A stretch of 64,000 nt of DNA from Somniosus microcephalus (Eukaryota), in NCBI GenBank assembly GCA_052327205.1, contig CM126207.1, positions 76,880,001-76,944,000 on the forward strand, read 5' to 3'. The notes under the pieces are model-generated. The model had not been told where the DNA came from and ran no database searches. It was given only the letters and a program-made list of their open reading frames with translations. Position 1 is the stretch's first letter; each line of letters starts with the position of its first letter. Made by a program: the position numbers and the translations under genes. Shown piece after piece: positions 1 through 64,000 of the stretch.

Positions 1-1490
1 CTAGACTTCCCTGTTTTTATACTCCATCCCCCTTGCAATAAAAGCCAAGATTCCATTGGCCTTCCTGATCACCTGCTGCACCTGCATACTAAATTTTTGT
101 GTTTCATGCACCAGGACCCCCAGATCCCTTTGTACTGTAGCACTTTGCAGTTTCTCTCCATTTAGATAATAACTTGCTCTTCGATTTTTTTCTGCCAAAG
201 TGCATAACCTCACACTTTCCAACATTATATTCCATCTGCCAAATCTCTGCCCACTCACTTAGCCTGTCTATGTCCTTTTGCAGGTTTTTTATGTCCTCCT
301 CACTCACTGCTTTCCCTCCCATCTTTGTATCGTCAGCAAACTTGGATATGTTGCACTCGGTCCCTTCCTCCAAATCGTTAATATAGATTGTAAAGAGTTG
401 GGGTCCCAGCACTGACCCCTGCAGAACACCACTAGTTACTGATTGCCAGCCCAAGAACGAACCATTTATCCCAACTCTTTGTTTTCTGTTAGATAGCCAA
501 TCTTCCACCCATGCCAGTATATTACCCCCAATCCCGTGATTTTTTAACTTGATCAGTAATCTTTTGTGTGGAACCTTGTCAAATGCCTTTTGGAAGTCCA
601 AATACACTATATCCACTGGTTCCCCTTTATCCACCCTGTATGTTACGTCCTCAAAGAATTCGAGCAAATTTGTCAAACATGACTTCCCCTTCATAAAACC
701 ATGCTGACTCTGTCCTATTAAATTATGTTTATCCAAATGCTCTGTTACTGTTTCCTTAATAATGGACTCCAACATTTTGCCAACCACAGATGTTAGGCTA
801 ACTGGTCTATAGTTTCCAGCTTTTTGTCTACTTCCCTTCTTAAATAAGGGTGTTACATTAGCAGTTTTCCAATCTGCCAGGACCTTTCCTGAGTCCAGGG
901 AGTTTTGGAAAATAATCACCAATGCATCCACAATCCCTACCACCACTTCTCTCAAGACCCTAGGATGTAGGCCATCAGGTCCGGGCGATTTATCCGCCTT
1001 AAGTCCCATTATTTTACCGAGTACCATCTCCTTAGTGATTTTAATCGTGTTTAGCTCCTCCCCCCCCCCATTGCCCCCTGTTTGTCCAGTGTTGGGATAT
1101 TTTTAGTGTCCTCTACTGTAAAGACTGATACAAAATATTTGTTCAGCGTCTTTGCCATCTCCATGTTCCCCACCACTAGTTTCCCGATCTCATCCTCTAA
1201 GGGACCAACGTTCACTTTAGCCACCCTTTTTCTTTTTATATAGCCGTAGAAACTCTTGCTATCTGTTTTTATATTTTTTGCTAGTTTACTTTCATAATAA
1301 TCTATCTTCCCTTTCTTAATTAATCTTATAGTTATTGTTTGCTGGCTTTTAAATGCTTCCCAATCTTCTATCCTCCCACTCGATTTGGCTACTTTATATG
1401 CCCTTGTTTTCAGTTGGATACTATCCTTTATTACTTTACTAAGCCACGGATGGCTGTCTTTTCTTTTACTCCCCTTTTTCCTCAGAAGAT
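1..1490 (-). mobile_element. CR1 LINE ORF2 fragment (RT), frameshifted
   Basis: ORFs 104-1027 and 1051-1542 carry CR1 RT motifs KSPGPDG, NYRPVSLTS, QHGF, YLDFQKAFDKV, QGSVLGP, FADD. Confidence 0.93.
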
Positions 1491-1589
1491 ACTGGAGCAC
1501 TAAGGGCATCCCAAATGGACAGTTTTTGACACTTATAACCATGAATCTAGCAGTTGGAGAGGGAGGTCAGACCTGCAAGCATGTAGTGT

Positions 1590-2290
1590 ATTACATAGCA
1601 TTACACAGTATTTACAGCACAGACAAGCTATTCAGCCCAACAGGTCCATGCCGGTGTTGATGATCCACATGAGCCTCCTCCCACCCTTCTAAATCTAACC
1701 CCATCAACATATCCTTCTACCCCTTTCTCCCTCATGTGTTTATCAAGCTTCCCCTTAAATGCATCGATGCTATTCGCCTCAACTACTCCTTGCAGTAATG
1801 AGTTCCACATTACAACCTCTCTCTAGATAAAAAAGTTTCTCCTGAATTCCCTATTGGATTTATTAGTGACTATTTTACATTTATCGCCTCTAGTTCTAGT
1901 CTCCCCGACAAGTGGAAACATTTTCTCTACATCTACCCTATCAAAACCTTTCATAATCTTAAAGACCTTTACTAGGTTACCCCTCAGTCTTCTTATTTCG
2001 AGAGAAAAGAGCCCCAGCTTGTTCAATCTTTCCTGATTGATATAGACTCTCAGTTTTGGTATCATTCTATTAAATATTTTTTGCAGCTTCTCCAGTGCCT
2101 CTATATCCTTTTCATAATATGGAGACCAGAACTGTTCACAGTACTCCAAGTGTGGTCTAACCAAGGATATATACAACTTTAACATAACTTCTCTGCTTTT
2201 TAATTTTATCCCTCTAGAAATGAAACACAGTGCTTTGTTTGCTTTTTATATGGCATCATTAACCTGTGTCGCTACTTTTTGTGATTTGTG
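1590..2290 (-). mobile_element. CR1 LINE 3' fragment
   Basis: ORFs 1823-2185 and 1628-1810 show the CR1 C-terminal signature LVRPHLEYC..FWSP, LGLFSLE.RRLRG, WNSL, followed by 3' UTR. Confidence 0.88.
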
Positions 2291-4081
2291 TAAGAGGGAA
2301 AAAGTAGGGCCCATTAGAGACCAAAGTGGTAATCTGTGTGTAGAGCCGGAAGGTGTAGGTGAGGTTTTAAATGAATATTTTGCATCTGTGTTCACTATGG
2401 AGAAGGGCGATGTAGGCATAGAAATCAGGCAGGGGGATTGTGATATACTTGAACAAATTAGCATTGAGAGGGAGGAGGCACTAACGATTTTAGCGGTCTT
2501 AAAAGTGGATAAATCTCCAGGCCCAGACGAAATGTATCCCAGGCTGCTGTGTAAGGCAAGGGAGGAGATTGCAGGGGCTCTGACACAAATTTTCAGAACC
2601 TCTCTGGCCACAGGGGAGGTGCCAGAGGACTGGAGGACAACTAATATAGTATTATTATTCAAGAAGGGTAGTAGGGATAAACCAGGAAATTACAGGCCAG
2701 TGAGTCTAACATCAGTGGTAGGGAAAATATTGGAAAACATTCTGAGGGACAGAATTAGTCTCCACTTGGAGAGGCAAGGATTAATCAAGGATAGTCAGCA
2801 TGGCTTTGTCAGGGGGAGATCATGTCTAACCAATTTGATTGAATTTTTCGAGGGGGTGACTAGATGTGTGGATGAGGGTAGTGCAGCTGATGTAGTCTAT
2901 ATGGACTTCAGTAAGGCTTTTGACAAAGTCCCGCATGGGAGCCTGGTCAAGAAGGTAAGAGCCCATGGGATCCAGGGAAATTTGGCACATTGGATCCAAA
3001 ATTGGCTTCGTGGCAGGAGGCAGAGGGTGATGGTCAAAAGTTGTTTTTGTGACTGGAAGCCTGTGTCCACTGGTAAACCACAGGGATCGTTGCTGGGTCC
3101 CTTGCTGTTTGTGGCATACATTAATGATTTAGATATGAATGCAGGAGGTATGATCAGTAAGTTCGCAGATGACACGAAAATTGCTGGAGTGGTAAATAGC
3201 GAGGAGGGAAGACTCAGGCTACAGGACGATATAGACGGGTTGGTCAGATGGGCAGAACAGTGGCAAATGGAATTTAACCCTGAAAAGTATGAGGTGATGC
3301 ATTTTGGGAGGACTAACAAGGCAAGGGAATACACAATGGATGGTAGGACCCTAGGAAGGACAGAGGCTCAGAGGGACCTTGGTGTGCATGTACACAGAGC
3401 CCTGAAGGCAGCAGAACAGGTAGATAAGGTGGTTAAAAAGGCATATGGGATACTTGCCTTCATTAGCCGAGGCATAGACTATAAGAGCAGGGAGGTTATG
3501 ATGGAGTTGTACAAAATGTTAGTTAGGCCACAGCTGGAATACTGTGTGCAGTTCTGGACGCCACACTATAGGAAGGATGTGATTGCATTGGAGAGGGTGC
3601 AGAGCAGATTCACCAGGATGTTACCTGGGCTGGAGCGCTTCAGCTATGAGGAGAGACTGGACAAGCTGGGGTTGTTTTCCTTGGAGCAGAGAAGGCTGAG
3701 GGGGGACCTGATTGTGGTGTACAAAATTATGAGGGGCATAGATAGGATAGATAGAAATGAACTTTTCCCCTTAGTAGAGAGGTCAATAACCAGGGGGCAT
3801 AGTTTCAAGGTAAGGGGCAGGAGGTTTAGAGGGGATTTGAGGAAAATCTTTTTCACCCAGAGGATGGTTGGAATCTGGAACTCACTGCCTGAAAGGGTGG
3901 TAGAGGCAGGAACCCTCACAACATTCAAGAAGCATTTAGATGAGCACTTGAAACGCCATAGCATACAAGGCTACGGATCAAGTGCTGGAAAATGGGATTA
4001 GAATAGTTAGGGCTTGATGGCCGGCGCAGACACGATGGGCAGAAGGGTCTCTTTCTGTGCTGTATAACTCTATGACTCTAT
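2291..4081 (+). mobile_element. 5'-truncated CR1 LINE with uninterrupted RT-to-stop reading frame
   Basis: ORF 2220-4001 has full RT motifs and C-terminus (its first ~24 aa read through the neighbouring minus-strand CR1); 3' tail repeat CTATGACT at ~4070-4081. Confidence 0.93.
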
Positions 4082-5084
4082 GGGCTAGATTTTGCCAGGC
4101 CCGAGGAGGCGCGATTGGAGGCATGTGAGTTGTTAAAATCACCAAAAATGGCAGTCGGGCCCGATCCCGCCTCCATCCCGCCTCCAAGCAATTTTCCCAA
4201 ATGTGTGTTTTCTGACCGGCTTTCCATCCCGCCTCCAAGAGGCGGGATAGGCCCTTAAGGCCCTTAACAACCACTTAAATGCCTCTATAGTCCGATTTTG
4301 AGAGGCCTTTCTGATTTTAACACATTTCCCTCATCCTACACGCCTCCTCTGGAACACGCCAGGTAATGCTGACGGCCTCACAAGTGGATTGCTTACGAAC
4401 AGCTGCAGCTCCAACATTACAAAGGAGTTTTCACCAATGATCGTTTGCAGGTGGCAGAACTTTGTTGTTTCAGGTCTGGGGGAACGTTTAGCAGGCATAC
4501 TCAGTGTTGTGGAAGTTTGGAGTCTGACACTCATCTCCAGTGTGACCTCCTGGGAAACCCCTCTCCCCACCTTGACTAAGTGCTTCCTCAACTGAGGCAT
4601 ATACCAGAAGCATGGCGACCGTTTAATTCCTTTCCTCCTGGACGTCAGGCTCGGATGAAGACCAGCCGTGGCAGCAGCAGAACCATGAACAACAGCAGCA
4701 CCAACAGCAGGAGCATCAACAGGAGCACCAAGCTGCTAGTCACCCACCTGAAGATGCACAGGCCAGAAGACGCCAGAGCGTGACCATATTGCTGCCCGGG
4801 ATGCAAGGGACGCACTCATGTTGGTCACATTTGCTTAGCCTGCACAAGCAAACACTTTTGCCTCGCACCTTCTTACCAGAGCATCGACAATGGACAAGAA
4901 CCTACGGATTCCTATCACTCTGACCACCATAATGACAATTGAAAGTCGCCCTAAACCCTCAATGTGGAAGTCCCATTTGTGAAGTGACACAGGCCACAAC
5001 TTCAACAGTTTAGCATCAGAATTTTTTATCACAACAAGCAACAAAAATAAACACAACATAACACCCAAGTGACTACCCTTGTGA

Positions 5085-6440
5085 CTACTTGTGCATTATC
5101 TTCCTCTTACACGTGCTCCTACGTGGTGCTTCCCCTGTGGCTTCAGCAGATGTGGAGGCCCCTTGCTCACTTTCTTGCTGCTCCTGTCTCGACACCGTTG
5201 GCTGCCATCTTCTGGGGTTGCAAACCTGTGAGGGCTCGGCAACAGTCTGCTGCTCCTGTGGCTGTGCAGGGGATGAGACGCCCATCTCAGTTGGCTGAGG
5301 ACTCTGGTGGGGCTCTGACCGAGGGTTTTGCAGTGGCATGGTCATGTGAGCGCTTGGAGAGGAGCCCCCACTTCCTTGTTGTCTGCCACCAACATCCCTC
5401 TCATGGGTCAGCCCCACTTCAGAGCTAGCAAGTGGCTTGACAGCACCTTGCTACACTTCAGGGGGGTCATGAGGATCCGTTTCTGCACTGGACGCCCTAC
5501 TCCAGAGGACTTCCATGAAGGTCTAGTTTCTATGCTCAATAGCTGACCATCACTCCTCAAGAGATGTCAGTCCATTCTGAACAATGACCATATTTTCTAC
5601 ACTCTGGTGACCTAGCTCCTCCATGGCCATAGCCATCCTCTCCTCTACTGTAGCCATCCTTTCCACAGAGGTTGCCATCCTTTCCGTGGCAATGCATTCA
5701 TGCGCCAATGCCTCCACAAAAGCTCTGATCATGTTCACGATGGACTGCTCCATTCACTCGACACTCGCAGCGACCCTGGAGACAAAACCTGCCAGAGGCC
5801 CCTGCACCTGTTTCTGGAGTTCTAGCACCCCTCTCCTTCTGGATGGACCTGGAGGCACAGGGTCGACATGCAGCTGAGCTGAGCTGGCAGAGTCCTGCGC
5901 CCTTCGACGAGGACTCTCCACTGCTGTCCCTGTTTCCACCATCTGTTGATGCTCACTTGTGAGCTGTGATATACCAGCTGCCAAAACTACTCTATCTCGC
6001 GATGGTCCCACCGAGGTGTGAGTGTCTGCGCTGGTGCTGGGTGCGCTGAATTCTGCTGACGCTGCACCCTCAGAGGTTGCAGCTTCCTCTGATGAGTCTG
6101 GAAGCTCAGGCTCTTCCTCCTGGACAGTGGGGACGGGGGCTCTCAATGGTCCCATGGGGGAGTAAAGGAAAGAGTTAGAGATGTGAGGTCAAGGTTACAT
6201 GAACATTGAATAGTGCATATGATCATAAGTCAATCTGTTAGAGCATCAGATTCATTATCAGTGACTCATGCAATGTCAATGAGAGAGATGCCAAACTATT
6301 CTGTCACCAGCTTGCTGCGATGCGCCCATCTGTCCGTCCCCCAGTTGGGAATCCGCCTCGATCCCGGCGATTTCCAGGTCCGCCTCCTCACGGGCAGTGA
6401 GCTGGGCTACTGAGGGTGGCCTTCCTCCTGTCATGGCTCT
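5085..6440 (-). pseudogene. Harbinger Myb/SANT-gene C-terminal exons, degraded
   Basis: Peptides PSTSADTHTSVGP, QQMVETGTAVESP and TSAEATGEAPRRSTCK match the Myb genes at 29940-30960 and 63280-64000. Confidence 0.7.
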
Positions 6441-7038
6441 TTCACGTAAGAGGAAGATAATGCACAAGTAGTCACAAGGGTAGTCACTTGGGTGATATGT
6501 TGTGTTTATTTTTGAAATGCCACCAGTTGCTTGTTGTGATAAAAACATTCTGATGCTAAACTGTTGAAGTTGTGGCCTGTGTCATTTTGCAAATGGGACT
6601 TCCACATTGAGGGCTTAGGGTGACTTTCAATTGTCATTATGGTGGTCAGAGTGGTAGGAATCTGTAGGTTCTTGTCCATTGTCGATGCTCTGGTAAGAAG
6701 GTACAAGGCAAAAGTGTTTGATTGTACAGGCTAAGCAAATGTGACCAACATGAGTGCATCCCTTGCATCCCAGGCAGCAATATGGTGGCGCTCTGGCACC
6801 TTCTGGCCTGTGCATCTTTAGGTGGGTGACTAGCAGTTTGGCACTCCTGTTGATGCTCCTGCTGTTGGTGCTGCTGTTGTTCATGGTTCTGCTGCTGCCG
6901 CGGCTGATCTTCAACCAAATCTGATGTCCAGGAGGAAAGGAATTAAATGGTCGCCATGCTTCTGGTATATGCGTCAGTTGAGGAAGCGCTTAGCCAAGGT
7001 GGGGAGAGGGGTTTCCCAGGAGGTCACACTGGAGATGG

Positions 7039-8458
7039 TGTAAGGGGTTTTCGATCGCAGAGGTTTCTCTCTCTAGAGGCCTCTCTCTCTTGCACAGTAA
7101 AACCTTGAGTGGTTCGACCCACTCACCCCTTAGGTTCTAGACACTGGATTTGAGGCAGGAACTACAATGTAGAGAATACTCTACAGGCCAGGTTTAATGA
7201 AAATGAAATGAAACTTTATTGCATAAAGGAACAAATCAAACTGCAAACCAATAAGGTACATGGGAGGGAAAAAAACAAATCATAATACAGTACTGGCTAA
7301 GATATATACAGACATATTATACTTCACAAAATCATCACGAAATGGGGAAACACACGGAACACCGAGGGATAACAACTCATTGTTAAAATTACCCCTTAAA
7401 TGCCCACCCCCTAAGCCTATCTAGATCAGATTGTGAGGGGCCAGAAACATGCTCACCAATCCAGTTGGAAAAATATAGAATTTTGAAAACGGGTCTGCGT
7501 TTTGATCCTTTCAGGCATCCTGTCTCCACGTGGTCAACGCTACAGGCTGCGACGCTCTTTCTTCTTCCTCGAGGTGAAGGTCACGGACAGGCTGGATGCT
7601 GGCAGGCCTGGGCGTCGGCGGGGACGGAGACCACCTGTTTGACCATGGTTAAAGAGGTTTCTTCGTAGAGCCTAGCTGGCTTACCATTTTCAGATAGGTT
7701 TCTTCTGAAGGGCTGCTGTCCTTTGTCTCGTCAACGGCCCGGGGTTTGTCGATGATCTCCCGATGGTTACCCCGGGGCGGGACTCAGACTCGAATCACCT
7801 TCTTGGTCTCTGGATTGACGTTTCTCCATGGCTCTCAAACAACAAGCTGGCTACCAAAAGCTGCAAAAGCTCCAAGCTCAAAAAGCGCTACCGATGGCTA
7901 CCCCGGGACTCCAGTTATACTTCTCAAAGAAGCCTTTATCTCCCGCCAAATCAAGGTTAGTCTTTGTTTAACTTTTGGTGGGCTTGTAGCACAGCGGGGT
8001 AGTTATTATATTTAAACTGCTTTCGGGATGGCCGGTGATGTCCATCTCTGGTCTGGAATTACCTTGTATTGTTTTGAATATTCTCTTGATGTCTTTAATG
8101 GGTCTTTGATGCTCCCCTTATGAATATAAAACTGTTTCCCTTTGTCTGGGTAAACATTTAGATGGCCTTTATCTACAGGCCAATCTGACTGGATCTGCAT
8201 CCAATCCATATGTATGTAGTTCTGTCTGGTTTCGTTTTCTCCGAAACGGCCTTCCAGAACTTACTGTGGGCTGAATCCACAAAGGCTGTCTGGGGACTGC
8301 AGGAACCATTTTAAAGTGTCCCAATAAGTTGGTCACGGGGTCTGGTGGCCATTTTGTATGCCCTTTTTCCTGGGCTTCTTTTAAAACAGTCTTTAAAATC
8401 AAGGCCTCCTCTGCCAATAGACCCTTATGTAATAATATTCAATTTTGCGAATCTTACA
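7039..8458 (-). mobile_element. Solo LTR (1420 bp)
   Basis: TGTAAG...CTTACA termini, 4-bp TSD ATGG (7035-7038, 8459-8462), minus-strand AATAAA near 7215; cleanly interrupts the Harbinger arm. Confidence 0.85.
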
Positions 8459-9426
8459 ATGGGTGCCAGGCTCCAAACTTCCACAACACTGAGTAGACCT
8501 GCTAAAAGTTCCCCCAGACCTGAAACAACAAAGTTCTGCCACCTGCAAACGATCATTGGTGAAAACTCCTTTGTAATGGTGGAGCTGCAGCTGTTCGTAA
8601 GCAATCCACTTGTGAGGCCACCAGCATTACCTGGCGTGTTCCAGTGGAGGCGTGTAGGATGGGGGAAATGTGTTAAAATCGGAAAGGCCTCTCAAAATGG
8701 GATTATAGAGGCATTTAAGTGGTTGTTAAGGGCCTTAAGGGCCTATCCCGCCTTGGAGGCGGGATGGAAAGCGGGTCAGAAAACACACATTTGGAAAAAT
8801 TGCTCGGAGGCAGGATGGAAGCGAGATCGGGCCCGCCCGCCATTTTTGGCGATTTTAACAACTCACGCCTCCAATCGTGCCTCCTCGGGCCTGGCAAAAT
8901 CGAGCCCTATGACTTTACCCCATGTAGACATTTAGGCTGCAAAATTGAGCATCTTATTGCCAGCAGTTAAGGCCAGCTTCAGCAGAAACCTCGCTTCCAC
9001 CCACTTCCGGTGCAGCCTGTGCTGGTCGCCATTTTGGTGAGGGCGATTGCACGGACTGAACGTGTGTGCACCAGCAGTATTCCGAGTACGCAGATCGTGA
9101 CTTCAGTCATCATGCAACGCTGATTTTTCGCACGACCTGCCATTTTGGATGGTACTGTTCCAAACAACGCCCTCTCTTAAACACGCACAGCTGAACATGC
9201 GTTCAACTGCATGAGGGACCCCCCATCATCGCTATTTAAAGGGATACATTCAACTTGCAGGTAAGTTGATTATTTCTCCTGTACTGGGTCTTGCAGAGTT
9301 TATATCAATACTGGCTTGCTGGAAGACTTTTATAAAGTTGTTAAAGTGTGCAGGGAATGCTGCTGGCCTTTGGGAAGACATTGGTGCCTTCTGGAAGGCC
9401 TCTGACTACACCACTTGCTCCCAGTC

Positions 9427-10440
9427 ATGGGCGCTCTACTTGGAGTCCCCCTCGTGCTGCACCATGACAGGGAAATGCAGCAGAGGCAGCAAAGACAAGC
9501 TGCTCACAGAGGGAGGAGGAGGAGGGGGAGGAGGGCTCTCAGCAGGCGGCCTACCCACCTAGGATCTTCAGGGAGCACTTCTCCTACCTGCATCTAAGCC
9601 AGGAGCAGTGTATTCGGTGGCTCCACTTCACCAAGGAAGTGGTCACAGAACTCTGCCACTCTTGGAACCAGACATGCAGCCTCAGAGCAGGGTGACGACG
9701 GCACTGCCAGTGGCCCTCAAGGCCACCGTGGCCCTGCATTATTTCACCAGCAGATCCTTCCAGGCTGGAGCAGGTGACATAGCTAACATCTCACAGTTTG
9801 CCGTCCATCGCTGCATCCGGGACATCACAGACTCTCTGTACTTCAGGAGAAGGGATTTCACTGTCTTCTCTCTAAACAGGGAGAAGCAGGAGGAACGTGC
9901 GTGTGGCTTTGTTAGGATATTCAGCTTCCCTATGATGCAGGGTGCCATTGACTGCACATACGTGGCTTTGCGGGTGCCGCATATAGATGTTGAGATGTAT
10001 CGTAAATGCAAAGGCTACCACTCTCTTAATGTGCAGTTGGCCTGCAACCAGGCCCAGTGCATCATGACGGTGAATGTCCGGTATCCTGGCAGCAGTCATG
10101 ATGCCTTCATCCTGTGCCAGCCTACAGTGCCAGCAATCTTCCAGCCACCACGTCGAACCTGAGGGTGGCTACTTGGAAACAAGGGCTATCCACTCTGCAC
10201 CTGGCTGATGATTTCCCTCCGCAACCCCACTACTCGTGGCCAGCAATCATATAATATCAGCCATGCTGCCACGAGGAACCTCATCAAGTACACCATTGGG
10301 GTGCTCAAGCAATGGTTCCGGTGACTTGACTGCTCGGGAGGAGCTCTCCAGTACTCACCGGAGCAGGTGTCCCAATTCGTGGTGGTCTGCTGCATCCTCC
10401 ACAACTTGGACATCATGAGGCACTTTCCTTGCCACTACAT
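9427..10440 (+). pseudogene. HARBI1-like DDE nuclease (Harbinger transposase), frameshifted
   Basis: Motifs QGAIDCTYV, KGYHSLNVQL, YPGSSHDAFIL, LLGNKGYPL, VVVCCILHN. Confidence 0.88.
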
Positions 10441-11332
10441 ATTCCATGACCACCTCAGGAGGAGGAAGAGGAGGAGCAGGAGGAGGAAGAAGAGGTGGAG
10501 GAAGGGAGGAGGCAGGCAGCAAATCCGCATTCCGGACGAACTGTCTGTGAGCACATCATCAGACTCCGGTTCCCCTGAATGAAACCCCAGATCCCCGTTG
10601 CTCAACACATCCCCACCTTACCATTCCTCTGGCACGGAACATCACAGCGTCACCTTGGGCACAATGCTGAATGAAAGCCACCACAAAACAATCATTCCAA
10701 ATATAATTTATAGATGATTAATTCCAATATTACATTACAAAGTCAGCTAATCACCCTTGTGCATTCCCTTAGGCCGCGATTTTCTCAGCGGTGTCAGGAT
10801 TGGGGCAGGACAGCTGGTTTCCGGGTTCCAGTCCCGCCCCCAGCTGCCTCCGTCTGCAGACGTGATGTTCCCTTGATTGGCCTTGTTGAGCCCGCCCTGC
10901 AGGCTTACCAGCCAATTAACAGGAGCAGGTTTCCTACACGCTGTCTGTTACATTGTTATAATATCACATCGTTAAATGGAACTACTTTGGTATGGAACTA
11001 CTTTGGTATGGTGTAGTTATATTGCTATGTGGCACACTGTGCATGGGCAGTGCACAGTGCAGCGTTGGACATCTTGTATCACTCCGCACCATGCGGCAGC
11101 ACTGCAACAAAAGCAAGAATACAGCTAAGTAAAAGCACTAACTAAAAATGAACTAAAAGTGTCTGTAATATATATAGTATAAGAACACAAGGAGACACAA
11201 CATGGTGGCAGCGGTATAAGCGAGTACAAATTCTGCTATACGAACTACGAATAAGACGAAAAGTGATTTTATGAGCTGATTGTGAGTGCCGGTGTCTGCT
11301 GTGATTGAAAGTGAATCGTACGGGAAACTAAA

Positions 11333-12385
11333 ATGATGGCTGCCGCTGCACTGACTGTGCAAATGCAACCCCTCATGAACTGGGAAGCAGACGATATAGT
11401 AGAAGTATTCCGCAAGTTCAAACAGAAATGTGAGCTTACATTCAAAAGCTTCCTGAAGGGTACTACCAATGAGGAAAAGGTTAGTTACATTCTGTTGTGG
11501 GCAGGAGAAAAAGGCCTAGATTTGTATAATAGCTGGAGTTTGACTGAAGAGGAAAAGGAAAACCCAGTGACAATTTTTGATAAATTCAGCAACCATCTAG
11601 AGCCTAAATCCAATCACCGTATACACAGATACAAATTCCAGAGTCTAAGACAGGAACCCAGTGAAACAGCTGACAATTTCCTGACAAGGCTGAAAAATGA
11701 AGCCAGCAAGTGTAAATTTAAGGAAATGGAGGAAAGGCTTGTGGACCGGCTAATATGGGGGTCAGCGCATGTAGAGGTACAAAAAGCCCTGATAGGAAAA
11801 GAAAAGCTCGGAATAACAGAGGCTATAGATACTGCAAGAGCTCATGAAGCCATGAAGCAGCAAATGAAAACGCTGATTTCTCAAACGGCTGACATGCGGA
11901 CGGCTTCTGAGACGGACAACAGAGTGGATGCAGTGAGAGAAAAGTACAACACACAAAGACATGCACATGACAACGGGGGAAACATGTGCAGAAATTGTGG
12001 AAGACCGCACAATTACACAGACAAGAGGAAATGTCCAGCATATGGAACAAGCTGCAACGCATGTGGCAAACTAAACCACTGGGAAAAGAGGTGTAGAACG
12101 AAGAAAGGAGGAACATACATCAAAAACAAAGGCGGACAGCAGAACCAGAGAAAGAAACACAATATCCATGCCATGGATGAGCAGGATGATGATGATGATC
12201 ATGACAATGCACTAAACATCGAAACCATAAAGATACAGCTTCACGAGAATGTCCAGAGCGGAAAATACTCTGAGGAGAGAATTGCACACCATCATCCAAA
12301 TCAAAAAAAAGGTCAAAGATCGGCCCACAACCATCAACTTAAAGTTGAAGCTGGACACGGGCTCATAGCAATATTCTCCCATTGA
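11333..12385 (+). CDS. gag: Gypsy Gag with CCHC knuckles; frameshift at an A-run (~12304) before the protease
   Basis: CRNCGRPH...C and CNACGKLNHWEKRC; VKLDTG protease motif follows in another frame near 12340. Confidence 0.82.
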   Translation: MMAAAALTVQMQPLMNWEADDIVEVFRKFKQKCELTFKSFLKGTTNEEKVSYILLWAGEKGLDLYNSWSLTEEEKENPVTIFDKFSNHLEPKSNHRIHRYKFQSLRQEPSETADNFLTRLKNEASKCKFKEMEERLVDRLIWGSAHVEVQKALIGKEKLGITEAIDTARAHEAMKQQMKTLISQTADMRTASETDNRVDAVREKYNTQRHAHDNGGNMCRNCGRPHNYTDKRKCPAYGTSCNACGKLNHWEKRCRTKKGGTYIKNKGGQQNQRKKHNIHAMDEQDDDDDHDNALNIETIKIQLHENVQSGKYSEERIAHHHPNQKKGQRSAHNHQLKVEAGHGLIAIFSH

Positions 12386-12551
12386 GACTGTACCAGCAGA
12401 TTTTCCCGAAAACCTGAGAGAAGATGCCTACCCGAAAAGCAGTTGTTTAAAGGCAAGTAATGTCACGCTGACAGCATACGGGGGGAGTGAGATTAAACAA
12501 CTCAGAATAACCTTTATCAAAGGGACACATAAAAGAAAGAGCATCAACTGC

Positions 12552-14016
12552 ATGTTCTATGTCACCGACACTGAAGGGCCAGCGATCCTGGGATTAAACA
12601 GCTGCGAGAAGTTGAGATTGACCTCAGCGCATCACGAGCTGACGGAAACGTCACTGAAGAGAGACAGCAACACCCCACTGGAGAACCGCCCACAAATCAA
12701 GAGTATAAAAGACTTGATAGGCATGTATCCGGAATGTTTCGATGATACAGTGGGATGTTTCGGAGATTTCCAATACCACATCACCATCGATCCAGAGGTA
12801 AAGCCCGTTATCCATGCTCCACAAAAAGTACCCATCGAGCCGAAGACAAAGCTTGAAAGAGAGCTAAAGGAGATGGAAGAAAAGGGAGTGACCGTAAAGG
12901 TCACTGAACCCACAGACTGGGTAAACTCAATTGTGGTACGAGAAAAGCCAAACGGGCGTCTCAGAATATGTTTGGACCCCAAAGATCTAAACCAGGCAAT
13001 AAAGAGGGACCACTATCCCACCCCAACGCTAGAGGAGATTACGCTATCACTGGCAGGAGCCAAGGTTTTCTCAAAACTAGATGCCAGAAATGGATATTGG
13101 AACGTGAAGTTGGATGAGGAATCAACAACACTGACAACATTCAACACACCATTTGGGCGTTACAAATTCCTGAGGCTACCATTCGGGTTAAAGGTCAGTC
13201 AAGATATCTTTCAACAGAAAGTAGACGAGACATACAGAGGCTGTGAAGGAGCTATAGGAATAGCTGATGATATTCAGATCTATGGAGCAGATGAAAGAGA
13301 CCATGACATGCACCTACATGAGGCCATGGAGCGCACCAGGAAGGCTGGCATCAAGTTAAATGCAAATAAGTGCATAGTTAAAGTCAAGGAATGCCAATTC
13401 TTCGGTATGATTTATACACCAGAGGGAGTCAAGCCAAGTCCAGAGAAGATTGCGGCAATTGCTGAAATGAAACCACCCAAAGATAAGAAAGAGCTGAGGA
13501 GTTACCTCGGCTTGGTCCAATACATGAGTTCTTTCATCCCACACATGTCGGAACATACAACAAATCTCAGAGAGCTATTGAAAGAAGACGCCGAATACCA
13601 ATGGTCTGAATCACACAAAAGGAATTTCAAACAACTTCAAGAACTGTTGTGCAAAGAAACAAGTCTGTCATATTATGACAGAAGAAAACCAGTCACTCTG
13701 CAAGTAGACGCTTCTAGCAGAGGACTAGGGGCAGCTCTGGTGCAGGAAGGAAAGCCGATAGCTTTCGCATCAAAGGCCTTGACGTCAGCCGAGACGAGAT
13801 ACGCCAACATAGAAAGAGAACTATTAGCAGTAGTGTATGGATGCGAGAAATTCCATACATACCTATATGGCAGGCGATTTACAATAGAGAGTGACCATCA
13901 TCCACTAGAACAGATCTATAAGAAGAATCTGTGCAAAGCGCCTGCAAGACTGCAAAGGCTACTTCTAAGACTCCAAAGCTATGAATTCACGCTTAAATAT
14001 AAGCCAGGAAAGGAAA
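12552..14016 (+). CDS. pol: Gypsy Pol (RT and RNase H), truncated by assembly gap
   Basis: LRICLDPKDLN, FSKLDARNGYW, RLPFG, IADDI, LQVDAS, YANIERELLA, ESDH. Confidence 0.9.
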
Positions 14017-14516
14017 NNNNNNNNNNNNNNNNNNNNNNNNNNNNNNNNNNNNNNNNNNNNNNNNNNNNNNNNNNNNNNNNNNNNNNNNNNNNNNNNNNNN
14101 NNNNNNNNNNNNNNNNNNNNNNNNNNNNNNNNNNNNNNNNNNNNNNNNNNNNNNNNNNNNNNNNNNNNNNNNNNNNNNNNNNNNNNNNNNNNNNNNNNNN
14201 NNNNNNNNNNNNNNNNNNNNNNNNNNNNNNNNNNNNNNNNNNNNNNNNNNNNNNNNNNNNNNNNNNNNNNNNNNNNNNNNNNNNNNNNNNNNNNNNNNNN
14301 NNNNNNNNNNNNNNNNNNNNNNNNNNNNNNNNNNNNNNNNNNNNNNNNNNNNNNNNNNNNNNNNNNNNNNNNNNNNNNNNNNNNNNNNNNNNNNNNNNNN
14401 NNNNNNNNNNNNNNNNNNNNNNNNNNNNNNNNNNNNNNNNNNNNNNNNNNNNNNNNNNNNNNNNNNNNNNNNNNNNNNNNNNNNNNNNNNNNNNNNNNNN
14501 NNNNNNNNNNNNNNNN
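14017..14516. other. Assembly gap (500 N)
   Basis: Run of N. Confidence 1.
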
Positions 14517-14614
14517 AGAGCGCGAGCGGGCGGGGAGTGAGAGAGCGCGAGCGGGGGGGGAGAGAGAGTGCGAGCGGGGGGGAGAGAGCGCGTGAGCGGG
14601 GGGGGGAGAGAGCC

Positions 14615-14912
14615 TTTCTCCTCTCCCCCCCCCTCTCTCTCCCCCCTCTCTCCACCCCCTCTCTCCTCTCCCCCCCTCTCCTCTCCCCCCCTCTGCTCTC
14701 CCCCCCCTCTCTCTCTCTCCTCCCCCCCTCTCTCCACCCCCCTCTCTCCCCCCTCTCTCCCCCTCTCTCCTCCCCCCCTCTCTCCCCCCTCTCTCCTCTC
14801 CCTCCCCCCTCTCTCCCCCCCTCCCTCCCCCCTCTCCTCTCCCTCCCTCCCCCCCTCTCTCCTCTCCCTCCCTCCCCCCCTCTCCTCTCCCTCCCTCCCC
14901 CCCTCCCTCTCC
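14615..14912. repeat. C/T low-complexity tract
   Basis: Polypyrimidine (CCCCT/CTCT) run, G-rich on the minus strand. Confidence 0.9.
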
Positions 14913-15469
14913 GCGGATCAGCGCCTCAGGGCCGGCCGATGCGCGGGCTAGCGCGTGGAGTCCCGGCCGGACTCACCTTAGCTGCGGTCCGGGCCGACAT
15001 TGACGCGCACGCGCTGACTCCCGCCCTCCCGAGCTGGTTTCAAGACGGCCGGCAGGCCCGGTTGCCGGGGTAACCCTTCCCGCTCTCCAAGCCCCGCCCG
15101 AGATCCGCACTCCCGAGAGCCCCACCCCCCCGCCCGAGCCGAGCGGGAAACAGAGAGAGACGCCGCGTCCTGCTTATGTCCCGTGACCCTCGTGGCTGAC
15201 GCCGTTGCCCCGGGTAACGTGACGACGGGGGGTGGGGGGGGAGCTTAGCAGAAGCCGTGGGACAATTACCTAGCTCGGGCGTGGCTGGGCAGGAAAGGCC
15301 CAGGCTTTGAGGCCTAGGTTATGAGGCCTTACAAAAACGGGGAAAGGTAGGAAAAAGAATCTTCAGGTTTACAAATGAATTAAGTTTTTTTTAAAACAAT
15401 TTAATAAAAACAATTTTTTTTTGCTGGAAATGTAGGTTTGAAAAGAAAAACGCAGAAAGCGGGAAAAGA

Positions 15470-15830
15470 ATGGAATCAAGATGGCTGACACTCACCTCGG
15501 TTCAGAATGATAAGGCCCGCCCACACACGCACCGATTGGTCAACCGTCAGGTCACCGAAGCGTAGGATTGGTCAATCGTCCCGTCACTCGACCGTAGGAG
15601 GGCCCGGCCGCACGCGCCAGGAACCCGCCGTATGATTGGTCGACCTCGATGTCACTCTATCACTAATGAGATGCTAATGAGCGGAATGTTGAACGTTTTT
15701 TGGATACCGTGGGCGCGATTTTTGTCCGGCCGAAACGTAAATACACCTATGGCCGGTCCGTAATCGTAAGCTTTCTTTTGACGTGACGTGCGTGTAGGTA
15801 CGCTCTATAACTTTCGAACGTATAGAGAAC
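15470..15830 (-). promoter_or_regulatory. Promoter-like cluster (CCAAT boxes, GC box, YY1-like motif)
   Basis: GATTGGTC three times (~15534, ~15566, ~15634), GGCCCGCCC, AAGATGGC, high CpG. Confidence 0.4.
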
Positions 15831-15979
15831 GGACAGACAGACAGACAGACAGACAGACAGAAGAGGTCTTATATAGATATAGATAAGAACACAAGGAGAC
15901 ACAACACTGTCAATCATTGCGATTTTGACAGCAGTCCTGCCTCCAAACCCACACTCTGAGCGCAGGCAAAATTCCGGCA

Positions 15980-17815
15980 TTAGTGTCTGTCTTTTGTGTG
16001 CCTTTGCCTATCCTAGTGCTCCTAAGCAGTGCTGCCCCAGTGACTGCAGCATGGCTGGGGGAAGGCTGCTGACTTTCAGTCAGGAACACTGCAGATGGCC
16101 TTGCAGGATGACCTCGAGCAGCTCTGGGCCTAAAAGGCCCAGCTATAGACTGCACCACCTCGTCATGGGCGACAGCAGTCTGGGCTGACTGGTTGACAGG
16201 CAACTGCAATGGCACTGGCAGAGTGACAGTGGTGGAAGTACGAATGCTGTCATCCTGAGAGAGGACAGCAGGTTCCTGCTCCATGGAGCTACTGCCACTC
16301 CCCTGGGGTGGTGCCTCAGCATTCCTAGCCATCTATTGGAGGACAGATTGCTGGACTGCTGTGAGACCCCCCAAGCCCCTTTCCACACTCATAAACCCAG
16401 CCATGATGGCAGCAGTCTGAGTTTGCATGGCAGTAAGCTGAGCTTGCATGAGAGCAGTCTGAGCTTCCACTGCAGCACTCAGACATTGGATCGATTCTGC
16501 TTGTGCTGCATTGGAAGTTGCGACATCGCCCATCACATCCAGCATCATGGTTGGGTCCACAAGTGTTCTAATGGAGTTGCCCATCACTTTCATCCTGGAA
16601 ATCATGAGCTCCAAGCCCTGTGCAATGTTGGAGCCGGACTCCTCCATGCTTCTTGACAGTGACAAGAGACTCTCTGGCAGGCCTACCATTGCACCAAGCA
16701 TTTCTGTGTGCATGCCGGTCACCCTTCTTCTGAAGACTGCCCATCGAAGTGCTCATCTGAGCCCTGTTCAGCATAACTCGTGTGCGGCCTCACCTTCCAG
16801 GAAGCTGGCACCTGTGCTACCCTTTCCCCCTGGCCTGGCTGCAGCCCACTCGTGCCCAGTGACTCACCACGTGAAGATCCCACTGCTATCCTAACCTCTA
16901 AAGTTCATGCTGTGCCATTTTCAGAGCTGGTGCTTGTGAGTATCAAATCAAGTGATGGTGCCTCTTCTTCTCCATCACTCTCATCCTCTACCTCTTCCTG
17001 CACAGGCTGGGCTGGTGGCAGTTCTAGTGTATCTTGAATGAGAAGGGTCAAGCTGTGGTGAGGGGAGAGGGGGGGAAAGCAAGATGTGCATGCTTACACC
17101 ATCCATCAGCAGCTTGTAAGTGAGAAGAGATTGTGGGATGAGGGGGAAGTGGGATATGAGAAGAAGGATTGGTATGAGCATACTGTCATCATCGATGCTT
17201 TCAGCCTCGCCAATCACCATGGCCTCAGTGACAGCCCCTCCAATGATCTCCAGCACAGTCTCCTACAGCTGAGTTGGGCTCTGCAGCCGTGCTTGCCCCT
17301 GTCATTTTGCTTCTGCTCACACCAGGTAGAGCCACATTGGCCTGCAAGAGAAAGGGAAGTGTGTCAGTGAGTGTGGTGCAATGTGTTTGGGTGATTTGCC
17401 TGTCATGGTTGAATAGCTGGAATTGTGTGCAAGTTGTGAGATGTGGGTGTGAGGCTTGCAGCAGTGGTAAGTGTATGAGGATGAGGTGAAGCTATGATTG
17501 TGAGGTATGAGTCATTATTGCTAGAGATAGTTGGTCGTTGAGTGATGGGGTGTGGTGCATTGAGCAGTGTGTAAGGTTAGTGGTGCAGATGGTGGGATAT
17601 GGCATTTGAAGATGAATTCATTCACTTGACCACTTGTGTGAAGTTATTAAACTTCTTCCATTTGCACTGGACCCATGTCCTGGGGGAAAGACTGGTGGCA
17701 CAGATTGCTTCAGCGACTTCTTCCCACTGCCTTCGAACAGTGTGTCTGGAAGGCCTCCTGCCCCACTGCAGGTAGAAGACCTCTCTCCTCCTGGTCCCCT
17801 GCACCAAGGCCTCCG
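15980..17815 (-). pseudogene. Harbinger Myb/SANT-like gene, spliced, degraded
   Basis: ORF 17622-17807 RQWEEVAEAI...RTWVQC..KKFNN; downstream exons with typical low-complexity C-terminus. Confidence 0.72.
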
Positions 17816-17960
17816 TGCTGACTACTCTTTATTATATTTTCAGTTTCTAAGTGTTTTTCTATTACAACTTTGAGTAAGGATTCCATTACCTTTCCTACCA
17901 CTGACTTTAAGCTAATTGGTCTATAGTTTCCTGGATCTGTTCTATCTCCCTTTTTAAATG
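17816..17960 (-). mobile_element. Short CR1 RT fragment
   Basis: FKKGDRTDPGNYRPISLKSVVGKVMES. Confidence 0.75.
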
Positions 17961-20900
17961 TAGTTTTAAGGCATGTGATATTAAGCCATGCATTGGTATC
18001 TGGGCATTGCCATGGATCCAACTATTAGACTGTAGTCAGTACAACACTACTCCACTGTTGAGCTACCTATTTTAAAGTAGATTAGTGGTTTTGCTTCATG
18101 CTACAGTCATAAGAGCAGATTGTCATGTCTGATGCTCTGCATAAATGAACTCCTATGCAGTTCCTTGTCTTTAAGTGGCTACATCCCTTGAAATTGCACT
18201 GACACCGCAATTTTTCGGTTCCCTATAATAAGCCTAAGTTGCATTTGGTGCTGTGAATGATTATGTAATGGATGTAACCTATGAAAATTGCATACTATTA
18301 GCACACTACCACATTAAAAAAATTTGCACCAGTTCTTAATCACTCTGAAGTGAATTTGATAGGGCACAAAAATCTAACCCATAATGTTAGTGCAGCCTAA
18401 ATGTGGAGTTATGTGAAACTACTTTGCACTAAAGCTAGAGTTATAAATCTCCCGATCTCTTTAAGGAGCTGATAATGCAGTTATGGCACAAATGAGCTAA
18501 ACCATGTCCAGTACTAAAAGGTCAGCTCAATTAAATACTTTTCTGGCACTCCCCCTGCTTAGTTTATGACACACTGGAAGTGATGGCGATAGGTTGTGGG
18601 GGTGGATGGGAATATTTGGTGCCAGCAATCTCCTAAGGGCTGCTGGCAGCATGTGGAGTGCTGGCAATTTTTCTTCAGCAGAGGGGGCGAAGGGCAGCAA
18701 GCACATAGAACGTCAATTTCAATACCCGTTCGAAATGGTTGCTATGCAACTGGCGTGGAACCTAGGCACACTAGACACTTTGTGGGGAGACCCCTCTAAG
18801 TGCAGCCTTAATGAACCTTCTGCACAGTGATACAGCCCCTGTCGCAATAAGGAAAATAAGCAACAACAAAAAAAGTAAGATTTAAAAATGATATCTGTAA
18901 GAAACCTACTCGTATAGGCCAGGCCATCACACACTGGTGCACCCATTTTAAATGGTGAACAAGCAGTGAGAAAACCACAAGATCCAGTGTGGAAATGGAA
19001 TTTCTGTGTATGAAACTTGTGCTGGTAGCCAGAGCAGCCTCAATATTCCTGCCATTTTCTTTTGCCACAAAATGCAATCCGAGAGCTTGTGTGCCCAATT
19101 TCACGACACAGTCATGCCCTCAGAGGCTTCATGACGCCATCGGGACTTAGAGTATGTAATTACATATGCATCCAGAAGAGACATCTTAGTCCTGGAGGCG
19201 AGACTATCATTAATTTGGTAACTATTAGCTGGACTCTTGGTGATAAATAAAGATGTTGATCTTGTAAATTTCTTTCCAATTTTATTCAATCTAGTGCCAG
19301 ACAAATATTACTCTCCCTCAATGACGAGCATCCACTTGACCTTCTAATGCAAGTACTGTGAAACACACTGACTCATATCTCCTATGTCCTCCAACCCATC
19401 AAAATAGTCCTGTCACACCAACTCACATCTGTTTGAGTCTCTGATTGAACCATGTTCACATAAGTTAACAGACTAACATTGCCCTGCTGTTCACAGTAAA
19501 GCTGGCCTAACAACACCTATTCCCAGAATCACAATTTTCTCTACTCACCATCTTGCATTTTCTCTGGTTCATGGTGAATATATATACACCCTGACCACTT
19601 GCATTTAAATCCGGCAGCTGCCATACTGACATTAGAGTAACAACAGAAAATATGGAATGGAAAAAGCTACTTAGACCATCAAAGCCATTCCTACTGCAGA
19701 TTGTGAACAATGTTTATTCCCCCAGGCTCCTTTCAAATGAATTCGTCTTCTCAAAGAGGTGATAGCCACAAGACAATCTTCTAAGAAGATAAAACTTCTT
19801 TGAATACCCTTAGGGACTCCCAAAATAATTGAGGAAAAATTCCAAAACATCAATCTAATTCTGTAATCTACATTATTCAACTCCAAACATTTACATTTCA
19901 TAAGTGACACTACCATAATCTATCAAGATTGGAATCATAATATTCCATTGTGGTATATTTATCATAAATTTCAATACTATTCTTACCTAGATATTCATCC
20001 AGTTCTTTTTCAATGTAGCATTACAGGGCTCGAGATGCACTGCACCTATGAGGCTGGACTGTTGGTGAATGTCCTTGCCTGGGCTGTTTACATGATGCAG
20101 AGGCACTCCTAATGCAGGTCTACATCCTACAGGAATGTAGCTGCAGACTCCTGGCCACTGGCACCAGACCTTCTGGCTGCTGTTGGGGCCTTCTGGCTGC
20201 TTCTCTCCAACACCAAAGATCGTCCTGGGAGAAGTACTTCCAAAAAATCAAATGATAACGCGCCTCAATGAATCTTCCGGCTGCCCCTGCCACCCACACA
20301 GACCCTACGATCCACAACAGGTCTCCATATCCATTTGATCTCCAGGTGCAAAGAAGGTGGAAATCGCCCCGAATTGCTTTTGAAAGGAGTCTAGTTTCAT
20401 ATGTCTGCTACATTAACGTATTGTTGCTCTCCTCAGCCCCCTGCAATGCCTTCATGTCTTTCAAAGTATAAGGCATACCAATCGCATTCAATATTCCAAA
20501 TGTAGCCATACCAATAAGTTAGCATAACTTGCTTTGACGTAATTAAATGTCCTTGAGATATATCCTAGTCTTTGATTTGTCTTGTTCATATTAGTCTCAC
20601 ATCGATTAGATCATAAATTGCATACCCCAGTCATCAACTCAGCATCCTGTTGGTGCCCCTGTTTTGTTTGTTTGTATTATGTGGTTTTCAAGTTCCCTGA
20701 AATTAAATTTAAAACAATTGATACCTCACCCTAATAGTGACAGTAACTGGGTTCTATAAACATCAATAGTGACAGTAACTAGGTAATCTAAATCAAATGC
20801 ACAACTCAGTTGTAATGTTTATTAAAAAATCACATTGTAAGTGGTTTGAATCAGAACTTGGCAGTTTTGTGGTTCAACGCCACATTGTGGCCTATTTTCA

Positions 20901-22141
20901 CAAGACCATCTAGTAATTTTGTGTATCTTCGGTAGGTATGTGAATATACATAAATGTACGGACTTGCCATGGATAAACAGTACACACATCAATTGTAGCC
21001 TTGCCAATCTTAGTATATTTCCTGTATTATAGAGGATGTATAAATTGTGTCTTTTTTATACTACAACTGTTTTAGGACAATTTCTACTTTTCACATTACT
21101 TGCCAGGGTTATTCTTTAATAGTTTTCGGTAGTAACTACTTGCAAGTTTTATTTACTGTGAAGTAAAATGACCTATATCCATCATCTATCTCCTTGAAAA
21201 GGAAAACACCTTCAGGAATAAATCATTTTCATGGTGGAGCAGAGAAAAGTCAGTGTAATCTACATTGCTAATATTAGTTACTGTTGTTTAAAGTCTTGCA
21301 GTGATAAAATATACTTATCTTTCTCAAACACTCCTGATATTTATTAACGTATTACTATAAAAAGTAATTCATTGTTGTAAAAGGGTGCATTATAATGGGA
21401 TGTGTTGAGTCTGTGGTTTCAATTGCAGTTATACTGAATAACAGGACACAGACTACAGAAGTAAGTAAACAGGTCTTTAGTGATTGAGGGTCAGGGCTGA
21501 ACTGGGATACACTTTGCTCCGCAGGGTTTATATACCGGTGTGGTCACCACCGGTACTACAATGTACAGGAGCCATCAAAAAGTAGTCCATCACCTTAAGG
21601 TATCCTCTTAAGGTGGTACAGGTTACATACACTACAGTTCCTCCCCTTTTAGCTTAACAGTGTACACCCCAAATTAAACATTACATGGATAACATATATA
21701 CAATTTACACACAACTGTTCAAAGATTCAGACTCTGAGGAGGCCTCCTGATCCGGACCGGATAATGCCTTTCAGGGGTCTCTGGTTCTCGTTGCTGGGGT
21801 GACTCATCCACTTAATCTCCTATGGATTGAACATCATCAGGTACGTTCGAGTCTGAGGTAGATGCTACAGGTTCAATAAGTTCTTCAACTGGTGTCTCTG
21901 CCGTAGACATGGGGTCGACCCTTGTTCTTGATTCCACAAGTTGGTCAGCATGACGTCGTATTACGTTCTCTCCAACGTCTACCGTGTACATCAAGGGTCC
22001 TTGTCATGCATGAATTGTTCCAGGTTGCCATTTACCATCCCTATAGTCCCTGGCCAACACTGGTTGTCCTATTTCGAAACTACGAGTGGCCTTGTTATTT
22101 ACATGCTGGAATTGCTTGTTTTCGACTTCCCTTCGCACATT

Positions 22142-22839
22142 GGCCTAGAAATTCAGTTGGCGCCGCGCCAGGGCTTTAGCGCCGGAAATTTAGCGCCGGC
22201 GCTAAGTCCCCCTGCGCGCGCCAAAAATTCAGTAGCGCCGCGCCCAAACGGCTGCCGGCGCTACAGGAGGGTGTCAGCGCCTCGAAATGGGCGCTGACTG
22301 CCGCATTGCGGCGCAATTCCGGCGCTGCGGCACCCGATGCGGTGCGGCAGGCTGGGGAAGTGCAGGCCTCCTCCTTCAGTTAAGGAGGAGCTGCCTGCAC
22401 CCGCCCGCTGACCGTTGAAATCTTGAAAAAAATGAGCCCGGCACCTCGGAGAAGTGCCGGGCTCACAGGCCAGACGCATCTGTTCCGCGGGGGGGGGTGG
22501 AGGAGTCCGGGGAGGGAGGTGCGGGCAGGCGGCCGGCGGGAAAGCGGCCGGCCGCCGCGCGACCTTAATGCGCCGGCGCTAACTCGCGTAGGACTCTGCT
22601 GAAACATCGTTAGTTGCGGCTGCCACGGGCGAGGCGGCCGCAACTCAATTTCGGCGTTGGGGCCCGTCACCACGGCAACCGGGACGCTGCGCACACCGAT
22701 GACGTCATCGGTGCTGGCGCAGCGCAACCGGTCTAACGCCGATGGCAGGGCCCCACTGAATTTACAAACCGGCCATAACTCCGGCGCTAGGCCCTCTAGC
22801 GCCTCAAATGGGGCGCTAACCCTACTGAATTTTCAGCCC
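22142..22839. mobile_element. GC-rich Harbinger-type MITE
   Basis: GGCCTAGAAATTCAG / CTGAATTTTCAGCCC termini, TSD ATT; interrupts the integrase. Confidence 0.82.
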
Positions 22840-22990
22840 ATTGGGTTTTAACAAATCCAACCGGGACTGCAACCTTCTGTTATAGAACATTATGGCAGGG
22901 CTTTGATTTGTCACTGAATGCGTGGCGTTTCGATACGCCATCAGGAAATTGTCCACCTTGTGTTGTAGTGGAATATGGTCTTCACTCATG

Positions 22991-23794
22991 GGGCTAGATT
23001 TTCAGTTGCTTGCGCCAGCAGTTAGCGCCTTAAGAGAAGTAATTTTCGGGCGCTATGCGTGTAGCGCCCGGGCGCAGCGCAGTTTGCGCCCCGCCCCAAA
23101 TTAAGTTGCCTGTTAGCGCCGGCGCAAAGTTTAGCGGCCGCCCGGATGCGCACGCAGAAAATGACGTCACATCCTCGTGCAACGCCCTTTGGCCGCCCCG
23201 AATCCAAACTTCAGTCGGACCGCCCCATTGTGCGGCTGGCGTCCAGAGCGTTTGTAAAATGGAACGCAACACACCCTGGGGAGCGCAAATTAAAGGGCAC
23301 TCCTCCTGCACTATAAACGGCAGTCTGCATGTGTTGTGTGGAAGGATGCAGTGTGTGTTGTTCTGAATGGCGNNNNNNNNNNNNNNNNNNNNNNNNNNNN
23401 NNNNNNNNNNNNNNNNNNNNNNNNNNNNNNNNNNNNNNNNNNNNNNNNNNNNNNNNNNNNNNNNNNNNNNNNNNNNNNNNNNNNNNNNNNNNNNNNNNNN
23501 NNNNNNNNNNNNNNNNNNNNNNNNNTGAAAAAAAACACATGCACCCTTCCCCTTTAAGAGCTCACTGGCACCAGAGTGTCTGCTGTGCGCTGCGCCCGAA
23601 CTCGGGCGCTGCGCTCTGCACCGCCGGCTTAGCGCCTAAAGATAGTAGTGGAACGCCTCTTTTAGCGCTCCACCAACCTCTTAGGGCGAAGCCACTGAAT
23701 TTCCGGCAAAGGGGCGCTACTTTGGGGCGGGCGCTAACTTCAGGCGGGCGCTAAGGTTAGCGCCCCAAAACTGTCTATACTGAAAATCTAGCCC
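22991..23794. mobile_element. Harbinger-type MITE (contains N gap 23373-23524)
   Basis: Perfect TIR GGGCTAGATTTTCAGT / ACTGAAAATCTAGCCC, TSD ATG. Confidence 0.85.
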
Positions 23795-24328
23795 ATGGCC
23801 TTTATCACCTTTTTGAACGTTTGAACAAATCTCTCGGCCAACCCATCTGTAGCCGGATGATATGGGGCAGATGTATAGTGTTTCACCCCATTCTTTTTCA
23901 TGAATTTCTGGAATTCTTCTGACACGAACTATGGTCCGTTGTCTGAACATATTTGCTCCGGCAACCCATTCCTTGCAAATATGGTTCTTAGAACTGCGAT
24001 CGTCTTCTCAGGGGTAGTGGTCGATATCTTAATCACTTCTGGCCATTTAGAATGTGCATCTACTGCTATCAAAAACATGGAATCCATGAATGGACCTGCA
24101 AAGTCGATATGCACACGTTGCCATGGGGCTGAAGGCCATTCCCACGGATGCAGCGGTGCAATTGGAGGTGCATTTTGAACTTTTTGGCACCCTGAGCAGC
24201 TTTTAGTCAGATCCTCTATTTGTTTGTCGATACCTGGCCACCACACATAAGCCCTAGCAAGGCTTTTCATCTTGACTCCCCCCAGATGACCTTCATGCAA
24301 TTCTTTCAGAACTCTCTCTCTTAATTTC

Positions 24329-24679
24329 GGTGGCATAGTGGTTAGCACTGTTGCCTCACAGCGCCAGGGACCCGGCTTCGAATCCGGCCTCGGGCGACTG
24401 TCTGTGTGGAGTTTGCACATTCTCCCCGTGTTTGCGTGGGTTTCCTCCGGGTGCTCCGGTTTCCTCCCACAGTCCAAAGATGTGCGGGTTAGGTTGATTG
24501 GCTATCATAAATTGACCCTTAGTGTTAGGGGGATTAAATACGTGGGGTTACAGGGATAGGGTGGGATATATGTTGGTGTAGGGGTTACGGGGATCGGGTG
24601 GGATATGTGTCGGTGCAGGCTCGATGGGCCGAAATGGCCTCTATCTGCACTGTGGCGTTTCTGTGATTCTGTGATTCTG
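24329..24679 (+). mobile_element. tRNA-derived V-SINE (HE1-like)
   Basis: A box GGTGGCATAGTGG, B box-like TTCGAATCC, V-domain TGTGTGGAGTTTGCACATTCTCCCCGTG...TTTCCTCCCACAGTCCAAAGA, CR1-like tail (CTGTGATT)n. Confidence 0.88.
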
Positions 24680-26326
24680 AATAATCACCCTTGTTCCATA
24701 CATCAATGTTCCTTGACATACGGGCAGCTGTTCTCGTCTGGCTGAGAATGCTGGTAACAGTGGTTCGCCATGTGCTGGCCATCCCTTCACTGTCAAGTCG
24801 TAGACCCGAGACAGTGTCGGGTCATTTCGGGTCTCTCTCTCAATACCCGCATTGGTGACTGGTAAGCATTCGATGATGGTCGAGTGAAACATCTCTACAG
24901 GGCCAACTGCCGGTGCCTCTTCCGCTGTAGGTAGTGGCAGGCATGACAGCCCATCAGCATTACCATGTTGCTTTGTACCTTTGAATTCAATATCATATTG
25001 ATGTGCCCCTAGGAAAAGGGACCATCTCTGAAGCCTCTGCGCCGTCATTACCGGAACACCCTTCTTAGGGTTGAAAATGGAAACCAACGGCTGGTGATCT
25101 GTCAGCAGCGTAAACTTTTGGCCTTGCAGGTAATGGTTAAATTTCTTAACTCCCCACACGAGGTTGAGAGCCTCCCTATCTATCTGGGCATAGTTGCGCT
25201 CAGCGGAGGTCAATGATCTGGATGCGAAAGCGACTGGCCTTTCCGAGCCATCTGGAAACTTATGTGAGAGCACTGCCCTGATACCATATGGAGAAACATC
25301 ACAAGCTAAGCGAATAGGCAGCGTTGGGTTAAAGTGAGCCAACACTTCCTTAGAGGTGATCAGTACTTTGCTCTTTTGAAAAGCCCGCTTACAATCATCG
25401 CTCCACTTCCATGGTATTCCCATTTGCAAAAGAGTGTTTAGCGGGTGTAACACCGTGGATAAATTTGGAAGAAACTCATGGTAATAGTTAACCAACCCGA
25501 GGAACGACCGCAACTGGGATACATTTTCCGGTGCAGGAGCTTTTTCAACAGCTTCGATCTTGTCAGGTGACTTATGGAGCCCCTCCCGGTCAATGACGTG
25601 GCCGCAGTACGAGATTCGCTTTTGAAAGAACTCGCATTTCTGGCGGTTAACTCTGAGCCCATATTCTTTCAATCTGATGAGCACCTGCTCCAAATTCGCG
25701 AGGTGATCATTATCGTTATCTCCTGTAATCAGGATGTCATCCAGGTAGCATTGTGTGCCTGGAATTCCCTGCAATACCTGCTCCATGGCCCTTTGCCAAA
25801 TCGCTGGAGCCGATGCCACTCCAAAAACCAGTCTATTATACTGATATAAGCCCTTATGCGTGTTGATCGTGAGATACTGACGTGATGCTTCATCAACTTC
25901 CATCTGTAGGTACGCCTGCGCCAGGTCTATCTTAGTGAAGTGTTTCCCGCCAGACAGCGAAGCGAAGATATCTTCAATCCGTGGAAGCGGATATTGCACC
26001 GTGTGAAGAACCGGATTAACAGTGATCTTGAAATCGCCACAGATGCGAACCTTCCCAGGTTCCCCCGGCTTGTTGCTCAACGAACGCTTCATGACAGGAA
26101 CAATGGGTGTAGCCCATTCGCTCCAGTCCACCTTTGACAGTACCCCTGAATGTTCTAGCCCTTCCAGCTCTGCTTCCACAGCAGGTCGTATCGCATAAGG
26201 CACCGGTCTGGCTTTGAAAAATTTTGCGTTTGCATGTTCTTCAACCTTGATGGTTGCCGTAATTCCTTTCAGTGTTCCAAGTTCCTGTTGGAACACCTCC
26301 TTAGCATCGTCTAAGATTTTGGACAG

Positions 26327-27523
26327 TCATTTAGGTTTGGCGTCATCCTCCTTACAGGCATCTACAGTCAGTGCTTGTATGGAATGCCAGTCCACATTTA
26401 TTCTCCTGATCCATTCCCGTCCCAGTAGTGGCGGACCTCCATCAGGTAACACATACAAGCCCATTTTCTGACTTTCTTTACCATTGTAGACCACGTTTAC
26501 TTTTATCTTTCCTTTGGGGTATACTATTTGCCCCGTGTATGTTTTCAATACAATCTCCGTATCCCTCAGGGGAATGTGCGAGAATAACCTTTTGTAATCT
26601 TGCTTATTCATGACCGTTAATGCCGACCCAGTGTCCAATTCCATCTTCACTTGGACTCCTGCTATCCGAAGCGTGACCCAGATAGTTTGGTGGTCTGCTG
26701 TGTTACCCACATTATGTATTTTCAGACAACCCAGTTGCTTACTGCTGGAGTCTGAATCCATCTTCTGTTCATCCGAACTGTTCTCTGTCACCTTGTGTAC
26801 TTTTTTGTACTTCTCCTGCGGTGACTTTTTGCTGCTGGTCTTCTTTCCTGACCGGCATACTCTTGCTATGTGACCAAGTTTGCCACATTGCCTGCATTCT
26901 TTATCTTTGAACCAGCACTGGTTCTGGTCATGCGTTGTCCTTCCACAACGATAGCACTTTACTGTGCCCAATGCCATTTCATTGGTGCTGAATTCCAATG
27001 GCCTTTGCTGTATCTCTGCAGCGCCTCGTGCTGCTGCCTTGTGGGATGCTGCAATGCTGAAAGCTTTGTCCAGCGTAAGGTCCTTTTCCTCTAGCAGTCG
27101 CTTCTGGGTTCCTTCCCTTAGGAGCCCACACACAAACTTATCTCTCAGTGCGTCTGCTAGTCCTGTTCCGAACTGGCAGTACTTTGATAACTTGCGCAGT
27201 TCTGTTAGGAATTAAGCGTTGCTTTCTTCTTTAAGTTGAATTCTTTTGTAGAATTTAAATCGTTCCGCTATCAGCAGTGGCGTGGGGTTTAAATGCTCCT
27301 GCAGGATAGTAACAATATCCGCGAAACTCTTCCCTACCGGTTTGTCTGGTGTTACCAGGTTCCTTAATAACCCGTACGTCTTCGCACCCATTGAGTTTAA
27401 TAGGGTTAGTGCTTTCTTATCATCCGGTACCTCATTCGTTGTACAGTAAACTTCGATGCGTTCCACATAAGTGGCCCAATCTTCCACATCATTATCAAAA
27501 GCAGTGATGTTACCCATTTTTGG
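26327..27523 (-). pseudogene. gag: Gypsy gag-protease (premature stop near 27212)
   Basis: MPKMGNITAFD..., CYRCG..H..C and CRQCGKLGH..C knuckles, ELDTGS protease. Confidence 0.88.
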
Positions 27524-29071
27524 CATCCTTGCTGAGTTTCTCCTTCCCCTTTGGATATTCTTATTATTATTATTTTTTTTCAAACTGGCGGCTTTTCCCG
27601 CGCTTGGCGGCTTCTCCCGCGCTTGTCTTCTTCCCCCGCCGACTCAAAATGGCGATTTCCACGCTGTTGCCGTCCACGCCTCCCAGCGGTCCTTTATTTT
27701 TCCCTGCGCTGCTGCTCTTGTTCCCCCGCCGCTCCCGCAGTCCTTGTGGCCATAAACGCTTTTCTGGCTGCTGCGCGTCTCTGCCCGATTGCAGTCCGGC
27801 CCCTGACACCGGCTGCGGTTGTGTTCTCCGCCCTTTTCGTCGTTTTCCCTCCCCTTCTCCCAGTGACAACACGGCCGATTTCCCCCCCGTGCCGCTCGAT
27901 CGGGCTTGCCCGCCGCTGTCGTAGAAGGGATGCTCACTGATGCTTGACTTCGTGGTCAGCAAACCAACCCGGTTTCCGATGGCCTCCCGTGCAATGCAGG
28001 ATGTTGAGGGCGGATGCCCTTTTTCGATGCCCGTTTCTGAGGACGAAGCTTCCTTTGATGCAAAACTGCCGCAAGGTAAGATCAGACTCGTCGCCACTGT
28101 TGAGTCTGTGGTTTCAATTGCAGTTAGACTGAATAACAGGACACAGACTACAGAAGTAAGTAAACAGGTCTTTAGTGATTGAGGGTCAGGGCTGAACTGG
28201 GATACACTTTGCTCTGCAGGGTTTATATACCGGTGTGGTCACCACCAGTACTACAATGTACAGGAGCCACCAAAAAGTAGTCCATCACCTTAAGGTATCC
28301 TCTTAAGGTGGTACAGGTTACATACACTACAGGATGATTGCTATGAATCATATAGATAGGGCTCTAAATTATATGCAGCTCTGATACTATATTAATCTGA
28401 ATACCATGGATGAGTTTAAGTTATTATTCAATTATGCAGTATGTTGCTTTAAACCACAAATATGTCAGTGCACACAAAACAACTAGTCGGGTATTATGTA
28501 AGACACTGAATGCATTCATGTTAATAACACTTGTTTTGATTTAATGAGCAACACACTATAAACTATTTCTCATTACCCCTGTTAAAACTATATTTAAAAG
28601 TACATTTGTAACTGAATATTCAGTAAAGTCTCGACATTTTTTAATTCAATTCAAAACAAAAACATATTACAAAATGTGTGAGATTAGAAATTCTGTCTGA
28701 TCATTGACACTAATGAAGATTGTCTGTTCACTGGTTCCTGGATTAATCATGATAAAGCTGCTCCACTTGGGTAATAATGGCCGGAAATTTTTGTACCTGG
28801 GCGGGTCAGGTGCGAGCGGTCGGCGTGGCGGGTCGTGACCCGCTGTTGCTTCCATCCCACTGCAGGGATCGACTTTGTGATAATGGGGCCTATTAAGCCC
28901 ACCCTGCGCATTACCCGGCCCTATTAAATGGTGCGGGTCTGATGACGTCATCCACGACACGTTTTCAGCCGGGATATTTAAAGGAGCTATAGCCACATTG
29001 CATTTGAAGGTTCATCTAGGAGTGTGCAGTCACTGCACTGGAGGCTTTGATTGCTCCAAACAGTTGGAAAG

Positions 29072-30960
29072 ATGGCTGCACAGAGGCAGAGGGCTGCACC
29101 CAGGTTCTCCGATGACTCCCTCCATATGCTTCTGGAGGGAGTCAGAGCATGCAGGGAGGTCCTCTTCCCTTCCAATGGATGGAAGAGTCCTCCACAGGAG
29201 AAAAAAGAGCCTGGCTACAGATTGCAGAGGAGGTCAACAGCAGGGATGTGTTCAGGAGGACCCGGGTGCAGTGCCGGAAATGTTTCAATGATCTCATTAG
29301 ATCTGGAAAGGTGAGTACTAACCCACACTCAACTTCATCCTGCTGTGCCTCTCATCACATCCCCATCACACTGCCTTCCCAACCCTACTCCTGCACATCA
29401 TTACTCACACCAACTTACCTTGCATGTCCACCCATCCCTCTCTCTCTCTATCTACATTATCACATCCTCATCTCACTAGCCACCCCTCACACTCAGCCTC
29501 ATCCTAATGGAATCATACCAACTAACAACAGCCAAGGAGGCCACTTGGCATTGCCACCCCACTCCCTCATAGTCTCCCTCTAAAGATATAACCCATCCAT
29601 CATTCTCACTCAACCTTCTCTTTTTTCTTTCTTTGCAGGAGAAGACAGTGCACAATAAGAGGAAGAGGGAGAGAGCTGGAGGTGGCTCTCCATCATTTGC
29701 CACCCTCACAACAGCACTGTAGATGGCGTTGGAAGTCTCGGGAGTGGCCAAGCAGCTGGAGGTGGGGGATATCTCAGCAACCTGGTGGCAGAATTACATA
29801 TCATACAGCTACATGGCATACAGCAGTCACTCATATGGGGACTGATGTCATCAGCCACTGAATGGTCATCATGTGCATAATGGTATCTGTACCCATTCTT
29901 CATATGGCATATTTAACTCATCTCTTTACTCTCCCACAGGTGCATCAAACACCCCACCGCCCCCCCCCCCCACCCACTGTCCAGGTGGAAGAGCAAGATT
30001 ACTCCTCAGACGAGCCTCCAGCCTCTGAGGGCGCAGCGTCACCAGATATGAGCACACCCAGCACCCGTGCAGAGACGCACACCTCGGTGGGTCCCACGCG
30101 AGATAGAGACATGTTGTCACCGGGTCCGTCACAAGTCACAAGTGAGCAAGAGCTGATGATGGAGACAGGGATAGCAGTGGAGAATCCCAACCGGAGGGAG
30201 CAGGACACTCCCAGCTCTGCTCAGCTGCATGCAGTCGCTGAGCCTCAGGGGCCATCCAGAAAGAGCGCTATCCTGGAGGAGCAGGAAGAAGTGCAGGAGG
30301 CCCTGACAGGTATTGTGAGTGTGATGTCTGCAACTGTTCAGAGAATGGACGAGTCCATCTCCAACATGAGCACCACCATGTCGCAGGCGATGGTGATTGT
30401 AAGCTCTTCCATGGATAGGATGGCCACCTGCATGAAGCCACTCATGCGCCACTCACAGGACCATATGGTCTCTATGGAGAATAGATGGCTATCTATAGAG
30501 AATAGATGGCTGTCTATGGAGCATAGATGGCAGAGGCTCATAGACCTCCTGTCTAGGAGGGAAGTCAGAGTAGACGTGGGTCCTCATGGCCCCATTGATG
30601 TGCAGCAAGGTGCTCGCCAGCTCCTTGCTAGAAGGGAAGTGCAGGTGGCCCATGAGAGGGCTGACAGTGAAAGGGGAGAGGGAATGTGGGCTCCTCTCAA
30701 AGCGCTTACACTTCTCCCCCATTGCCACCCCCTCAGTCAGAGCCCAGAGCTCCTCCGATCACGATGGCTGAGTCTGCCCCTGCACAGCCACAGGAGGAAC
30801 AGACTTTGATGGGGCCATCACAGGCTCCAAAACCTAGAGGACATCCACCAAGAGTGTCCAAGCAGACACAACAGGGAAGTGAGCAAGTTGCCTCTACCTC
30901 TGCTGAAGCCACAGGGGTAGCACCTTGTAGAAGCACCCGGAAGATAAAGATGACACACAA
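29072..30960 (+). pseudogene. Harbinger Myb/SANT-like gene, 3 exons (~29072-29310, ~29639-29785, ~29940-30960)
   Basis: AAPRFSDDSL..LLEGV, AWLQIAEEVNS, QCRKCFNDL; GTGAGT donor at 29311; polypyrimidine-CAG acceptors. Confidence 0.8.
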
Positions 30961-33806
30961 TGGAGGGCAATGGATGTTGTCTATGTGGATTTTAGGAAGG
31001 CATTTGACAAAATATCGGTAGCAGTGGAAAGAATTAACGCGCACTTGGAGAGGTTTAATCTAATTAAGGAGAGCCAACACGGATTTGTAAAAGGCAGATC
31101 ATGTTTGACTAATCGAATTGAATTTTTTGATGAAGTATCAGGGAGGATCGATGAAAGGAATGCAATGGATGTTGTTTACATGGATTTTAGGAAGGCGTTT
31201 GACAAAGTACCACATAGAAGGCTGGTTAACAAAATTGAGGCTCATGGAATAGTTGGGTCAATGGCAGCTTGGCTAAGGAATTGGCTTTAGGACAGAAAGC
31301 AGCGAGTTGTGGTAAATGGTTGTTTTTCAGACTGGAGGATGGTAGACAGTGGTGTTCCACAAGAAGCGGTGTTAGGGCCACTGCTTTTTTTGAAATATAT
31401 AAATGACCTGGATATTGGAATACAAAGTAGAATTTGTAAATTTGCCTATGACACCAAACTTGGAGGTGTGGCTAACAGTGAGGATGATACCAATCGACTG
31501 CAACAGGACAGAGAAAGGCTAGCAGAATGGGCAAACAAGTGGCAGATGGAATTTAATAAAGAGAAGTGTGAGGTGATGCATTTTGGCAGAATAAACAGGG
31601 AGAGGCAATATGTACGGTTCCCAAAATACCCACATTCCCCAAAAGTTATGGATAAAGGGATCCTGTATGGACAAGTTATTAAAAAGTGTACCCAAAATGG
31701 CTTCTGAGACCTCGTGACCAAGGCTTGCAGGATTTTAAAAGCAAGGCCCTGCAGAAGGCAGGCCCATTCAAATCCTGAAGCGAAACCTAACATGCATGGA
31801 TCTGTGAAAGATTTTGCCATTTTCTAAAGCCAGACAGCTAGGTAAACACAGAATATGCATTCTTCACCTTGGAACAGATCAAGTCAGGATGGACCTAATC
31901 TTGATGCCATTAACTTTTCGCATATATAATCAGTAACAGCTCACAGGTAGCTGCCAAGCCAGGAAAGATGATTTAATTTCATAAATAACAAACAGCCAGG
32001 ATATCGAAGCCATTAAACAAGGAGACAACTGCCCCAGAAGTCATTAAAGTGAATGACTGTAATCATTTTAGACGAGCCTGGCAAAGTTAGACAAAGAACT
32101 GACCTGATTTGGCACGCAGATAAAGGGTGAAGAACCGAGTATTATTGTAGGCCCACCGGTAGCTCTCACTCTCTTGCTCGCTCTCTTGCCTCTTGCCTCT
32201 CGCTCTCTTGCTCGCTCCCGACACTGAGGGTGCCCATTACAACACCGGGGGCCAAACACGGGGAGGAGAGCGAAACCGAATCGAGCACGCACAGGACACA
32301 CAGGCCACAAACGGGCAGACGAGACGAGATGAGACGAACGGTAAAACCGATAGGCAGAGAAGGGCAGCAAGAAGAAGCGTTGGGGGACAAACGGCCTAAT
32401 TATAAGCTGGCGTTTGAAGCTTGGGTAGCAAAATCATATTAACAGTAAAAACCGTCAACCGAGCCCCAACCGCAAAAAAAACCGTCGGCAACCAAACCGC
32501 CACCAGAAGAACAACCACTTCCTGCAAGGTGAAGTACCCCACAAAAGACTAATCTGACGAAGGAAAAGAGGGGTACTTCACACAGACAACTCCATCGCCG
32601 CGCCCTGTGACCACGTGATGACGGCAGGCCCAAAGGACAAGAGCGAACCCCAAAAACCACGACCGGCTTAATCGACAGGTTTCGAACCGTAAAAGAACCC
32701 CATTGTTGAGCATGAATTCCTGGCCCCTCGTAGCTTAATATAGTTAGGTATTGGGGTGGGATAAGGATAAGGGGATTTTTAATGTGTTTGTTCCCTCGAT
32801 GTGTCGTGTGTTCCCCATTCCCATATAAGTGTAATTTTATATGCCTGTAATTATTCCAGTAATTCCCAGTATTGTGTTTTATTGTGCCTTTAATAAAAAT
32901 TGCGGTTTTCTTGCACCAAACCACTTGTCTACTCTATTTTCTGTATCACTGCCTGTACCTAAGTCCGGTGTCTAGAACCCAGGGGTGTGGGAGCGATTCA
33001 AACCGCTCAGAGACAGTCAGGGGCAGAGCTGACTGGGCACATGCCTCCCCCTACAAATCTACACTTAATGGCACAGTTTTAAAGAGTGTGCAGGGACAAA
33101 GGGACCTGGGAGTTAATGTGCATAGGTCCCTGAAGGTGGCAGGTCATATTGAGAGAGTGGTTAACAAAGCATATGTGATCTTGGGCTTCATAAATAGAGG
33201 TATTGAGTACAAAAGTCGAGAAGTTATGCTGAATCTTTGTAAAACACTGGTAAGGCCACAACTGGAGTATTGTGTCCAGTTCTGGTCACCACACTTTAGG
33301 AAGGATGTGAAGGCTCTTGAGAGGGTGCAGAGGAGATTTACTAGAATGGTTCCGGGGATGGGGGATCTTAGCTACAAGAACAGGTTGGAGAAGATGGATT
33401 TGTTTTCATTAGTGCAAAGGAGGTTGAGGGGTGATTTGATAGAGGTGTACAAGATTATGATGGGTTTGGATAGGCTAGACGGGGAAAGGCTGTTCCCACT
33501 AGTTGATGGTACAAAGCCTCGGGGACACAGATTTAAGGTTTTGGGCAACAGATACAGGGGGGAGGTGAGGAAAAAAAATTTTACACAGCGAGTGGTGAGG
33601 ACCTGGAAATCGTTGCTGACAGAAGTGGTGGAACACTCAATGTTTTCAAGGGGGGACTGGATAGGCAATTGAGGGAAATAAACTTTCAGGGTTATGGGGA
33701 TAGAGCAGGGGAATGGGACTGACTGGATTGCTCTACAGAGAGCCGGCACAGACTTGATGGGCTGAATGGCCTCCTTCTGTGCCGTTATGACTTGATGACT
33801 CTATGA
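30961..33806 (+). mobile_element. CR1 LINE fragment interrupted by a solo LTR
   Basis: RT motifs in ORFs 30970-31290 and 31309-31707, C-terminus in 32872-33672, ATGACT tail. Confidence 0.88.
31611..33055 (+). mobile_element. Solo LTR (1445 bp)
   Basis: TGTA...TACA termini, near-TSD AATA/AATC, AATAAA at ~32891; the CR1 frame (RQ|YTLNG) rejoins across it. Confidence 0.75.
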
Positions 33807-34149
33807 CAAGTAGATTCACAAGGGTAGCCACTTGGGTGTTTTAGTCAATGTTAATGCCAAGTTTCCGTTAATGTATTGTCAACCATTAAAATCTTTACTT
33901 TCACCAATTTCCCATCTTGGACACATTTGTGTGCACCTTTGGAAGTGGCTTAGTGAGTTGCAGTGAATGGTGAGACATAACGATACCGCCAGCAATGGTG
34001 GTCAGTGTGAAAGGAATGGTTTGGTTACTGTAAGGATCCCTCCTGCTGTTGCTGTGGGGTGGTGCCAACCTGTCGCAGCATGTGACAGCCATATGGGTGT
34101 ACTGCGTAAAGTTAACTAAATCTGGCCATGATGAGGCCATTCCCTGGTC

Positions 34150-35340
34150 TCCCAGGCAGCAATGCACTCAGGTGCTGGTGGGATCTGGGCTGCAGGTTCC
34201 TCCTGCTTCAGCTCCTCCTCATCTTCCAGCTGATGCTCCTCCTCCTCCTCCTCCCCCTGTTCCTCCTCCTCTGAAGATGCTGTGCGCTCAGTGCCTTGCT
34301 CCTCATGCAGCGCTAATCCTCGCTGCTGTGCTATGTTGTGCTGGGCGCAGCAGACCACGATGATTCAGGAGACCCTGGTTAATGTGTACTGAAGGACTGC
34401 TCCAGATCTGTCAAGGCATCTGAAGCACATTTTGAGCATGCCTATTGTCTGCTCTATGACACATCTGGTGGAAATGTGGTTTTCATTATATCTCTCCTTG
34501 CCCTCAGAACTTAGCCTCCTCAAGGGTGTCAAGAGTCACGTCTTCAGTGGAAAGCCCTTGTCTCCAAGTAGCCAGCTCTGTTTGGAGGAGCGAAGAACTG
34601 AGGGGGGGTGGACTGGTGATGGACGAAAGAGTCATGGCAGCTGCCAGGGAATTTGGCGCACATATGCATGATTATCTTTTTGTGGTTGTAGACCAGCTGC
34701 ACACTGAGGGAGTAGAAAACCTGTCGGTTCACAAACACTCCCTGATGACACTTTGTGCAGTTGATGACACCCTGCACCTGTGGGAAGCCAGCCAGAGCCA
34801 CAAAACCGAGTGCCCGCCCAGTAACACTGGCTTCATCAGTGGGAAAGCTGATATAATTGGCTGACTTGTCAAACAGGGCATTGGTGACCTGTGTGATGCA
34901 TCTGTGGGCAGCTGACTGCGAGATGCAGTAAATGTCTGCTGTAGATCCCTGGAAGGAGCCTGAGGTGAAGAAGTTGAGGCCACTGGTAACTTTGTCAGCC
35001 ACTGGTAAGGCATGTCCACCCACTCCTCTGCAGGTCTTGCTCCAGCAATGTGCAAGTGTCTGCGACGACATGGCACAATAGCCTGAGCATCCTTTGGCAC
35101 TGCTGCTCCGTCATGTTGAGGAAGCTCATCCTCTGCCTGTATACCCTGTGTTGGGGTTATCGACTCCGGCGTGGTGCAGCCCTGCGCTGATGCCCTCTGT
35201 CCTGTGGAGCATCAGGTGGGTGAGGAGAATGTTGGTGTTGTTGTTGGCGCTACTGGTGTGCCTTGTGCTGCTGGTGTTGGGGCTCATCGTGGTCTGATTC
35301 TGAGGACCAAGGTGAGACAGTATAATCCACACCCATGCTG
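34150..35340 (-). pseudogene. HARBI1-like nuclease, degraded
   Basis: [46 protein letters not shown]. Confidence 0.82.
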
Positions 35341-36339
35341 ATGGAATAGATGGCAGGTCAAGTAGAGATCAGAGGACAAGTTGTTAATGGAGTGATAGGT
35401 TGTAACAATGAGGTGAGACTGGATGAGACTTTGCTGGAAACACTTGCAGCCTATAAAAAGCTAAATGTGTGCTTGGAATGCAGTCAGCAACAGCTTCTGC
35501 CTGAGTAAAGTGATCAGCTGTGAGGTGGAAGGTTTCATAGGACATTTCATGCTGTCATCTAATCAGCTGGAGCAATGTCCACTCAACTCCCGCCTCAGGC
35601 TGACAGACTTGGTTCCCGAGCTGCGTGAATCCCGTGGGCAGCCAGGGAAATTCGAAAGGTAGGCTGAACAAAGTCCTTAAGGGTCTGACAACCACCTGTT
35701 AATGATTTGAATTAGGTCACCGCCTCTGCCGGTCGGGTCGCTGCCTGAGGGAAATGCGCGTGGGGACAGGATGACGGCAGGTTCCCGACCTGCTCCAACC
35801 TTTTTCAAATTTCCCACCGACCTGCCTCCAATCACATCTGCACGGACCCCAGAAAATTCTAGCCAATATGTATATTCCACTGCTGTGTGGGACAGTAACA
35901 TTCACTAACAAACATAAAATCAATGCAAAGAAACTCTTCTTGAATCACACAATACTTTGTTTTTTGAATTGCCAAAGTGGATAAAAATTACTCCAAGCTG
36001 TTGATACATATTTTCATCACATGGGTAGATTTTTGACTTATGGGCATTAAAAATCTCCTGGACAGAGCACAGAGAGGAAAATTGGGCTAGAAGGATTCCA
36101 CACCAGTAAGAGAACCTGCCTATATTTTCCTTCCATTTAAATTAATGGAAGGAAAATCCAGTGGGCTCCATATAGCAATCGTGCAATTTCTCCCAGCCAG
36201 ATTATCATCTCTGGGAAATGTTTCACATGCAGGTGGAAAAAAATCCCATTGGCATATCCATTCCTCCAGATTACCAAGGCATCGCTAGAGCTTTTCTGAT
36301 ACTATTTCTGAGTTCATAGACAATACCCAAATGGAATGT

Positions 36340-36720
36340 CCTCAGCCAACTGAGAGAAAGCCCCAATCCTTTGTTTGGGTATTTGAATAGCATTGGCATA
36401 AATAAGGAACAAGAATGGGGTGAAAACGAAGCCCTGGAGAACTCCTGTCATTGGGTAAAACTAAGTGGCTATTGCTGTCCTTATTTTAACACCAACTGAG
36501 TGCTTTGCCAGGAAGTTTGATATCCATCAAATTAGCTCACTGGGGATGTTGAACTGAGAGATGGCTTATCATACTCCATTGTTGAAAGCCTTTTCCACAT
36601 TCAGTAACACCACCAATATGCTCTCTTTCTTGTTAAAGGCTCAGAGAAAGTTTTGTGAATCATCACAAATTGTCACTGGTGCTTGTTCTTTTTCTGCACC
36701 CTGTTTGATCTGAGTTGAAA
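36340..36720 (-). mobile_element. Old non-LTR RT remnant
   Basis: Degenerate VEKAF and GVLQG-like motifs on the minus strand. Confidence 0.4.
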
Positions 36721-36746
36721 AAATCAATTTCCTCGAGGCGATAATG

Positions 36747-37421
36747 CAGGCGGTTCACCTTCTCCGTAACATCGTCCGTCTCCGCCCCAGCCTCAGCTCA
36801 TCTGCTGCTGAAATCCTCATCCATGCCTTTGTTACCTTTAGTCTTGACGATTCCAATGCTTTCCTGGCCACCCCACACCCTGCACTCTCAATAAACTTAA
36901 GCACATCCAAAACTCTGCTGCCCGTATCCTAACTCACACCAAGTCACGTTCACCCATTACCCCTGTACCTCTGTGCTCGCTGACGTACATTGGCTCCCGG
37001 TCTGGCAATGCCTTGATTTTAAAATTCTCATCCTTGTTTTCAATTCCCTCCATGGCCTCGCCCCTCTCTATCTCTGTAATCTCCTCCAGCCCTACAACCC
37101 TCCGAGATCTCTGCCTTCCTCCAATTTTGAATTCTGACCTCTTGTGCATCCCAAATTTTCTTCACTCCACCACTGGCATGCCTTTAGCCGACTAGGCATT
37201 AAGCTCCGGAATTCCCTCCCTAAACCTCTCTGCATCTCCACCTCTCTCTCCTCCTTTAAGATGCTCCTTAAAATCAACCTCTTTGACCAAGCTGTCACCT
37301 GTCCTAATATCTCTTTATGTGGCTCGGTGTCACATTCTGTTTGATAATCGCGCCTGTGAAGCACCTTGGGACATTTTGCTACATTAAAGGAGCTATATAA
37401 ATGCAAGTTGTTGTTGTTGTT
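36747..37421 (+). mobile_element. L2-type LINE 3' end
   Basis: LIHAFVT..LD, QNSAARIL, LHWLP-like motifs; ends CTATATAAATGCAAG(TTG)n. Confidence 0.78.
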
Positions 37422-37522
37422 TTCTGTGATCATTCTTGCAGCAACCTTGTCAAGGGGCTGATAGTTCAGTAATTGCTGGAGTCACTAGAGTCTTTGCCTG
37501 ATTTGTGAACCATTGTGACCAC

Positions 37523-40500
37523 TGTTGTGTATGTAATATGTGTGCTACTTTGAACCTATGGACAGGACTGCACTACTTGTTGGGCGTAGTGATACGCAGT
37601 ACCACTCCTGGCCATAGGGGTATAAATAGTACTGTGGGTACTGATCTCCCCTCAGTTCCCGCCTGTGGGCATGAAGTAAAGACCTACGTATAGTCCCTAC
37701 CTCCAACCAGTAAAGACCTGTTTGAGTTATACGTTTAAGTCTTTGTGTTAATTGTTCAATACAATACACATACTTAACACTGGCGACGAGTCAGGTTCTT
37801 ACCCTGCGGCAGTTGAAGAGAGGTTTCAAACATCACCACCCCACTAGAAGCGACAGGCTTTAGGACTCTGAAGCCTCCATCAGCGACTGAGCACTGGAGT
37901 GCAGCAAACATCCTGACAGCTTCCAGCGACTGACAGAAGTCTTTCTGCAGTTTCCTTGTTCAACCTAGGTGGTGGGGTAAGCCGTGCAGTGTTGGCTGCA
38001 AAGACAGGGCTGGGGAAGTTGGAGAAGATAAGGGCGATCGCAATCCCTGATAAGAGCCGCGTTGAAACACGCGAGCGGGTAAGCCAGAGCCCGGGAGGGA
38101 GCGAGCAAGAGCCGCGCGAGCGGGTGAGCCAGAGGCCGGGAGCCGCTTCAAGTGCGAGGCACAGCGCGGGCCAGCGATCGGGACCAAAGATAAGGGCCGC
38201 ACTCGGACTGAAAGGCGCGGCGGCTGCAGAAGCTCAAGGTGCGAGAGCCGCGGTGCACAGCGCGGGCTATCGATCGGAACCAAAGATAAGGGCCGCACTC
38301 GGGGGCTGAAGGGAGACGGCGTCGGGGGACGGGTGAAGACCGCCAAGCGCGGGAAAACTGCCATTTTGTGGGCGGAGGACGACGGCAAGAGCGGGAAGCC
38401 GCCATCTTTGATAACAAGTAAACAAAATAAAATCTGAGAAATTGCAAATCTACAATGCCTAAACACGGGAATATTAGCACCTTTGATAGTGACCTCGAAG
38501 ATTGGGCCATATATGTTGAAAGAGTAAAAAATTATTGTAAGGCCAATAAAATTCATGACCAAGATAAAGCTCTAACATTATTAAATTTAATGGGTGCGAA
38601 GACATACGGGCAATTGAAACACCTGTTATCACCAGATGAACCGGCGGATAAGACGTTCGATGAGATTGTTACTGTCCTGAAAGATCATCTAAACCCCACG
38701 CCGCTGATGCTAGCGGAACGATTTAAATTTTACGACAGAAGGCAGCTACAGCATGAAAGCAATGCTGAATATTTGCTGGAATTGCGTAAATTAGCGAAAT
38801 ATTGCCAGTTTGGAACGGGACTGACAGATGCACTACGAGACAAATTTGTGTGTGGTTTATTTAAACAGGATACACAAAAGCGACTGCTCGAGGAGAATGA
38901 GCTGACGCTTGAGAAGGCGGTCACTATGGCAGCAGCACACGAAGCCGCAGCGAGAGGCACGGCAGTAATGCAGCTACGGTCACCGGAGCTCAGTGCACAC
39001 AAATTGGGTGTGAGTTCTGGCAAATGTTATCGTTGTGGAAAGACAACGCATGATCAGAACCAGTGTTGGTTTAAAAACCAAGAATGTAGAACTTGTGGTA
39101 GGCTTGGACATATAGCTAGAGTATGCAGGTCAGGGAAGAAGACCAGCAACAAGAAGTCACCGCAAGGAAAATACGCAAAGGTACACAAGGTGACCGAACA
39201 GGAGTCCGATTCAGACGCTAGCAGTAATGAACTGGCTAGCTTAAGCTGTAATGAACTGGCTAGCTTAAGAGTACTCAACGCTGGTAAGGGTGCAGACCTC
39301 CAGACAATTTGGGTCACTCTTCAGATAGAAGGAGTCCAAGTAAAACTGGAATTGGACACTGGATCGGCATTGACGGTCATAAATAAAAAAGATTACGGAA
39401 AGTTATTCCAACATATTCCCCTACAGGATACGGGGATTATATTGAAAACATACACGGGGCAAAGAGTGTACCCCATCGGGAAAATAGAGGTTGCAGTGGT
39501 CCACAAGGGCGAAGACAGTCAAATAATGGACTTATATGTGATATCTGAAGGAGGTTCTCCACTACTAGGACGGGAGTGGATTAGGAAAATGAATATGGAC
39601 TGGCATTTCCTACAAACAATAACGAGTGAGAACTCGGTGAAGATAGTCGGCCCAGACTCTGGAACGGATGATGGTATGCCCAACTCAGGTGCAAAAGACA
39701 AAGTTTCAGCACAGAATTCCACTGAGCAACAACAACATAGTTTAACTGTGGATTCTGAGTCTGGCAAGTCTACTGATGTGCCCATTTCTGAGGGACACCG
39801 GGCTCGAACTCAACTCCATTTCAAACTACAACAGCAATTAGAACAAATGCTTCGCCGTTGTGAGCAAGAGTTGAATGCAACGAAAGAGTTCTTTGATACA
39901 GAGTTGGAGAATCTGGAAAGACAACAGAAGCAGCTGATGGAGAAAATGGAGCAGGAGCACACAAAACGTCTGATGTCAGAGGAGTTAACGGTCAGCCAAC
40001 TCCTGCATATGCTGAAGGACAGGACTCTGAAATGGGAAAAACTTGAACATGAACTTCAATATTCAAACGAAAGGGGTTCGGAGCTCTCAAAGGTTATTGG
40101 AAGAGCTGAGGTGGCAACACAGACTGAGATGACTGCAACAGAGCAGCCCTTGGATGCCAAAAGTACGCTGACTCACGTCAACGTAGAACAACAGACCGCT
40201 GAAACAGCTGCTCCGGTAGAGGGATTGAATAGTCCAATCAATCAATCTCCAAAAGAAGTTGAAGTAGTAAAATCTCAAATGAGGTCATTAGTAAACGACT
40301 TGCTGAAAGCCCAGAAAAAGCTGGATGAAGAGGTACGCATGAAGAAGTCTCTTCAGGAAAGATGTCTGGACTTGGAACAAAAGCTGGCTAACGCCCAGCT
40401 GGGTATGGAGGAAATAGAAGACCCTCTCGCTGGCCTAGATCAGGACGACACCGAATATTACTATGTCCTGTCCTGCCCAACTTGTAACTTCGACTCCCAC

Positions 40501-41244
40501 CATACAGAAATCATGGAGGAGCACCGAAAGTCTACGGAACATCGGGAGAAGGTGGCTCTACTACGGAAAAAGGAGGGAGAGAAGGAGGAACTGCGCATGC
40601 AGCTGGCAGCTGACAGTGGAGCCCAGAGAGTCTCCAAGAAGCAGAAAAGGAAAAGTCGAAACAGAAGATGACCCATCTGAACCATTATTACCTCTACCAG
40701 ATCACACACGTGGTCCCTCCGAACGGAGCCAATTCAGTTCGGAAGTTCAAACTGTTAAATCCATGGAAGGACTATTGAATGAGTCACTCCAGCAACGTGA
40801 ACCGACTCCACCACAGAGATTGAATCTGTGAACTGTTTTCCGCAGAGACTGAATCTGTGATCTGTTTTGACATGAAGTTATCTATGTATCTATGTTATTC
40901 TGTTATGTAAACCTGAAGTTATATATGTATATATGTTATTACGTTATGTTAAATGGGGAGATGACTGTAAAGCTAGGAAGGGAGGAATGTTGTGTATGTA
41001 ATATGTGTGCTACTTTGAACCTATGGACAGGACTGCACTACTTGTAGGGCGTAGTGATACGCAGTACCACTCCTGGCCATAGGGGTATAAATAGTACTGT
41101 GGGTACTGATCTCCCCTCAGTTCCCGCCTGTGGGCATGAAGTAAAGACCTACGTATAGTCCCTACCTCCAACCAGTAAAGACCTGTTTGAGTTATACGTT
41201 TAAGTCTTTGTGTTAATTGTTCAATACAATACACATACTTAACA
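37523..41244 (+). mobile_element. Young non-autonomous Gypsy-type LTR element lacking RT, RNase H and integrase
   Basis: 257-bp LTRs 37523-37779 and 40988-41244 (one mismatch), TSD ACCAC, PBS TGGCGACGAG at 37781, PPT AGGAAGGGAGGAA before the 3' LTR, TATAAA in LTR. Confidence 0.95.
38455..40671 (+). CDS. Chimeric Gag-protease fused to STK10/SLK-like and optineurin-like coiled coils and a zinc finger (738 aa)
   Basis: Two CCHC knuckles, LDTGS protease; then [15 protein letters not shown] (STK10-like), EELTVSQLL...TQTE...MKKSLQERC (OPTN-like), CPTC..H.....H, basic C-terminus; no stop codons. Confidence 0.85.
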
Positions 41245-42012
41245 ACCACAGGGTAATTTCCCGCATCACAGGAAATGGCCCAGCACTAACGACTTAGTGA
41301 ACATCTCAGCTTTCAACGTCATCCTCTTGTCAGATGCCTTACTGAGCATACATTTGGTGAAACCATCTGCTCCTGTTACGTTCACTCAATATACACCTAA
41401 GGTAGAGTTCAGCAGCAGTAATTGGCTGACCTAAGGCAGTTGCATTGCTTCCCAGTTCATTTTCTTCTCCATTACTTTCAATGGCTGTTCTCAGAGGTTG
41501 GAATAATTCTACTTTTACGGATGTAATGATCTACTTCCTTTTCCTAGCTCCTGGTGAATTCCTTGTAATTTGCTTTAGTGCAAAGATGATCTTTGAAGAA
41601 CTCGCTTTCTATGAGTGTATCTCTGTACTGTAGCCCAGGGAATACAACGTCAGGAATGTTTTGCACTGGCTCTTCCCTGTAGCTCTGCAGATGTCAAATT
41701 GTTTGAAGTGTTGCTCTCATTCAACCTTTCATGGGAGATTTTAATTACCCCCAAATAAACTGGCAAGAAGATGTAGCGAAAGGGATACAGCAAATTAAGA
41801 TTTTACAATGTCTGCGATTTTGCCTCCCTGGGCGAGTTCATGGCGGGAGAGGTCGGTGGCGGGCCGCAAGCCTGTTGATGTCTTCACCCCACTGAACAAG
41901 ATCTTACCTTAATGGGCCTTGTTAAGCCCGACCGGCGCGTTACCTGGCCCAATTAAAAGGTGCGGGTCTGGTGACGTCAGCACTGACGCGTTTGGTGCTG
42001 GTATATTTATAC

Positions 42013-43945
42013 AGAGGCCTGGAATAATGATCCAGAGACGTGAGTTCAAATCCCACCACAGCAGCTGGGGAATAGAAATTCAGTTAACTAAATAAATCTG
42101 GAATAAAAAGCTAGTATCAGTACTGGTGACCATGAAACTATCGGATTGTCGTAAAAACCCATTTGGTTCACTAATGTCCTTTAGCAAAGGAAATCTGCCG
42201 TCCTTACCTGGTCTGGCCTATATGTGACTCCAGACCCACAGCAATGTGGTTGACTCTTAACTGCCCTCTGAAATGGTCTAGCAAGTCATTGTAAAAAACC
42301 ACTACGAAAAATAATAAGAATCAAACTGGATGGACCACCCGGCATTGAGCTCAGCACTGGCTACGGACACAGCAATGGCACACCCAGCCCAGTCGACACT
42401 GCAAAGTTCTCCTCACCAACATCTGGGGACTTGTGCCAAAATTGGGAGAGCTGTCCCACAGACTAGTCAAGCAACAGCCTGACATAAACATACTCACAGA
42501 ATTATACCTTTCAGCCAATGTCCCAAACTCCTCCTTCACCATCCTTGGGTATGTCCTGCCCCACTGGCAGGACAGACCCACCAGGGGTGGCGGCACAGTG
42601 GTATACAGTCAGGAAGGAGCGGCCCTGGGAGTCCTCAACATTGACTCTGGACCCCATGAAGTCTCATGGCTTCAGGTCAAGCATGGGCAAGGAAACCTCC
42701 TGCTGATTACCACCTACCGCCCTCCCTCAGCTGATGAATCAGTATTCCTCCATGTTGAGCACAACTTGGAAAAAGCACTGAGAGTAGCAAGAACATAGAA
42801 TGTACTCTGGGTGGGGGACTTCAATGTCCATCACCAAGAGTGGCTCAGCAGCACCACTACTGACCGAGCTGGCCGAGTCCTGAAGGACATAGCTGCCAGT
42901 CTGGGCATACGATAGGTGGTGAGAGAACCAACACGAGGGAAAAACCTAAACTCGAGGGAAAACCTAAACTCGAGGGAAAAACGTAAACTCGAGGAACAGC
43001 ACCTCATCTTCCGATTAGGCACTTTGCAGCCTTCCGGACTCAATATCGAGTTCAACAATTTCAGATCATAACCTCGGCCCCTATTACATTTTGACTTATA
43101 TTTTTTTCCACCCCTTTGTTTTCGGTCTTCCCTTCCCCCCCCCTTTTCATTTTTTTTCTCTCTCCCACATGGCAGCTCTGTCTCATCCTGCCAGTACACT
43201 TCACACCTAATCTCAGCCATCTTTTGTCTCCACTTGTCCTATTACCATTTCGTCTGGTTTTGAATACCTCTTAGTGTCTCTTACTTCTTTTGTTCTATCG
43301 CAGCCCTGCCTTCGATCTATTTTATTTCCTTTCCAGTTTTGAAAAAGGGTTTCGACCCGAAACGTCAACTCTAATTTCTCGCCACGGATGTTGCCTGGCC
43401 TGCTGAGTTTTTCCAGCATTTTCTGTTGTTATTACGAGGGAAAAACCTACTTGATCTCGTCCTCATCAATCTACCTGTCGCAGATCCATCTGTCAATGAC
43501 AGCATTGGTCGCAGTGACCACCACACAGTCATTGTGGAGACGAAGTCCCATCTTCACACTGAGGACACCCTCTATCGTGTTGTGTGGCAATACCACTGTG
43601 CTAAATGGGTTTAAATTCAGAACAGGTCTAGCAGCTCAAAACTGGGCATCCATGAGACGCTGTGAGCCATCAGCAGCAGCAGAATTGTATTCCACCACAA
43701 ACTGTAGTCTCATGGCTCAGCATATCCCTTGCTCTACCATTACCACTAAACCAGGGGATCAACCATGGTTCAATAAGTCGTGTAGAATAGCATGCCAGGA
43801 GCAGTACCAGGTGTACGTAAAAATGCGGTGCCAACCTGGGGAAGCTGCAACACAGGACTACATGCATGCTAAAAAGCGGAAGCAGCATGCTGTGGACAGG
43901 GCTAAGTGATCCCACAATCAATGGATCAGATCAAAGCTCTGCAGT
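42013..43945 (+). mobile_element. LINE 5' region: SINE-like head followed by an APE endonuclease ORF
   Basis: B-box-like GAGTTCAAATC at ~42042; endonuclease motifs LTE, DRPTRGGG, YRPP, GDFNVH, LDLVL, SDH. Confidence 0.75.
42949..43433 (+). mobile_element. Penelope-like element 3' fragment
   Basis: KLEEQHLIFRLGTLQPSGLNIEFNNF, pLTR with CGAAACG; 16-bp TSD ACGAGGGAAAAACCTA. Confidence 0.82.
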
Positions 43946-44247
43946 TCTGAATTCTGACCTCTTGCAGCATCCCCGATTTCCTTCACTCCACCACTGGCAA
44001 CCGTGCCTTCAGCCGCCTAGGCCTTAAGCTTTGGAATTCCCTCCCTAAACCTCTCTGCCTCTCTACCTCTCTTTCCTCCTTTAAAACGCTCCTTAAAGCC
44101 TACCTCTTTGATCAAGCTTTTGGTCACCTGCCCTAATTTCTCTTTATGTGGCTCGGTGTCAAATTTTGTGTCTTATACTCCTGTGAAGCACCTTGGGTCG
44201 TTTTACTATGTTACAGGTGCTATGTAAATACAATTTTTTGTTGTTGC
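43946..44247 (+). mobile_element. L2-type 3' tail
   Basis: Highly similar to 37125-37421. Confidence 0.75.
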
Positions 44248-44365
44248 TGAGAAATATATCCCACTAAAAAGCAAGAACAAACTAGCCAATATTGACACAC
44301 CAGGAATGAATAAATAAATAAGGGCAAAGTTGAAACTAAAGAAAAAGGCATATACGAAGTACATA

Positions 44366-45091
44366 GGCCCAGATATTCCGATCTCTACAGGTGGGTACGT
44401 GCTGTGTACCCTCCGGTAGGGACATCGGAAATGCCGGTTTCAGGCATGCACAGCGCATGCGCTGAAAACCGGCATTTCCGATCTGTCAAGAATGTTCTTG
44501 ACAGATCCTCTGGCTGCCCTGGAGCAGGTCCTCTGCGGGCAGATAGTCCGCTTTTTAGAGACCCTCCTCCCGCAGAAGACCTTTACAATTCTTATGCCTG
44601 GGTAAGAGGTGAAAAAAGTAAAAAAAAATGTTTTCAGTCATTTATCATTTAAAAATACTTTAAGAAATGGTAAGTTTATTTTTAGCCCCGTAAAAAACTT
44701 TAATTATTTTTTTCAAAAAATTAAATTTTTGTTTAAAATATTTTATTTTTTGTAATTTCAACTAATTTTAAAAAGGTGATAGTTTTTCTTTAATTTATTT
44801 AATGTTTTACAGTGTTTTTGGGGTGATCTCCATTCATATATTTGACAGGTCTATCTGTCAAGTGTATGGAGGAAGATTCCCTTCTTTGATTGGCTCCCCA
44901 TGGCCCACGTGATCCCAGGGACGCTTGCAAACCGCCTGCGCCTCTGGGATACGTAGGCCCTGCACACTTGGGGTTGGAGAGGCCCAGGATCGGAAGTATA
45001 CGCACCTCGGGAGCCCTCAGGTAAGTGTGTAGATTTTTTCCAGATTGGAGGCCTCCGCACGCGGGTAGCCTCCGATCGGAAAATACGGCCC
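44366..45091. mobile_element. Harbinger-type MITE with AT-rich core
   Basis: GGCCCAGATATTCCGATC / GATCGGAAAATACGGCCC termini, TSD ATA. Confidence 0.78.
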
Positions 45092-45762
45092 ATAGACAAC
45101 AAAGGAGAGGATGACAAAAGAGAATAAGAAAAGATTAGGAAAGAAGTAAAAAAATCATTTAGGAAGGCAAAGAGGAACTTTGAAATTAAGTTATCAAGGA
45201 ATATAAAAAGAAGTAGTAAAGTATTCTACAGACACATAAATAACAAAAGAAAAATTAGGATAGGGATAGAGCCACTAAGGGATACACATGATAAACTCAT
45301 AGGTAATGACAGCAAAATGGCAGAAATATTAAATAATTACTTTGCAATGGTATTTAGCAGGGAAACTAATAAGGTGGGCACGACATTAGAGGAAGCGATG
45401 AAAAAAGATATAGAGATGTTTAAGATAGATAGGGGCAGATAATTGATACACTAATCAAATTTAGAAAGGAAAAAACCCCATGTCCAGATAGATTGAATCC
45501 CCACATATTAGAAGAAGTTATGGAAGAGACAGCAGAGTCATTTTACATACATACTATGTGGAGTCAGCAGACAAGTAGTATAATGGATAGCAAATGGCTA
45601 CAAATCAGAGAGTAGGGGTTAAAGGCAGTTACTCAGAGTGGCAAAATGTGGGAAATGGTGCTAAGACCACTGTCGTTTACCATTTACATAAACGATTGGG
45701 ACTTGGGAATCGGAAGTACAATTTCAAAATTTGCGGATGATACCAAATTGGGGGGTGTAGTT

Positions 45763-45906
45763 CAACATTCCTTCTAAGCTGCGCGGCCGTGCAGCCCGGG
45801 ACCGGCTTTTCTAATGTTAAATTTTGCGCCTGCATAAAACTGTGAATGGGCTGCGCAGCCCCTTAATGGGGCCATCCACCCCAAAAAAAATTTAGGGGGA
45901 ACATTG
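45763..45906. mobile_element. 144-bp hAT-type MITE
   Basis: TIR CAACATTCCTTCTAA / TTAGGGGGAACATTG, 8-bp TSD GTGTAGTT. Confidence 0.78.
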
Positions 45907-46245
45907 GTGTAGTTAATACAGAGGAAGACTGCGACAAAATACAGGAAGACATGCAGAATGGGGTGTAATTGGCAAATGAACTTCAATATAGATAAGTTTG
46001 AGGTGGTATATTTTGCTGGAAGAATAAGGAGGCCACATAATGCTTGGAAAATAAATATCTAAATGAGGTAGAGAAGCACAGGGATCTGGGGGTACTGATA
46101 TCCAAATCACTAAAACAAGTGACAGAGGTTAATAAGGCCATTTAAAAAAGCAAACAAAGTACTGTGGTTCATTACTAGAGGGATAAAACTGTAAAGCAGA
46201 GAAGTTATGTTAAATTTGTATAGAACCTTGGTTATACCACACTTG

Positions 46246-46914
46246 GTGGGAAAGATTGGGTGGCGCCCCTTTTGGGGCACTAACATTGACGGGGCCCTCT
46301 GCCAGAAATTCATTAGTAGTGCCCCAAGCAGGAGGCGGGGCACTACTAGAAGCGCAACACCTCCTTCTTGGGGCACTACAACTGAATATCGCAGCGCTGC
46401 GTGCAACGGTGCCACGCCCATCAGCACATGGCGGCACGTCATTGCAAGCCTCCTCCCCTGATTAAAGGGGAGGGGCCTAGCGCTGCACGCACCGGGGTCC
46501 TGCTAGACCACCGGGTAGCAGGGTGCCGTGAAAACAGCCCAGCATTCAAGAAGAATGCTGGGCTGTGCGATCATGGCCGGCACCCCGAGAAAAAAAGGGG
46601 AAGGGGGCAGGTGCTGGCAGTCAACCATAGAAAAATGGCCGCCCGACACCTGCCCCTTTTACTAGCGCCGCCGCCGCTGCAAAAAACACCCCCCTGACCC
46701 TGTCGGACATATCGTCCGACGATAGGTCAGGGGGCACAAGCGATGTTTGCAGCCGGGGCGCAAGCGGGGCGCTGCGCACGACGATGACGTCATCGCTGGT
46801 GGCGCAGCGCCACAGGGCGCTAAAGGCTACTGCTGCTGCTAACGGGGATTTGTGCCCCATTAGTGCCCCCCGGGGATGCTAACGAGAGGCGCAAATCAAC
46901 CCAATATTTCCCCC
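46246..46914. mobile_element. GC-rich Harbinger-type MITE
   Basis: GGGAAAGATTGGG / CCCAATATTTCCCCC ends; interrupts CR1 at PHL|EYC. Confidence 0.72.
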
Positions 46915-47879
46915 TTAGGGTATTGTGAACAATTCTGGACTCCATATTATAAAAAGTATATGGAGGCACTGGAGAAGGTGCAAAAAAGGTTTACAAGAAT
47001 TATACCAGAACTGAGAGGTTATACCTATCAGGAAAGATTGAACAGGCTTGGTCTCTTTTCTCTAGAAAAGAGAAGACTGAGGGGTGACCTGATAACCGGA
47101 CTGCTGGAGTTCAAGGTGAAGGCCCACCATCACCTCTTCAGTGAAATTAGGGATGAGCAATAAATGCACATTGCCAGTATTAACCGCATCCTAATAACAA
47201 CTAAAAAGAAACACTGTTCCACCCTGAACAGCTCTATGCTTTAATCTGATGTTATTACTTAAATAACATTAAACTATAAACTGACCATTCAAAACACATT
47301 GGGAGAACCTAGATTTGCAAAGATAGCAAATGACTTGAACTAGGTTGATTGGGCAGTCCTACGAGGCAGGGACATTACTAACACAAAATGGAATGCGCTC
47401 AAAACTATTTTAATGTAAAAGGAAGCTATCCATGTTCCAAGAGTTAAAAGCAGAATATTACTGCCACAAAGGAGTGGAAACTCTACCCTCATTTATTTTG
47501 TTAAATAATTTGGTTCTGATGCTGCTAGATCCATACCAGAACTGGCAAATGCGCTAAATCCCGAACTTGTGATCTGTCAAGTTACGAAGGAAAAGATGAT
47601 CCACTGCGACTTTTAAATCCTCATTTATGGCGAATCGTTGGGCTAATTACCCACCAACTTCTCATCAATTTGCACAGCGTAAGGGGAGGGGGATGAGAAA
47701 ATTGCAATTTCAGGGCCATAATAATTCAAAACAAACACATAAAAGAACCTACCAGGCAGCTGTAAAGGCTCGGTTTGAGGGATGAGATTGCTTTAATCTT
47801 TTGTTTCAATCTTGCAGAGCCAATCTACTCATTTCAAAATTGAATACAAACCAAATAACTGTATTGGCACTTTTAAAAC

Positions 47880-48525
47880 TGAAAAATTCCCCTCCTTTGT
47901 GCCTCCCGGGGGGGTGCTAACGGGGCACAAAGGCCTTTTCGCCTGGCCGCGACACTGACCTCGCCTCCTGCCAAATTCCACAGGAGGTTAGCAGTGGCAC
48001 TATCAGGTTGAGCCCTGATCTCATGCACCCGGAGATCATGATGTCTACTCCGGGCGCATCGCCCCGGCAGAGAAATTGCCCTTCACCTCCTGCAGCAGCA
48101 CCGGGCGATGGCAGTGACTGCTGCAGGGGACGTGAGCAGGGCAGCCGGCCGCTAGCGGGGCAGAAGGTAAAGGTGAGGTGGCCGGCCGCCCTGAAAAAAC
48201 AGTCGGCTTTTTGAAAAAAAATTTTTTTGTTGCTCCGGACACGGGTCTGATTGCATGGCACCCCCGCTCCGCGGTGCTGCAGGCAAGTTAAAAAAAAAAC
48301 TGCAGAGTTTGCAGCGTGGGGCCCGTCCCTTTAATTCAGGGAAGAGCCCCTGCAATGCGTCAGTGCCACGTGGCCCAGTGCGTGGCGCTGCTGAGTCGTA
48401 CGCTCCACTTCCCTCAGAGCAAAAAGTGGGAATTTTAGAAAGGCTGGAAGAGGCTAGCACCTGTCGCTAACTTTTCCAGCTTTTCTGATTTAGCGCCCCA
48501 ATCAGGGCTCGAGGGGAATTTCTAA
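47880..48525. mobile_element. Degenerate GC-rich MITE
   Basis: AAATTCCCCTC / GAGGGGAATTT inverted ends. Confidence 0.55.
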
Positions 48526-48825
48526 CACAATCGATCTACTTTAATCGACAAAAGAGTTTGGTCGTCACAATTCTGAGGTGACAGGGTTTTGCGTTCGTAT
48601 ATTATTTATATATATATTAAATAACCTTATCAAGATTTCAACTTCTTGTCAGGTCATTTACAGATATATGGAAATGTATTGATGGAAGCTTGCAAGTAAA
48701 GTTGGATTCCAATTGACCTGCATCTTTCTTTAAAGCATAATAGTCAAAGGGGGCTTTATATGTTTCCTGATTGGTTAGTGACAGGGGTACTGCCACACGT
48801 AATCACAGGTATGCTTATGCACCAC

Positions 48826-49318
48826 AGTGCACCCCGGGGATCCGTGGGCCACGGTGCGCCCCTGGGATCCGTGGGCCACGGTGCGCCCCTGGGATCCGTG
48901 GGCCATGGTGCGCCCCAGGGATCCGTGGGCCATGGTGTGCCCCGGGGATCCGTGGGCCACGGTGCGCCCCTGGGATCCGTGGGCCACGTTGCACCCCTGG
49001 GATCCATGGGCCATGGTGCACCCCTGGGATCTGTGGGCCACGGTGCGCCCCTGGGATCTGTGGGCCATGGTGCGCCCCTGGGATCTGTAGGCCACGGTGC
49101 GCCCCGGGGATCTGTGGGCCATGGCGTTGTGCCCCTGGGATCCGTGGGCCACGGTGCGCCCCGGGGATCCGTGGGCCACGGCGTTGTGCCCCTGGGATCC
49201 GTGGGCTACGGTGCGCCCCGGGGATCCGTGGGCCTCGGTGCGCCCCTGGGATCTGTGGGCCACGGTGCGCCCCGGGGGTCCGTGGGCCACGGCGTTGTGC
49301 CCCGGGATCCGTGGGCCA
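48826..49318. repeat. 27-bp GC-rich minisatellite, about 18 units with 30-bp variants
   Basis: Unit GGGATCCGTGGGCCACGGTGCGCCCCT. Confidence 0.95.
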
Positions 49319-51312
49319 ATACGTTGCGCACAACTCGGCAGCATTTCAAAGCAAGTTTTTGTTTCGGGCTCTGCACCAGGTAAGTGCGGATTTCGTTCGG
49401 AGGTCGGCGGCGTGCTCCTTAGCTACGCCGCTGACCGCAATTTCCGGGCCATAATGTTGTATTTTTACCACTCTCACTTGTTCTGTTTCTCAGAAAAAAA
49501 ATTAAGAAACTTCCAGTGACACAAGGGATAGGGACAATGTTACTAAAAAATCATGCCACGATTCTTTTCTAACTTCCAGATGTTTATGGGAAAATGAACA
49601 AGCACACTACTTCAAATGAGAAATTATAAATGCTAAATTTATGAAAACAAGAAGTGAGTCACTTATTTTTATCTTCTGGCATGTTCTAATTTTGTTGACG
49701 TTACTCCAAAGAGGTCTTTGGAGAATTTATTTTAAATGCAGCTGTCATCATAAATGTGTTTTGTCAGTCAAGGTTAAAAGCTCATATATCTGATAGATCT
49801 TTAGGTATCTATAATTGCTGATTTTACCCACATGCCCACATGATTTAACATTTAACTATCAGATGTTGTATTTAGACAATAACTAACATGAAGATGTGTA
49901 TTTATCATGACTTTCAAGGCACCAGGGATGGCTTTGGGCCATCATACAATGGACCATGATGCACTAAAACTTAGATAAACATGCACCATTGAGTTCATTA
50001 TTCCCATTAAATAATTGTTGTGTATTTTGTGTTAGCAATTGTAAATGTATTTTCAGTTGCTTTCAGAGATTCTATTAACTTCACAGTCGTAGTTCTGATT
50101 ATGTGCTGAGAGCTGAGCAAAACTGTTTATTGGAGATTTAAAATGCTGCTCATGCAATCCTTACTCATAATCTAATTGATAGCACTGCAATTTTAACAGC
50201 TTTAAACTATGGCTGGAAATGGTATGTCTTCGCACAAAGTGGATAAATATGTAGTTTTCTACTTTATATTTAAACAAATGTTTTAGTGCACTACAATTTT
50301 TTCAAGTTGTTATATTTTTCATTAATTTCTAAATCAGACCTGACTCCATGCAATTTATCTCACCTGCGAAAAGCTGCTGTCAATTGAGATGGAGGCAACA
50401 ACACTAGATTAAGCTCTGTGAACTATTCAACTCAGTCTCCTTTTTACTGCATAAATTATTTTTGTCCCAATCACTAACCAATTTACCTGAAGTGCTGTGT
50501 TAATTCATTGATCAAGACAGTTATGAAATCCAAGTTGATCATATTTGAATAAATTATTTAGTCTTAAATTTGTGTATTGTAAACACAATTCTATTTTGCT
50601 TCATTTATTTATTGAATGTTAGAGATTAAAAATTAAGTAAAGATATTTTCTGCACAAAAATGATATAATATAAACGCATGTTACAAATAGGCAGTTTTGC
50701 TGCAGTCCTTGTAAAAATAAAGGCCAGATGGATTGCATTGTTGAGGGTTTGAAGCAAGGTATGCTCTGTTCCTCCGATAAAATTAGTTTGGTGATGTAAA
50801 TGCAAATTAATTCAAGGTAACTCGTCCAATTTCTTATCCTAACCCAGATTATCCATTGTATTTGTCTGATAATCTATAAATGGCATCAAACTATGCAGAT
50901 GAAAATATAGCTCAGCATCTATAGGGTATTGTGCTTGTTTGTTGCAAGAAGCTATTTGTAGTTTGAAGTGTATATTGTTTATATTTCTGAATGTGATCTC
51001 ATCAAGTTTTACCTGATCACTCAACTTCATTGTTGATTGCATTTCTGGACGAAATCTCACCAGGTTTAGCTGTGATGCCGAATTCAAAGGAAATTATGTG
51101 CATAACAGTAGCAATTCATCCATGAATTTGGGATTCGATGAGAAGGAAAGTGTCAGTTATGTCAGGTTTGCATACCTCATATCCAAGGACACTGAGACTG
51201 CAAGGAATAAGAAAGGATAATATCAAGCAGCATTTGTCTATCCACAGACGATGTTGTTTTTAAAAGAATTTCTCAGTTGTTTAATGTAATTAAAGTTTAA
51301 GGACGAGTATTC

Positions 51313-52455
51313 CAGAGGCCTGGACTAATGATCCAGAGATGTGAGTTCAAATCCCACCACGGCAGCTGGGGAATTTAAATTTAGTTAATTAAATAAATCT
51401 GGAATAAAAAGCTAGTATCAGTAATGGTGACCATGAAACTATTGGATTGTCATAAAAACCCATCTGGTTCACAAATGTCCTTTAGGGAAGGAAATCTGCC
51501 GTCCTTACCTGGTCTGGCCTATATGTGACTCCAGACCCACAGCAATGCGGTTGACTCTTAACTGCCCTCTGAAATGACCTAGCAAGCCACTCAGTTGTAA
51601 CAAACAGCTATGAGAAACAATAATAATAAATAAACTGGACAGACAACCCGGCATCGACCTCAGCACTGGCTACGGACACAACAACGGCACACCCAGCCCA
51701 GTTGACACTGCAAAGTCCACCTCACTAACATCTGGGGACTTGAGCCAAAATTGGGAGAGCTGTCCCACAGACTAGTCAAGCAACAGCCTGACATCGTCAT
51801 ATTCACAGAATCATATCTTTCAGCCAATGTCCCAGACTCCTCCATCACCATCCCTGGGTATGTCCTGTCCCACCGGCAGGATAGACCCAACAGGGGTGGC
51901 AGCACAGTGGTATACAGTCAGGAGAGAGTGGCCCTGGGAGTCCTCAAAATTGAATGTCCATCACCAAGAGTGGCTCAGTAGCACCACTACTGACTGAGCT
52001 GGCCAAGTCCTGAAGGATACAGCTGCCAGATGGGGTCTCTGGCAGGTGATGAGAGAACCAACATGAAGGGAAAACCTACTTGACCTCGTCCTCACCAATC
52101 CACCTGTCGCAGATGCATCTGTCCATGACTGCATTGGTAGCAGTGACCACCACACAGCCCATGTGGAGACGAAGTCCCGTCTTCATATTAGATTCAGAAC
52201 AGATCTAGCAGCTCAACCCTGGGCATCCATGAGGCGCTATGGGCCATCAGCAGCGGCAGAATTGTATTCCACCACAATCTGTAACCTCATGGTCCAGCAT
52301 ATCCCTCATTCCACCATTACCATCAAGCCAGGAGACCAACCTTGGTTCAATGAGGAATGCAGAAGAGCATGCCAGGAGCAGCACCAGGCTTACCTAAAAA
52401 TGAGGTGCCAGCACAGGACTACGTGCATGCTAAACAGCAGAAGCAGCATGCTATA
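51313..52455 (+). mobile_element. Second copy of the SINE-headed APE LINE, internally deleted
   Basis: Colinear with 42013-43900 from AGAGGCCTGGA onward. Confidence 0.78.
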
Positions 52456-54130
52456 AGAACATGATAAGAATATAAGAACATAAGAAATAGGAGCAGGAGT
52501 AGGCCATTTGGCCCTTTGAGCCTGCTCCGCCATTCTATAAGATCATGGCTGATCTTCTACCTCATCTCCACTTTCCTGAACTATCCCCATATCCCTTGAT
52601 TCCCTTAATATACAAAAATCTATCAATCTCTGTCTTGAATATACTCAACGACTGAGCCTCTACAGCCCTCTGGGGTAGAGAATTCCAAAGATTCACCACC
52701 CTCTGAGTGAAGAGATTTCTCCTCATCTCCATCCTAAATGGCCGACCCCTTATTCTGAGACTGTGATTCCTGGTTCTAGACTCCCCAGCCAGGGGAAACA
52801 TCCTCCCTGCATCTACCCTGTCAAGACCTGTAAGAATTTTGTATGTTTCAATGAGATCACCTTTCATTCTTCTAAACTCTGGAGAATATGGCCTAGAAAT
52901 TGGCCTGAGGCGCCCAAGCGGCGCAAAGTTCGCCTGGGCACTGGAATTTGCGCTGCGATTGCCGCATTAGCGATCACCGCAAATTCAGTTGAAGTGCCCC
53001 TAGAGGGAGATGGGGCGCGGCTCGAGGTGCTCCGCGTCCCTCTTAGGGCGCTAAAAGTGAATTTTACAGTGCTACATGCCGCAGCGCCACACGCTGCGGC
53101 ACGGCACGCTGTGGTACTGCAGGCCTTCCTCCCACTGTTAAGGGGGAGGGGCCTGCAACAGCGCGAGCCCCAATCGCGAGTGCCGGCAAAAGAGCCCAGC
53201 ACCAAGGAGAAGTGCCGGGCTCTCGGGAAACAGCCGGCAATGCCGCGGGGGGGGCGGGAGCAGGAGGCCGGGGACGGAGGTGCTGGCAGGCGGCCGCCAA
53301 AAAAGCGGCCGCCCCGCACCTCCACCTTAACTTGCGCCTCTGCCAGCGCAGCAAGGCCCCGTGAACCGGGCGCAGGTAGCGAACGGCGCTACAGTGGCGT
53401 TCGCTACCAAATATCGCGATCGGGGCGCGAATGGGGTGCTGCGCACACCGATGACGTCATCGGTGGCGGCGCAGCGCAAAAGGCTAACGCCACCATTAGC
53501 GCCCCTGCTGAATATCGCGGGAGGCGGAGCCAGTGGCGCTACAGCCACTGACTGCCTCTTTAGGCGCTAACAGGTGGTGCTTCTCACCCAATTTCTCCCC
53601 CTATAGGCCTAGTCTACTCAATCTGTCCTCATAGGACAATACCCCCTTGAAGCCTCCTTGCATCCTCCTCACAACTTACATTCCCACCCAGCTTTGTATC
53701 ATCAGCAAACTTGGATATATTACATTTGGCCCCCTCATCCAAATCATTGATGTAGATTGTGAATAGCTGAGGCCCCAGCACTGATCCTTGCAGTACACCA
53801 CTAGTTTCAGCCTGCCAACCCAAAAATGACCCGTTTATTTCTACTGTCTGTTTTCTGTCCATTAACCAATCCTTAATCCATGCTAGTATATTACCCCCAA
53901 TCCCATGAGCCCTAATTGTGTTTAATAACCTCTTGTGTGGCATCTTATCGAATGCCTTCTGAAAATCCAAATACACCACATCCACTGGTTCCCCTTATCT
54001 ATTCTGCTAGTTACAACCTCAAAAAACTCCAGCAGATTTGCCAAACATGATTTCCCTTTCATAAATCCGTGTTGACTCTGCCCAATCCTATTATTATTTT
54101 CTAAGTGCCTTGTTACCACATCCTTAATAC
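52456..54130 (-). mobile_element. CR1 LINE fragment(s) with MITE insertion
   Basis: (ACATAAGA)n tail, ORFs 52562-52867 and 53629-53985. Confidence 0.88.
52890..53601. mobile_element. GC-rich Harbinger-type MITE related to 22142-22839
   Basis: GGCCTAGAAATTGG / CCAATTTCTCCCCC termini, TSD TAT. Confidence 0.8.
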
Positions 54131-55095
54131 GATAGCAAAATACTGCAGATGCTGGAAATCCGAAATAAAAACAGAAAATGCTGGAAAATCTCAGCAGGCC
54201 AGGCAACATCCGTGGAGAGAAAATAGAGTCAACGTTTCAGGTGAAAACCCCTTTGTCAAGACTAAAGAAGCACAGGAAATGAAATGGATTAAGAGGCCAG
54301 GCTGGGAGAGAACAAAAGAGAAGAAGATTCATTAAGAGGTATTCAAAACGAGACAAGATGGTGATAGGACTAGTGGAGACAAAAGATGGCTCTAGATTAG
54401 GTGTGAAATGCGCTGGCAGAATGGGAGACAGCTGCCATGTGGGAGAGAGAAAAAAAAAGAAAGGGGGGGAGGCCAAAACAAAGGTGTGGATAAAAAATAT
54501 AAATAAAAATGTAATGGGGGCCGAGGTTATGATCTGAAATTGTTGAACTCGATATTGAGTCCGGAAGGCTGTAAAGTGCCTAATCAGAAGATGAGGTGCT
54601 GTTCCTCGAGTTTACGGTGAGCTTCCGTGGTACAATGCAAGAGGCCAAGGACGGTGAGGTCCGAGTGGGAATGGGGCGGTGAATTAAAATGGCAGGCGAC
54701 CGGAAGCTCGGGGTCACCCTTACGGACTGAACGGAGGTGTTTCACAAAGCGGTCACCCAATCTGCGTTTGGTCTCCCCAATGTAGAGGAGACCACATCGT
54801 GAGCAGCGAACACAGTATACTAGATTGCAAGAAGTACAAGTAAATCGCTGTTTCACCTGGAAGGGGTGTTTGGGGCCCTGGACAGTGGGAAGGGGGGAGG
54901 TATAAGAGCAGGTGTTACATCTCCTGCACTTGCACGGGAAGGTGCCAGGTGAAGGGGAAGGGGTGCTGGGGGTGATAGTGGAGTGGACTAGGGTGTCTCG
55001 GAGGGAGCAGTCCCTACGGAATGCTGAAAGGGGAGGGGAGGGGAAGATGCGTTTGGTGGTGGGATCACTTTGGAGGTGGCGGAAATGGTGGGTGC
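54131..55095 (-). mobile_element. Penelope-like element, GIY-YIG endonuclease 3' part plus pLTR
   Basis: ORF 54584-55105: NLVYCVRCSRCGLLYIGETKRRLGDRF..H, VACHF, KLEEQHLIF. Confidence 0.9.
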
Positions 55096-55109
55096 AGCCG
55101 TGCACCTCT

Positions 55110-55392
55110 GTGCAGTGCTTGTCAGTATTTGCAGCACCTCAATGCTGTAGAACACTGACAGCACAACTGTCAAATAAATTTGCGCGTCGTCCCTTTAAGG
55201 AAACCGGGTGGTGACACACCAGCAAAAGACGTCATCAGACCCGCTTCCTTCAATTGGCCGGGAAACGCGCTGGGCGGGCTTAACAAGCCCAATCGGGGAA
55301 AATCATTTTGGACAGCAAGCTGGAGCCAGCATCGGGACCCGCCACCGACGTTGCCCCCCACAGATCCACTGAGGTAGGGGAAATCATGGCCG
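55110..55392. mobile_element. Harbinger terminal fragment
   Basis: GACGTCATCAGACCCGC..GGGCGGGCTTAACAAGCCC motif shared with the 28779 left end; ends AAATCATGGCC. Confidence 0.55.
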
Positions 55393-56719
55393 ATTCAACT
55401 GGAAAAGCAAACAGTATTTTGTAACATAGGGTTTAAAATTAAAATTAAATGTCCAATTGGCAATTTTCCTCTTTTACATAATAATAACAAGAAATATTTA
55501 GTCTCTTTCAACAATTGTTTGAAAGCAAATAAAATGCTTATCTGGTTTAGTCCACTCAGTGCATGCAGCCCTTTTTTACTAAACAATCATGTTTTTTAAA
55601 TTATTTCTTTTTATTTAAAAGTTACAAAATTGGATGAGATATAATACAGCTGCAAACTCCCAGAGGTTTTCTCTGCAAGAGGGTTCAGTGACTGGCATGA
55701 CAAGGGCATTACAAATCGAGGCAAGCTGCTCCACAAAGGTCATTCCTGTCCTTTCAGCAGCTAGTCAATGAATTATTTTCTTTTAATTGGCTTCAAAAAT
55801 GCAACTCAAAATTAGGGAAAGCGTAACAATTGGCTTTAATCATGTTTAACATTCTAACAAGTCATACTAAGAGGTATTTAGCAATATTTTAAGTGAAACA
55901 TAATAATCACATTCACGGGATTAAATCAAATATTCAGACCTGCGTAACAGAATACAGCAACTTCGCATAGTTGCATAGAGAGCTCATTTCTACCAAGGAA
56001 TATGGGCATATTTTACTCTTTAGTGCACGCTGCACTGAGCTTTTCATACCGGGAGTGTATATTGGGAATTCTGGCATGTATCTCCCACAATTTTTCATCC
56101 ATTCATTTTTTTACCTCATCATTAAATATTTCATCACTTTTCATGGAGTATTTTATGCCACCCCTTTTTTTCTTATGAGCAGGATTTGTCCATATTAAAT
56201 TTCATCCTCTCTTGTTCTGGTTTACAGTAACCTATGTATATTTTCCAGCCGATTTTGTATTTCCCAATCTGCCTTTCCAAAATCAACTGCTAATCTAACC
56301 AATTGAGTTTCTGAATTCAAGCAATTATTGTAAATTCAAAACAGAAGAGGACCAACATCAATCTCTCAGAACCCCACTCAGTACATTGCCCATCTAAGAT
56401 AACATCTCTAACAATTACCCACTGCTTTCTACTCCTCAACCAATTCCTTATCCATTCCCAACTTATGCCTGATCCTTACTGATTTGAGCTTTCTTGTAGC
56501 TTTTCATATAGAACTTCATCAGATCCTTTTTGGAAATCTAGATATAACATGTCACCGAGCTTTTGAGGAAGAGACTTCGGATGTCAGTTCCTCAAAAAGG
56601 TCACAAAGGCTGTTTAGGCAGCATCTTCCCTGACACCAAGCTGCTGAGAGAGAAAGAGTAAAATAGTTACAGAGGTAAGTAAAGCTGTATGAGTGGTAGA
56701 GGATGTGCATTGGCACCAG

Positions 56720-57200
56720 AGTCTTCACTTACCTTGGCTACCCTTGTGAGATCATTGAACCTCTTCCTGCATCGTGGGGTAGTTCCTGGGCTTGTGAAAG
56801 TTGCCTGACTGCCTCTGCCACTTCCCTCCAGAGATTCTGCACCTCAGTGCCCATCAGATGGTCCCTCCTAGTCCTCAGTTCTTTCACCAGCACCTGCATG
56901 GTGCATCAGGCAATCCTGGAACCCTTCTAGCTGTTGACACCCTTGAGGCTGCTATTTCTTTTGCCTGCATGCTGAGAAGTTATGCTATCCTTTAATTGAC
57001 TGCAACCTTTTAACCAGAACTGAATATTCCTCCCTCCCAGTGGCAGTAATCCAATGATGGGTAGTTTTCAGGTCTCTAAACCTACCTGCGTGGCTTATGA
57101 GTGTTCTGATATAAAATTGTAGCGAGTTGGCAGTGGTTTCAATAGGCAAGAGTTCAGACCACAGCAAACCCACCAACAGGAGGAGAGTTCAGGCCCAGAG
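56720..57200 (-). pseudogene. Degenerate Harbinger Myb exon 1
   Basis: Minus strand reads CRKRFNDLTRVAK followed by a GTAAG donor. Confidence 0.55.
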
Positions 57201-57913
57201 GTCACCATGAGTATTGACAGAGCATCTTCCGACAATAATACCAAAAAAAATACATTAGAAATTCCTTGAACATGCATACGTGGAGACTGTGAATCCTTCC
57301 TTCCTCTAAATCTTTATCTCCTGATCTTTGACCCAATTTTACTAAAATAATTTTTTCCCTGAAAGAGTTAAAGTAGGAATGTAAATGAGTATTTGGAATC
57401 ATAAGAGAATGGAAAATTAATTGCTGTTGACAAGTACCTCTGAATTTGTTTTGAACTTATTATTTTTTAACTTAATGCATAGTCTAATGATATTTGTTTG
57501 CACTCAATAGAGATCTTCCCTTATGTGAATCATTGTCTATTATATATTTTTCCCTATGGGCATTTTTATGTAAGGTAATAGGAATTTATTTCCATATGAA
57601 GAAATAGGATAATTTAATTGTATGAATAATTTTCTCTGATTATGACTTGGGAACAATAGATTAATGGGGTTGTTTTGAATTTTATTTCTTCTATGCCCAT
57701 TTACTTCTACAATTATTTTTTGTTTTAGTTGGTTCCGTAATTTGTTGTTCTCAGATGTTAGTGATATTTCAAGAGAGCAGAAAGAAAGGACATAGATTTC
57801 TAAGGCTTGGAAATGTTTGCCTTATATAAATGCATATCTCTGTATCCTTTTTGTGACATGCTTTTGAGATATACTTTACTGCTTAATTTCTCTCAAATGC
57901 ACCAAAAGTTAAT

Positions 57914-59738
57914 GGCCCATAATTTGCGCCCCCTACGGGTGCATATGAGGTGCATACACGCCTGTAAGGGCCGCGCAAGTTCCGGGTATTCGCGCGTGAA
58001 CTGTATGCACGAAAACCCAGAACTTGCAATCTGTCAAGAAACAACACATCCCCAGGAAACATAGAAACATAGAAGATAGGAGCAGGAGTAGGCCATTCAG
58101 CCCCTCGAACCTGCTCCACCATTTAATGAGATCATGGCTGATCATCCAAATTCAGTACCCTGTCCCTGCCTTCTCCCCATATCCCTTGATCCCTTTAGCC
58201 TTAAGAAATATATCTAACTCCTTCTTGAATATATTTAATGAATTGGCCTCAACTGCCTTCTGTGGTAGAGAATTCCACAGGTTCACCACTCTCTGGGTGA
58301 AGAAATTCCTCCTCATCTCAGTCCTAAATGGCTTACCCCTTATCCTTAGCCTGTGACCCCTGATTCTGGACTCTCCCGCCATCGGGAACACCCTTCCTGC
58401 ATCTAGCCTGTCTAGTCCTGTTAGAATTTTATAAGTTTCAATGAGATCCCCTCTCATTCTTCTAAACTCTAGCGAATATAAGCCTAATCAACCCAATCTC
58501 TCTTCATACGTCATTCCTGCCATCCCAGTTATCAGTCTGGTGAATCTTCGCTGCACTCCCTCCATGGAAAGAACATCCTTCCTCTGATAAGGCGACCAAA
58601 ACTGCACACAATACTCAAGGTGTGGTCTCACCAAGGCCTTGTACAACTGCAGCAAGGCATCCTTGCTCATGTACTCGAATACTCTTGCTATGAAGGCCAA
58701 CATACCATTTGCCTTCTTAACCGCCTGCTGCACCTGCATGCTTACCTTCAGCGACTGGTGCACAAGGACGCCCAGGTCTCGTTGCACTTCCCCTTCTCCC
58801 AATCTATTGTTGTTCAGGTAATAATCTGCCTTCCTGTTTTTGCCACCAAAGTGGATAACCTCGCATTTATCCACATTATGCTGTATCTGCCATGCATCTG
58901 CCCATTCACCCAACCTGTCCAAATCATACTGGAGTTTCTCTGCATCCTTCTCACAACACACATGCCCACCCAGCTTTGTGTCATCTGCAAACTTGGAGAT
59001 ATTACATCTAGTTCCCTTGTCTAGATCATTAATATATGTTGTGAATAGCTAGGGTCCTAACACCTAGGTTCCTGCCACTCGGAAAAAGACCCGTTTATTC
59101 CAATTCTTTGCTTCCTGTCTGCCAACCAGTTCAATATCCAAGTCAGCACCTTACCCCCAATCCCATGTGCTTTAACTTTGCACGCTAATCTCTTATGCGG
59201 GACCTTATCGAAGGGCATCCACGAGCAGAGAGTTGGGCTATTTGTCCAACTTCTGCCCAGCGAATGCCCATGAAATTCTTACATCTGCTTTAACCAGTGT
59301 AAGAGTTTAAAAAGACATAATAATAATTTTTTTGCAATCATTTATACATTAAAAAACCTGTACAATAATGTAAGCTTATTTTTAGCCCCTTTAAAACATT
59401 TAAAATTATTTTTCAAAAAAATAAATTTTTATTTTAAATATTTAATTAAATGGAATTTTAATTCATTTTAAATATGTAATAAAAATTATTTGATGTGTAG
59501 ATGTATTTTTTGGGGTATTCCCATTCATGCTTGTGGAGTTTCTGTACATATGAAATTCTCATAAGCATGAATAAGGATCCCCTTCTTTCATTCGTTGGGC
59601 TGGCCCACATGATCCTAGGGACGCTTGTGAAACGCGGGTACCCGGAGAGGCCCAGGACCGCGAATCTCTGTACCTCCCGGACCACCAAGTACGCGGGCAT
59701 TTTATTTGCGGGAAGCCTCCGACTGCAAATTCAAGGTC
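57914..59738. mobile_element. MITE related to 44366-45091, split by a CR1 insertion
   Basis: GGCCCATAATTTGC / GCAAATTCAAGGTC ends, AAT flanks; shared AT-rich core. Confidence 0.6.
58056..59212 (-). mobile_element. 5'-truncated CR1 LINE
   Basis: (GAAACATA)n tail; ORFs 58152-58457 and 58488-58961. Confidence 0.9.
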
Positions 59739-60328
59739 AATATTTTATTGCTTACACATGTAGCTATGTTTGTGGCAGTGATATGCATAATTATTCAGCA
59801 ACAATTAGTATTTCTATAGCATTCCTCCTGCAGAAAGATGTCTCAAAGTCCTTCACAGTGCAGAGCGCGCCAAGCAGAAGGCAGAAGGACAAGACAAAAA
59901 AAGTTGTGAGGTGTGCTGAAAACCCTATTGGCAAGAAAGTTTTTAAGGAGGCTATTTCAAGCATGGAGGGGATTGGCAAGGAGGAGTGATTCTGGGAAAT
60001 AGTTGAAAGAGCAGCCACTAACAGTGGAGTAGAGGCAGTAGGAAACAACAAGTAACCCAGTATCAAAAGAGTAGAGGTGTCATGCAGGGATGTCTGGCTG
60101 GAGAATTTCCCTGACATAGGGTGATGTGAAGCTATGGAGGCATTTAAAAGCAAGGACAAGGATCTTGATTCATTTCATTGAGATCCAGGGAAACAGTAGA
60201 ACATGGCAAGAACAGGATGATGTGAGTGCATGACTTGTGCGAGTGAGAACATGAGTTGGAATTTGTAAAAACGGAAAGGCCAGCTAGCAGCTTTAGAGAA
60301 GTCAAGCCTTCATGTGATAAAAGACGTA

Positions 60329-60834
60329 GGGCTAGAAATTTGGCTCTTTTGCGCCTGCCGTTAGCGCCTCTGGGGGGCGCTAACGGAGCGCAAATGGCTT
60401 ATTGCCCAGAGTGGGGTGGGGGCGAAAAAGGCGCCTCCCGAGAAATTTGGCGGGGTGTTGCTGAGGCACTACCCGATAGCGCCGCGCCCCTGCCATTAGC
60501 GCCCCAGGCTGCTGCGCCGCCACCGATGACATCATCGCTGTGCACCACGACCCCTTAGTGCCCCACCGCGTCCCCTTACGGCCCCGCGGCAGAAATTCAG
60601 GTGCACCCTGCGAGGCTGCCGTGGACGATGTCAGCGCCAGCCTCTCGGGTCACGAACTGGGCCGACCTCTCCTTGCGGGGTGGTATTTAATGTGGAGGTG
60701 TGGCCGCGACCCATGCCGCCATTTTCTTTTTTTGGCCAACCTCTAGGTCGGCCCTACGTAGTGGGCTGTGGCATGGTCCTGGCCGCCATCGCACAGCCCG
60801 GCACCGTGTCAGGGCGTAACCGAAATTCACGCCC
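60329..60834. mobile_element. GC-rich Harbinger-type MITE
   Basis: GGGCTAGAAATTTGG / CCGAAATTCACGCCC ends. Confidence 0.6.
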
Positions 60835-60864
60835 ATTGATTAGGGTTTTAGGTGCAGTTATAAT

Positions 60865-61155
60865 CATAGACTGATATAGCACAAAAGGAGGCCATTCAGC
60901 CCATCATGTCTGTGTCAGCTCTTTGGTAGGGCTGCCCAATTAGTTCCACTCCCCACTCCCCTGCTCTTTCCCCAAAGCCGTGTCAATTTTTTCCCTTCAA
61001 GTATTTATCTAATTCCCTTTTGAAAGTTAGTATTGAATCTGCTTCCCACCATTTCAAACAATGCATTCCAGATCACAACAACTCAGCGTAAAAATACATT
61101 TTCTCATGTAACCTTTTGTTAACAGTTTCTTATTTATTCTATCAAAACCTTTCAT
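60865..61155 (-). mobile_element. CR1 3' end remnant
   Basis: 3' UTR GGAGGCCATTCAGCCC and a WN.L-type C-terminal remnant. Confidence 0.65.
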
Positions 61156-61647
61156 GGGGGAGCGAATGTTAGAGAAGTGGGAAGAAAGCAGCCTTGGTAG
61201 TGAATTGGCGTGGAGAAAGATACTTAGCTTGGCTTCAAGCAGTATGTCAAGGCCCACATCTCCAGACTTAGTCCGAGGTTACATCAGGGTGGCTGATAGA
61301 TTCATGGTCATAAAGCACATGATTGCAGGTAGGGCCTGAAGGTGATAAATCTGGTTTTCCTGATATTAATCTCTTGCAGCTAAGTTTAACGGAGACAAAT
61401 AAGGCAATGAAGCTGGTAGATGTAGAGGAGGGTGAATTTAGATGAGGCTAAAATTGCTAAGGATGAGGAATTATTGGTGCAGAAACTGAAACGGCATAGA
61501 GAATTAAGTGAAGAGTGTGCCAAAAGCCTGTGATGATCAGTAGACAAGGAGGATATTGAAGGAGTGGTAGTGGGTGAGTATACAAAAATGGAGAAGGAAC
61601 CAGAGGAATAAGAGGATAGGTGAGCTTGGATCTGGAGACGAATACCA

Positions 61648-64000
61648 TGGGCTCGATTTTAATGGAGGAGGCGGGTTGGAGTCAGGTTGCCTGGTGGGCG
61701 GGTTTCGGACCCACTGCCAGTTTCAGCCGCCCCCGATGTCACATTTTGACTTTGTTGGACCAATTAGTCCCGTCATGCGCGCTGCCTGCTGCAATAAGTT
61801 GGAGTGGGTGTGTTGGTCTGCACTGATGAGATCTTTGCTGCACTTGTTTTTAAGGGCTCCATGCACCCTCAGCCTCTCATTTCTCATTGCTGCTGCTGCC
61901 AGAGAGGGCCAGGATCACCATGAGTGCTGCCACAGGCAAGAAAGCTGCTCCTAGATTCAATGACGACTCCCTGCAAGCTCTTGTAGAGGGAGTAAGAGGG
62001 CGCAGGGACATTCTGTTTCCTGCCAATGGCCGCAGGAAGCCTCCTCAACAGATGACGGCAGCCTGGCTGGAGATAGCTGAGGAGGTCAGTGCAAGGTCGC
62101 TGTGTGGGCGCACCTGGCACCAGTGCCGCAAACGCTTCAATGATCTTGTCCGAACATCAAAGTGAGTATCACATCACACTGACCTTCACTCTGCTCCCTT
62201 CTCTTCTCATCACCAGCATTCTGCATTGTCAGCCTCCTCGTTCACATCCCACCTTATCCTTATTTCCCTTGCACCCTTACCTTTCTACCTTTCTCTCTGT
62301 ACTGAATCACTTCGCCATCCTGCTATGTAGCCCTCACACTCGCGCTCACTGTTATGCAATGACAACAACTAACAACGCACAGGGAGGCTCCTTCCTCTTG
62401 CCACCTCACTCCATCCTGGCCTCCCTCTAAGATTCTACCTTATAGATTCTTCACACTCCTCACTCCATCATTCTTGCTGAAACTGCACTCATGTCTTTCC
62501 TTGCAGGAAAAGATAGCCCACAATAAGAGGGAGAGAGCCAAGACAGGAGGAGGCACACCATCACTCGCCACATTAACTCACATTGAGGAAGCTGCTCACG
62601 ACATCATAGGAGGTGGCGAGGAGCTGGAAGTGGGGGCCGGATAGACGGGCGCACTAGAGGAAGCTGGTGACAGAATGCATTTTCATCCCTCGCTTTTACA
62701 ATTCCTGATTGACTGCAATGGCATATGTTGCTCATAGAGATTGACTTCTGATCATCTGCACAATAGGGTGGCCCCGATTTTCGGCTTGTGTGGGAAATGG
62801 TTGGGTTTCCCCGAATGTGGGGTTTCTGACACACGTAAAAAAGTGTCAGCCAGCTCCACGCAATTTTCCCTCGTGGCCAATTAATTCCCAGTATGTGGGA
62901 AGCCTTGTTAATTGTCCAATTCGAGTCAGAAATCCCCACAGTATGATGTCATCATTCGTGGTGCTTTCAAGGTCCATAGCAAGCATTGCATCATCTGAAG
63001 GCTTCCAAACAAACCATACAGGATGGCAGAGGAGCCTGCAGCAGCTGTGGCCAGTGCCAGAGCCCGAGCTGCCTTCAAATTCGACGAGGCTTCACTGCAG
63101 GCATTATTGGATGGGGTTAGGGCCCACAGGGAGATCCTCTTCCCTAGGTCAGGGGGGAAGAGGCCTCCCACTAAGACCAATGCTGCATGGATGCAGGTGT
63201 CAGCAGATGCCAACTCGCTGGGAGTCACCAGAAGAACCTTGGCATTACATCTCTAACTCCTTCCTTTACTCCCCCACAGTACCATCCAGAGCCCCCATCC
63301 TCACTGTGGAGGAGGAAGAAGCTGTGCAGCCAGACTCCTCAGAGGAAGCTCCAGCCTCTGAGGGCACAACGTCAGCAGAAGTAAGCGCACCCAGCACCAG
63401 CGCAGACACTCACACCTCAGGGGGACCTTCGAGACATAGAGTAGTGTTGTCACCTGGTGTTTCACAGCTGACAAGTGAGCCTCAGCAGATTCTGGAGACA
63501 GGGACAGCAATGGAGAGTCCTCGTCGGATAGCGCAGGACTCTGCCAGCTCAGCTCAGCTGCGCTGCATGTCGACCCTCTGCCTCTGGGTCCATCCGCAAG
63601 AGAAGAGGTGATGGATCTCCATGCACAGATGCAGGAGTCTCTGGCAGGTTTTGTCTCCAGGGTGGCTGCGAGTGTGGAGCGAATGGAGGAGTCCATAGCG
63701 ACCATGAGCAGAGCCTTTGTGGAGTCATTGGCGCAGGAACGCATCACCATGGAAAGGTTGGCAACCTCCATGGAGGAGATAACTCGCCAGGGTACGGAAA
63801 ACATGGTGAGTGCTCATAAGAGAATGACATCTCTTGAGGAGCGTTGGCCATCTGTTGAACAGAGAAACCAGATCTTCATGGAAGTCCTTCTGAGTAGGAC
63901 TGCCAGTGCAGAAACGGGTCCCCATGGCCCCCTAAAGCGCAGCAAGGTGCTCTCAAGCCACTTCCAAGCGCTGGCCCCTTCTGGCCTGTGCAGCTTCAGG
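61648..64000 (+). mobile_element. Harbinger left end(s) with Myb/SANT gene, running off the window
   Basis: GGGCTCGATTTT start; exon 61920-62161 APRFNDDSLQAL...CRKRFNDLVRTSK then GTGAGT; exon ~62507; second end at ~62769 with a second Myb exon 63023-63235 and exon 3 from ~63280. Confidence 0.78.

Follow-up and report, generated by a model that had tools for sequence, protein, structure and literature searches.

The element and its contents

Positions 38455-40671 of the 64,000-nucleotide stretch of DNA analysed here (the window) translate as a single frame of 738 amino acids with no internal stop, as the original prediction had read it, and this frame sits inside a complete, young LTR element flanked by a 5-bp target-site duplication (TSD). 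Paired TG...CA LTRs, a primer-binding site (PBS), a polypurine tract (PPT) and the TSD, all of them structural hallmarks of Ty3/Gypsy elements, are present. The features are as follows.

37518..37522, + strand: left TSD copy, ACCAC, 5 bp (sequence)
37523..37779, + strand: 5' LTR, 257 nt, TG...CA (100% identical to the 3' LTR)
37781..37790, + strand: PBS, starting TGG (sequence)
37791..38454, + strand: 5' leader, GC-rich, internally repetitive, differing among copies (sequence)
38455..39144, + strand: Gypsy-type gag, aa 1-230, two CCHC knuckles (Pfam; omega 0.13-0.18)
39313..39597, + strand: aspartyl protease (LDTGS), aa 287-381 (Pfam; omega about 0.3 in most fits)
39624..39794, + strand: 3' part of STK10 exon 9, two pieces with an in-frame 69-nt deletion between them (86-87% nucleotide identity to host)
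39790..39971, + strand: STK10 exon 11 (3' part) and exon 12 (5' part), PKK coiled coil (92% nucleotide identity to host; Pfam PKK)
39964..40415, + strand: OPTN exons 5 (part), 6, 7 and 8 (part), spliced, central coiled coil (80-91% nucleotide identity to host, C17; protein match)
40405..40422, + strand: exact 18-nt piece of STK10 exon 8, 3' of exon 12 and hence in permuted order (sequence comparison)
40423..40668, + strand: jaz/U1-type C2H2 finger, captured, diverged and now acidic, with a basic C-terminal tail (77-80% nucleotide identity to sister fingers)
40663..40783, + strand: untranslated STK10 remnant, the exon 8 end joined by splicing to the exon 9 start (86-88% nucleotide identity)
40784..40831, + strand: remnant of the integrase C-terminal tail (similar to that of the window's pol-bearing relative)
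40975..40987, + strand: PPT (sequence)
40988..41244, + strand: 3' LTR, 257 nt (identical to the 5' LTR)
41245..41249, + strand: right TSD copy, ACCAC (sequence)

The Pfam matches agree with the earlier reading of a Gag-protease polyprotein: the CCHC knuckles and the aspartyl protease were both recovered, each under its curated cut-off, and reverse transcriptase (RT), RNase H and integrase gave no match in the 738-aa ORF. A relative at 21403-28332 of the window encodes protease, RT, RNase H and integrase in that order and is 73-78% identical to the element at the nucleotide level. The element's Gag and protease are thus related to those of a lineage with the canonical pol order, its own RT and integrase being missing. 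Neither an env-like domain nor an env-like ORF occurs in the element, none was detected in the pol-bearing relative, and the window contains no tRNA gene.

About 350 aa of host-derived sequence accompany the Gag-protease region, and both host resemblances recognised in the original prediction hold up in protein and DNA comparisons. Pfam PKK matches aa 458-508 above its cut-off (E 5e-8), and a protein search with aa 440-738 recovered shark optineurin (OPTN; 69% identity, E 8e-51) and shark STK10 (up to 81%); all 120 matches listed, out of 184, are OPTN or STK10/SLK-family kinases. The two shark matches mark the host as a shark-like fish. A PDB sequence search with the cargo gave no match. In this genome the STK10 gene maps to C8, with 18 coding exons, and the OPTN gene to C17 (exon numbers throughout count coding exons as mapped in this analysis). 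Against the host STK10 DNA, the exon 9 pieces of the element are 86-87% identical and exons 11-12 are 92-93% identical, with the 11/12 junction spanned (near 39877 in the element); against host OPTN, exons 5-8 match at 80-91% and three exon junctions are spanned. The host exons are intronless, joined in frame, and stand in place of internal ORFs. Beyond the earlier reading, aa 391-445 also derive from STK10, and an STK10 exon 8/9 remnant followed by the integrase tail lies 3' of the stop codon. The STK10 exons therefore appear in the order 9-11-12 ... 8-9, out of their genomic sequence. The OPTN stretch retained corresponds to aa 226-384 of optineurin P0003.

The donor is assigned to STK10 and not SLK because the cargo of sister copies, described below, matches the STK10 locus on C8 at 99% identity, which rules out SLK. 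A 63% paralog is present at another place on C8.

A young, numerous and transcribed family

Two exact 26-mers have 3,248 and 3,939 matches in the genome, and the element family therefore numbers at least 3,248 copies. LTR pairs were present in 17 of 20 fetched copies, with 17 differences in 4,353 paired sites, and every non-tandem copy having both LTRs (16 of 16) was flanked by a 5-bp TSD. Among the 30 best DNA matches, which favour close copies and include the window copy itself, 25 have an intact ORF, and 115 of 150 matches to the zinc finger fall in open frames of at least 700 aa.

RNA reads span the whole element in both of two runs, which carry one species label, possibly other than that of the window. 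In run X23 the first mates lie mostly on the minus strand, which fits sense RNA in common stranded libraries, and in X24 the orientation is mixed. The family is transcribed, and a protein product is predicted. Its recent, dispersed insertions imply a helper that mobilises the element in trans; no autonomous helper was found.

Sister copies and successive captures

The history of the cargo is legible in related copies. Loci L051-L060, the ten best of 98 matches to the STK10 stretch absent from the window copy, share one layout: Gag-protease, an RT stub, STK10 385-704, STK10 290-388 and an integrase tail, in a single frame where intact. The two STK10 segments meet at the exact exon 12 donor joined onto the exact exon 8 acceptor, that is, at a back-splice. 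A 24-mer across this join is present in 29 of 29 loci (L032-L060) and, allowing up to one mismatch, has 1,113 matches genome-wide, with 0 for the control. It occurs in 0 of 30 window-type copies, the window copy keeping the permuted exon order without the junction itself.

A further group (L032-L050) shares a 414-nt deletion in 18 of 19 loci, as judged by alignment start, and carries mostly obscurin Ig domains; L048 and copies related to it depart from this pattern at the 5' side. Other sisters likewise bear obscurin Ig domains or different coiled coils as cargo. Titin was rejected as the source of the Ig domains, the best matches being to obscurin (62% over 330 aa) in a search that took proteins up to 5,000 aa and so placed full titin outside its range. 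In the best 24 of 145 OPTN-bearing matches the order is invariably STK10, then OPTN exons 3-8, then STK10 exon 8 (24 of 24), and these loci also have the 414-nt deletion. A Pfam jaz search gave 150 scored matches, of which 30 were fetched and 28 proved to be element copies; fingers occur with the back-splice and without OPTN in L164-L173, and together with OPTN from L174 onward. OPTN exons 3-8 and the jaz-type finger are additions that followed STK10 and were subsequently trimmed. The order of events is inferred from shared junctions; in the cargo tree the window subfamily has 100% support and its place among the OPTN types is weakly supported (55%).

The captured finger is classed as jaz on the basis of its sister fingers, which exceed the Pfam zf-C2H2_jaz cut-off. 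As to its donor, a representative protein search returned only multi-finger proteins at 29-35%, a homolog search gave no match, and comparison with the Atlas pointed to zf-met/jaz clusters at 0.88-0.90, a lead only. The locus reached via PF21884, which we take to be DNAJC2-like, is not the finger donor. DNAJC21 is a candidate donor. J-domain exons that may belong to it adjoin a Brix gene at C1:2.67 Mb, and no finger exon was found near them in 400 kb containing three N runs. DNAJC21 is described as a J protein with two C2H2 fingers in PMC6710477.

Modules have probably also moved between elements. Measured between the window copy and the intermediates, synonymous distance is high in gag (dS 0.75-0.89) and low in the cargo (dS 0.16-0.18), and several of 20 further copies are mosaics combining modules of different types; for these reasons gag and the LTRs were probably swapped by recombination. 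One finger, 98% identical in nucleotides, rides on elements with a gag identity of only 73% (L157, L159).

Selection on the frame and on the cargo

Gag and protease are constrained, as the omega values listed above indicate; a single protease fit (L100) gave an omega of 1.00, at odds with the other three and probably non-converged. Downstream, the frame has been preserved through extensive remodelling. Relative to the intermediate, the window copy has deletions of 93, 69 and 318 nt, all three of them multiples of three, and neutral shuffles of the cargo acquire a stop in 94% of cases, the real cargo having none. The reading frame was kept open. A literature search for RNA decay as the cause of an open frame found no paper.

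At the amino-acid level the signal is fainter. Compared with the host, the STK10/OPTN cargo has an omega of 0.49 (p=0.006), and compared with four intermediates 0.51-0.64 (p 0.01-0.11); the OPTN part, at 0.46-0.56 (p 0.02-0.10), is more constrained than the rest. A permutation under the observed mutation spectrum counted 43 codon changes in the cargo against 48.2 expected (p=0.08), with p=0.14 when stops were left out and p=0.30 for STK10 alone. Ratios among 30 near-identical copies range from 0.28 to 1.76, there being too few changes to inform. Amino-acid constraint on STK10/OPTN is weak, and the codon-model omegas of 0.49-0.64 nonetheless indicate more constraint than expected of pure filler. 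Of the two signs in other copies that the original prediction named as counting against its functional reading, only one is seen: frameshifts are rare (2 of 30 top copies), but constraint at the protein level is weak.

The finger behaves differently. All four zinc ligands are kept and 15 of 19 other residues have changed (Fisher p=0.008), with an omega of 2.8-4.3 (p 0.04-0.10) and a shift in net charge from +4 to -3, in a post hoc test on 23-30 codons. Family ORFs end in a basic tail, which derives from either of two different sequences.

Selection likely acts here for the element, such that its RNA is translated almost to the end, with the basic tail last. The STK10 and OPTN coiled coils would then be mostly replaceable spacer, and the finger the best candidate for a protein-level role, possibly functional together with the tail. 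It is likely the element, and not the shark, that benefits from the cargo.

The alternative that survives best accepts the same history and makes the whole cargo a working protein module of the element: the coiled coils would oligomerise the Gag fusion, and the finger and basic tail would bind RNA or a partner and aid entry into helper-built particles. The constraint on OPTN, the pattern of kept ligands and altered surface in the finger, and the presence of the same finger on elements with divergent gags speak in its favour. Set against these are the near-neutral amino-acid change of the cargo, that of STK10 above all, the freedom with which cargo is swapped and deleted, and the post hoc nature of the finger evidence with its few codons. 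We regard such a module as possible and the spacer reading as better matched to the data.

The template of the STK10 capture

Summed, STK10 exons 8-12 amount to 1,245 nt, or 415 codons, and are stop-free. When L051-L060 are aligned to this sequence doubled as a circle, they extend from 281 to 1539, which is one lap plus 14 nt, at 98.6-99.2% identity in 9 of the 10 loci and 94.5% in one with a deletion. The lap is entered and left on one exon 9 word, and similar words occur in the pol-bearing relative at the RT start and in the integrase tail. The overlap at entry and exit in the sisters is 14 nt, and those at the OPTN joins are 9-13 nt.

Because the back-splice is exact, the cargo makes one lap and a single word is shared at both ends, a template switch onto circular RNA is the simplest reading, and a back-spliced circle, not a linear mRNA, was most likely the template of the STK10 piece. 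For window-type copies, which have lost the back-splice, a circular origin is likely by way of the junctions they share with the sisters. The original proposal that spliced host RNAs were captured by template switching and kept translatable is sustained by the exon junctions, the short shared words and the intermediates; its choice of template gives way to a probable circle in the case of STK10, and the STK10/OPTN join of the window copy is not an original switch point, being the product of the later 318-nt deletion.

RNA reads across the back-splice number 69 and 59 in the two runs. Reads across an element-specific deletion joint accompany them (125 and 83) and few reads (0-4) cross the joints between exons 9 and 10 and between exons 10 and 11, so that element transcripts explain the back-splice reads, which are accordingly no demonstration of a host circSTK10. 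This, together with the flanking introns, between which no inverted repeat was found, gives some room to a linear template, in which the permuted order would stem from a trans-spliced or tandem-duplicated transcript or from two extra jumps on an mRNA; Dong et al. (PMC4897178) caution that non-colinear joins have other possible origins. Several observations make such a template improbable. Every STK10 exon is present once in the 200 kb around the gene, jumps at random would be unlikely to land precisely on the donor of exon 12 and the acceptor of exon 8, and the cargo is exactly one period that begins and finishes at one word. Moreover, exons 8-12 form a 6.5-kb block with introns of 15.5 and 8.0 kb on either side.

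A proposed history

We therefore favour, with a probability of roughly 0.75, a young, high-copy, non-autonomous Gypsy family in which spliced STK10 and OPTN exons and a zinc finger replace RT, RNase H and integrase, with derivation of the STK10 piece from a circular RNA and movement by a helper both likely. The reverse transcriptase would have left the element RNA on a short shared word at the RT start, made one turn around circSTK10 (exons 8-12), and rejoined the element in the integrase tail on that word again. A 414-nt deletion would have come second. OPTN exons 3-8 and, separately, the jaz finger would then have been captured within the STK10 stretch, and the window subfamily would have arisen through recombination between sister types, more deletions that kept the frame, and replacement of gag and LTRs, the element likely being moved by the enzymes of a helper.

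A more speculative extension, which we offer only tentatively and think somewhat doubtful, is that this selfish family runs exon shuffling for itself: after the founding lap of a circular RNA it would sample mRNAs in frame, and the selected jaz finger with its basic tail would be a new, acidic-surfaced module that spreads among element families and aids replication or evasion of the host.

Least probable of all are domestication of the cargo and a host-directed decoy role in which the cargo, once released, binds the autophagy or innate-immunity partners of optineurin, as originally suggested, or those of STK10: the protease motif is intact and constrained, the family is transcribed, constraint within the cargo is greater on OPTN, and older intermediates still have a LIR-like motif, but the retained aa 226-384 of P0003 exclude the NEMO/TBK1-binding region (44-111), the LIR-like FVEI (185), the CC2-LZ/UBAN (497-590) and the OPTN finger (641-666), the LIR-like motif was lost en route to the most numerous type sampled, and a family of young copies scattered in their thousands looks selfish and unlike one domesticated locus. 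In the account given in PMC5027247, those same domains are the parts of OPTN that bind TBK1, ATG8 and ubiquitin, and a decoy role for the fragment is unlikely.

Relation to known systems

In these sharks, gene annotation, expression counts and circRNA calls will all be distorted by the thousands of sequences that resemble STK10, OPTN or obscurin. In its parts the element resembles the TR-GAG-type non-autonomous LTR elements of plants, which have LTRs, a PBS, a PPT and Gag (with protease) and no RT or integrase; that definition is not known to include host cargo, whereas the shark element holds a large one. It differs also from transducing retroviruses of the v-onc type, which belong to an env-bearing infectious lineage.

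LTR elements that capture pieces of several genes have been described in maize (Bs1) and in animals (PMC5131818, PMC13317346), as have circRNA pseudogenes near LTRs, and what is new here is a variant form of LTR-mediated gene capture. No account of the family, or of a circRNA lying in frame within an LTR element, turned up in a literature search whose scope excluded supplements and most subscription papers; the supplements of PMC4897178 and PMC5131818 may list comparable cases.

Among metazoan LTR-mediated retrocopies (Tan et al., 2016, PMC5131818), spliced host RNA likewise substitutes for internal ORFs, with microsimilarity at the switches; they are often in frame, some have several parents, and some pass through further non-autonomous cycles. 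They are, in contrast, few and young, and the word "circular" does not appear in that main text, whereas the shark chimera founded a large, recombining family with long-term maintenance of the frame. Maize Bs1, in the accounts of it in PMC5131818 and PMC13317346, is like the shark element an LTR element with partial exons of three unlinked host genes, a chimeric ORF and secondary retroposition; unlike it, Bs1 is present in 1-5 copies, and one of its pieces is out of frame. The shark family, with its animal host, its likely circular first template and living intermediates bearing other cargo, is an animal counterpart of Bs1 that is roughly a thousandfold more numerous. Its intermediate stages are still in the genome, and selection on captured host sequence is therefore measurable branch by branch.

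Related in origin are the circRNA-derived pseudogenes, such as the 33 mouse copies of circRFWD2, whose mechanism was called mysterious (Dong et al., 2016, PMC4897178), leaving open how circular RNAs are written back into genomes. Those pseudogenes share with the shark sisters a genomic non-colinear exon junction, the lack of a poly(A) and an association with LTRs. The sisters, unlike them, hold a full lap that continues the Gag-protease frame and is bounded by an RT stub and an integrase tail, with both switch points visible, in more than 1,100 copies, and template switching in a Gypsy particle thereby becomes a concrete, testable answer.

Other LTR elements in the window

Two further LTR elements lie in the window alongside the cargo-bearing Gypsy element:

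Window 21403-28332, minus strand: pol-bearing Gypsy relative with gag, protease, reverse transcriptase, RNase H and integrase.
Window 11315-14540, plus strand: second LTR-type element, whose ORFs measure 356 aa and 723 aa.

The pol-bearing relative, whose gag-protease shares 73-78% nucleotide identity with that of the cargo-bearing element, has LTRs that are 98% alike and is interrupted by stops and several insertions. The second element encodes both reverse transcriptase and RNase H within its 723-aa ORF and runs into an N block.

Host loci

The host OPTN gene (L084:4780-5370; G000:C17:85884780-85885370) contains two additional A's, one at the end of exon 5 and one at the start of exon 6, that disrupt its frame in the G000 assembly; the remaining exons are in frame, as are the element copies. 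These A's represent either an assembly error or a real allele. An STK10 3′ end lacking introns (L031; G000:C3:354656987-354660409) adjoins a LINE reverse transcriptase fragment and is likely an ordinary processed retrocopy. Elsewhere, a J-domain gene adjoins the Brix gene (G000:C1:2.42-2.82 Mb; L195-L234), where its first three exons are seen and no later exons were found across 400 kb containing three N runs.

Copies, cargo types and sequencing runs

At L141 (G000:C3:263214600-263224500), copies of the element are arrayed head-to-tail with a period of 3,368 nt over at least four units, neighbouring copies having single LTRs in common. At least half of the words of the host-derived cargo stretch are present in 11 of the sequencing runs X1-X12, under four species labels; in X11, short pieces at low depth are spread over gag, OPTN, finger and LTR.

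In the sister family L032-L050, most copies have obscurin Ig domains in frame inside the STK10 lap, the permuted run of STK10 exons, with ORFs exceeding 1,000 aa; L036 and L048 carry an additional insert with a CPTC motif. Two more cargo types occur in other copies: in L164-L173, finger-bearing copies devoid of OPTN, a Myosin_tail_1-like coiled coil that may be CGNL1-like, and in L157 and L159 a different coiled coil, riding on a gag of only 73% identity.
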